Below are positions 1 through 64,000 of a DNA stretch of 64,000 nucleotides, one piece after another. Under the pieces are notes generated by a model. It was given only the letters and a program-made list of their open reading frames with translations, was not told the origin of the DNA and made no database searches. How positions within the stretch are numbered: the stretch's first letter is position 1; each line of letters starts with the position of its first letter. The translations under genes and the position numbers were made by a program. Source of the stretch: Bilabrum cf. latius (Eukaryota); the NCBI GenBank assembly GCA_965178125.1, contig OZ237765.1, forward strand, positions 310,001 to 374,000, written 5' to 3'.

Positions 1-1343
1 TCGTGCTCGGGGCTCCCAATGTCCTTGAGCCTCGCTGGATCCGCCATGGGGTGGTCAAAGAGGCCCGTGGCGAACTTGAGGGAGAGCACACGGCAGACGG
101 ACAGGTTGATCTGCTCCATGGTGACCAGCCCAGCGTCCAGCGCGGGCTGCAGGTAGGCGTACCCCTGGTACTCCCAGGGGGCACCACCTCCCTGTAGGTC
201 CTGATCCACGCCAGCCCGCAGCGCGGCTGCCGCAGCGTGGGCCATGTCGGGTACAACTCGGAATGGTACGAGGTTGTCGATGTTGCGCTCGTCTGTGATG
301 ACCATGCCCAAGCCGGAACTGCCGCCCAGCCGCAGCTGGCCGCGCAGCTGATCCGTCAGCATCTTGCGGTTTGCGTGCATTGGGATCCCGTTGGTGGTCT
401 GGTGGCTGGCCATGACGGCCCTTCCCCCCGCCCAAGCGAACCTTCGCCAGGGCTTCAGGAACACCTCCTGCACCGTCTGGTTGGTCGTCTCGGCAGCAGC
501 AGCATTCAGGCCCCCGGCAGCGTCACCGTACCCCGCGAAGTGCTTGCCCAGCGCGGCGATGGTGCTGTTGACGCTCGGGAGGTACCCCTATGCCCCCAGG
601 GGAGTGTTGGGGCCCTGCAGCCCCTCCACCACTGCGGTTGCAACGTGCGCTGACAGGGTTGGGTTGGGGCTGTACCCCTCGCTGAAGCGGCCCATGCGGG
701 CGTCCATGAAGAGGTTGATTACAGGGGCGTACCCAGTGTCTGCAAGCGAGCGAGCGAGCGAGTGTGTGAATCGGGGGAGAGAGGACTGGGGCTCAGATAT
801 CGTGCATACGTGAAGACGTTAATGAGGAAAACATAGATGCTTACCGGCCCCGATGGCTCTTGCTTCCGTGGCAATGGCCTGCGCGATGCTCTTCCACAGC
901 GTCCGGTTCCAGCTCGAGGCCTGGCCTGTGGGTGCGGGAAACACGACACCTCCCCAGGTGCCCGAGTGCAACGTCTCTGACTGAAATGAAACGGGGATTT
1001 TAAGCCTAGCCGACTTCAGTACGGCCTCCTGCACGCGATTGCGCTGGTACTGAATCTGCTCGATGGTGGCATTCACCTTCCACTGGCCAGTCATCCAATG
1101 CATTGACGCAGCCCCGACCGACGTGTTGCTGAACTTGTCAATAATTTCTTGGGCTGGAAGCGTGTAAACACTCCAAAGCTGTTTAATTTTCTCCTCTGTT
1201 GTCATCCCCTCCATCAAATCTGCTACGCGCTCTTGAATAGGCCTTGACGCATCCATATAAGCCGGATTGACACTTGCAGCGGCATCTGCCATCGCTACTG
1301 AACACCCAAAGAAGGCTAAGCATGCGCCCGCATGCAGAGTCAT
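1..1343 (-). CDS. Glycoside hydrolase family 3 (beta-glucosidase/xylosidase-like), secreted; runs off the window start
   Basis: Signal peptide followed by the GH3 motifs ERVADLMEGMTTEEKIKQL, ETLHS, FPAPTGQASSWN, APVINLFMDARMGRFSEGY, KHFAGYG and ALRAGVDQDL. GT..AG intron at 740-844 (G|gtaagc ... ttgcag|AC). Confidence 0.9.
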
Positions 1344-1798
1344 CGTTGATCACGGTGTAATGTGCAGGATCCGTGTCGAAGATCGACGCGCCAGCCGCGC
1401 TGTCGCCCGGTTCCGCAAAGAAACCCAAATATACCAGGGAAGGCCTGGGCAGGATGTCAGCATGGGCACAGCTTGAAAATACTTTATTCAACGTAGCGGC
1501 TGCACTGTTGGTTTGAACAGACACCTGTGCAGGTATCCAAACAAGATCCTGTGACTTAAGTCGCACCAACGGCAACTACCGTATTCTAGGTTGCACCAAG
1601 GAATACAGCCATCTCCAAAAGCGCCATAATCATTTCCTATAATGAGGTTGGTAGCGATACCTCGCAAATGGAGCCATTGGACTGTACGGTTGTAGTGGAA
1701 GCTCAACACGAGCTCCGGCACTTTGACAACAATAGCATATACATTTCAACACAACATGATGCCCCTATCGCGCACCAATCCGTACTGACTCTATTAAA

Positions 1799-4700
1799 TC
1801 ATCGCCTGGACCTCTTCACCGAGGTGTGGCCGGTGTAGTCGTTGATCATTGCCCGGATTGACGGCACGCCCTTGATCACAGCTTCGGGGAAGAGCAGCAG
1901 CGTCGCCCGGACTGCGAGAGAGGGGCAATAGGGATTAAAAGCGGTAGGATTGCATGTCTCAAGCTCGATCAGACACAGCCTAACTAGCGCCGCGCAATGG
2001 CGCGAAGAATGCGACCATGCTAGCTTGCCACGAAGTTACGCTCACTCCTCTTGATTTCCTTGTCGAGCTGCACAATGGCTGGCCTGTAGATGAGCACAAA
2101 GAACATGCCCAGCACCACAAGCGAGAAGAACGTGGCCAGGGACAGCCACAGCTGGAAAAACCTGATCCTATCAAGCGAGTCGTTGTACATGAGCTCGGCG
2201 CTCTACTTGAGGCTGTTGCCCAAATAGGCGAACGAGAGCTTGCGCAGCAGCAGCATCCGAGGGTCGGAAAGCCTCTCCTGCGAAAAAAAAACCGAGACAA
2301 AGGCAAGAAAAATTAAAAGGTGCTGCATGTTCACACCAGGCAGGGCGATGCCAGAGGGGCGGCGCGCGCGACTCCCATGCCGGCTTTGCGCCATCCCCTG
2401 CAGGCAACACCGAGACCAGGAGCGGCTACCGACAGGACTCGAGCGGCGGACCGTGCTTGACTGCTGGGAGAGTCTTGTGCTTGGCGAGGGTGTGACTGCC
2501 CGATGGGGGATGAATGGAGTGAGAGTGCATGGAGTGGGAGACGAGAGCAGCCAGGTCCAGGAGGGCATGTTGGCTGCCGGGGCTGCGGGAGTTGCGGTGT
2601 CAGAGCTCAGAGGGTACGAGACTGGGACAGGCAAAACTGGGCAGGGAGGGCGGATTGAAGCGGCACCGAGTGCATTTGCATGCACCACAGTGCAGTGCAG
2701 CCGCGGCTCGGCAGCATGGAGCCATTGAGCCTCCGTGCCACCAAGTCGCGGCTGCGCCTGCCCCAATCACCTTCCCTGACAGTAAGCTAGCCTGCCCCGC
2801 CCGCCCGCTCTATCTCTCTCTATCTCTTGCTTCCTCCCCAACTCACGGACGGGGTGCGGTCGGGACACAGCAGGGTGTTTCCTGGCATGGGGATGCCCTC
2901 GATGCCTCCGAAGCAGAAGGCAAACTGCGGCTCTGCCCCGAACAGCGTGCGGACCGTCTCGACCCCGGTGAAGTGCTGCTGGCCGTAGACAGCCGTCCGC
3001 CTAGCGCCGGGGTACTCGAGAGATCGGATCAAACCGCGGGGGTGCTTGCCGTCCGGCGTGGGGTAGTTACCGCTCGTCTTGAGCTCGGAGGTGTCGGGGT
3101 CGTCGTCCATGGCGTCAAAGGCGTCCATGTAGTACTCGAAGGAGGTCACGGAGGGCTCGTGGCTCGCTTCTTCCGTCGCGAGGATGTCGGTGAGGCTTGT
3201 CGATGCCGCGTCGGACATGGCCCGAGGGGCGGCGGAAACATGTTGCGAGCTGGAATGAAGCGCAGTTTCGGAATCGTCACGAATGCTGTCGGATGCGAGC
3301 CCCTCCCGGGGTTTACTCACCTCTCTGCTCCTCTGGACGTCGTAGTCGCGACTTTGCGTGGGCTCAGCCAAGTTCAGCTGCCTCGCGGCTACCGGAAGAT
3401 GTGCCTCTCCGAGCTAGGTCGATTGGTTACCTGCGAGGTAGTTCATTGGATGCTGGCCTTGCCCATGGAGGGCATCGGCGGCCGCTCCTTGGAGATCGCT
3501 CCCCGCAGCGTCCGCATGCACACTGGTGTCCATTCTGCGCGCGGTGCCGTTCCCCGTTGCGTTGCTCGGCGGCGCCACAAGGACCTCGTACTGCCTCTCG
3601 TGGAGCACCTCCCTCGACACCGATGCGAACTCGATCAGGGCAGCATGGGCGCCGCTCTGCAGCAGCCCGTTGTAGAATGTGAGGCAGCGCGTCCTGCTGA
3701 GCAGCGTGGACGTGACGATGGCGTGTCCGTCAAGGAGCTCGTCGATGTCCGTGTTCTCCACGTTCAGGTTCAGGCTGGTGACAGCCGCGGCGATGTCCTC
3801 CGGCGCCAGCTCCGCCGTTCCCATGCATCCGTCAAGCAGCATTAGCTCGGACTACTTTGTGGAGTCTAGCAAAACTGCCCTTAGATCGAAGGGGTAATCG
3901 CTTCCGTACATGAGCTGGTCGTGAATCCACAGCAGGTCGTTGGCGGACTGGTCCCCCCTCGCGCATGCCTAGGCGGCCCACACGGGGTCTTCGGCTCCCA
4001 CGCACTCGGACGTGAGGTACTCCGTGTTGAGCAGGTAGGTGCGCCGCTGCTGCATCTGCAACACCCCGTTGCCGTCCTGCCCCGCCCTGCCCCTGACGAT
4101 CCTGCTCCACATAAAGATGCCAACGTAGAATCCCATGAAGAGCAGCAGAGGGAGAAGGAAGCGCATAAGCAGGCGAAGGTACACGAGCCCGCTCTTCTTG
4201 AACTCCCTCTTGCGCTCCTTGAGCTTCAGCCGAGACCAGTCCAGCACGCCGCCCTGCCCGGCCATGCCGCCCGCCTCGGACCCGTCGTCGGACTCACCCT
4301 CGTCGCTGATGTTCTCGTCGTCCTCGATCTCGGCCAGCATCTGGTCCAGCTTTTTCTGGCATTGCGTCCGGAGAGATCGCACGACGATGGAGGGAACTGC
4401 GAGGAAGAGGACGAAGATCTGGTCCTTGCTGGCCTCCACTGCCAGCGTGATGGGCACGATGACAGCGAGGATGACCACAAGGAGCAGCCCGATGCTGCTC
4501 CCCAGAATACCGATCTCGACCACCTCAATGGTCTGAAAGTATGCCTTAGTGCCGGCCTAAGCAAGGACGCTCGACCGGTTGAATGCCTCTGCGAGCGCCT
4601 CGGGCCCGTTCGTCAGCACGTACCACGCGTCGGCCGATTCGCCGGCCCACGCATTGCGGCCTTGCTGCGCGGCTTGCAGCCCCTTTGATATGAACTCCGT

Positions 4701-7700
4701 GCCCGCGCCCAACAGCGGCAGGTAAACGGTCCTCTCGCTCCTCACGATCGCCCCGCCGGACACGTCCACGTCACCCCCCTCGAGGTTCTTGACCGCAACA
4801 GAGTCCTGCGTGTACAGGTCCTCATGCTCCTGGATGCTGCGGGTGGCCTTGAAGAGCTTGTCGTGGATGACTTTCATGTCGAGGAGGGTGTCCGTGAAGG
4901 TGCTCACTGTCAGGTTGAACTCGTCCGCAGTGGCCGGGATGTGTCCCTCTGCCATCAGCTAAAGCTGCTGCGCTGCGAGCACGGAGTGGTGCAGGAGCAC
5001 CTGCCTGCGGCCCTCTTCCTCGACCAGCTGCAGCTCGGTGGTGAAGTTCCCGAACAGCCAGCGAATCACCACCACGCTTGCCACGTTCATGCACGCGATC
5101 AGAGCGAAAATCCACAGCAGAGCCACGTAGAGCCGCCACAAGCCCGGTTCCAGCTGCCCGCTAGACGCCGAGATGGTCCTCCGCAGCTGGGTCATGGAGC
5201 TGCCACGGCTCCCAGCGCTGCTCACCGAGCCGTGCTGGGAGCCGTGCTGCGAGCCCCCAAATCCCTGACTAGATCCGCCATCGCTGCCTGCATCAGACAG
5301 CCTATCCTTGCTCTGAAGGGACACCATAAGCTCCTTGGGCGGCTGTCCAATGGAATCGTGCCTGCGCATGGCATTACTGATCGACCCAGAGCCCATGCTG
5401 ACATCGGAATCGGTGCTTGCCCGCCTGCCGGCCCTGCGGCGCTCCTGCCTCTTGCGATGTGGCGGCGGCCTGCGGCGACCCTGCGGCGAGTCGTCCGAGT
5501 CGGACCCTTCTCGCGCTTCCATCTATCTCTTTCGTTCTTCGTCCTGTCTTGTCCGCAGCAACAACTCGTCAAGGTCGCTCGGGTCGTTCGTTGACTCCAT
5601 GTCGAAGCTGACAGCACCGTCCCGCTTAGCGATTCGTTTGAGCTTCGAGTCTTTCCGCGAGAGTGCACTGGTGAGATCTCGGCCGCTGTCGCTGAGCAGG
5701 CTCTTGCCAGTCTGCATGGAGCCTCTGCGATTTCTAGCGCGATCAGCCAGCTCACTTTCGGATCCTCCTTCCGAGGGCAACTCGCTACCGATGGCGGACG
5801 CAAGGGAGATGAGCGGGCCGGGCTCCGACACCCTGCGCTTGCTCTTTGATTTTTTCTCCTTCTTGCTCTTGTTCCTCGACTTGCTGGACTCTCGCTTGTC
5901 CTTCTTGTCCTTGCTCTTGCGCCGCCCCTTGTCCTTCTTTGGCTTGCGGCGGCTCCCGCCGTCAGAGTCGGAGTCGGAGCCAGACTCATCCGAGCTGGAT
6001 GAGGCATCGCTGCTGCTGCTGCCGCTGTCCGTGTCAGACCCGCTGCCACGCGCCCGACCAGAGCTCGAGATGGACCCGCCATCTGACGAAGACCCGTCAC
6101 TGCCACTGCCAGAGTCGTCGGATTCGGAGCCGGAACTGCTGGATGACGAGGAACCATCCTCCTTGGCCTCCTCGTCGCTGGCCACACGCACGCTAGCGTC
6201 CGAGCCAGAGCTGGACTTGGATTTCTTGGATTTCTTGGACTTGGAGGATGATCGCTTGCTGCCTTTTTTCTCCTTCCTGCTGCTCTTGCTCTTCTTCCTA
6301 CTCTTCTTGGACGATGCCACCTCACCGCTTGCAACTGGATCTGCTAGCGACAGTTTCCTTCGGCTCGACCCGCTCGCTGCCTCCCCCAGGTTCCGCCGAG
6401 AGCCCGAGGAAATAGAGTTGGCGGCCTTGATGCTATTTGCGGCCTTTCGCATCTCTTGCTGCAGGGACCTTCGCCAGGACACCACGCACAGGTAGTCCAC
6501 GGCGGTCGGCTCGCCCACGCGGCGGAACCCGATCCCATGCCCCCCCGCCCCGGGCTCGGAATCGCCAGCCTGCGCCTCCACGCTGACAGGCGTAATCTGC
6601 ATGAGGACTTCTGCCACGAGCGTCTACCGGCCTGACTGGCCCTTCCTCGAGTTGATCCCGTTGGTCTCCATGTACTGGGCGCTCACGTTCCTGAGCTCGA
6701 CCTTCTGGCGGTCGCTGGCGTTCTGCCTCCTGCGGCGGTACAGGGCAGCGGCGCTGACTGCTGAGGCCCCGCCAGCCTGCGAGGTGCCCTCCTGCCCGCT
6801 CTTGAAGCTCATGAGGCTGCCCCCGCCCACGCTCTGGGTGTCATTGTCAGCGACGCTCGCGCCCGAGCCCACGTGACCGCTGACACCTGTCCCGCCGCTT
6901 GCACCGCTCAGCCCAGACCGCTGGGATCCACCGCCGACGCTTTGCCCATCGTCAGACCCCATGGCCCCCGATTTCATGGCAGCCCAGCAGCTTGACACCA
7001 TGTCCCGGGGCTGGGGGAAGAACCGGTCCAGCATTACGCGCCCGCTCTTGACGTCTTGCGAGCTGATGCCGAAGGCAGCCATCGAGTTGGCGCAAGCTCC
7101 CGTCACCTGCATAGTCCGGCTCAAGAAGAGGAGGTAGCCATCCTGCGTGGGCGGCATCGCCTGCATCAGCCCGCCGAACCCCTCGTCCATCTGTCGCACC
7201 GCCAGCAGCATCGGGAAGATATGCCCGGACTTGTGGAGGCCAAACACCTGCCTTGTGGAGTTCAGCATGCGCTCCCTGCCGCTGGCAAGGTAGCCTTGGA
7301 GGAATCGCTGGTGCAGCGAGTCGATTGGTGACGGGAGAATGACGTCGACCTGCTTGTCCATGAGCTCCCGGCGAGTGTAGCCGAACATGCGAAGCGCGTT
7401 GGCGTTCACAGTGACAATCGCCCCCAGCCGATCGGGTTGATCCGACGACACGATGACTGCAACATTCTCGCTCGAAGCGTCAATGTCTGTCGAATGATCC
7501 ATGAGTCGAAAGTCCGCGGAGCGCTCGGCGTGCAGGCGCGACATCTCTTCCTGCGAGTGCATGGAGAAGGTACCGGGGGTGTGGGAGCAAGCGGTGCGAC
7601 AAGACGATGACAGGTTTTGCGCATTGATGGGCGAGGAAAGTCCTTGAGCCCGTAAGTGACCAACGGCTTCCAGCAAGGCACTATGCAGTGCAGCGGCGGG

Positions 7701-9952
7701 CATGGGCCCTCAATCCTCACCTCGATTGTCTCTGCCTCTTCAAGCAGCTTGTTCGCCTTGCCTGGGTTGTTGTTCACCTCTAGAAGGAATCGGGCGTATG
7801 AACGCAGCACCATAACGGACCGCGAGTTGATGCGGAGCAGCTGCATGAAGCTCGTCTCGCTCTTGGCAACTGACTCTGCAATCTCCGCCCCTACGCGGTT
7901 CAGCACGCCGATATCCGGATGTTTGTTGAGGAGCTCGGCCCAGAACTCGACCTGGTGTCGCCTCGCCCTCAGCTCGCTCTCCTGCGCCTCCCCGCGGTAC
8001 TTCTCGAACCGGACTCTCGTGATGACGTTCATCTTCGCGGCACCAGAAGAATCATCCGCCTCCTGTAGCTGCTTGCGCCTCGAGTAGATGATGAAGGCCT
8101 CGTCCATGGCGGGCGACTTGCTCTCTGCGCTTGCCAGGTGGTTGATCTCGAGGTGTCGATTGCCCTTGTACGTGCTGAGGTAGTGCGCGATGAAGAGGTG
8201 CAGGATGCTGCTCTGCGGGAAGAACTCGACGCTCTATGCGAAGAGGTTGTCCACCTCACGCACCGTCTCTATGCTGCCCTCGTCATCCTCGTCGTCCTTG
8301 CCACCAGGCCCGCTGCCCGCCTTGGAACCGCTGCCTCCTTTGCCCCGCCTACGGCTCGATGTCTTCTGCCCCGTGAGCATGCCCCGGTTGGAGTGGTGCG
8401 CGCCTGCAGACCCGTTAGCGCCCAGCCTCTGCAGCAGGAAGCGAGCCCTCAGCTCCACGTCAAAGGCACTAGAGAGCTCTTGGCCCTCGCCGAAGCGCCT
8501 CCACTTCTGATCCGCAGCGGCCCAGCCCGCGAAAAATACGAACAGGGCCCCCATCAGGAATGCGAGGGACGCGTTGCTGACCTGGTGGTGGCTCTGCGCC
8601 TGCGCCACGATGGTGCAGATGGAGGCCCATGCGTGCACTGCACCCAGCCCCGTCTGCAGGCAGTTCACCCACGGCTTGTAGAAGGGCAGGTACATCCAGT
8701 ACATGGCCACCCACGCGATGCCAGCGCCAAGGGAAGGCACGATGAGGACCCACGGGCTGACCCAGTCGCTCTGCGTGTACAGGAGGGTGAGGAGAGCTTT
8801 GAGCAGGATGACGGTGACTTGCACCCTCCCGTGCACGCGAGCCCCGACGTTCGAGCTGAACGGGCTCCGGTCGAAGAAGGTTGCCACCACGACCGCTGCG
8901 ATGATAGGGGAAGAATAGTCATGAAAATCGGTCGCTACATTGGTACTACAGTCGCATAGCACCGAGCCGGCCGATTGCTGGGCCTTGGCCATGGGGCTCA
9001 AGCGGCGGAGAGCACTCCATTGCGGGTTTGCTCACCGGACAAAATTGCAAATGCAAGCGTTACGATCGATACAATCGTTACCATTGTGCTGTGCTCGCCC
9101 CCCCAGCACTCCCAGTCCGTGCCCGGCCAGGTCTCGCCACCCCTGCAGCGGTACACGCTCATCATGAGCGAGGTCAGCGGGATGAACAGGACGGTCGTGC
9201 TGACGTGCGCGGTCGTTCGCAGTATCTTTAGCGGCCATAGCACGTGGAACCGGTCGTTTGCGAAACTATAGCCGACCCATCCAGCACACCCGACCACTGA
9301 GAGAATCCAGGCCAGAGCGAGGAAGAAGGCTGCGAGCCGAAGGGCCGGGTCAAACGAGCCCAGCGCATTTCCGGCAGATAGCACCGATAGCAGCACTGCA
9401 ACTCTCGACATGATCGGGTCCTAGGCCCATGCAAATGATTGCGTTCGGCTCAGAGGGAAGGACAGCATCTGCAGCCAATCCAGCAGCATGAGAACGAGCA
9501 TTGCAAGCCGCGAGCTCGTCGTATCCTTGGCCATGCTGAAGAGCACTCCAAAAAGTCCAGACTGCAGTAGTGATCAGCAGTGAAGGTGTACCGAAATGCC
9601 CAGAGTGGCTCGAACCGCAGCATAGCAAGACGGCCGGACCCAACGCAGCTTCGAACAATCTATTTTGCTGGGCATACTCATTTAGAAAAGGAGTCTAAAC
9701 GTTTTAAAATAATAGCACATCATGTTAAACGCACCTTGAATGACCTGCGAATGGCAGACAGGGTGAAACAGGTTGTTCTGAAGTGTAAGCTCGCCGGTGC
9801 CCTTGTTCGGACTTGCAATCTACCAGTCGTTGGCGAACGAATCAACATTTGATACCTCACTTGTACACTCGTTCGACGTATGAAACGCTTTGGTCCTGGG
9901 CAAGCTTCGCCAACGCGGATGCCTTCCCAGAGTCATCTCCCGAGAGCGCCAT
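1799..9952 (-). CDS. TmcB-like multi-pass membrane protein with PAS domain (multi-exon, 10 in-frame TAG)
   Basis: N-terminal GLFGVLFSMAK and TM helices, helical repeats (LRSYARFLLEVNNNP), PAS domain (IVTVNANALRMFGY..LPSPIDSLHQRFLQGY..GLHKSGHIFPM) and C-terminal LDKEIKR-IRATLLLFPEAV ending in TGA at 1799-1801. Inferred introns: 9745-9860, 9562-9734, 8896-9035, 7551-7720, about 2278-2846 (uncertain) and about 1912-2045. In-frame TAG at 9421, 8234, 6624, 5523, 4959, 4557, 3969, 3852, 3414 and 2203. Confidence 0.8.
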
Positions 9953-10217
9953 CCTTTACGTCACTTCAGCTGCACCTCGTTGGGCCCGGTACGGGCAGTT
10001 ATATTTTTGGAGCAGTGTGCAACACTGATTCACAGTCGCGAAACAAAAAATGCCTTGGAAACTACTCGCAGACCGCGCCTGCAACGCGAGACTGCAAAGA
10101 TATGAAGGTGCATTTCTCGTCGCAAAACGACAAGCCAAATCTGATTAATTCTGAAGTACACGGTATAAAACTGCAAGCAAAGGCATGTCTTGTTTACACG
10201 CCTTGCTAGGACACCCA

Positions 10218-10533
10218 ATGTCAGTAGGCACGGTTGTACTCACTGGGACCGTTGTTTTCGCTGTGCTAGGTGCAATTGCTTGCTGCATCGGTGCTGCCCT
10301 GCATGGACGTGGACGCTTCGACAAGTAGGACGTTCAGTGAGGCGTATTCTGGATGATTTTACAGCATTGCACAGCTCCACAGCTCTACTGAGTTGCACAA
10401 CACCTGTTACTTTCGCCGCAGAACGTATTATGTCATGATTACAATGTCGGCCGTCGGTATGTGGCTAGTTTGGTTCTGCGTATGGTTGCACCAGCTGAAT
10501 CCTCTGATCAATCCAATATTGGTGGAAGAATGA
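10218..10533 (+). CDS. ATP6V0E: V-type proton ATPase subunit e (Vma9/ATP6V0E), 72 aa, 2 exons
   Basis: Exons 10218-10324 and 10422-10533 give MSVGTVVLTGTVVFAVLGAIACCIGAALHGRGRFDKTYYVMITMSAVGMWLVWFCVWLHQLNPLINPILVEE*. It has two TM helices and the family motif W..W....L.QLNPLI.P. Not present in the ORF track. Confidence 0.85.
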
Positions 10534-11192
10534 ACGCGCGAGTAGCGCCCAGTTCATCCACAGGTTAAACGAGAGGCATACAGATGACATTGCGTCTCAT
10601 AACACACATGTGCCGACCCCTGCAAGTATTGGCATTCGCTGCACATTTCTGTCGCTGCTGAATTGATCAGCTCTACGATACAGTGGGTCTCGCGCCCACA
10701 GGTTGCAGTACAGGGATAAGTGGGGCACACGTGAGTGCTTGACAGTCTTTGGGTGCTGTGTTTGGCAGAGTTGCTTGGCTAGTGATAGCCTCGCATATGC
10801 TACTAGTGGCAGCGGCAGCCTGTCCAGGTGGGAGGCTGAGATAGCGGAGACTTGATGGATAGCACACAAGGTGCATCGGAGTATCGCGAATCCTACGTGC
10901 TATGTTTGGGGCGCGTACCCTGAGCCCATTCTGCAAGCCTACAGGAGGCTCTGCGCTGGTCAACTGCGTACCAGTGGGTCTCTGGTCGCTAGGTAGGCCA
11001 CGCCAGAGCATTTGGTGCCCCCCAATCTGGGCACCGAGTTGTTAAAGGGACGCAGTTGTAGTGATTACAGGCAAAATAATATTTTCAGTAAAAGCCCAGT
11101 TGCCCATGCATCATGATCAGTGCCACATCGTTGAATGGATCACACTGTCACATCCTGAATTGATGATGCTAAGCTTCCATACCCGTCACACA

Positions 11193-14100
11193 TCAATGGG
11201 TGCTTGGGGTGGCAGCGCTCCCAGGCAAGGCATGGCTACCTGGCCCAATACCACTGCCCCCCCCCGCTCCCCCACCACGCGCGCGCTGCACCCCAGCCTC
11301 AGTGTCGTCTGAGCTGGTGCCGCTGCTGGTGCCGCTGCTTGAGGAGGACGAGGAGGAGGACGAGGAGGACGACTCTAGAGCTGGCAGCGCAGAGACGCCA
11401 GCGCCAACTGGTTGTCGCTGGGACCCCTGCCCCTGTCCGTGTCCCTGCTCCTAGGACCCCTCCCCTGTCCAAGCCCTCCCACGGGTCTGGGGGCCAGTCC
11501 CAGTACCTCCCGACCCACCTACGACTCCACCGCCATGCTGCGGTCCAGACGGCCTGCGCGCCGCCCTTGGCACCCGTCCTCTGCTCAGCCCGCCCAGCAC
11601 CGCGCCCTTGGTCGCAAATGCGACCTCTTGATCCAGCCGCCGACCCCTGACGCCCCCCCTGTGCTTCCTCCTCTTGGCCTATCTCCTGAAGGCCCGCACG
11701 AGCACATCGTCCCACTCCTGAAGGTACAGAAGCACGCCCAGTGAGCCCAGCTCCCGCCGGACCTGCTGCAGGCCAGCCTCACCGGGCCCCGACTCCTCCT
11801 GCTCGTCCTCGTCGTCCGCATCAGCACCATCATCTCCATCACGGGCAGCGGCCCCGTTTGCACCATTGCTGCCCTTTTGTCCCCTGTCTCGGTCACCATC
11901 GGCCCCTGCAGTGTCGGGAGGAGGACCATCCCACGCGATAGCACCATCATCCTCCGCGGCATTGCCTCCCGTAAGCCTTGACATGGCGGCGTAGGCCTGC
12001 ACGCTGTGGGAGTCCACGCGTGCTGGCAGCGCGAGCACATCCACTCTCCCCCTGAGCGCCATCCTCGTCGACACCCGCCTGTCCCTGCCCTTGCCCTCGT
12101 GCCCCTTACGCCGCCTTGAGGAGGAACGGGGCGTCCCCGGGATCGCTCCGTTCCGGCTCATGTGCTGCCGATTCACTCCCTCGCTGTACGTGCGCCGGAT
12201 CAGACCGCCACTGCCGTCCTCCTCGGCGTCATCTCCATCAGCCCCGCCGCGTACGCTGCTCATGGGTGTGCCCGGTGGGACCGGGCTCCCCAGCCTGCGG
12301 TGCGGGCTAGACCCTGCAATGTCGCTGCGGAGGGAGATCCCCTTGGAGAGCGGTCCACCGCCGCCGTCATCGTCATCGTCACCCTCGCGGCCACCTCCTG
12401 TGCTACCACCGCCGGCACCAGCCGCGAATGCACCCGCGGTACCCCCGCGAGCGAGCACCTCTGCACGAATGCGGGCGGCTTCCAGCCTCCTGGCCTCTTC
12501 TTGTTCCCTGGCCTTCTGTCGCCTCTCCCTGGCCTGCTGTGCCCGCTCTCTCGCTTTCTCCCTCGCCTTCCTGGCTCGCTCCTGCATGGCCTTCTCTTCC
12601 TTCAGCAGCTCTGCCGATCGCTGGACGGTGCTGTAGAAGGCCTCCTCCGCCACAGCCAGCAGCACGTTCAGCACCACGTAGATGAAGAGAGATATGAACA
12701 CGTACAGATAGATCTGACCCACCACGTTGTGCACCTGGGTCAGGGCAGTGAATTGGTCGCGGATGACGTCACCGTTGAGCACGGCAAACAGCGTGATGCA
12801 GGACTGACCCAGCGAGCGGAAGTCCTCCACGTCAGCGCCAAAGAGTGCCACCCCGAGCAGCGCGAATGCGAGGAACAGCGGGAGCACTCCCACCAGGAGT
12901 CGCGCCACTCGAGGCAATGCCTTCCGCAGCGTCAGCACCACCACGAAGAACCTTCGGTCGTAGTCGAGGAAACGCACGAGCCCCACCCACAAACCCGACA
13001 CGCCAAAGCCGAGGCACGCAGCACGCCACCACCCTCGCAGCAGCGTGGGCTGCCCCAGCACCAGGGTGCCCAGGCCGGCCGCCAGAAGCAGCACGCTCGA
13101 GGGCACAGTCAGGGCGTACCAACCGATGGCGTACTGGGTGAGCTCTCCCCACGTGACCTGCTCCCACTTCACGGGAAGGCCCAGGCTGGGCTTGCCTCGC
13201 CGGCGAGGGCCAAACCTGCTGAACCTGCGGCGGCCGTGTGACGAGTGACGCGAGCCGCGGGACCCCATTGAATCCGAGGCCGGGGGCAGCTCCACTCCAT
13301 CGGTGGACGCGTCCGGGTCTTGGCTACGGTTGTTCACGCGGATCCGGAGACCCCCGGAGTGAGCACCAGCGATTCCCCCAGTAGCTCCCAGAGCCACGCT
13401 TTCGCCCGTGCCTTCGCCCACCCCGTCCAGCATGGACTCGTCCGCCCCTTGCTCGAACACTCCGGGCAGGTCTGCAGGACCCATCGTGCCAATCCTCGCA
13501 AGGGGGCCCTCCCTGTCCATCACCATGGCGCCGGCGCTGCGGTGGGACTCCCAGCGATGCAGCGGGCCACCGCCGTCCTCGTCATCATCCTCGTCATCAT
13601 CGTCGTCCTCGTCATCCACGGTCTTTGCGTCCTGTACCGTGCTGTCGTCTGCGTCGTTGCTTGCAAACCCCACGTGCCTCCCCGGTGTTGATGACCCGCC
13701 GCTGCGGCGAGATAGCGTACCGCTGACCAGGGCGGACACACCAACGTTGGAATTGCCACCGCTTGGATTCGACTGCGATTCCGCGCTTCCCTCCGCCACG
13801 AGGGGAGGGAGCGCGCCCAGACCGCTCGCACCCAAGCTGCTAGGGGCAGCAGGCGGCGCGCCCAGCGCGTTCGGTCGGCCCGCAGGCATGGATTGCGAGG
13901 GGCCAAGCGCCCCCGGCAGGCCCCTGGGAGTCGTCATGCCCCCACGTGGGGGCAGCCTACCGCTGCCCCCCTGCCCAGCGATCCCACCGACAGCGTGGCC
14001 TGGGCCTGGAATGCCCACCGGCACGGGGCTGCCGCTCGCCGCTGCGGGTCCCAGCCGGAAGGAGGAAGGTTCGTCCGTTCCCACCGAACCCACGGCAGAC

Positions 14101-15758
14101 ATGCCTCCGATGGGAGTCCCCACACCGGCCGTGAGATCCGTTGGGCCCGCCTGATTGCCCTTGCCGCCACCTTGACCCAGAGCTAGAGCCACCTGCTGCT
14201 TCCTCCTCTTGCGCCTCCTGCGCTTCCGCCCGGATCTCCTCTACCTGGAAAGCACCCGCAGCAGCAGCAGCCCGGCTTCCCCCCGCTGCACCCTGAGGGC
14301 CCACTCCCGGACTCTCGAGAGGAGACGGGTCTGCCGCCAGAGTGCACGGCACTGCAGTGCAAGCAGCACCAGGGCAGACAGTGACATCAGCCAGTCAACG
14401 GACAGGTCCGCGCCAAGCCACCTGCGGGCCGCACTGACGTCACCCCCATCAGCTGGTAGGGGCCTGAGGGCCCCAGGCAGGTCTGACCCGCCGGAAGCAG
14501 ACGTCCCCGCGTCGGGGTCGTCGCCATCACCGGCCATGGTTCCGTTCACCGGCGCGATAGGTGGCGCTGTCTGGTGCAGCTCGCCCTCGCAGAGCCCCGC
14601 CCGATCGATGGCGAGCGTCTGCTGGATGGCTCCCCTGGTGCTGAAGTCGAAGAGCACAGCCAGCTGGTGGTGGTGGCAGGCAGTGCCGAGGGGGCCGGGG
14701 TTCACTGCCCGGAGGCACATGCGGAGGGAGAAGGCGATGCTGCGAGCCAGGAAGCGGTAGGGGCCCATCTGAGTCCCTTCAAGGGACGGCACCGCGCGAT
14801 TTGCGGAACCCAATGGGCCGCCGCCGCCATCCTCGGCGCCTCCCTCCAGCAGCGGCTGCAGCGGGCCCATGTCTCCGGGTCTCAGGTCCCACGTCCGCCC
14901 CGTGTGCCCCGGCGCCGCGCGGAGAGGTTCCGTAGGGTGGGACACGAACGTGTCCGAGTCGTATAGGACAGCCCGCAGCTGCACGGGCTGGGGCTCCTGC
15001 AAACCGGAAGTAGGGTTGGTGGTCCACTGGCATGCCGGGTACAGGTCGACCGTGGTCGCGTTGGGCCACGATGATGACGAGTGTCCCGGCTGGTCCCAGG
15101 CCCAGCTGGCTTCTGCTGCTCGCCTGGTCATCTCATCGTATGCGAGCACGGTGCGCCTCACGGCCTGCGCCACGTCCTCGGGGTCGTACAGGGTGACATA
15201 GGGCTCTGTCCAATCGAGAGCCTCGCCCAGCATGGCGCGTTCCCATGCTCGCTTCGAAGCCATGTGGAAGAAATCATCCTACCACGAAGATAGAAGCAGC
15301 TTGGTGGTGGCGAGCACCAGCAGAGCCATCTGCAGCATGAGCTTCCAGGGGACCCGGCCGAACCGAAGCATCTTTTCGGCGGCCGTCAGCGTCAACCGTT
15401 GCCTGATGGTCATTTTCTTCACGTGTTTCCTGCCGCAGCCGCAGCAACGAATACGAAGTCCACCGGTCAGGGAGCAGCCGATTTCGCACGCGCTCTCTGG
15501 TCCACCGATGCACACGGTATCGGGTGGCAGGTCGCCGGTGACTGCTGGGGTGCCAACATCCTCGGCGTAGCCACCACTGATCCCAGTACCAGCGACCAGA
15601 GGTGTTCTAGTATTAGTTGCATACTCTTCGAGACCGACTGCTCCCAACTCCTCGTTTGGGATCGAAATAATCGATCCTTCCCGGTCATCCATTGCTTGCT
15701 CTGCGAATGGATCGCTTTCCATCCGTCCGAGCAGAGGCGTCCGCTTTTCGTCCTGCAT
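11193..15758 (-). CDS. Mucolipin (TRPML)-like cation channel with long low-complexity inserts (4 in-frame TAG)
   Basis: N-terminal EKMLRFGRVPWKLMLQ motif; pore region LTLRKALPRVARLLVG..FRSLGQSCITLFAVLNGDVIRDQF..IYLYVFISLFIYVVLNVLLAV. One frame from ATG at 15758 to TGA at 11193-11195, with TAG at 15279, 14241, 11679 and 11451. Confidence 0.85.
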
Positions 15759-15935
15759 GATTCAAGTTAATTCAATGTATTCGCCAGAGTGTTATCTGCT
15801 ACCATCCAAGGCTAGCCAGAAATGCGACGATATTGGATCGATGGGTCGAAGTACAGGTTGCAACCGCTTTTCAACGAACGTTCCACGCTTGTTCAGTTTT
15901 GTGGATGAACAGAGCCATCGATGTAATCACCATCA

Positions 15936-17105
15936 TTATGATCGCAACCACTTTATGATCGCATCCGCCTTCATCCTTTTCCCAGCCACCTGTTGCATGT
16001 TAAGGAACTGGTCCTTGATCACCTTCAGGTTGCTCCCCTCTGCCTCGCCTGCTTTCCCCACCCATGGAAACAGCCTGGAGTGAACAATGATTCCCTGGCC
16101 GGTGGTGGCAAGTGCTGGCAGCATGCAGAACGTGCTTGGGTTGCAGAATGTCTGCTTTGACAGGACCATGCGGCCGTACGAGGCGAGCACGGTTTCGTCC
16201 GGATCATTCCGAATATTCACGCGAGCCGCGGGAAACGTTCCTTCCAAATACGCCTTCATGTCGCGCGCCAGCTAATTGCAAGTCGCCAGAAAGCCGCAGT
16301 CGTTCTTCCTGCAGGTCCCCTTGTTCTGCGGCACCGTCACGATCCCGATGCTCCTCGTCCCCTGGTCCAGCTCCCTATCGTACACCTTGTACTTGACCCA
16401 GCCGTACTCGCTGTGGTGTGCATACCGCATGATATCGCCACATCGGAAGTAGATCGTGGCCTCGTCAAGCTCTGGGGCCTCCCAGCCGGCGATCCTGGAC
16501 CCGTTCACGTCCAGCCCCTCCATCCACGCCAATGCGGCTCGTCGGAGGTCTCGGCGGACGAACGGCGCCGCGCGTTCTAGACCGGTTCCGCACGTGTGCG
16601 GGAACCCACTGTTGCAGTCGCGGCACACCTCCTTCCAAGGTGGGAGGTCGATGCAGTGCTGGCCGCCGAGCGAGACGATCGTGTCGTTGTGAGACGGCGC
16701 GGCGTCACCTTCTCGTATCACCATTGCATCCGGGGGGACTCCTGATGGAAAAACTATGTGGCATGCAGAAAGATGTGGCTAGCCAAACATGGCATGTGCG
16801 TGAACCGAACCGTTGCTAACAGCGAGCACATCGGGATCCCTACAGCGCGTTCTGAGCTCGACGCCAGCAGCGGTTGCAGCGATCTGCGCCATGTAGACTT
16901 GTGCCAGTGAGTTTCCAGTGGAGCCTACCGAACATCCTGACTTCATCTTGATTGCCTTGGGTAGGTTGAGTTCATGCTTCTTCAGCACGCTGCATACTGA
17001 CTGGTAAGCACCTGCCGGCAACTCATCCAATTCGCTCGCAGATGCCGTGAATACGGCTCCAAGTCCTACAAAATATAGGAACAATAATAATAATGGATGG
17101 AGCAT
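15936..17105 (-). CDS. Secreted/type II protein, possibly fucosyltransferase-like glycosyltransferase (2 in-frame TAG)
   Basis: Hydrophobic N-terminus. The GNSLA, IYFRCGD and STFCMLPAL motifs resemble GT11/GT23-type fucosyltransferases. Three same-frame ORFs are joined across TAG at 16779 and 16272; ends TAA-TGA. The function call is tentative. Confidence 0.55.
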
Positions 17106-17352
17106 CCAGCTGCACAGTGCAGGTTAAATAGCTGAGTACGACCTCCAGACTAGTTGTAGCTACAGTGCAATGCATATCCATTATTCTTGAAAGCTGACAT
17201 TTTTCTTGATTCTGGCGCTACCACGGCACATCTAACGACAGTTTGCAATTGATACCACTTTTTAGTCAGAAAATCACTGGAGCGATATCCGATTTGGCCC
17301 GAACTACTGCTGGTGAGCCCTTGGATTGAGTGGCGGTTCTATCGAGGTGGCA

Positions 17353-20300
17353 ATGTCTGCTGTATCTGACACCAATTTGAAAGTGCTCAAAAACCAACTT
17401 GGAGTGCAAGCATGCTAGTATCATGTACTGGTGCTCGGAGCAGCCCTTCTTGGAGCGGCGTGGCTGGCGGTTCAGAGTGGCGCCTCTTGGCAAAGCAACC
17501 TACTGGACAACCTCGGAGGGGCAGCAGCATTTGGTTTTGACGGGGTCCTACATAGCGTCCAAATTGTGCTTTCATTTCGATTTCCGTACTTCTCATGGCA
17601 AGTTGTTGCCTGTGCTGCACTATGGTTGGCAGTGATGCGCTGTTTGCGTTTAAGCGTTCTGATGGCAGTAGCGGCGATCATGATTGCCTTGTACGGCGGC
17701 AGTCAGTCAGCAGCGTGTTTTGCATTTAGTATGCTCGAAGCTCTTGTGACGGCCACTTTCATGCTGATCGGTGCTGCAGTCACCATTGATGTAGCATCGG
17801 TTGCTCGGTTCGGGACTTCAAGAACTGGATTGCTAGCACAAAATTTGCAGAGTGCGAGCCCTGCTACATTCCTCAAAAGAACGTACCGATATCTGCGTGG
17901 TCTATTTGACCCTTCAAAGGGGCCTGCCCCGGGTGGGCAAGTGCAGCGCAGGCCTGTAGATGGCGGTCCGATGGCGCGAGGGCAGGGAGGTGTGCATGGG
18001 CAGCAAGACCACCAGGACAAGTACATCAATCGGGTCATTGCGAAGCACCTGCAGGAAGCGTCCCTCCCGTGGACCATGCTGGCCATGGCGTCCTCTGTGA
18101 TCGCGTGGGCGCTGGTCATGGCTCGGCATAGCGCCGCTCCAAGGCTGGACCTCTGGCTGCTGGGCCACTCGTGCGGAGCAGACTGGGAGCCACCGGGCAT
18201 TATTGATGCGATGGGGGCGGCAATTGGGGCTCATGTGCAGCCATCTTCCTTATCTCGGCTGGAGAAGGCATCGTTTCGCGAGTTCTGGGACACGTCTGAC
18301 GGTGTGTGTGTGTGGGACGGGGTTGAGGATGCAGTGAGAGCGCACTGGGCGGGGATTACGCAGCAGCATGGCGATGGGAATCAGACCGCAGTTGGCCCTA
18401 CAGCGGATACTCACGACTAGAATGGCGACCGCGCTGGCGGTTAGTCAGCCCAGCGCAGGCGGTCGCACGAGTCGTCCGGCGTCAGAATCGATGACTCGGA
18501 GGCGCTGCTCCGTTTGGCTGCCCGGGCCGCGACTGCTCTGCGCTGCGCATCCAGGCTACTATGGCACGCAAATAATGTTGTTGTACATATTGACGTTCCC
18601 AGTCTGCTAGAAGAGCACCGTAGACAATGGAAAAGTGCAATCACCATCTCTTCTACTAGCAGTGGAGTCGGCAGGAATGAGCAGGACCCAGTTGATTTGT
18701 TAGCTCCCCACCTCGATGCTCTGTTTACAGCAAGGGCCCATCAGGCTCCGTGGAGCAGCTCGGCGAGTGGAACCCTGTAGTCAGTCGGTCCGTGCCTGCT
18801 TGCTGAATCCAACCTGCTGCATGGCGCTGCAGGGCTGGCATGGAACGCTACGAGCCCGATCATGGGGGAGGGGGGCGCAACCGGTTCGGAAAGTGCTGCC
18901 CTCAGCGAGCTTTCAGCCGTTGCAGTCGAATGGCAGCACTCCGTGCCCGATAGACATACAGGGTCAGATGCTGAGGTGGGCAAGGGTACCGATGGTGCCA
19001 GCTTGCATGGTCTGAGAAGGTACAACGCAGATGCAGTGGCTCGTGCCTCCTGGCAGGCTGTCGATGCCGAGCTGACCCCAAACACGCAGCCGTTCATGCC
19101 GCTGGCCGCGCTGCTAATTTAGTCTGTAGCAACCATCCGATGCAATAACGGGCTAGGTGCTGCATGGCCATCTAGACCGAAGGGTCCGCAGTCTCAGTAT
19201 GATGTTTATGCAAAGGTGCAGTACGTCGAAGTTGCTCCCAATGTACCCCTTGCCATGTGGCTGGGAAGGGAATATAGGGCGCACGGGATAGATTCCTGGG
19301 ATCTATCGGCTGCCCATATTCTGCCCATGACGCCTGGAATGTTCCGATCGGGACTTCATTTCGTCCACTGGCTGGGTATTGGTGCCATGGCGTGGGTCGT
19401 GCAGCTGGTCACGCTGCTCCGTTTCGCACTAGCACTGGAAGGGACATTGCAAGAGAAAGCCACGCCATACTTGCAAGTGCAGACGGAGCTTTGGCAAGGC
19501 CTGGCTCTCCACTGGTACATCGTGTACCTGGGCTCGAAGGAGGCGATCTTCGTGTCGCTGGCCGAGTGGACGCTCGCACGACTTTGGCATGCCCCATTGT
19601 TTTCTGTTCTGTCGCTGCTCTGCAGCCCAGTCGTCGCGTTTTCGATCATGCTTTGGGCCCTCTAGGCCGCACAGCGTAATGGCTGGCTGAATATGGTTTC
19701 ATCTACTACGGCATATGTTGCAGTGAGGCAAACCGCTCCCAGGTCCGGCACTGCGGCGATGGCGGCTCTATGGCGAGGAGTGCTTGCATATGGCAAGAAC
19801 GGAGAGACTACCACCCGTGCTGTGCTGGCGACAGTGTTGGCTCCTATTTTTAGGTTCGTTGTCCAGAGTGTGTGGGGCCCTTTTGCGGACGAGTGGTCCT
19901 CAATTGGGCGGCAGGGGCGGCAGGGGCAGCAGGGGCGGATCGAGGAGGATGAGAGACTGAAGTACAAGCACACAAAGCTCTCTATGATGTTTGTGCTGTC
20001 TGCGTGGATGGTCGCCGCCGGTCTCGTAGTCATGACGAGCGCACGGATTGCGATAGACACTTCGATTGAGCGGTATATGGTGCTTCTAGCCGTCTATCGC
20101 AAGACTCTCTTGAATGGCTTGGAATCCGACGAGCTGAAGGTAGTGGATATCTGGAGCGTGGTGGAGATGGCTTGTATTGGATTCTTCCTGTACTTTGCCT
20201 GTTTGAATGCCGATACATTGAGGCGTAGGCTAGCGACGGCCGCTCATAGGGTGCACCTCTTTCTAGATACCAAGGTGGAGGGGTTCTACAGCTTGTTCAG

Positions 20301-23300
20301 CGGATCTGCAGATGTTCTCAGTCAGGACCATCCTGTCGTTGGGTTCTTTCCAGTTGAACTTGCTAACTTGCACCACTCTGTCTAGCTTTTGTGGCATGCA
20401 ATCAGGCTAGATCTGCAGCGTGCTGGCCCCTTCATGGGCGAGCCTGGACCTGGACCAAGTCGTGCGGCCCTAGCTGCGGGTCATGTGGGGGGAAGAGGTG
20501 CGCGCCGCCGTCTGCTACAAGATGCACAGTATGCCGCAAGCCCGGCGCATGACCGTGCACGACGCCATACTGAGTAGCCAGATACGCCAAATTTTGAGAA
20601 TCCTTTCGATTCTGAAGACGACGAGGAGGGTGCTGAAGAATTTGTTGGGACTGGGCACGTCAATGGGATGCCTGACGTCTCTCCCGGAGTCCACGCTGGC
20701 CTTCGTGCGCTCGTGGGCAGCGGAACAGGCAACATTGAACGAGTTCGCGTTGTAGACCATGACCCGCGGCGGGACGGGCTATTCGACCTGGCCAGGGCGA
20801 CTGCTGAGCAACGGATGGCCGGCTTGTCCACCGCCATGCTAGGGAGCTACTCGCCCAATGCTGTGGTGATCCGTTCGCCCAACCGCCCTGGCAAGTATTA
20901 CATGGGCCAAGCAGAGGGCCGTGCTGCGCTTCAGGAGCTGCAGTTTAGGCGTTTGTCCAGCCTGAGGGGCGATTTGGTTCGGTGTGGCTATGACGAAGCA
21001 AGCCTGGATGGGTCAATCGACGCGGCTGAGGATCGCTTGGCGCGGCAGCAGGCCCAAATGGGGGCCGCAGAGCACGGGGTCAATAAAGAAGCAGCGCCTG
21101 CGACCCCGAATAATGGCTCGAGCGGTGTGGGTGATTGCAGTGGTTCGGTAATTTCCATTGAAAGCCGGGGCAGCACCTCGTCTACCCGTGGTCATGCCTC
21201 CGCTTCAAGCCAAGCATATGTTGTCCAAACGCCTGGGTCTGGACTGTACACTGGCATGATGAGAGATACCGACGCTCCAGGCGAAGAGGAGGGAGGTTAT
21301 GAAAGCGCAGATAGTGATTTAGCCGTCTCCGTTCTATCCGATGGTTCTGAATCTGTGGCTGGGTCGCAGATGTCAGGCGTGGTGGCAGGGCTCGCGGGTC
21401 AAGGGTTAGATGCTGCCGCCTTGATGCAACAGAGCAGGGCATACTTTGATAGATCCGGTCAGAATGAATCTGACGAAAGGAACGAACCCAATATGCACGC
21501 ACAACAAGAGCGCCCAGATGCACACAGTGCGCCGAAAGGTTCGGGCACAGCAAGTCGTGCTTGGGCTCCGCGGCAGGAAGATGACCTGGTCGCGGCAGGA
21601 TAGGATACGGGGGACGTCCGCGACCACGCCCGCGTTGAAGGGATGCACGGCCCTGGCAAGAACGCTGTTGCGACTGTCGCGTCGTACGTGTAGCTGGTAT
21701 GGAAGCTGCTGCGTAGCGTCCTCGATACCAAGCCGAAGAAACCGCTCTAGCTTGGCTTGGCCGGAACCATACAAGTCAAGGCCCACAGGGAGGCCGAGCC
21801 TGGCGTGATGCCCGGGCTACACCTCCTTGCCGGGCACTGGCGCGGGAGGACGATCCTCGGTGGTATCCCTGTTCCATCGTGCCTGTGGGGATTTGGCTCT
21901 CTCCTGGAGATTGGGGTGGATCGGCTGGGCGTGTCGACGTACAACCCGCCTGGAGCCAAGCCATGGATAGAGAGGGACAACCTTATTGGTGGTGCATCAG
22001 GGGAGCATACGTCTGAGACGGGCTAGCATGGTGGCGGCACTTCCATGCCTGGCTTGCAAAGAAATTACGACGGCGATGACGCAGACGTCGACTTTGATAG
22101 CACCTACCAGCAGACTCTCCTGCCCAGGCTGTTAAGAGAGGTCTTCCAGCTCTCGAAGTGGAACAAAAAGGCGTCACCGCAACAGCTACAGGGTGTCCTG
22201 GGGGCAAAACTGGCTCGCAGGCTTGCACAGATGTACCGTGCCGCGGACGCCGCTCGCCGGACCCTGGCGAGGCTGTCCCGGGGCGAAGGCATGTACTCTG
22301 CAAAGTCCATGATAGGGTACGTGCACGCGGCACCGATCGTGTCGCCGCGAGTCTGGGTATTGCAGGAGAGAGGCAGGATGGAGTTTCCTCAGGACGTGCT
22401 GATGTCCGCTCGCGTGGATGTGCTGTCTATTCTCGACACACTGAGCAGCCTGGTCGGAAGGGTGTCCCTCTTGGAGACTGCCCTTGCGAGCATATCAAGA
22501 CTTGCAGACAGGATCGGTATCGGGCAGGGCAGGACCATCGACCCGCGTGCGATCCACGGGTGGGTTACAAGCTCCATCAACTTGCTCGATGGTCTGGCAC
22601 AAGCCGTAAATCAGTCAGTTGGAGCAGACGACGATGGGATGGAAGGGCTGCTGTTTTCGCTGTGGGCAGATTCGTCGGGTATTGATGCTGGGCAAGGCGC
22701 GGAAAGAGTAGTGGGCAGCTCCCTGCAAACCAAAGCCAAAGCAAAGGGAGACATTGGCAGCTACGGATGGGAACGCGGCGACAAACGAAGTGCGGTCACC
22801 TTGACCGGGCAGCCGAAGCAAGGCATCATCGCCCTCCGCAAGCACCGCACTCGAAGGGAGCAGCTGTCGCTGATGCGGCGCACGGATGCTGATGCTTGCC
22901 GGGGCCGGCCGGGATTGCCTGACGAGGGAACATTGGAGGGGCAGCTGAGGGAAAAGTGCTGGCAGAAGTACCAGAACAGCACACTGCATGTGGCAGACAT
23001 GCCGTTGCTACCATGGCTAGAAGCCCGGCGCTTCGCTCGATCAATCACGCAGGCAGCGTTCGGCCGCCCCGGTGACCCAGCCTCTGTCACTGAGACGTGG
23101 AGGGATGTGGAGGCGATGATCGACGTCGCCACGACTATGAGGAGCGGCGCGCTGTCAGTTGCACACCGAGCCAGGGTGATTGCATCTGCTGGTTACCGCG
23201 CTGCTCGATGGGCTTGGGTTCGCGCAACCGGAACTACGCAGGGCGATACCATGAGCACGGCTGGCGGGGCACAACCAGCAGAGGGAGCCGCGGAGCAGCT

Positions 23301-25182
23301 CGCGAGTGCCCCCAATGGAATGATGCGAGAGGAAGAGCAGGACGAGGAAGAGTTCGACTATGCAAGTGGGGAGGATGGTGGCTACTATGGTGACTCTGTG
23401 ACCGACCGTGGGGGTGTGTTCCAGCAGCGAGCAATGCGCGAGGAGGAGCAGCGCCGGGATCATCTGCTGGCCCAAGAGGCAGAGGAGAAGGCTGCAGCCC
23501 AGGCGCGAGCAGCACGGGCAGTGGAGCTTGAAATGTGGCAGCGAGTTCGGCATCGGGTTCTGGATGCAAGCAAGGCATCTTAGGCAGGTGAGGTGGCCAG
23601 GGTCACCATTCGAGACACTCCCGCTCAGGTGCGGGCTCGCCTTGACGCAGCCCAGTACTGGACGACTGCCACAGATGCCGAGGCAACCAAAGATCACCAG
23701 AGCAGTCCTTACGCCGACACAGCTGAACCGTTTGAGCTGTCGCCCTCCGATGATGTGGGCCCTGCCACGAACGCCGCCGGCGCGATCGCAGGGGACCGCT
23801 TCGAGGTGTCAGTGGGCGTGCAGGAGGGACCCTTCCGGTACCGGGTCCCACTCGTCACATGGGAGGGTGGCGTGACTAGCGGCGCTCTGCTTAGCATGGA
23901 CTTTGTGTGGGACAAGACTCGTGAGCTGTTCGTTCGGCTGGAGGGGGCCAGGAGGCGGCTGTTCGCGGAGAGCATGCAGGCGATGCTCCAGAGGCCCGAG
24001 TGCCAGGAGTTTGCGCCGATCGTAAGATCCATGGCCCGCCTAGAGCCGGGAGCTGCGCCTGGATTGATCGATCTTGCTGAGGAGGGCGTCTATGCCATGG
24101 CGTTTGGCACGCTGGATAGAAGTGGTACTCAGCTAGATTGGGATGAGGTGGTTGCAAGGCAACGGTAGGCACGGGGGGGTGATAGCAAGCAAGAAGATAC
24201 ACTGCATGGTTCTCCTGATTTAGTGCCGGGTGCAGAACGATCTGAAACAGGTCCTGCCGCGGGCATGCCCAGTTCAGGCCCCGCTAGTAATGGCTTGCAC
24301 CCTGATTGGGGCCTCTAGCAGGTGCCATTCGACAGGGTCGATGAGACCATGGAGACTCGAATGCGCACACTGAAGCGATTCACTGCGCAGGCCAGCAAGG
24401 GAATCCTGGTTGAAATCGGGTCCCTGTACATGTGCGAGTGTACTCGTCACATCGAGAGGCAGAGAGAACGCAGGGACCGCAGGGACCGCAGGGCGGCAAG
24501 GCAGGCCCGGCGAGGGGCTCACGGGGGTCCCGAGGGGCGGTGGGTCCGAGGTAGTGCCACTGGCTTGGACACAGGGGAAGCGTATTGCCCGAGCCCCCCG
24601 CCGCAGCATGGCTAGATGGACGGCGGGGAGACGCGTGAATCTCGCTCTAACCCTGTCAGTGGCTCTGGCTCTGCCAGCTCGATTGGGCGGGCTTCGGCCC
24701 AGGCAGCCAGGGCGATGCGCAAGCTGCTGCGGGACGCCGACTGGGTGCTGAGACACTCGGGCTTAATGGGAGCCATCGTCGGCAGGCAGCGGTGGGCACG
24801 CATCCAGGGGCTGCTGAGGAACGTCATCGGCGTAGCTCGGTCGATGCTGTCGCACGGGTCGGCTCACGATTTCTTCTCCGTGCATCGCCTCAGCACCCTA
24901 CTGTCCATGGAGCTGGGGCTTAGGATGGCAGATGCCTATCTGGTGGCCCAAGGAAGGTTCATCGTAGCCTCGATAAGCCCTCCGAGGCCTTTGGATGACA
25001 TGGGTGCCAGAGGTGGCGCAGGCCGTGCGGGGCCTGGGGGCATGAAGGTGGCTGCGGGGCATTGGGACGCGCCGAACCCCGCAGAATTTGCGGTCCAAGT
25101 CACGGGCCGGGGCCTTCTTCACGTGATCCTGAGGCTACTTAGTTGCCATTTGCAGTTCACGGTATCGAATGCGCTGCAGTAA
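17353..25182 (+). CDS. Large uncharacterised multi-pass membrane protein (2609 aa, 16 in-frame TAG)
   Basis: Twelve consecutive track ORFs lie in the same frame from ATG at 17353 to TAA at 25180-25182, separated only by TAG. Hydrophobic segments at about 17430-17790, 18070-18130 and 19350-20200. No family recognised. Confidence 0.8.
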
Positions 25183-25358
25183 CTGCTCCGCTTCGGCGCT
25201 ATGACGTACCCACGACTTGGATGTGACTAGTGTTTGACATCGCTGACGTGTCTGTAGGAACAAGGGCTTTATTTCGTCGTGTTAAGGTTACTATGCATGC
25301 CTTAAGATACATGCGCAATACAGTGAATTTAATACTCGGTGGAGCGGGCGTATATTCC

Positions 25359-27011
25359 ATGACGTAGGCTATGCAGCCCACGGAAGCACTTGAAGGTCAA
25401 GACTCCACGTCAGCAGCTACGAGGCATTGCAGTCATCCCGCGTTCGAGAAGAGATCACGAACTATTGACGATCCACCACGTGAATATGCATCTTCAGGCG
25501 TGATAACCATCCGCTCGGCCATCCCAAACTGTGCTAACTTGGCAAAGAGTATCCGAACAGCGCTGCCCCCCCCGCTGCTACAAGAGCAGTCCAGGAGGCG
25601 CTTGCATTCAGATTTGCTGATACCTCTACGCCGGAAATCTTCTAGAAGCGGGTTCTTCTAGGGTAATAGTCCAGGATCTGCGAATCTGTCCCCTGGATCA
25701 GGCCGAGGTAGACAATGGCAGCCTCGCTCCAGTTTGCGTCCATCAGAGCTAGACGACCTGTAGCGCAAGATATCAAGCTCAATTCAAAATGTTGAACTAG
25801 TTTGGCTGCCCATTGTATGGGAGTTGCTAAATCTTGGAGAGTTCACGCCGTAGCAGTCACTAATCCCGAGGGGGGCTGAGCTTGTTCGCAGTGAGTGCCA
25901 GGTCGTCATTGCAAAGGCATCACGGCTCGCAGAGCCCCAGATGTGGCATCAAGACAATGGAAAAGGTGGAATTACTCTGATCATCGCTCTGGAAGACATC
26001 GAGGGGGAAGCAGCCGGGGGCACTGAGATACTGCTCGGCTCTCACCACATCACACAACGAGGGTAGTCGGCCATGAACCCGCAGGCTCCTACACGGCCCC
26101 GTGAATTTCTTGCTCCTGACCTGCATGTCATCGCAACCAGCCCCAGTACCTCCATGCACAATACATGCACCCCTGCCAGGCCTGTGCCTCGAGAACAATC
26201 AAGCCCAGACGCATCGTCCGACCGTGTGGTAGAGCCTGCCCTCCATCAACTTGAAGGCACCAGCCTGCCAGAGAGGCCGAAGCCGCCGACCGAGCGCAAT
26301 AGACTGTCCTGGCTCCGACAGGTGCGCCGCGTCGTGCCCGTGCTCAAGGCCGGCGATGTAGTGGTCATGGATGCGCGAACCATCCACAGAGGCTTGCCCA
26401 ACCGACGGACACCACGAGCCATCGCCGCAGCTGTGGCAAAGGCAAGGTGCGCACAAGATGGCGACTCGCACGATGAATCCGACGTCTGGGGGAGTACAGG
26501 CATTGCATGCGACACAAATGAGCGCATGGTAGAGACTTCACCATCGTGGCTAATAGAGACTTCACCATCGTGGCTACCTGTTGCGTCGCATCAGCCCCCG
26601 TCAGAGGAGCTGCAGGCAGCAGTGGCGCAAGCATCCGCGGACATCCTTGAGGCAGCCAGTAGCCTGCAGAAAGCGACTGGGCTGCGATGGTCCGACGCAT
26701 GGGAGCCTGGAGACAGGCCCATTCTCGTCATACGGTACGACACCGCGGACAACAAGCCGCCCGGCTAGTCGATGGTCTGGACTCTTGCTGTGAGGTCGGT
26801 GATTGGGCCGGTCCTGAGCTGGATGGCCGGCGAAGCACCGGCAGGGCTCGTACGAGGCGGTGACCCAGGGCCACAGCCCGAGTCCGAGTACACCGCCTCC
26901 ATTGGTCTGACTGGGACTCTTTCTGCCAAGACCAAGGCTACAGGGGAGCACTCGTGTTCACCCGCGGACGGCACACCCTCTCCAGACTCGACGGACCAAG
27001 GCAGGAACTGA
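25359..27011 (+). CDS. PhyH-like Fe(II)/2-oxoglutarate dioxygenase
   Basis: PQMWHQD (HxD), LIIALEDI..GGTEILLGSH and GDVVVMDARTIHRGLPN (distal His). Single frame with TAG at 25365, 25659, 25761, 25851, 26064 and 26766; TGA stop. The start could be 25371. Confidence 0.8.
26530..26576 (+). repeat. 24-nt tandem duplication inside the dioxygenase CDS (ETSPSWL x2)
   Basis: tagagacttcaccatcgtggcta occurs twice with a 24-nt period. Confidence 0.9.
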
Positions 27012-27152
27012 GCCATGGGAACTTACCGAAACCCGCAGGATTATATAGATGTGCGTGATGGGATCTACTGTAAGTACGACCACACTGCAGCCGTGATTCA
27101 CGCCTTCTCCATCATCGTCGTTCTGGTCTGGATTCCATCAATCTAGCAACAG

Positions 27153-28262
27153 TCACCTGCCACTTCCTGCTCCGCTGGATGCTGCCTTCCGGCCTGACGC
27201 TGCGACTGCAACTCCAAGCCCTTTGTTATACGCCTCGATTGCAGCCCTTGCCTGCTTCTTCCTTGCCCTGTGCACGGAGCTCTCCTTGCGGTGCCGGGTG
27301 AGTTCACTCGCGCCTGGTAGGACTCGCATGCACAGCCAGCATACCCACCTGCCCTGCCAGTGGCCCGTGGCTCGATCCAAAGGATCTGAGTCCTTTCCAG
27401 TCACGGAAGCCACGCTGGAAGAAACAGCGCTGGCGCCCGATGGCGCCGCAGATTCGTCGCCGCTGCCCCCTTCCCAGATCCACGCCGGCAGGGGCAGATC
27501 CAGCGGCGATGTGGATGCGGTGCGGCCAAGAGCAGCCCATAGCCTACTTGGGGCTGCCTTCCTGCCGGCGCTGATGCCACTGCCTGCTGCTAGCGCCTCC
27601 CAAAACTTGTCGTGTCTTGCAGGTGGAGCTGTTGTCAGCTCGCTATCCGTGGCATTTGACGCAGAGGGCTTATCAGTCTTAGATGCTGACTATACCTCGA
27701 TGAGGCCATTCTCAGCTTCCGAGGATTCCATATAATTGCGTCCAGATTCAACGTGTGTGTAATTGCCGGTTCGGGGCTCGTACCGAACTCCTCTCTGCGC
27801 GTCGAAGAAGCAGCCCGTCCCGGTTTCGAGCTCGTAAGCCGCCTAGTTCGTCTTGATACTTCGCGGTAGCATCAATCTTTTCAAAGCAGACCGTTCAATC
27901 AGACCCATGTCAACAACTTCATCCAGGTCAATGCTGCGGCTGCGAATGGCTAATCGAAACACTGTGAGCCTGGTCTCAGACACTCGTCGCCTCTTGGTGT
28001 CTGCTTCACCGTGATCAGTACGGCCCCCAATTGTCGGGACCTGGCACGCAGCACGCAGAGCTGCAGCAGCAGCCAAGCTAGACGTCTTTACGATTGCCCT
28101 CGTTCCTGCACCACGGTATGGAAGAGGATGTCCCTCTCGCTCGTCGAGCAGTATAAGCCGTTCTGGTTGCGGCAGACCTATCCTATCAAATGCATCCCGC
28201 ACATCACTCGCACTAGCCTTATCATCAATTCCATACAACTCGACAAACTGCGACTCCACCAT
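27153..28262 (-). CDS. RBM5/RBM10-like protein (degenerate RRM, OCRE-like repeats, C2H2 zinc finger)
   Basis: N-terminal VELYGIDDKASASDVRDAF is RRM-like, YELETGTGCFFDAQRGVRYEPRTGNY is OCRE-like, and CWLCMRVLPGASELTRHRKESSVH resembles the RBM5/10 zinc finger. TAG at 27843 and about 27690; TGA stop. Confidence 0.6.
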
Positions 28263-28469
28263 TGACACGACGCAATGAATTGAATAGATCCGGATTCGTG
28301 GTTTGCAATGCAGTGCAGGCAGGAACACCAAGTCAAAACAGCAGCACCAAGAGTGCAGCACCCTATAGACGTAGCAAGCACTTCCAACTGGCTCCTAAGG
28401 TAGGCTAGTAGGCTGGGCATTTCATTGCGCATCACACGACATGGTGCATGAATCCTAGCCGCCCCCTCC

Positions 28470-31400
28470 TCACTTGCAGAGACCTCGCAGCAGCACGCCA
28501 CAGGCGCAGCCAAGGAGCAAGCAGCAGCATGCACCGACCGCAATCGCAAGCACTATCGGGTCTGCAATGAGCTGCCGCAGCACGACCCATGTCGATCCAT
28601 GCCTACTGCTCGTCCCCGATTCTAGCCTGCCCGCTTCGGCATACTCTACCTTATCCCGCGAGTCTAGCGTGACACCTAGATCTGCCTCGCTGCTGCTTTC
28701 GTCTGGACTGGAATCCCCAGCGGCTATTCCTACCCCTTGCGCCCACGTCGTGATGAGGCCATACTTGTGCTAAATACACCCTGCATTCCCATGCAACGAC
28801 TCGCCGCCACCGGCACCACAGTTCATACCGGACGGCGAACCACCGCTACCTGCAGCGCGGGGGGCCCCTGCGATTGCCAGCAGTCTAAGGACAGGCCCAT
28901 CTAATCCCCACTGGGCGAATGTTCCGTCTACCACCCAGCCCCACACCCTAGCCCGCCATGCCCCTACAAAGGCCGGTGTTGCATGCAGCCCGGCTTTGTC
29001 CTCCCGGGTGCCCTTGATGGCCCCTGCATTGGTGCGTCTCTCGGCCCGGGCCAAGACTTGCTCCTCGCGGGACAGCTTGCCCGCCAGCTAGTAGTACTTT
29101 AAGGCTTCTTCTGCAAGCGATGACATCATGACCACGTTCTCGCTAAAATTGCCTTCTTCCTTGATTGATGTTGCTGCTCCAAAGCCCTAGGTCTTGCTCT
29201 CGTTGTTAGCCATGTACTCTTGCATCAGCATGGCAAGCTCTGCTTCCGCTCGATACGCAAGTACGAACGCCCCCCTAGCCTTACCAACCGCTGCTGCTCT
29301 GCCATAAAACAACGAAGCCATGCTGGCCAGCTCACGGCCTGTGTTCGGGCTCACTACCAGGGCTCTGCCACTAGCGTATCTAATGCTACCGCTCACAGCA
29401 TGTACACTCCCAACCTGTCCAATTGCTTCGATCGCAGCTGCCTCAGCAAGCAAATCATCCCCCAGCTGCACAAGCGCAGCCCCCGCCAGCAGATTATCAT
29501 GCCTCCCTACCATGGCGTGAACCTGTCCAAACGCGCCTCTGGCCATCGCATCCGCCTACCAGTATCTGGCCAGCCTCGCGCCCTAGGCTCTGCCATCGTC
29601 ACCAATACCACTGGTACCCACCACCGCCACAGTGCGCCCCAACTCCTCTGATACCTCTGCTGCCCCGCCGCCGAGTGAAGCAAACAGCTCGCCTGCCAGC
29701 CGTTTGTGAAGCAAGTACGCAACGTTGCCCGCTGCAATGCCCTCACCATGCAATGCACGAGACCTGACATACGCAACGAGGGCAGACTCAAAGTCCCCCT
29801 GCAGGTACCGGTCGAATCCATCCCGCAGCTAACCGCCCCACGGACCCAGGTCGCTCGCAGCCCGAAGGTACTGCAGGGCCTGAGTGGCGTCCCTGGGCCC
29901 TCCGATACCGTCAAGAATCAGCTGGCCCGATGTATACACACACTGAAAGTTACCCCAGCTTCTGGCACAGCGGACGTACAGGGCGCGGCCCTGCTGTTGC
30001 GCCAGAGAAACTGATCCATTGAGAGCCGAGTCATGGCCATTCAGTATGCAGTAGGCCGCGTTTGCAGCGGCCTCACCCGCAGCAAGGGAGTCCCCCGCGG
30101 CCTGCCCGTCTCCCATAGCACGCCGAAACAAGCCGAGGGCCGTGGTGCGATTCTGCGGCAGGCCCCCTTGCCCAAAGAAGTACGCATACCCCAGACCATT
30201 GCTCGCCTTGGCCGATCCCTTGTCTTGTGCTTCCTTGTATAGCTCCACGGCGGTCTTGTTGTCTGCAGGCCCGCCCTCACCCTTGAGTAGCATAGAGGCA
30301 GCTGCCACCAGAGCGTTCACACCACCGTGGTCCGCAGCACGCATGAACCAGCCCCTAGCAGCTGCGTGGTCCCGCGGCACACCCCTAGCCCCCCAGTAGA
30401 ATAGATCTCCCATCATCTCCTGCGCTTGCGGATCCCCACGCTGTGCCCTGTCCAGCTGCTCTGCAATTGCTGGATCGTCAAGCCCGAGTTCGCCTCGCCC
30501 AGCCGCCTGCACAGCCTGCATCTCGAACACGATCGGGTCCGAGGCCCCAGCCAGCGCCGCTTCCGCTTCCTCCGTGGCCGACACCTCTCTCTGCAGAAGG
30601 TGCTTCTCGTGCATGGGCTGGCTTCCAGGGCTAGAATAATACTTGTTCGCCCGCCACGCAGACAGCCGTGCGTAGTGTTGCGCGGTCTCGGGATCTGCTG
30701 GAAGAGACAGCGGCTGGGGAGCTGGAAACGGGGCACCGGCCACATTCGAACCACCGTACCGAAATGAGGCTTGAGATGGGCGGTGCACATCGCTGGATCC
30801 GGAGCATTGAAGCGCAGCGTGCAGAGAGGGTACATGGATGACAATCACTGCAAGCTCTGCTGCGGAGCTATTGAGAAGATCCACCGGGATGATCACACAG
30901 CCAGCCTAAGAGGGCATCAACGCAGGAACGCCTTCATCGCGTGCCGTCGATTTGTTCTCGCTGCTCTTCCCTGCTTCCCTCATGCCAAACCCCATGCACT
31001 GATCATATCCTCCATTCGATGCGGATAGCCACTGCAACTGCAATAGTGTGCCCAATGCTGCCTGTGCCTAGCCAGCTGCGCCAACTCCAACTAATGTCTG
31101 CCCACGAGCCTGGACCCATCGCTGAATTTCATGATTGAGCAACCAACCGGTCAACAGTTTGGATCTACCTGATCCTTCGCTCGATAATCCCCCGGAGCCG
31201 GAGCACATCGGACTGCCGGCTGCTGCAGCAACAGCGCGCGCCAATCCGCGTGGCCCACCCAGAGAGCCCCTCGCCTGTCCTACTCCCTGAGACATGTGCC
31301 CCCACCGCACGCCGGTCGCAGGCTCTATGCCTTCTGCGATACTTTCACCCGTTTGATCATCAGTGCTTTCGACATCGGCCCCGCCCCTGTGCGGGTCATA

Positions 31401-34400
31401 CCTCTGCGCCAGCAAGTGAGTGGCCTCGTCGCTTCCACCAGCCGCTGCAAGGAAAAGCAGGCCTTGCGACTGCAGGGCATTATATGATACACGCTTTCCA
31501 GCGACCAGGACGCCGCTATCGTGCACGGATGGCGATTTGAGACCGGTCAACCCGAGTCCAGCCAGCCATGACAGCTCCAATGCAGCGGAGCCACCTTCGT
31601 CTCCTGCGGCAAACACCGCCCGGAGGAGCTCCACCGCTGCCACCTGCCTGCGTCCGCACGACCTGCCCTTGCCCTTGCTGCAGCGAATAGCGAGACTCGT
31701 GGTTTCTCCGCGGCACTGCGACCTTCCAGGCATCAGGAGCGCCTTGGCAAGCACCGTGCACGCCTCGTGATGCTGCACGGCCAAAGGTGCATAGCCTGCA
31801 ATCGAGCCGCTATCGGATGGCACGACCTGCCCTGAGCATGCAAACGCGAGCGACCTCAGCACGCAGCTGTACTTGACAGACTAACAAGTGGCGACTGCGT
31901 CCTCTGCACCCACGTCTGCTTCGGGGCCGACATCCTCAAGCCCGCTGGTGCCCTTCTCACTAGCCTATACGCCTTGCTCCGGTGGCTTGTGCACGTCCGT
32001 CTCAAACTCTGTCAGCAATTCATCCACGTCATTGGACTACGGCTTGCTCGCTGCGTCGTCCGCAAGAGCCCTGCTCGCTGCCGCCAGCTTTGCGATGTCC
32101 TCATCATCGTGGGCCCGTAATCCACTGAGAGCATGCTAGAAGGCAGATTCAGTCTGCTCCTGCAACGAAGCCGACCGGGAAGCATCGACTGGGTGGCACG
32201 CGGCACCTCCGTTGCCAGGGCCTGCCTTGATGCGTGACGCAGGCGCCGACGCCAGCTGTAGCGGGCTCCAGCCATCGACAGGGCCAGCCTTCTCTTCCTA
32301 TTCAACAGATCTGATGAAGTCCGCAACTGCGTCCATGGGGCTGCTCTACACCTGTTGTTCCCATGCGTGCACTCCAGCAGCGGCAGCCGTCGCCGAAATG
32401 GCCTCCTCCATCGAGACGCCAGGGAATGCAGCAGGAGCCTCATGAGGGCGGTTCACTCTGAATGGGTGATCGCCACTGTACCCGGCGTCTGACTTCGACT
32501 AGCGCACCGAAGCCAGTGCCTTCATTGCAAGGTACTACTCCAGCCGTACCCGCGCCTTGATAGCGCTCTGCAGGATGCCTGTCGCGTTCGGCTTGCCTCC
32601 AGTGCTGCTAGTCACGCGGCTCAGGCATCCGGAATCAGCAACGGCATTGCTGCTGTCGCTCTGTGTGGACACGAGGAAGATACACTCGGGGAGGCTTGCT
32701 AGACCGCCTTTCTCAGCCGAATTGTCGCCGTCTACTATCTTCATGCCAAGCTAGGTCGCGCCATAGGCTGCCAGCATTCCGATGGCCCCTTGCCTGCGCT
32801 GCTGTGCGGCTGCAGCGCTGCCGTCCGCAAGAGACTCAAACAACATAGAGCAGTCCCACTCATCACATTGGAGGGCACCATACAGGTTGCTGAGTGCTTC
32901 AAGCCATGCATCGGCTCCATGCACGGTGTCCAGGGTGTCCCCTCGCCCCAGCTGCCACTATTGCCAGGCCACCACGCCGTACTGAAAGAGGCCTTGCAGT
33001 AGGGTACTATTCTGCCTGCCAATGTGTCCAACTCGTGCGGCGTCTTTTAGTTCCAGCCAAGCTACGTGGCTGCCAATCGAGGAGTTGCCTTTGAGCGCCG
33101 GCGACTGCATTGCCCCAACGGCCTGAACTTCGCGTGCGTCCAAAGCCCTGCCCCACAATCGCAGCCCAACAACCAAGGCAGTCGGGCCTGCAAAATTGCT
33201 CATGCCGATCGAATCTGAGCCGATCCAAAGCGGTCCGTCATTTCGTTTGACGTACGGCGGAAGCTCGGGCGCAGACAGGGGAGTAACCTCTGAGTCGTTG
33301 CCGGGGCCGGACGGACTGCGCCGCGGGCGTTTGTCCACGACTGTTGCGGCAGTGTCCAGCTCGCCATTCTAGTACAGACTAAGAGTCATGGACGGTCTGC
33401 CAACCTGATTGTCTCCTGCCATAACCTCCTCGCCTGGCGGTCCCAGCCGCAGGTCGTCATCTGTGTGGTTCCTGGCAGAGATGCATAGGTGCGTCCATGC
33501 TCCTACCGGTATCGTGCCCCTGCTTGTGGTGCCGATATCGTCGTTTTCCGTGGTTGAAACACGCAGCAGAACTTGATTGCTGCCCCCAGTCAGCCAGGCA
33601 GACGGAGTTCTGTTGGGGTTTACACCATCGCCGTGGTACATGAGCGTGCGGGGACTGTTCGATCCAGCTGCCATGGGCGGCGGCCGGTGCCCCTCTTGAG
33701 ATGGAGGGCCTGCAGTGCCCTCTGAGGCGGGGTGCAGCCACATCCACGCGCACATGGTGAGGTGGCCGCGCTTCCTGAACTCCACAGGGAGACTATCGAA
33801 CGGAATCTTGAGCCCGTGCTTCCTCCCGATGGCAAGCACGCCTCGAGTTGCGTAGTCAGCAGGAGGGGGCAGAGCTCCGAGGAACCTAGGGAGCCGGATT
33901 CTGGACCAGATTGAGTCCTCGCTCAATTCCACTGACTGCTGGACTTGCATCCAGGCCCTGGTGGCCAGATCATTTCTGCCAGGAGTCAAGGCAGGCAGTG
34001 GCCCTCGCAAGCTGTGTCTGTGGTTTGAAAAACACTCGCTCTGCCAGCGCCACTGGTTATCAAGGTTTCCAGGTGATCTGTGTTCATGACCAGATCGAGC
34101 GCTACCATCGAGCGAATGGTCCAATTCTTGGTGTATAGTTCCCTACGCAGCCAAGAAGGCTTCTAATTCCTCTCTTGCCGATGCATGAGCCGTGACATCG
34201 GTCTTGTCCACACGCAAGTACATGACAGAAGTACTGCTAGCTGGCCCTCTTCCCACTCGATCGTCTTCCTCTTTCTCGTTCTCAATTCCGCTCGGCTACC
34301 GAACGTATAGGAGGTTAGACAGTGAACACACTGCATGTGGGCCATCCTCGTCACGTGTGCCATCCTGCAGTGCTCGCAGCAATTCCTCCAGTGATCCAAA

Positions 34401-35510
34401 AGAGTTCTCCAGCGGTGCGGAGCCATTTAGCCTTGATGCGTTTCGTGAATCCTGCGGTGTTCCCTCAGCATGCAGTGCAGTGCACGCCCTGACCACCAGC
34501 ACGGCCTAACCCATCGGAACAAAGACACCTAGCAAGCTTCGCCCAGCTGCGGCACCCTCGGTTGAAGCGGACATTTGGCCAGGGTCGTCCATATCGACTG
34601 CATCCGCGTCAGGCTACACTAGTGGCTCGGCATTATTTCTAGCCGGCATCCTACTCCGCCAAATTGCGTCAACCCATGACGCATTCATCCCATACGGCTC
34701 CAAGCCCCTGCCCTGCATCTCTCTCGGCACCATACGCAGCCTGACCGCCCCGCCACTACCACTACCACTAGGCGTAGATCCAGGCTCGGGCTCAGCCCGC
34801 TGCACCCGTACCCTTAGCTACAGCGGGCTGATCCAGGTGCCCACAGTATCACCCCTCGAATGAGTCGTGCCGGCCGGTGACACGGCGCTGCTGTTGTCAG
34901 TGGCAGTGGCAAGGGAAGAGGGCAGCCTTAGGCCGCCCTCCACGATGACAATCCGGGCCACCTGGGCTGAAGTAGCGACTGGAGGCTCGTCAGTAGGCGC
35001 ACTAAATCGCATGACTAGAGCACTATCCCCGTTCATGGTGGCTGAAACGATTTCAACGTCGCATGCAGGGCTTGCCGTGGACTGATCGCATCGAAGCGCG
35101 GATGCTTCATTGGTCCCCACAAACTCGTTGAAATCACGCCCCATGCTACCATCAACGGCATTTGAAATATTGAATGGCAACGATGCTTCAATGCACGGGA
35201 TGCCTGCTGGTGTAGACGCCCGACCATGTGCTCCAATCCGTGCAATCGGGCGATATGTCCATTTTTCGCGCTCTGACTCGTTCTAGCGATGGTCTGATGC
35301 AGATTTTGTACCAATCTAGAACATTTCGTACGTTGCCACGGCCTGTTGCCCTATTATGCTCCCGAAAACTTTGACATGGTCCCAGACTTTGCACGGCTGC
35401 TTGCCACAGTGCAGACTCGCCCATTGAGCAGCCTCGGACCCATATGCCAACAGAAGGGGGTAAACAGTGATTAAAGCAAGTGTAGCGAACGATGGTAAGT
35501 TTGAAACCAT
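28470..35510 (-). CDS. Type I membrane protein with LamG-like domain and Sel1 repeats (SEL1L/SEL1L3/Hrd3-like), about 2346 aa, about 26 in-frame TAG
   Basis: Signal peptide, LamG-like segment (TMCAWMWL..IPVGAWTHLCIS..LY*NGEL..LRLWGRALDAREV), Sel1 repeats (AQEMMGDLFYWGARGVPRDHAAARGWFMRAA, NGLGYAYFFGQG, GPWGG*LRDGFDRYLQGD) and a C-terminal TM helix before TGA at 28470. All ten track fragments share one frame. Confidence 0.8.
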
Positions 35511-35619
35511 GATATTGGAATACTTACGGGCGAATCTGTGCCGTGCGTTCAATTGCAGCCTTGTTCCGGGTTTTCCTACGATCTTGCCGAGCCCAAGACA
35601 ATTGGTTGCGTCCTAGAAA

Positions 35620-36664
35620 ATGGCTGCTGCGGGTTCAAAGAGAGTCGCCATTCATTGGTTTCGAAAAGGGCTGCGTTTGCATGATAATCCAGCGCTACGC
35701 AAGGCCTGCGAGAGTGGCGATATCGTATACCCAGGTCAGATCACGCAACACGTCACATTGACTGGTCCTCCAAAATTCGGCTTTTCTGTGCCCGCGACTC
35801 CATTCAAAGCCCCCTAAATCTAGCAAGCATATGCCGCAGTATTCATACTTGATCCATGGTTTGCTGGGCCATCCAAGGTAGGCAGGAATAGATACAAGTT
35901 TCTGCTGGAGAGCTTGCGAGTGAGCCGACATGCTTTATTTCAAGGTCACATGCGCCACCAGTGCAAGAAAGTCGAAAGTCCTTACATTAGTATGCTTGAT
36001 ATTGCACAAATCGCAGGACTTAGACAACTCCCTCCGCTCGAAGCACGACAGTCGCCTGCTAGTCCTCAGGGGCAAGCCGAACGAGGTGCTTCCGACTGTG
36101 GTCGAGCAATGGGGAGCTTCCCTACTCACTTTCGAGAGGGACACTGAACCGTACGCCGTGTAGAGAGATGGCAAGATTCAAGAGGAGCTTCCTTCTGACG
36201 TAGAAGTGGAGATATGCAGCTCGCACACCCTCTGGGACATGGACAGGATCAAGGCGGTCTGCAGGGGCAAGCCATCCACCTCCTACCAACCGTTCCTGAA
36301 GAAGGTCTTCAAGGCTATGGGTGCCCCTCCCAAACCGGTGGATGCGCCCGAGAAGGGTTCTGTGGGTGGTTGTGACGAGTGGACGCAACCAGAGGACGGG
36401 CAGTTCGGCCGGTCGTGGTGGAACCGAACCCAATCGAAAGATGGAAGCGGGGGTTCAAAGAAGTCAGCCAGTGCCAGCAGCAGCAGCAGTAGTGACCCGA
36501 AAGGTGGATCGTCCTCGAAGCCCGCTGGGGACTGGCGAGACCAGTACGGCGTGCCCACACTGGGCGAGTGCGGGTATGAGGAAGACGATGGGGGGGAGGA
36601 AGGAGGCTCCACTGGGGCTGCGAAGGGTGGTGCAAGCTCAGCGGTAAGCAACAGCAAGCATCAG

Positions 36665-36742
<78 letters not shown>

Positions 36743-37963
36743 TCATCATCGTCGGTGGCAGCAAGCGCCGCCTCGCACTCGTCAGGCGCCGCTGCGCTCT
36801 CAGAGGCGGAGGTACCTTCGGGTGTCTCCCACAGGGCCTTGTTCCCCGGAGGCGAGTCCGAGGGATTGGCCCGACTCGAGCGGAACCTATCGCGCGGCGC
36901 CTGGCTGGCCGCCTTCGAGAAGCCAAAGACGGCGCCGACCGCCCTCGAGCCAGACACCACTGCCCTGAGCCCCTACCTCAAGTTCGGGTGCTTGTCTGCC
37001 AGGACCTTCTACTGGAGGGTGCAGACAGACGTGTACGACGCGCACAAGGGCAAGCACTCGCAGCCGCCCACCAGCATCCACGGGCAGCTGCTCTGGAGGG
37101 AGTTCTACTATGCCCAGTCGCACTGCTTCGAGAACTACTCTAGGATGGAGGGGAATCCCATCTGCAGGCAGATCCCGTGGGACCACGACGAGGAGAAGAT
37201 CAGGGCGTGGGCAGAGGGCAGGACTGGCTATCCGTTCATCGACGCCTGCATGCGGCAGCTCAAGCATGACGGCTGGCTGCACCATCTAGGCAGGCATGCC
37301 GTGGCCTGCTTCCTCACGCGCGGAGACCTGTGGCAGAGCTGGGAGCAGGGCGCCAAGGTCTTCGATCGTCTGCTTGTGGACGCGGACTGGAGCGTCAACA
37401 ACGGCAACTGGATGTGGCTCAGCGCATCGGCGTACTTCCACCAGTACTTCCGCGTGTACTCGCCGGTGGCCTTCCCGAAAAAGACCGACAAGGAAGGGGC
37501 ATACGTGAAGCACTGGGTCCCTGAGCTCAAGAAGTACCCCAAGAAGTACATCTACGAGCCGTGGAAGGCGCCCAGGGAGCTACAGAGGCAGTGGGGGTGC
37601 GTCGTGGGGGAGAGGAAGGGCGGGGATGGATCCCCGGAGGCCTCAATGGGGCTGTACCCCGGGCGGATTGTGGTGCATGAGGAGGTGAGCAAGCAGAACA
37701 TGGGCAGGATGAAGGAGGCCTATGCTGCCAACAAGGCGGGAGGGGGCAGGGCTGCAGGGAGCGGCGCAGAGATCGGAGCCATCGCGGCGCAACTGCAGCA
37801 CGCAGATGCAGCCGGTGATTTTGCGCCACTAAGGGAGGGCAGGTCTGCAGGCAGCAAGCGGAAGCGTGATGAGATCAGGGATAATGCAGAGCGCCCCAGG
37901 TCTGAAGATGGGAGCCCTGCCGGAGCGCAGGCCCCAGTCTCCAAGCACCATCGGACATCTTGA
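35620..37963 (+). CDS. (6-4) DNA photolyase / animal-type cryptochrome family protein
   Basis: [71 protein letters not shown] and NWMWLS. Introns at 35735-35839 and 35920-36016. One in-frame TAG at 36161; TGA stop. Confidence 0.95.
36668..36754 (+). repeat. (TCG)24(TCA)3(TCG)2 microsatellite encoding poly-Ser in the photolyase linker
   Basis: Directly visible trinucleotide run, in frame. Confidence 0.95.
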
Positions 37964-38617
37964 ATCGCTTGTTGCATGGAGTTTGGATACAAGAAAGCTG
38001 GGTGTGCCAATAGTTGACCATGGTCGATACACAGTACTAGTACTACTAGGCCTCGGCCTTCTGTCCACTCCACAGTTCGAGAGGCCCAAACGTATCGTGT
38101 CGGATAAACTCACCTCAATGCCGCGCCCCTTGATAGCTGGCGGTATTGATCATTCAAACCATACTATTTGTCCGTGCTGTAGGCCTACTAAATCCGACGT
38201 GCGGACTATTCAGAATTCGTAGCTGCACGTCACTCGTGCAGCCAAATTTGTATGAACAGAAGTCTCGTGGTTATTGACTGCGCTCTTTTTCTCATCAAAC
38301 TGTTGCAAGTTGTGCCGTGTCACTACAAGTAGTGCCGTGCCACTTCTTGTAGTCGGCGCTGGAGATATTGTTGTCGCCGGCGGCCTGCCGAGGCATCGCC
38401 GAGCTCGATTTCAGCCAACTTCATCAAGATCGAAAAACTGCTGAAACTGATGACATACCGGTCTTCGCTGGTTAAGTGTTTCGTTATGACCACTTAGTAC
38501 ATTAAATGTTGGGTCGTGGCCCTGCTTAACACTTTGCGGCGAGACTAGTATAGCGTTTGCTTAGTACATACGATCAAACGGTATCATTAATAACGCTTTA
38601 ATTCATGCCCTCTTTTT

Positions 38618-41188
38618 ATGAGATGGGATTTGACCACCGTATCTAGGCCAGCTACTAGCTCGCTGCTACTAGAAGTAGCGCGCACCCACCCTTGGTCGCA
38701 AACCTTGCACCCATTCGAACAAGAAATCATTTGTCTAATGCGCCCGACACGTGCAACTACCGGTGCTAAACATGCACAGTCTAGCTCTAGTTTAGGAATG
38801 GAACGCTGGCGGGTACCAGTAGCTGCGGTGTCGTTGGGTGCAAACGTAGGCTTACCTGTCGTAGGAGCGTAGCAGGGCAGTCACAACTCTGCTGCCGAGT
38901 CCCCTACCGAATCCTCAGGTGGATTAACACCGCATTCATCTGATGAAGTTGAACAGTCGTGTACAAACTCCCCTCATAGCAGACTGGCAAGGTCGGATCG
39001 TAGCAACTCGAGCAACGATTTGAGAGACTCGCGCAGGTCTGCGGCGAAAGGACAACAGATCGATCAGAGGCACGCATTATCTTCTAACTTGGTATAGGGC
39101 GATTAGTATCGGTAGCTACAGTAGGCTCATGCGGATCAGTCAGGTCCCCGTGGTGCGGCATATGCCGTTTTGGTTGCTAGTGAGCCTTAGCATCGAATTC
39201 CCTTTGCGTACAGCAACGGCAGTACATAGTAGTCCCAATAGACGTTCATCCATGAAAAAAGTGCAGATATTGGATCGGCACTATGGTATCCTGGGCGAGT
39301 GGAAGGACAACAGCTGAATGGACCCGGGCGATGCGCGGCAGTACGCGGCGCAAGTATGACGGCGGTAGCTTCTGCGAGTAGCAAAGCTGTTCTTGGTCAC
39401 TCAACGGATCGACCCGCCGCTTTCACGGGCTTGCAGCCTAGCGAAATCCGCAAGGAAGCGATCGGTAGCCTTGCACCTACGGACACGGCTTGGGGGAATC
39501 ATTCTGCCAGCAACCAAGGGTTGCGCCACCTAGGCACAGCAGTAGCTAGGCAGGAAACATCCACATCTAGGGTGCAAACTACGCTTGGAGCCACTGGATT
39601 TGTGCCAAGCGGGGTCATACCCAATGCCGCCCTGCAAAGCGCAGGCCAAGCCAAGCTGGAGCATCCTACGCATCGAGCAGACCAAGCCTCATCTCCGCGA
39701 GGCCTCACCGTGACTTCGATTGCGGCATCAAGTGGTAGGGAAATGAGCCAACCAAGTCTTATGGGGACGTAGGGCAGCACTGAGGCTGGCCAGGGGATGG
39801 TTGGATCTCACGGCGCTATCAGCCAGCCAATGTCCATGGGTACAGGTCATAGGTTCTGGCAGCCATGGTCGCCGCAGGGTGGAGCCAACAGTGAAGATTC
39901 GGGCTCATATGCAAGGATTGGCAAGGGCAATTCACAGGCCGAGACGGGTAGTTCTGGCAGTGCAGAGGTGCATTCATTCGATGCGGGATCATACGGTGAA
40001 CTCGGGTCTTGGCCGCCAAGCACAAGCTCGCGGATGCACACAAACAGCGTTTCACCGGAGCCGTTCGACACATCTTCGTCTGGAGAGATGCCGGGGTCGG
40101 CGCACTCTGGGTGCACAATCGACGGCGAGGCACAAGACAGCGCGGCGATGGTCGAGACAGCGGCGATTCCTCCTCAAGCACGAGCCCTTGTCATGCCAAG
40201 GGCTGCCTCAGGCACTCCTATGCCTCGACCGGGTCTGTTGAGCACTGCATAGGCTGACATCGCGGCTGCAGGCGGGCGTAAGCGGTCGCGGGGCCACCGA
40301 GACGCTCCCGATCATGCCGCTTCACGAATGGCCGCATCGAAAGGCTCCCCGCAGCTGGGCCACCGCCGGTCCTCGAGGCGAAGCAGGAGGCGATCCTTGG
40401 GCCGCGGGACGCTGGCTAGCTTGCGATCATCAACGGCAAGCAGGACAGGCGCCGTGTCTGCGTCTGACACCGGCTACGACGATGACGACGAGGGGGAGGC
40501 GGAAGACCAGCAGAGCGACGTCGACGACGAGGTCGACCCGGAGTGGATCGCGCAAGCCAACGCAGCCCGCATGCCGCCCCGAAAGCACAGGAGGGTGGAT
40601 CAGGCGTCATCCACCACCAGCTCGCGCCCCATGACCCGCCGCGCCTCTGCGGCATCCTCCACTGGCATCTCCACTGGTGCGAGCGGAAGCGCACGCGTGC
40701 GATCGAGCGCTGCCTCCTCCAGCGGGGACCAATCGGCGCAACCCAGCCCATCCCCAGCCGTCCCCCCAGACTCCCCTCTTTCTTACTGCATCAACGATGC
40801 GGGCCGGGAGTTCGTGCAGAGTGACGAGAGGGCGCAGCACCTGCTCGAGGGCGGGGTCGTGAGGATGGACCGACTGGCCATCCGTGGTCGCAAGAGCAGG
40901 GGCGACCAGCTTCTCCCTGAGGCTGCCGTGCTCGTACTGCTGGGCTGGATTTGCCGGCACGTGGAGAATCCGTATCCCGCGCTGAGCACCAAGGAACAGC
41001 TGGCCAAGGACACTGGGCTGCCGGTTGACAGCGTGAAGAACTACCTCACGAACCTTCGCAAGCGGCACTTGAACCCGCTCAAGGCAGGCCGCCCGCCCAG
41101 GAACCAGATGGAGGTAGATCTTCTCACGCTCTTGCGAGCTAAGGGGGTCGCGGTCTCCGCGACGGATTAGGAGGGCAAGCACGGCTGA
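38618..41188 (+). CDS. TALE-class (KN-type) homeodomain transcription factor with long disordered N-terminus (12 in-frame TAG)
   Basis: LLGWICRHVENPYPALSTKEQLAKDTGLPVDSVKNYLTNLRKR carries the TALE PYP signature. One frame from ATG at 38618 (the start could be a later ATG) to TGA at 41186-41188. Confidence 0.8.
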
Positions 41189-41295
41189 TGCTATTCGATC
41201 CACACTTGGCGGCAGTTCACCTTCCTTCTGCCAGCCCTCGCTGCAGCTCAAAGTTTACCTTGAGAGACTGGAAAAATATTCAGAGACTGTCACTG

Positions 41296-41638
41296 TCACC
41301 TCGTTTCTCTGTCTGATGGATCTACAATGCGTTTCTTTGCAAGCTTGCATACTTCGCAGTTCGCATCGGGGTCGTCACCCCCTGTGGACAGCCCCGCAGC
41401 CGCTTCTGCTTTCTCCATCTCGATCTCCCTTAGAACATTTAAATGCATTCTCTGCGAATGGAATGGCCAAGAGAGCGTGCGCAGGTGGTAAGTTGAGAGC
41501 GTGGCATCCCATGCAACGCGCAGATCCCCCATGGAATCTCACATCCCGTTCACTTTGCTGCTTCCAATGAACGAAGTAAACGCAGCCTGCACTGAGTGCA
41601 GAAACTCCTACTAAGACAGAAACTGCGCGCCGCGACAT
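41296..41638 (-). CDS. PET117: PET117 cytochrome c oxidase assembly factor, 2 exons
   Basis: MSRRAVSVLVGVSALSAGCVYFVHWKQQSERD|RMHLNVLREIE matches the PET117 pattern (TM helix, VH..Q..ER..MH.GV.RD.E). Intron at 41452-41542; TGA stop. Confidence 0.8.
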
Positions 41639-41823
41639 GTTTCGATGTTTTCAGATGTGCAGCTGATGCACCGTGCCACGTGAGCACCACCGTGTGATGC
41701 AGCCAGACACATGCATTGCATTGCATGGCGCCCATAGGGCACAGACCGATAGCTTCAAGCCAAAGAGAAACACGAACAAGACAAAGCAATAAGAGCCCCC
41801 CTCCCCTCCCCTCTCATGAGTCA

Positions 41824-44800
41824 TCACTGCGCGACACAGGACCGAATCTTCTTTCCACCATCCAACGTGAAGGGCCCTCCCTTGACGTGATAGCTCCTGA
41901 ACCAAGCGTTCTGCCCGAGCTCGCTCACCCACGCTGCCTGCTCCAGCTCCAGCAGCTTTTTCCTCCCGGGGTTCTCAAGGCTCTTGAGCTTGGACTCCTT
42001 CTTGAGCTTGGACAGGCGCTCCTGAAGCGCCTCCCTGTTCTTCCTCCTTATTTTGTGGTCCGGGTCGGGGTTACCAAGGGACAGGCGAAGCGCGTCGAGC
42101 CACACGCCCGGGGCAGGCTCGGGATCCAGGGGCAGCTGGAGGCCGAGGTACCGCCCCACCGCCTGGCCATCCTTCACAATGCCCGGCTTATTCCACAGCA
42201 TCTTGTGGGACACGATCTGGTGCACCTGCACGGCACCCTTGGAGGCCGTCACTTTATCGGCGATGTCTCCTTCCTCGGAGCTGGAGAAGATCAGGGGCAT
42301 GCCCGTGTTGACCACCGCCCTGAACACCCTCTCGCTGTTCACTGCGGCCCGGAGGGTGAATGGCTCGCTGTACTTGCGAGGGGTCACATCGCACGAGGTG
42401 GGAATGGTCGCAAGCAGCAGGAAGCTGGGGTACTCTCCGTTCGTTGACGCGGTGGTCTTGGTCATGAACACGTTCACAGCGTTGGACGGGGCCTGGTGCA
42501 CGGCGGCGCTGCTCATCTCCTCCTGAGATGGGAAGGCCAGAGCGCCCGACTGAGCTTGCCTCAACGCCGTGAACGCCTCCCCAGACGCGCCCAGACGAGC
42601 CTCCACATGAATGCTGCCCTACTGTCCCCGGGAGGGCATCTTGTAGGCCGCGCCCACCCCGTGAGCCAGCACGTTGCTGCCTGTAGTTTTCTAGGCCAAT
42701 GCGGAAACCTTGTTCGGAGCAAGGTCAGTGACCCCATCCTCGTCTGCCAACGTGTCCTGGCTCTCTTCATTCGCGAACCCGAACGGAGGCGCCGGCCGAG
42801 ACAGCAGCACCTGCCCCTGGGCACCGATACCCACCACTGCCCCCGTGTGCGCCGCCCCGGCCGCCACAGGCAGGCCCAGCTCAGGCCATTCCTGCCCCGT
42901 CAGGCCCGTGAATGTCTCCGCCATGCAGGCAGAGCTGCCGAGGTAGTACTCTTTCTGCGCTCGAGCCTCCTTCAAGGTGGCGAGAGGCTGCATTTCAATG
43001 CCCTGGCCCTCTCGGTAGAACTTGCCCATCTCGTTCCTGAAGCCGGCTTCCAGTTCGAGGTCTTTTGACGTATCCACAGAGGCCTCTGTCGCGGTGCAGA
43101 AGCCAAGGAGGTGTGCCAAGACAGTGGCAGGGCACGGCCCAGCCGCCTTGCCCTTCTCTCCGCACATCACGGGCTTGGGCCAGTTGGTTGCAAGCCGAGC
43201 CCCAGCCACTTTCTGCTGCTCGGCGGGCAGCAGGGAGCACATGTGCGCCTTGCGCTGGTCGGATGAGGCCTTGTCAGCCCCCGGCCCGATCGGGCTGGCC
43301 AGCAGCGCCTCGATCGCCGCGCACGTGTGCTCCTTGGGTGGCCCCGGATCCACGTCGTCTCGGCATGCCATGCTCTTGCCATGCACGGCCTTGCCCACCA
43401 GGATGTTGATCATCGCGGCGCACTCGTCACTGCGGGCATGCCCACCCTCCCCGGAGCCCCGCATCACGTTGAGCTCCTCCGCGGTGAGGCCCCCCGCCCC
43501 TCCCACCTTGCCAGTCCCACTCGCGCTCTCGCAGTCTGGCAAGGTCACGCGATGTGCCACGTCATCGCCGAGAAGTGCCCGCACGGCTTCCCTGCGGCCC
43601 ACCGCCAGGGGCATCAGCACCTTGCTGCATTCCTCATGGCTAAACTGGGCCCCATCCTCCATCCTCCGTGTCAAGACCTGGTACACGTGACCGTCCACTG
43701 CGGTCTCCGCAAGGCCTTTCTGCAGCTTTTCGGCCGCGACCAGAACCAGGGCAGTGCGCGCGAGCATGCGCACCAGGTGCTGGCGCGCAGACTCCGCTGT
43801 CCCCGGGGTAGCAGCGTCTCCGTCCAGGGGAGCGGGCGCGCCGGATTCGAAGCAGAGCTCCGCTGCCTCGAACAGGTGGTCCTGGCCTGCCCCCACCGGC
43901 ATAGAACCGATCCTGCGAATCATGCGACAGGCCCAGGGATCTCCTGACTTGAGAAGTGTTGCGATAGGCGCGATCACTTCCCGCAGCACGCCCATGCGCT
44001 ATCCCCCCAGGGTCGCCAGCCACCTTGCAGCACCCGAGTTGCCCTCGGGTAGGCTGGCAGCCTGCACAGCTGCCCCCGTATCCCCGCCCACGGACTGCTG
44101 GTGGTAGTCCATGGCCGAAGTGGTGCTGCCGCTAGACTCCGAGCTGCTCCCGCTGGCCGACAGCTTCACCCCGAATTTCCCGTAGTCCTGTCCGTTGGAT
44201 TGCCCGAAGGACTCGCTCGTGGCAGCATCCGCGAGGTACTCCCGCTCCACCTCCGTCACAAGCTTCTCGCTGCCCTCGTTCTCCAGAGGGCTCGTGATGG
44301 TGGTCTTGTGGGTCTCACTCAGGTTCTTGTCCGCCCCTACAGCGCCCTGCATCCCCTGCAGGCTCATGGATTTGGAGAGGCCGGCCGTAAGTCCCACCGC
44401 ATATTGCCTCCGCGCCTCGTGGTTCGAGCTCGTCTCCTGCACCTTGGCCACCAGCTCGCGCCTCCCGCCCACCGTGACTCCCACCCGTACCTTCCCGAAC
44501 TCGTACACGAACAGAAAGTACTTGCGCTTCTGCTCGGGGGTCATCTTATCAAACGCGGCTCTGACAGCAGGCACAGACACGGCTCCAACGGTGCTCGCCT
44601 CGTCCTGTAGCACGCCACTCACAGCCTCCATGGCCTCTGGGGCCACGGGGAGCGCCCGCTTCCTGTTCTTGAAGTTCTTTGTGAGCTGGCTGCTGTCGAA
44701 CACAGACACCGAGACCGGCCTGCCAGTGGCCCCCGGGGCAGTGGGAGACACGCCTTGCACCTTGCCGTCCACTTCCCTTCCCATGTCCGCGTTTAATGCG

Positions 44801-45821
44801 AGCAGCGTGAACGCATCTTGATTCATGCCCAGCGAATATACCTCTACCTCCGTGCTGGCGGACATCTCGGAGAGGCCAGACGACCTGGAGTCCATGCTGG
44901 CCCACGCCATCGCGCCCCCGATACCTCCTGAAGCGACTGCGCTGGAGATCGTCACGCCGAGGCCGGCCTTGGACTCCATCGACTTGACAACGGAGGCCGA
45001 CTCCCCACCTTGCACGTGAGAGGCAATGCTGCTTGATTGCACGTTAAGTTGCGCCTGCAAAGAAGAGAGAAGGAGAGGGAGAAAGGGCGCTGGTGCCGGT
45101 GGGCAAGGTAGTGTGGGGCTGCCCTTCGTGGTTCGTCCACTTGACTGGCGGGCATGTGGAGCAGGAAGCCCTGTCCCGTGGCCTGCTTGCTGGTTGCACG
45201 TATGCATAGAGGCTCCCGCATGGATTCACCTGGCCTTCCCTGACATACTATCTCACATACTTGGGAATCAGGACCCCTCCGTCGCCTGCTTCTGCCAGCT
45301 CGGCTCGGTAGCACTGCGAGGCCATGGTGATGCTTACAAACGTGAATCAATGCATTGCAGGACTTTACGCATGGATTGAAGGAGTCGCCAATTGAATCTT
45401 GCTGCTCTTTGTGCGATCATCCAGATCACGGCGCTACACTCACTAGAACCGTGGCCGTGTTGTCGGAGCAGTCAATCAGCACGCGGTTGATACCGTCGCC
45501 AACCGACCCGTCCATAAAGGTTCCAAACATTCCAATGCTTGAACCCAGCTCACTGGACCCTGGGATTGCCGCGGAAGGCGCAAGCAATGCCGTGGACTTC
45601 AGTTTCTCTTCGTCAACGATGCCGATGGCAGCTTGCAGCTACTCCCACCGAGACTTGGCATCAAACTCGTAGTCATCTGGCTTTTTTATGTCTAATTTCT
45701 CCATATCTGGAATCTTTCCCTTGCTTGAGATTCCTTGGGACTGCACAAACACGCCGTGAGGTCCCGTAGATGCTCCAGCTGCAACGGCAAAACAGGCGAA
45801 CAAAGGCGCTCCCACGAGCAT
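41824..45821 (-). CDS. Secreted MACPF/perforin-like protein A
   Basis: Signal peptide MLVGAPLFACFAVAAGA. MACPF-like elements YFLFVYEFGKVRVGVTVGGR, Ser/Thr-rich TMH-like segments and SVGGD..W..L..API..LL. Probable introns at about 45314-45443 and 45056-45228. TAG at 45639, about 45248, 43999, 42691 and about 42620; ends TGA-TGA. Confidence 0.6.
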
Positions 45822-46133
45822 ATTAGGCAGCGAGTAAACAAAGAGATTACCTGCTTCAACAATACACTCCCTTCGAAAGCAAGGCTCTAGAGACAAGGGG
45901 CTTGTAACCCTTCCAGAGTTCGATCCACCACTGGCTTCTCGCAATGTCTACTTCCGGTTATATCAACTATAACGTGCAGTTGTGAAGACTGATAAAAGAC
46001 AATGCTGGCTTCAACAATTTGTCGGCCCAGATTCACAGTATAATCCACGCATTTGTCAGCCTGGGCAAGTGTTTCTGCTACTGTTATCAATTTAAGGTGG
46101 TACTTGTTGCATTGACTTAATACCGCTGCCCAA

Positions 46134-49100
46134 ATGCCCACCACGAGACTCATCCATCCATCGGTGGTTTTGCTGGGTATTGCTTTGCTACGGCATGCCC
46201 CCGTGGCGTTATCTGGGCCTGTCGTACGTCAGACTGGACCAGTAGGTTATGGCCTTGACAACTACCTCGGTAATGCCGCAGAGGCAGTGTTTGAGTGAGC
46301 AATATTGCCATTGGATCCGAGCCGTAGCATCTAGGCGAACTCGAGTGAAGTCTTGCGTATGAGCTGCAGCGTATCACTTGCAAAGCGCAGGACATCATGT
46401 CAACAGGGATCGAGAGAGGACGGCAGCTATGAAGGGCGGGTCCTTCCAATGTGCACGAGTGATGACAAGCACGGGACCATTGGTCACCCAAAGCTATCTC
46501 GCAAGCCGAGCCATTCTACAGAGATGGACAGCTTCGTGTATTCGACCGTGGATACGGACGGATCAAGCAAGAGCCGCGAGTTCGGGTTCGGACTGGCAGG
46601 CTCGGGCCAGTTCGGGCCCGTCGCAGCCACCGTGTCTGCCTCCCTCGACGTGACGGGGAGCAGCTCACACTCGTCGACCAAGTCCGACAAAGTTGCCGGA
46701 ACCAAGCTGACCGTCAAGACATTTTCTTCGCGAGTAACCACTGAGGGCGGCGGAGCCGTGTGCGAGACGGGGGAGGATGACAAGTAGAGCTGTGTGTCGA
46801 TGTCCACGAGCCTGTTCGACGTGACGAGTGCGTTTGCGGACGCCGTGATGCAGCTGCCCACCCCTAAAGCCGGCGAAGGAGACGAAGACGGTGGCTAGTA
46901 CGCCTCCACGCTGCAGAACTACCTGCCATTCGTGCAATAGTACGGAGACGTGGTGGTGATGGGGGCGGAGTACGGGGCGAGAGAGGCTGTGAGCACGGAA
47001 GTGGGCAGCAGCAGCAGCAAGAGCAGCTCGAAGAAATCAGTGGCGGCGTCCATCGCGGGGACCCGCAAGTACCTCGACAAGATGAGCGTGCCCGCAGGGG
47101 TTAAGGTCACCACCACGTACACCAAGGAGTCGGACAACGCCATCGGGCAGACGATCGACCTGTACATCAAGCAGTCCTACGACACTAGGAAAGGGACCCC
47201 GGGGCATAGCGGGGACGAGGGTGTGGATCTCATCGAGGCGGGGAACAAGGCTGTTCCCAAGGTCGAGGTGAACCTGGGCTTCAGCAGGAGCTCTGAGACA
47301 TCCAGCCAGGCAGCCATGGAGGCGCTAGAGAACAAGCTGACGTACTACGGAGGTGACACCCGCAAGCTGTCTCCGGGCGCCGAGGGCGCGGATCGATCCG
47401 ACTGGCTGAAGAGCATAGAGGAGCAGGCAGTGCCCGTGAGCACGCAGACCGCGCCCATCCTCTCTGCGCTCGCGCTGCGAGTGCCCTGTGTCGCGGGGGA
47501 CCGAACCAAGCCACTGGCCGACGGGAGTCTGACCGGTGAAAGAGATACGCTGGGAGCCAAGTTCGCAACGTCTGAAGCGGCTGGGTTCAAAGACACGAGG
47601 GAGGTAAAGGCCCCTGGCTTGGGGCAGCTCCTTGCTGGCGCGCTGGGGGCGGCGTCTTCTGCCAAGGGCAAGGGTGCCTTCGGTGCCATCACCGACCCCA
47701 AGATGCTGGACCAGCTGGCCGTGCTCACGGAGCGGAGGATGTCGTGCACGGGAGATGCACGGGGGTGTCCGTCCGCTGGTCGTCCCTTCCTAGACTGGGC
47801 CTCCTCCCGTGGGGGCTCGAGCAGCAAGGAGGTGTGGAAGCAGCTGGGCGGGGAGGAGCTCAAGCACGACGCAGAGTACCTGGGGGAACAAGCCGTGGAA
47901 CACGCGCTGCTCACTGGATTCCTGCCGCTGCCCAAGACCGCGGTGCTGGTGGTGCAGTCGGGCTGCTCCCTGGCCGGAGGCACTGAGGGAAAGACTGTGG
48001 CTGTGGCGTACTTCGAGCCGCTGGACCGTTTCGTGGCCATTGTGGTCGGTGGGAAGGTCGCTGCCGGGAATGGAGCCCGGGTGATGGAGCTAGGGGTGGC
48101 GTTTGCCTGCGACTCGGCTCAGTCGCTCGCCCAGGACCGCGTGGTGCTGCACGCAGGAAAGGGCAAGGCAGAACTGCAGTTCCTGCGCGAGGCCTTCGTG
48201 CTTGCAGCTGCGGCCTCTGGGGAGCTCCAGGGCAGGGAAGCCGCCGGAGAGAAAACAGAAGAGAAAGGCGAGTTCATGCCGCTGTTCTTCGGGTAGGGAG
48301 GGGCCCCCGAGGGCATGCAGACTGCCTGGGAAGCGGGCGTTGAGCTCGCCGAGCGAGCCAAGGTGGTGGCCAAGGCAACGATGCTGCTGCAGGACGAGGG
48401 GGGCGCGAAGGCGCCCAGCGTCGAGAAAGCCAAGGAGGAAGTGTTGGATGTGGACCTGGATGACTTGATGCAGCTGGGCGGATCTGCTGTGCCCCGGGCG
48501 CACACGCCCGTCGATGGCCTGCTGCAGATGGTGACTGGGAATGTGCAGAGCAGGAAAGCGAGCGTGCGTGGGTTCGCTCGCCGGGCACTCCACGCGCACG
48601 AGCACGAGCACGAGCACAGGCACAAACATGGCCACACACACGAACACGGACGCAGCCGCGGACAAGGACACGTTGCTTCCAAGTAGTTGCTGGCTGTGCA
48701 TCGAGTCGCTCACCATGGTTCACGTGGACTGGGCAAGGCCAGTGAACAGGCCACCCCGGCTGATCTGGGCGCAGAGGCCATGCGGTTTCGCAGCAGAGCT
48801 GGCGCCTCGCATTCAGCAGACATGTCCGCGGCATCCATGTCTGAGTCTGGCACCCAGTCCGGCTCAGCATCGAGAGCAGGCACGGCGACGAGAGCCATGT
48901 CAGTGGCTCGCGCGACTCACCGCCTGCCCCTGCCCATGCCAAAGGACGAGTGCCTCGTGTAGGTGCTGCTGCATATCCTGACGGGGGAATGGGATGAAGA
49001 TGAAGCAGAGGAGGGGTGCAAGGGCGCCATTGCCGCCGTCAAGTCGCTGTCTGCCGCGCTGGATGACGGTGAGCTGGAGGTGCCGGAGGAGTGGAACCTG

Positions 49101-49559
49101 CAGGCAGGCAAGCAGGAGTGCATTCTTGGAGGGGTAGAGAACGCGCTGCGGCGGCAGGAGCATGCGAGAGCTGCTCTAAAGGAGCTGCCGAAGCTGCAGA
49201 AGCAGCTCAACGCGTATGCTTAGATGCAGCAGGACATCGTAGACGCGATGGCGAAGGGGGGCATGGGTGCAAGCGCAGTGTGCGCCGGGTAGGAAGAGTA
49301 GTCGATCGAGCAGCAGAGGATAGGAGTCCTCTTCGGGTTCACCTTCGGGGGTCGCTCTCCTGTGCCTGGTTTCCCCTGCGAGCAGTAGCTGGTCGCCTCT
49401 AGGTCGCTAGAGCAGCTCAGGAGCTCCGAGCCGGGCACAACACCCAGCGAGGCAGCCAGGATGGAGACGAAGAGGATGTCGGAGAAGGGCTGGAAGAGTA
49501 TCAAGGACAGCGTGGGGAAAACGAAAGCGGCGGAGATCCCTTTCACCATCTAGCCGTGA
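46134..49559 (+). CDS. Secreted MACPF/perforin-like protein B
   Basis: Signal peptide, VGYGLDNYLG, F.DAV.QLP, YLPFVQ*YGDVVVMGAEYGAR (cf. F..YGTH.......GG) and YYGGD..DWLKSIEEQAVPV..API..L. Intron at 46295-46390. About 11 in-frame TAG; TGA at 49557. Confidence 0.7.
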
Positions 49560-49819
49560 AGTCGGGTCCGGTCGGATTTAGATTAGATCGGATCGAATGA
49601 GCGCCTCATCGCCCAGCAGGTAGCCGACTCGAAGCTGGGTGCGGCAAGCTTGAACGAGTGCTTTGTTGTTATTTGCTAGTTATTTTTCACAGAGAAGACG
49701 ATTTGCTGTACGTTCCAGTGCATCTTGGAGCGCAGAACAAGCTAAGCAAAAAATTCCTCGGCCAGACCTGCCTGAGGGCTTCCTTGCCCTCGATGCGATC
49801 CAGAAGTCGAGCGGAACTT

Positions 49820-50896
49820 TCAGTGCCCAACCGCCCTAATCGGCCCCGCATCCGCCTTGGACGTTGCCATCCTGGATATAAAGCTGAATTCGTGGTCCCT
49901 TGCGAATTCCTTGAAGGTCTTGAGCTTGGGGAAGGTCGCCATGGCCAGCAGGGCTGGGTCAGTCTCCGTCTCGCCCTTCACGGTGCCATCCCGCAGCAGC
50001 CGAGAGGCTGCCGCAGTCGCCTCCGCGGCGTCACCCTCGCCGTACTTGACCCTGCACCTGCCCATCTCCTCCTCCTCGCTGGCATCTACGGCGGTGATGG
50101 TCTTGTCAACGGCAGCGCCGATGGCAGCGGCAACCTCGGATGGAGACAGCTGCTCTGGCCCCGACAGGTCCACTGCCCGACCGCAAAGGTCCGCGCGATC
50201 AGAAGGGGGGGCCGTGGCGATGGCTGCAAGCACGGCACCCACGTCCCGCGCGTCGATCCAGCCGATTTTCGTGTCTTTGCCCAGAGCCGTGGGCAGCACG
50301 CCGGCGGCCTGCACGGCCCCCGACACGCCGAGCAGGTTCTGCATGAACAGCTGGGGCCGCACGCTCACCCAGTCAGTGCACTTGCTGGACTTTAAGTGCT
50401 CCTCTACGGCAGCATGCCCGTGGAAGTATGTCCCTTTGAGGGACTCCTCGTCCATGAGCGGCCCGTACCCAGACACCTTCACCATCACGGCGTCGTCTCT
50501 CTGCGCAATAACCTTGTCCACGACTGCGGTCTCCAGTTCGGCTTGGTCTACGCCAGATTTATTGCCGCACGTAAGAATGCAATGCGTAGCACCTTCGCAC
50601 GCGCTTTCCAGGCTGGCTGGATCGCTCATGTCCCCCTTGACGATGATCGCAGAACGGAGCTCTTTTTGCGCCTTCTTCGCAGCTGCTGAGTCTGGGTTGC
50701 GGGTAAGGATGCGAATTTCATCTGATCCCCTGCAGAGGTCCTCCAACGCTACCGCTGCACCACTTCCGACCGCACCAAGTCCCCCAGTCACCAGGAAGAC
50801 TCTTGGGTCGCTGCCACCCAATCCAACAGACAGCGATAGTCCCCTCGACAGCGACAACCCCCGGGGTGGCAGCTTAATATCACTAACAGCTGCCAT
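49820..50896 (-). CDS. NmrA-like NAD(P)-binding atypical SDR oxidoreductase
   Basis: FLVTGGLGAVGS Rossmann motif, GDMSDPASLESACEG, VRPQLFMQN, IDARDVG and LSGPEQLS. Intact intronless ORF with TGA stop and no TAG. Confidence 0.9.
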   Translation of the reverse strand: MAAVSDIKLPPRGLSLSRGLSLSVGLGGSDPRVFLVTGGLGAVGSGAAVALEDLCRGSDEIRILTRNPDSAAAKKAQKELRSAIIVKGDMSDPASLESACEGATHCILTCGNKSGVDQAELETAVVDKVIAQRDDAVMVKVSGYGPLMDEESLKGTYFHGHAAVEEHLKSSKCTDWVSVRPQLFMQNLLGVSGAVQAAGVLPTALGKDTKIGWIDARDVGAVLAAIATAPPSDRADLCGRAVDLSGPEQLSPSEVAAAIGAAVDKTITAVDASEEEEMGRCRVKYGEGDAAEATAAASRLLRDGTVKGETETDPALLAMATFPKLKTFKEFARDHEFSFISRMATSKADAGPIRAVGH

Positions 50897-51060
50897 TCAA
50901 ACGACAGCACAAGCTAGATTTAGTCTGAGTTGCCTTGGGAATGCCCTACGATCTTCACCCTGCTGGATCGGTTTCGCCACTCGTCACTTTTTTTTATCGC
51001 AATACGGCCGTAACCATAAATTGCTATTTCAGTTGACAGTTGAACTGATTGGAATTGCCA

Positions 51061-54000
51061 ATGTCATCGAGTGACCTACATAGATAGTACAGAGAGGCTC
51101 TCGACTTTATTCGGTCGCAGATCCCGGCAGAATCTGACGATGTTAGCATTGCAGTGCCCAGTGGCTGCAGACCTGCGCGTCCATGTGCAAGCGTGTTAAC
51201 GCACATCCTCCCTCATACGTCTTCATCCTGTATTAAATGTATTGCAGGGACGGCGTATTCAGAAGCAGATCATTGAAAGGCTTGAATCCGAGTGGGACAA
51301 GCCACGCGTAGCGGCTTGGCAATTTGGAACCTAGCAGAGCTTCTCTGGGGATCGAGCGCGGCGGGCCCTCTTCTACCCCGCTGCTGAGGATGCACCAGCC
51401 ATTGTGGCTCTGCTATGCCCGCTTCACGAATCAATGCCGAAAGACCATGAAATCGTGAGACACAGTCCAACGGATTCGAACTTGCAAGTCACCACGGCAT
51501 GGTTGCGGCCAGTACACCGAAACTGTGATGCATGACATTTCCAATGCGCATCGCAGCGGAAGCTCCAAGCCTCGGTGCTAGCCGTGACGTACCTTCGCCA
51601 CACCAACCCAGCCCGGCCCTGGGAGACCGCAGCGAACCTGGTGCTCGCCGGCGGATTCGAGGCACTTGCGGGCCACGTAGCCTCCCCCGATCCTGTCATC
51701 CGGTCCCAGGCTCTTGCCACCATGGTGGCACTGACGGCCCACCCTGGGTTCGACTGGTTTGCCCCCGCGGTGGGCCCCAGGGACAGAGCACTGCACGCCG
51801 CCCTGCTGGCCCTGGCACCCCCACGCAGCCTGTTTGTGGTCCGACTGGCCTTCGACAACTTCGAGCCGGTGTTCCCTGGGTCCAGTCTCCTCGCCCTGCA
51901 GCTCCTCGCCTTTTGGTTGTCCTGGGCCCGCCGGCTCTACTCCACCGGTGGAGTGCTCCGGCTGTCGAAGGCAGTCCTGGACCGGCTCCGCGAGTGGGCT
52001 GAGGATCCTGATGAGGGAGAGAGAGGGAGGGGGGCAGGTGAGGGAGCGGGCGATCCCGCGCTGCAGCGATCGGAGCAGGAAAGGGACCTGGCGAAGCGGC
52101 TGGTGGAGGACTTTGGGCGATTCGGGGCCGCAGAGGAGCACGGGGGTGGCGAGACAGGCACAGGGGGCGACACCGCGGCGGTGCAGGGCGTGGTGGGGGG
52201 CAGTTAGGAGGGGCAGGCCAGTTGCATTGAGGAGGTTCCGCTGGTAGTGCGCGGCGCCCTCACCACGGCGGAAACGAACAAGGACGCCGCCAACCAGCAG
52301 TACGCGCGAGGTTACAACCGGCTGGCGGAGAGAGGATACACGGATGCCATCGCAGCTCTGGCACAGTGCCGAGCCGCGGCAAGCAAAGAACCAGGTGAGG
52401 GGGACAATGCCAAGTCGGGGGCATCCACTGGATCACAAGAGCAGGACAGGCAGCGACAGCAGGAGCTGGCCCCCAGCGTCGGCCCCGCCCTCGCCACGCT
52501 GCACAGCAACAGAGCCGCCGCTCGCCTCAAGATGGCGAGCGAGGCACCCGCGGGTGACCTCGAGGATCTGAGCCAGGGAACAAGCGGAGATGCTGGTGGT
52601 GTCAGTGGGCTGGTGTCCAGGTGGTCCTGGCTGTGGGAGTCGGACCCAGCGAGCGGGGCGGGCGGGCCGCAGCGTGGAAGTGGCGGTGTAGGATCACCAT
52701 GCGGTGCAGGGGGGGAAAGGCCCGGGAGGGGGTACCTGAAGATGAACGAAATGGCGCTGAGGGCCGTGCTGGAGGACAGAAAATGGGGTGATAGCAAGGG
52801 AACGAGCGCAGGCAAGGGGCCAGGGTTCGGGCTGGGCGGGCTGCTGATGGGTGCCCACACTGGTGAGGTGGGGGAAGGCAGTGCCGGGGATTTTGCCGTG
52901 GCTGGAGTTGACGTGGACGGGCAAGCGCTGCCTCCTCTGGTGGATCGCGAGACTGAGCCCCACTGTGCAGATGATTTCGACGTCGTGGCCGAGCCCAAAA
53001 AGCAAGCGGGTGCCGATGGGGAGGACCACACAGTGGATCCAGAGACAGGAAAGAAGGGGGCAGAGGGGCGGGACAAGCTGAAGGGGGAACCCGAGTGCAG
53101 GCGGCTGAAACCGAGGGCCGCTGAGCGGGAGACGAAGCGAGGAGACCACCGCAATGCGCTGCAGCTCGTCTTGCTGACCCTGTTTGACTGCGCCCGCACC
53201 CTGGCGCTGGAGCCGGGGCACTGCAAGGCGCTGCACCGCCGAGCCAGGGCGCTCGCGCTAGTACCCGGCCTGGAGGACGCAGCAGTCAGCGCCGCGGAGG
53301 CCTCGCTAGCTGCTGTGCGGGAGTCGCTGGCCCGCGGCGAGCTGGAGGAGGGCAAGGGTCGAGAGATGGAGAGGGACGGTGAGGTTTTGGCTCGGCGCAT
53401 GAGGTCCAGGGCGGAAGATAGGAAGGACGCGATGGCCGCCGAAGGAGTTGGTGGTGCAGGCGCTGTCGCAGATAGGGATGGGGTTGGCGCGAGGGAGGTA
53501 GGATGGTCCGGTGGTGGATTGGAGGCGGGGCTGGCGGGTGGTGTGCTGGCTGCTCTCTTGCGGCGAGAAGACTTTGGCGGCAGCGGAGTTGGTATCGGTG
53601 CAGGGCTGGAAGAGGCCGAGAGAAGGCTGCAACACAGGGGGTTGGGACATCAGGTGGAAGGCAGTGGGGCTGCACCACCCGAGCGAATGGCTGCTGCCTA
53701 GTCTAGCAGCGGTGCAGCAGCACTCGGTGCAGCGGGTGCGGGGGCTGAGTTTCAGTATGGGCAGGGCGCAGCTGCTGGCGTGGATGTGAGGGGAGGAGCG
53801 AGTGGGGTGGAAGCTCTGCTTGCAGAGGCTGGCAGGCTGAACAGGGGCACGGGAGCGTCGACTGGTGGTGCAGGTGAACATGGCGGGGGCGCTGCGAGTG
53901 GCATGGGCAAGCCGAAGGGGCCAGGAAAGTAGACAAAGAAGAAGAAGAAGGCCAGCATGTCAGCGGAGCAAGCACTCCTTGGGGCGATGGGGACTAGCAC

Positions 54001-54088
54001 AAGCAAGAGCAAGAAGAGCAAAGGCAAGGCCAAAGGCAAGGGCAAGAAATCGGATGGTGTCTTGATTGCTGGCCTTGGCATGATGTGA
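51061..54088 (+). CDS. TPR-repeat protein with N-terminal helical domain
   Basis: Split TPR motifs KDAANQQYARG..AERGYTDAI, LHSNRAAARLK and DCARTLALEPGHCKALHRRARAL. Inferred introns at about 51142-51247 and 51455-51556. About 5 in-frame TAG; TGA at 54086. The 5' exon is tentative. Confidence 0.65.
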
Positions 54089-54197
54089 CCATCTCGCGGA
54101 TACCCATGATTCGTAATCAGGATTGCCCCAAGCAACTGCATTTAGAATGCGTGCAGAGATAGGTGTTTAATGAAAGGAAACTTTAATGGGGTGGGAT

Positions 54198-55043
54198 TTA
54201 CCGACCCGACCCAGCCGTCTTCCTGCCCCGCTTGGGAGGCCCCGCCTTAACAAACACAAGTCCCTGGCTGCCGGCCGACCGCCCCGGCCTGCCCGCTGGT
54301 GCTCTCCTCTCGGCCCAGCCCATCCGCAGGAGGAGATCCATGGCCCCGCTGGCCTGCGACAGCGTCATTCTAGTCTTAATCAGCCCGGCCCCCTGCCCCT
54401 CCTCCTCCCCCGCCATGAGCTGCATGGCCTCCCTCGCCCCCGACAGCGACATGCCCGCCTCGCCCGCCTCTGACACCAGGGACCGCAGCCTCCGCAGTAC
54501 CTGCAAACAGGCGGATTTGCGGTACTTGGCAGGCAGCCTTGCCAGAAGCTCCTCGTCGTTGCGCCGCTTTTGGCGCTTCGAAGCCCCCAGCCGAGCCGTG
54601 CGCCGCATTGTGTCTGAAGATGGAGCATCGGGCTCCGTTGCGCGAGAGCGCGACCGGGCTCCTGCTGCCCGGTGCGCACTTGCTGCAGAACTAGCTCGAG
54701 TGGGGACACCTCCGGCGCGCGCTGGTCTACTCGATCCCCCCGTTGCCGGAATTCTGGGGGCAGCCACAGCCCGCAGCCTGGTACCAGTTTTGGCTGACTG
54801 CCCCCGTTTACCCGCCCTTAACTTGTCCGCCTTACGCTGTGTAAACACAGATGCTGGCGCAAGGCATTGGTTTTGAACCCGCAGCGCATTATGCAACGAT
54901 GCGATCCCGTCAGTTGCACCAACGGCTGCCGGGAGCGTCGTCTCGATCTCTCGCAGCGTGCTATCGACAAGACGGCATTGGTCCAGCAGCTCTTTCATGG
55001 ACTCCATAATCCCAACAGCAAGCTATGCATGCTCGGCTTCCAT
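54198..55043 (-). CDS. Hypothetical basic protein
   Basis: 269-aa ORF ending in TAA, extendable across the TAG at about 55023 to an ATG at 55043. No family recognised. Confidence 0.6.
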
Positions 55044-55221
55044 GGAAAGGCGGCTAGGCAGTGTATGCCCGGCACGAAGCTCGACATGCTTCTTTTCAAA
55101 TCTTGGAAACCGTGTACTTTCGGTATAATACAGAGTAATTGAAGGCTTCAACTGAACTCAGATACATCCACCTGTAGGGGTATTTCTGCGATAATCGATC
55201 CTTGTAGTATCTTATTCATAC

Positions 55222-58200
55222 ATGTCAGCTCCGGTTCCGAAGCTCTCAAACCTAGCGTCACTCGCTGTGAAGGCAAGTGGCCCCTAGGACGATGATGCTC
55301 AAGCAACGGCCACAGCGGCAGTGTTTGCGCTTCGCGAAGAGTTGTTCGAGCACGGACTGCTGTTGCCCACTCCGCATAGTGGTCCACATCCATCCATTGA
55401 TAGCTTGCTGAAGGTGGTACCCAGGATTTGTGCCAACAAACGACTTGACCTTACAAGCTGGCGTACCACTGCAAAGGAGGTGCTGAATTGGGATGTTGCT
55501 TTGGCAAATCAGTGAGGATCATGTTTCAGTGAATGTTGCTGCTGCTCGCTGTACCTGACGGAGTTTCAACTGCGCCCGCGGTTTTCGGCGGATGCGCTGG
55601 TCCATTCCTACCACAAAGAGCGGTTGCTGCTTGCTGATTGTTCTAGCTTGGGCCACTGGGCGCCATCACGTACCGAGTGTACTCGTATAAACTCCTGGAT
55701 CTTTGTTCGCAGGTGCGCCACGCTGTTTCGAGCCCTCGTCCTGACGACATCTGCGGGCCCAGCCATCCTGGCGGATGCAGGCATCGACTCGGCGACTGGC
55801 GCCTCGGAGGAAGTGCTCCCATCCCTGCCGTTCGCCCTGTTCCTTGCAGTGCAGGGCTTCCAGCGGCCCCTCAGGAGGAGCCCGTCCACGGACCCAGACG
55901 TGTTGGACATGGACTGGCCCTCTGTCGAGCAGCTCGCCACGGCCACCGCCACCTCCTCTCCGCTGGGAGGTGCTGCTGGGGCTGCCATGAGGATGCCCAT
56001 GTCCCCTGCGGCAAGGGGGGCGCAGTCCCCGGCCGCTCGGGCCGTGGCTGCAGCAGACGCATCGGCCCTGGGCAGGAGCCCAGGGTCCAGCCCGGGCATG
56101 GGCGTCCGCGGGCCCGTGGGGTCCGCCCCGGACGGCCGTGCCTCAGGGCGTGCTGCCTCGACTGCGCTGCGAGCCGCCGAGGTGCAGGCGAGGAGGCAGT
56201 GGGCGAGGCGGTGCCTGGCACCCATGCTGGATGCCGTGGCAAGAGCCGCCAGCAGCAGCAGCAGCAGCGGCGGAAGCTCGTCGTCGGGCGGCCCTTCCTC
56301 ACTGGCGGTGGCCCTGTCCGCCGTGGCTCTCGCGGGGGCGGGCCGAGGCGGGACCGGTGCGCAGGGTGTGTCTCACGGGTCGGCCGGCGGGGAGACTGCA
56401 GGTATCCACCGCCGATCGAGCCCCGATTCCTCTCCGTTGCCCAGCCCTAGGAGCCCCGATTCCACAGGGCGATCCGGGGCGGCAGGTGGGGCGAGCCCAG
56501 ACCCGCGAGCCGGCTCCACGGGCGGCAGGCACGGCAGGTCCCACGCTGCCACCATCCAGGAGGCGCTTGACTCTGTCGGGGGAACAGTGGGTGCGGGTTC
56601 CTCGGCCGCAGGGGGCTCCCCCACGTCTGCTGTTCCCTCAGTTGTAGTACCGGAGGACAGCATGGCTGCCCGCGTGGTGCGTCGGCTGACCACCCTGGGC
56701 GAGGAGGCCAGCGCGCCCGCGGCTGCCATCGCGGTAGGTGCGCCACCGTCCCCGCGGCACCCCGCCGCCGCGCTGCTCTCTCGGGCGCTGCCCCACCCCA
56801 CAGCCGAGAGAGCAGTGGCGCAGGCCATCAGAGGAGGAGGGGCGGGCGCCCTCAAGAGAAGGGGCTCGCTGGGGCAGCTGGGCTCTCCCATGGCGGGGCA
56901 GCCCCCGAGGTCCCCCCGCAGGTCCAGTTCAACGGACGGAGAGGAGAGCAGCGGGGAGGGCCAGGAGCCGTTGGCCTCCTCTGGTTCCAGCGGGACAGGG
57001 ACGGGGACTGTGGTGGGGTCGTCAGGGGCTCCCAGCGGGCCCCCGCCGCAGTCCCCGTCGCCTAGGCTCAAGCAGCGCCGGCTCTCTGGAGAGGGCGGGT
57101 CTGGCGGCTTCCGCGGCATGAGCGGCGAGGACGCTGTGTCGGTGTCGGTGGCCCCCTTGCTGGTGGTGTCCGGCGTGCTGAGGAACACAGTGGTGCACGA
57201 GTCGGCACCTCCAGAGTGGGCGCTAACGGCCGCCAAGGCGGGTGGTGGGGGCGCGGGCGGGGAGGGTCCCCACGGCCTCTCGCTGCCATCAGTGCACGTG
57301 GACGGGTGCCAAGACGCATTCGTGTACATCTTGCGGCCCGTGCGGCACGTGGCGTTCAGAGCCTGCTCGAGGACCCATCTGGTCGTGGCTGCAGCGGCAG
57401 GGGCAGTCACCGTAGACCTGTGCGAGCAGTGCAGGGTGGTGACTGCCTGCCAGGCCCTGCGGGTCACCAACTGCGCCGACCTCGAGGCCGCGGTATACGT
57501 GAGGAGCCCTCCCGCGGTATTCGGGGACTGCAGGGCCATTCGGTTCGCGCCGCACGCAGCGCCGTTCCCACTCCTGGCCGCGCACATGCGGGCGGCGGGT
57601 CTGATGCCCCGGAGCCAGGCATCCGCGCCGGATGCGGGCTGCTGGGACCGCGCCGTGGACATGTCATACAGAGCGAGGGCATCCGCCAGGGCTTCCGCGT
57701 CGAGCGGGGCCGGTGCGTCGTCCGGCAGCGGTGCCGAGGTGGCTTCGTCTGCCTCCGTGTCACAGGTGCCTCCCGCCAAGTTTTCGTTCATGGTAGTTCC
57801 CACCGCATCCGACTAGTCCAGCGGCAGCCAGGGGGGTGGCTTTAGGCTCAGTGGCAGGGGGTCAGGCGATAGGGATGGGGATGGTGCCGGCGAGGGGAAA
57901 GAAGACGGCGACTCTCCCTCCTCCAGCAAGGGCAAGAGTCGGCTGTCGAGGAAAAGGAGTCTTCTTAGCGGTGGATTCTAGGAGGAGGGCGGGGCCGTTC
58001 CGCTGCCGAGCGACTACAGAGATGCGATGAAGGCGAGGCTGAGGCAGGTGAGAGAAGTTCGGCGGGAGATTCGAGATGCCGGGCTGGACCAGGACCAGCA
58101 GGGGACGCTGCAGGGTGCTATCCAGGCCCACTTCCGGGAGTGGTTGCTGAGCTCGGGGCGGCTGCGCCAGGTGAGCGACTTAGTGAGGATCTTCGGGGGG

Positions 58201-58461
58201 CAGGATGACGGAGGGGTGGATGGTGGTGAGGCGAGGCAGGGCGCCAGGGAGGCCGTGCAGGCTGCCATGGAGGGGGCTGCGGCCGAGGGCACAGAGCTAC
58301 GGGTGGGATCCACGACACCACTACGGCTGCAGGCGCCCCCCGCCGGATTCGGGACTAGCAGCCCGCCGGAAGGCACTGATGCGGATAGGGCTGACCCGGG
58401 GAACAGGGGAGCAAAGGCTGGTGAGCAGCTTGGGGCGAGAAACGCGCCAGGTGAGAATTGA
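55222..58461 (+). CDS. TBCCD1: TBCC domain-containing protein 1-like
   Basis: N-terminal LREELFEHGLL, C-CAP/TBCC beta-helix (VHVDGCQDAFVYILRPVRHVAFRACSRT..CEQCRVVTAC..PAVFGDCRAIRFAPH) and C-terminal IQAHFREWL..SG.LRQV.DL. Intron at 55512-55712. TAG at 55285, 57814 and about 57979; TGA stop. Confidence 0.85.
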
Positions 58462-58786
58462 TCCGGGACCGAGTTGTGTGTTGAGTGTGCCGCAAGCTTG
58501 AAAGTTTTGTGAAATCCAAAGATCCGGGTCAGACTGCATGCACTTGCAAAGGTCTGAATATCCTCTGTGATTCAAAATTGGAATATGAGCAGTATGCTTG
58601 AACGTCTTAGCTCCAATACAATACCTCAAGCTCGTTTGGATCCTGTTCTGACCGACCAAGTTGACTTACCCCAGACCCGGAGGATGTAGATCCTTACCGG
58701 AGGTACAGGGTATACCCGTTGGCCTAAATTCTTCGCAGGTGCTACCCAGACCCCGATTGAAATCGAGCATTTGCGTCGCCACCTCT

Positions 58787-59841
58787 TCATCCGAATGCTA
58801 GTCGCTTGCGCCCCCTCATCTGCACCTCCTCGTACCGAGCCAACACAGGTGCAGCCTCTTCGGCCCCAGCTGCTGCATATGCCTTCAGAACTGCGTCCCA
58901 GAGGCTCCCAGCGGACGGGTGTGTCGAATCCAGTGCTCGTTTTAGGACGTACAAGTCCACTGCTTTGTCTTCAGCGCCATGCGACTGCGAGCACAAGCCG
59001 AGGTCGATGGGAGCCACGCGGGCTTCTGTACTTGCCATGCGATCAGATAGCGCTGCCGCAGCATCCGATGGGGAAGGAGCTAGCGACGACGACCCGCCGC
59101 TGCTGGCACTGCTGCTGCTGCTGCTGCTGCTGCTTCTCGTAGGCGCAGCAGGGGGCAATACTTCTGAGGGCAGAGCCGGGGCATCGGGTAGTACCATAAA
59201 GTTGCTCGTCGTCAGGTCCCCATGGACCAGGTGAGAGCTGTGCATCGCCCACACTGCTCGCCCAATAGACGATGCTATACTGACTGACTGCTGCTCCGAA
59301 GGCGACTCCTCGATGGCTTGCCTTGCGACGACGCCCTCCAATTTTGATACAACCAGCACACCTTCCTCTGCATCAACCATCAACGGCACCGGTGCCGGCA
59401 GCCCCAGCTTACGACAACGCACCAGGCCGCGAGCCTCCTGCGATGATACATTCAACAAGCAACGTCTTCACGGGACGCATTGAACGCAAAAGAGCGGGAC
59501 AGCAAATGTAGCATGCTCATTACACTGATCTCACTCCCATGGTCCTCGACCGTCGGAGCTTATCGTCAAGATCGGGATGCCTGTACTTTTTTCGAAACCT
59601 TATCTTCAATATTGCTGGTACACCAACGAAAATGCCCTCATATACTCTCTGCACGATGAATGGATTCGTACATTCGGTCTACCTGAGCATCAAGAAGGCA
59701 GACGTGCGCCAGCATCAAGACACCGTCGCTACAACTTACTCCTTCGGCGCCCTATGCCAGCAAAGAGAAACCTTCGAATCCTTTCGGCGGCGGGAATGTA
59801 GTATCTATACTGTTCGAAGGAGCATCGCCGGCTGCCGCCAT
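58787..59841 (-). CDS. BUD32: Bud32/TP53RK (PRPK) kinase, KEOPS complex subunit, 3 exons
   Basis: LLA*GAEG|RVY, KIRFRKKYRHPDLD, EAR.L.RCR..G, VHGDLTTSNFM, EDKAVDLYVL.RA..STHP and RGRKR..FG. Introns at 59649-59739 and 59438-59534; TGA stop. Confidence 0.95.
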
Positions 59842-60002
59842 ATTGTTTAAAGCAAAGGGTGGGGTGCGACAGCCAATCACAGTGTGTGGTTGCAGTCATT
59901 GCACTGCTGGCCGGGCAGTGTCATCCTCGTGCTGTGGTCAACTCCATAGCTTGAACAGCGGTTCCCAAATTCGCACGCCTTGGATTCATACATCAAACAA
60001 TG

Positions 60003-62000
60003 TCAGTGTTCCGCACCCCGGCGTCTCGTTGACACGTTCACCCGCACCACCGGCCGGTCCCCAGCAGCGCTGCTGCCCGCCAGAGAGTCTTCCTCTTCGA
60101 TTCCGCCGGCCTCGTATCGACGTCCCCGCCCATGACCCGCCCCCCTACCGACCCCTTCCTATCCCCGCGAGGAGCCGCCGGTCCTTGTATCCCTCCCCCG
60201 ATCCCCTCCCCACTCAGGCCACAGCGGCTTCCACGCCCGGTCTCTGGGCTCCTGGTCGATCTGCAGGTGCCTGTCTTCACCAGCACTGTCATCATCCTGC
60301 TGCTTGCCTTCCTGCATCATACCCCCCCTGCCCCTCCGCCCGCGCCCCGCCTCCCCTTCCGCTCTGATCCTCAGGTTCCTCTCCCTCGCCAGGGCCACCT
60401 CTGTTCTCCGCAGCATCTCCCTCACCCCAGCAAGCTCCCGCCGCAAAGACCTCTCTAGCAGTCTGCTCTCACGCTCCCGCCCGGCCAACTCGGCCAGGAA
60501 TCCAGCCCGCGCCTCCTCCCCTGCACCCGCCAGCGCCCGCCTGTGGCCCTCCGTCTCGGCTGCTGCCCTGGCCGCCTGCGCCCGAAGCTCTGTCCGGAGT
60601 GCGGTGGCCATACGACGGGCCGCGCTAGTGGCTCGTGCCGCGTCCTCGGCCACCCCTCTTGCCTCGGCGGCTTCCTGCCTCGCCGCCCCTACCTCCCGCT
60701 CCGCCCTGACCGCCCTCGCCTTCGCCTCTTGTGTCTCTTCCTTTGCCTCTCGCAGCTGTCCCTTGAGCCGAGTCACCTCCAGCTCCAGCTCTGCAGCACG
60801 TCTGGCCTGCGCCGAGGATCTCCCCAGCTCGTCCAGCACCTTCTCCTGCCGCGCCCTGCTCTGTTCCCTGGCCCTACGCGCCTCCTGCAGCAGCCGCTCC
60901 CTGTCCTCCTGTGAGGACCCACCGGTCGTGTCTGGGCCACTGCTGCCCCTGCTGCCGCTGTTGTCGGCCAGGTCGAGGAAGGAGCGGTGGGGGACACCAT
61001 CCTCCTCGTCCTCGCCCCCCTGCTGAGTGCGGGTCGTGGCTGCCATTCGGCTTCGAGTCAGGGCCCCGAACGGCTCCGAGTCATCCGAGGCCGTGTCCAT
61101 ACCGTGCACCCCGGGCCCCCTAGCGCCCGCAACCCCGGCCTCGACCCCCGATTCCTGTGACGAGTCAAACAGTGAGGCGCCAAGCCTGGTGGCTACAATG
61201 GAGCGGCCCTCGTCTGATACTCTGGCGGACCCCTTGGCTCGCCTGCGAGCCGCAGCGGCTGCCGAAGCCCCCGCCATGACCGCTGCGGCCATGGCCCCTT
61301 CGGACCCTGACTCAGATTCCGAATCATTGCTACCGTCGGAGCTTCCATCCAGCAGCCCAATGGACCGCTGGGGACGGGCCCGGCCAGCGGTGGTCTCTCT
61401 GACTCTGGCACTGCCTCTGCCAGTGGGCTGCATGTCGCCTGCACCACGAGCACGAGCACCAGCACCAGCACGCCTGTCAGATGCCGATGAGGCGATCCCA
61501 GAAGAAGAAGATGCCACGGATGGTTCGTTTCTAGTTGAAGCACCAGTGGCAGCGGCGGTGATTCCGGGGCGTCCACGGGCCCGGCTGGACCTCGAGGGGC
61601 CGGTCCACTCCAGGGCAACTGCTCCTCGCCAGTGCTCGCTCTCCCCCGCAGTGCTCCTATCAGGGCTAGACTCTATAGGAAAATGCTATTCAACGCGTCT
61701 CTCTGCGCCTTGAAATCGTCTTTGGGTGGCGCTAAGCGTCCGGTCCAAAGGGTCTTCGCTAGATTCGACTGTCCCCGCCGGGCTGCGTTGGTCGCGGCCA
61801 GAACGCTGGTCCGCAGCTGGAGCTGCGCCTTTGTGCTGGGACAGTATACCGCGATGACGCGCAGTTGGACTCAGCATGCGCTGCGTCCCTCCACCATCTT
61901 GGCCCGAAGGGCCCCGCAAGCCGAACGAATCGGAGGAGGATGCTTCTGGCCCAACAACAGACGAGTCCTCGTCCGAGCTGCGGAAGAGGCTCGAAGCCAT
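60003..62000 (-). CDS. Hypothetical coiled-coil protein with acidic/Ser-rich N-terminus
   Basis: Same-frame ORFs are joined across TAG at 61686 and 60159. Heptad-like E/A/R-rich region at about 60350-60900; TGA at 60003. Confidence 0.7.
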
Positions 62001-62453
62001 GCTTTATTAATGAAGAGTGAAAACCGTTTAGTGGCTACTGTTTCCACTGATGGCCTTTTGCGGTCGCTCAACCGAACTCGCGCGGCTGCAAGATTCCGAG
62101 TCTAGCGCCGCAGCCGCCGTGGCTTGATTTTGCGACGAGCAGCACCTGGACGCCAGTGTTTATCGGAACGGCACAGGTTTACCACAGGCTTGCATCCAGT
62201 CTGGAGTTGTGACATGGAAGCAACTACAGCATCTATCGTGAGTAGCTTATGCCGCGCCGCCACTCGAATCAATGGCATGATCGCAAGTTTCGCACATTGG
62301 GCAGCGAGCGGTCGCACTGTTCGGCCTGGGCCACTGCTTGCAACGCCTCGACTTGCTAGAATCGGCATGAAGAGCCCACCAACTCGTTGATACTAAAACA
62401 CCAGTTCTTTGATCCCAAGTACTAGCGCGCGCCTGACGTGTTTCCCTCCCTCC

Positions 62454-64000
62454 ATGCAACAACCCGCACAGGCGGCAACGGACGATTCCGAACATGATGA
62501 GGGCCTGCTCAACCAAGGCGGGGCCGCCGGCGCAGACCCAGCCTTGGCGGGAAGCAATGAAACTAGCACACACGATGGCGACACCGAAGCTGGCGCTGGT
62601 GCAGCAGGCGTTGGTGGCAGCTCCACAGGAGAAGCGGTTTCGTCCTTGTAGCTGACGGCGGAGGCTAGCGAGGCTCCATCAGGTCCGGCGGCGCAGTCTG
62701 CCACCATGCGTGAATCCGATAACGGTACGCATGATTCTGATGACGATGATAGCTGGCTGGAGGAAAGCGCGATTCCACCTCCACCGACGGAAGCCGTGCC
62801 GCCGCCACCGGTTGTCAAGGACGTGCTGAAGCGCATGCCGGCCCCGCGGGGCGCGGGGGCTGAAGAGAGCAAGACGGGCGAGGGCGAGTCTGATGACGAA
62901 GCCGCTGGCGCTGCGGGTCGCCATGCCGGCGAGGAGGGCAAGGAGGAGCAGGAGGAGGAGCCAGACGACGAAGACGCCGCCGAGGTGCGAGGGCGGTTCG
63001 AGCGCACAGCCCGCGAGGCGGAGATTGTCGTCGGGGTGGTGTCTCCAGCTGCCGCGGCCGCGCAAGAGGCCGCTCTAGAGGCGGCTCGGCTGCGGGACGC
63101 CGAGAGGTCAGCCCGTGACTTCGCCCGGCGCGAGGCCTCTCTCGCTCGCTTGGAGGAGCAGGCGAAGCGCCGAGTGGACGCCACGCAGCAGCAGGCCGCC
63201 TCGGAGCTGAGACGGCGAGCCAGGGAGGCGCGGGAGGGCAGGGAGGGGGAGGAGGAGGCGGTGAGGCGCGAGTACCGGCGGGCGCAGGCAAAGCTCGTCA
63301 CGGCGCTGGAGCAGCAGCAGGCCATTGTCAGCGAGAAGTACGGTGTGCTCAAGTCCGAGAAGGAATGGGAAATTGAGGGGAAGCTGGAGGAGGTGGTGGG
63401 TCGCAGGAGGCACGGGGGCAGCGACACCTGGCGGGACGAGAGCACCGGTGCTGTCAGGAGGCTGCGAGTGGAGTGGCGAGATGTGCCCTAGCCTCTTGAG
63501 ATCCGGTTGCACCAGATCCGGGCTCTCAAGGGCAAGGCAAAGGCAGGCCGGTACGCCTTGCTGGTGACCCTATACGACCGCCTCGGGGGCACTCCCATGC
63601 GCTGGAGCCGACTGGGCCTCAAGAGCGGGCTGGCCTCGGCTGCCAGGCCAGGGGCCTCGAGGCCGGTCCGGCACCGGGGCCGGTTCTACGATACGGAGCT
63701 TGATTTCAGGGGATAGAAGGTGTACGCGGTGAGTCCGCCGGAGGCCTCGCTGAAGCCCTCGCACGTGTTCGTGATCGAGCTGTTCCGACTGGGGTCCAGG
63801 CAGGACCCCGTCGACACTGTCGTTGGGTGGACGGCCCTGCCCGCAGCCGACGCGAATCTGAGAGCTGCTCGGGGCCGGTTCCGACTGCCGGTGCTGCGCG
63901 GCGAGGTGGACCCCACGCTGGACCAGTACCGCAAGATGGAGTCTGCCATGCTGGGCGACCTGGACCGGTGGCTGGCCAACCTGTACCTCGAGGTGACACC
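62454..64000 (+). CDS. OFCC1-like protein with coiled coil and C2-like domain; runs off the window end
   Basis: VP*PLEIRL..RALKGK...GRY.LLV.LYDRLGG..MRWS and GRFRLPVLRGE..DLDRWLANLY resemble OFCC1-type proteins as recalled, not searched. In-frame TAG at 62649, 63489 and 63714. Confidence 0.55.

Follow-up and report, generated by a model that had tools for sequence, protein, structure and literature searches.

A divergent pair of MACPF-like genes in Bilabrum cf. latius as candidate subunits of a secreted two-component complex

Two large genes that are read away from each other in the genome of Bilabrum cf. latius raise the question of whether their products act together in one secreted MACPF complex or each on its own. 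The pair was singled out in an earlier note on a window of 64,000 nucleotides (C31:310001-374000 of a 48.6-Mb assembly), to which the positions given here refer, and that note proposed a heteromeric pore for prey killing, phagosomal lysis, or defense.

Gene structures and genetic code

As that note described, the window carries two spliced divergent genes, A (minus strand, 1,221 aa) and B (plus strand, 1,109 aa), with ATGs 313 bp apart. Gene A consists of exon 1 (45444..45821, ATG at 45821), a 130-nt intron (45314..45443), exon 2 (45257..45313), a 202-nt intron (45055..45256), and a main exon (41824..45054) that contains three in-frame TAG codons and ends in TGA, all on the minus strand. Gene B, on the plus strand, has exon 1 (46134..46294, ATG at 46134), one 96-nt intron (46295..46390), and a main exon (46391..49559) with 11 in-frame TAG codons and a TGA end. 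The spacer between the ATGs (45822..46133, strandless) is a candidate bidirectional promoter. Both proteins begin with a hydrophobic, signal-peptide-like N terminus, the best 11-residue hydropathy mean being 2.2 for A and 2.5 for B, and no 19-residue window beyond the N terminus exceeds 1.6 in either. From hydropathy only, both are predicted to carry signal peptides and to be secreted, in agreement with the earlier reading.

All three introns have GT-AG borders. They are spliced out in contigs of X1 and X2, runs of two studies that we guessed to be RNA, no run being recorded as such, and are retained in X4; the joint across the first intron of A, for instance, is present in X1 and X2 and absent in X4. 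Judging from the contigs of these two studies, A and B are both transcribed and spliced. About 120 bp of the spacer (∼45909-46025) is uncovered by RNA contigs, where the A-side edge is deduced from record offsets and the contigs do not reveal the true starts. Contig depths for A and B were 13 to 15 and 15 in X1 and 33 to 34 and 31 in X2, while the neighboring NmrA-like gene went from 76 in X1 to 54 in X2; since contig depth is unable to rank genes, these values were not taken as evidence. Run X8 gave almost zero cover of the whole stretch, neighbors included, and so has no bearing on the co-regulation of A and B.

The long frames appear only when TAG is read through. Sequence comparisons indicate that TAG is a glutamine codon in this genome, as the earlier note had assumed. 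In conserved columns of 12 dynein paralogs, glutamine was faced by TAG in 13 of 30 cases, by CAG in 115 of 190, and by CAA in 9 of 19. Among near-identical copies of the pair on contig C6, six of eight TAG swaps (at three of four sites) were with CAA or CAG, and a database protein 95% identical to B of the window has Gln at one of its TAG positions. Three TAG sites in PRP8, which stand opposite Pro, His, and a variable column, count against the assignment; among the 120 PRP8 matches listed of 2,907, no relative exceeded 72% identity at full cover. TAA and TGA remain stops: 12 long open reading frames (ORFs) contain no internal TAA, and one ORF ends in TAA. One statement of the note has to be corrected, namely, that the genes are invisible under the standard code; they are instead broken into ORFs of 230 to 445 aa.

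MACPF domains and the regions behind them

The earlier note assigned both proteins to the MACPF family and named Pfam family PF01823 as a check. Gene B matched this family, with a score of 30.5 bits against a curated cutoff of 21.5 (E = 5e-7) over 46809..47468 (plus strand), a match that includes the region of the second hairpin (TMH2). Gene A itself matched no Pfam family at E ≤ 1, and its membership is instead backed by its paralogs and by profile alignment. Three of five A paralogs (on contigs C37, C6, and C23) matched PF01823, and those on C34 and C1 did not. An hhalign comparison of an A profile (A5) with a B profile (A6) gave 97.7% (E = 1.9e-12, 301 columns), an earlier run having given 96.6%. 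This alignment is confined to the N-terminal MACPF domain, about 300 columns at 13% identity, and together with the fold matches it places the domain of A at approximately 43940..45015 (minus strand), these limits and those of the A TMH2 region being calculated from residue numbers.

A structural model of A built from 13 sequences had a mean pLDDT of 46, mostly below 50 in the MACPF part. In a Foldseek search with this model, the first 32 rows listed were all MACPF structures, with a best E value of 8.4e-3 and no row at 0.001 or better, and VIA-align gave a best Z of 6.9 (rmsd of 7.4 over 212 aligned residues). A fold of the N-terminal part from the single sequence was unusable (pLDDT of 35). 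The model and its fold matches back a MACPF fold for A, short of proof. Sequence searches of the PDB with single proteins or profiles returned nothing significant, the best being TgPLP1 (E = 0.27) and pleurotolysin B (E = 0.19).

The parallel motifs noted at the outset are there as well, one of them in altered form. The MACPF signature is Y/F-G-T/S-H-X7-G-G according to the accessible text of PMC5483515. It is degenerate in A and B, in which the aromatic-Gly and the closing Gly are kept and the T/S-H pair is substituted; that of A is shorter by one residue, and that of B closes in Gly-Ala. Both also have a GG-Xn-W motif, in which the Trp follows the second GG after about 22 residues in A and 18 in B; it is retained in 12 of 13 A/B proteins. 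Taken together, these observations support a reading of A and B as distantly related MACPF proteins.

Behind the MACPF domain, the profiles of A and B do not align, which bears out the claim of differing Cys-containing C-terminal regions. Protein A has a Cys-rich helical module (43084..43437, minus strand) with four Cys residues invariant in seven sequences. Its helices are predicted with pLDDT values mostly of 70 to 86, and the helices and Cys spacing are compatible with the six-Cys, helical saposin pattern; no saposin or SapB match was found for A in Pfam or the PDB or among the 50 fold rows listed. Protein A also has a poorly predicted beta region. Protein B has a middle domain (47580..48350, plus strand) that is common to its paralogs and that identified the B partner on C1, then a basic, His-rich stretch read from the sequence (48560..48700, plus strand), and a C-terminal Cys-containing region (48950..49559, plus strand) with a 28% match to the B fragment on C34. 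Similar basic/His stretches are present in the B paralogs, and this segment could possibly be a processing site or a metal-binding linker.

Recurrence of the pair

There are 19 matches to PF01823 across the genome. These, together with paralog searches, revealed A-type genes on six contigs, C31 (that of the window), C37, C6, C23, C34, and C1; the searches scored the best candidates only, so that copy counts are lower bounds, and two queries of the genome with B of the window returned only B itself. In all six A-type lineages found, a B-type gene lies next to A. The two are head-to-head on C31, C37, C6, C23, and C34 and in tandem on C1. On C34, a gap of 200 N separates A from a B-type gene in the expected orientation; the gap hides the 5' part of B, and the 352 C-terminal residues can be read. 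On C1, where the two genes share a strand, the one immediately upstream of A is B-like, combining the B middle domain (hhalign 92.8%) with an A-like Cys module and scoring below the HMM cutoff. Candidate signal-peptide ATGs are separated by 313 bp on C31, 290 bp on C6, and 233 to 257 bp on C23; on C37, a B start was looked for and not found.

Four later matches served as predictions. A pair on C23 was predicted from a B match before the sequence was obtained and was there in full, a pair at C6:491k was found across an inserted element, and the tandem partner was found on C1. At C6:125k, the prediction failed, as that match is a 5'-truncated A fragment without B. Six copies on C6 have the whole A main exon, and three of these have an intact neighboring B. 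Of the others, one has a frame break in B, one has a B reduced to its last ∼355 residues, and in one a 23.6-kb element, sitting in the 5' part of A, separates the two genes. Many A copies that lack the N-terminal part, with no B, lie downstream of the pairs on C37, C6, and C23, and the C6 unit is flanked by repeats. The 10-kb flanks in the window showed no homology to those of the five other loci (1.5 to 10 kb each), and only short matches were found between the flanks on C34, C6, and C23. The A/B pair is a repeatedly duplicated unit. The head-to-head layout is also seen among ordinary MACPF genes of this genome, on C11 and C1.

Identity of A between loci falls to as low as 16%, with the partner still present. 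Across five loci, the identity matrix of A correlates with that of B (r = 0.88, ranking first among 120 permutations). In the domain tree, A groups as (window, C34), (C23, (C37, C6)), and (C1, P0014) and B as (window, P0004) and (C23, (C37, C6)), and the groupings agree for the rows present. The A proteins form one side of a branch with a support of 85, in a tree that leaves out three long or redundant rows of other proteins as well as the C34 B, which lacks the domain; B does not come out as a single clade in either tree. Because linked genes co-duplicate, mirrored trees alone do not prove binding. That A and B are both intact at 16 to 20% identity argues for a function, beyond the mirroring that linkage would lead one to expect.

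A HMMER search of 1.84 billion representatives gave 17 matches, of which 16 are apparent fragments of the A/B family and 1 is an ordinary MACPF protein, though a word-index search with alignment A3 gave none. Source records were looked up for 10 of 19 matches. For P0004, of the B type (52% identical), and for P0006, P0012, and P0013, of the A type (38 to 47%), the record in each case names a single Logan contig of 8,139 nt. A related species thus probably carries a linked A/B pair at about 40 to 50% identity, the equal length of 8,139 nt suggesting that the contig is the same. P0017 and P0018 were considered as another species and rejected, being letter for letter (by eye) the A gene on C23, and so are not independent records. 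A metagenome scan with B patterns gave 229 pattern matches, none of which was confirmed. An expansion of MACPF proteins has reportedly been described in Provora predators. Our searches found no literature on MACPF in Provora and no description of such an A/B pair, among the openly accessible papers covered, and a term look-up in the accessible text of 10.64898/2026.06.25.734631, 10.64898/2026.10.13.758971, and PMC11412368 gave no mention of MACPF.

The adjacency of the same two gene types on six contigs makes it likely that A and B act together; with the pair recurring genome-wide, a partnership is better supported than when it was first put forward. We consider the two proteins likely, at somewhat better than even chances, to be the subunits of one secreted MACPF complex and putative membrane pore. 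A competing account, which we hold to be rather unlikely, is that A and B are co-regulated perforin-like proteins that act separately as homo-oligomers, for example on different membranes or at successive steps, and that the promoter alone maintains their linkage. Each protein does have a whole MACPF domain, both hairpin regions, and a C-terminal region of its own, a short shared promoter would suffice to force joint duplication, and the same alternative was raised for Plasmodium PLP3, PLP4, and PLP5 (PMC5618198, accessible text). However, no intact, long-diverged lone A was present among the six lineages found, and the pair on C1 is in tandem, so that a shared divergent promoter cannot account for its linkage.

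The second hairpin and a candidate mechanism

Measured from the signature glycines to the second GG, the TMH2 region spans 121 to 160 residues in all 13 A/B proteins examined, versus 60 to 68 in all 10 other MACPF domains examined. It comprises 125 residues in A (∼44463-44089, minus strand) and 123 in B (∼46980-47348, plus strand), and the hairpins are unequal in both, TMH1 having about 60 residues as estimated by eye from the alignment. TMH2 is roughly doubled in the A/B proteins, and this is common to both types. Alternating hydrophobic strands were seen in both hairpin regions of A and B and, in TMH2, lie about 20 to 30 residues from either end (both read with no shuffle control), from which the extra residues seem to be placed at the hairpin tip. 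Unequal hairpins also typify astrotactins, in which one is shortened and the two would be mismatched in a barrel (PMC5483515, accessible text). If true, a second hairpin of twice the usual length would be a novel architecture for a MACPF protein, and it raises the question of whether the large tip crosses the bilayer or avoids crossing, and how.

This enlargement can also be read against a pore. A and B might form a non-lytic MACPF heteropolymer, a scaffold for an extrusome, cell coat, adhesion, or signaling, in which the enlarged TMH2 blocks or replaces membrane insertion. The consistent length difference, the degenerate signatures, and some 700 further residues without an assigned fold would fit such a role, and MACPF proteins without lytic activity exist (PMC5483515, accessible text). 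Nevertheless, on either side of the insertion the alternating hydrophobic strands still stand as far from the sheet as is usual, and the GG...W motif is preserved in 12 of 13; we regard the scaffold as improbable. That the pairing is a functionless relic of an ancient inverted duplication, passed on by later block duplications, is very improbable: the B genes lost or broken in three of six recent C6 copies, the common truncated A copies, and the repeats around the C6 unit fit it, but both partners have kept some 1,100 codons open at the loci diverged to 16 to 20% identity, and the flanking genes did not travel with the pair.

For the preferred reading, in which A and B are subunits of one complex, the following sequence of events may be envisaged. 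A shared promoter of about 120 to 300 bp would keep A and B expression roughly matched, and the MACPF sheets of the two proteins would join at their edges, either alternating as in stonustoxin or as an anchor and a pore former as in CDC-like proteins or complement. The unrelated C-terminal regions would divide the labor, with the Cys-rich helical module of A binding lipid or a target and the basic/His stretch of B acting as a switch that responds to proteolysis or pH. In the next step, a beta-barrel would arise from the unfurling of both hairpins, and the ∼60 extra TMH2 residues could form a lock before insertion or a collar on the trans side after it. Engulfed or captured prey as the target is a guess from an assumed lifestyle. 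A more specific version is possible, although we give it clearly less than even chances: a two-MACPF pore, specific to the lineage of this free-living protist, whose subunits each have an extra beta-hairpin module of ∼60 residues at the TMH2 tip. The modules would have to cross the target membrane and would build another ring beyond it, A/B pairs would be matched by locus, and the His/basic stretch would be the switch in B.

Such a pair would work like stonustoxin, the bacterial CDC-like proteins, or complement and would belong to none of them; what A and B appear to have in common with these systems is the MACPF core only. Stonustoxin, like A/B, has two paralogous MACPF/CDC chains, alpha and beta, which pair through their MACPF domains, with 10 heterodimers in one pore (PMC8704401, accessible text). 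The fish cytolysins are 45 to 94% identical and have one domain plan of MACPF/CDC, FAT, THX, and PRYSPRY, whereas the A and B profiles align nowhere but in the MACPF domain, at 13% identity, and the C-terminal regions of the two proteins are unrelated. No SPRY or thioredoxin match was found in A or B in Pfam at E ≤ 1, and stonustoxin was absent from the listed rows of the sequence and fold searches. The CDCL-L and CDCL-S proteins of Bacteroidota are two related, proteolytically activated pore formers of one complex (PMC11952106, accessible text). They are bacterial, belong to the CDC branch, and combine a long and a short chain at about 1:29 (same source), whereas A and B are eukaryotic, of the MACPF branch, and both similarly large. 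The complement membrane attack complex brings paralogous MACPF proteins (C6, C7, C8alpha/beta, and C9) together in a single pore; its chains are among the top, though weak, fold matches of the A model, and no complement module was matched by Pfam in A or B. Pleurotolysin A/B is a two-component MACPF pore, and its B component is the best, nonsignificant PDB match of the A profile; only that component is a MACPF protein, the other being an aegerolysin.

Plasmodium PLP3, PLP4, and PLP5 are, like A and B, protist MACPF paralogs, and heteromultimers were proposed for them from their lack of redundancy in the parasite (PMC5618198, accessible text); the apicomplexan C-terminal repeat had no Pfam match in A or B. 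Two-component MACPF/CDC pores are on record for vertebrates, fungi, and bacteria; for Plasmodium they are no more than a proposal. On present comparisons, A/B would be a variant of such systems that is undescribed in the literature covered, and a candidate pore. If prey killing is its true use, the pair would give a handle on predation by small phagotrophic protists, and the at least five old duplications of the pair provide natural matched and mismatched sets for the study of partner choice.

Paralogs of the A/B pair and other MACPF genes

The head-to-head pair of perforin-like (MACPF) genes in the window, A on the minus strand and B on the plus strand, lies among photolyase/cryptochrome, TALE-type homeobox and NmrA-like genes (35930-41188 and 49820-50896 of the window), and these neighbours are absent beside the other A/B pairs. 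On contig C1, a B-like gene (C1:2112509-2117970) stands in tandem with an A gene and carries both an A-like tail and an A-like Cys module, the Cys-rich helical region behind the MACPF domain; its architecture is possibly near the ancestral form of both types. Further, ordinary MACPF genes occur at C11:325190-328255, C11:346543-348825, C1:20963-36674 and C31:558415-560403, and include inverted pairs and frames carrying two MACPF domains.

Truncated A copies and an inserted element

Downstream of intact pairs, 5'-truncated A copies are arrayed at C37:288844-311296, C6:265582-402319 and C23:563318-568465, many of them retaining long open frames. The repeated A/B block on C6 is bordered by tandem repeats of 67 to 72 bp. 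One A copy is interrupted by a 23.6-kb element of about 30% GC (C6:466481-490128). Its terminal inverted repeats are 1.6 kb long (96%), and the target duplication measures 5 bp. The element, all but 3 kb of which was read, encodes an rve integrase with a chromodomain, a Prim-Pol and an ATPase, and its ORFs contain in-frame TAG, as host ORFs do. By these features it resembles a virophage or Polinton-like virus that has become endogenous.

Genetic code and 18S rRNA types

The host, a flagellate-like protist whose genome has 60% GC, uses a nuclear code in which TAG encodes Gln and TAA is still a stop. PMC11687900 records the same code for Iotanema spirale and some ciliates, and the host may be an additional independent instance of it. 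Two 18S rRNA types, about 77 to 83% identical to each other, are present in the assembly: a 1,700-nt type in a tandem array (C12:950271-1029808) and a 1,802-nt copy (C95:6099-7900), which may come from a second eukaryote within the assembly.
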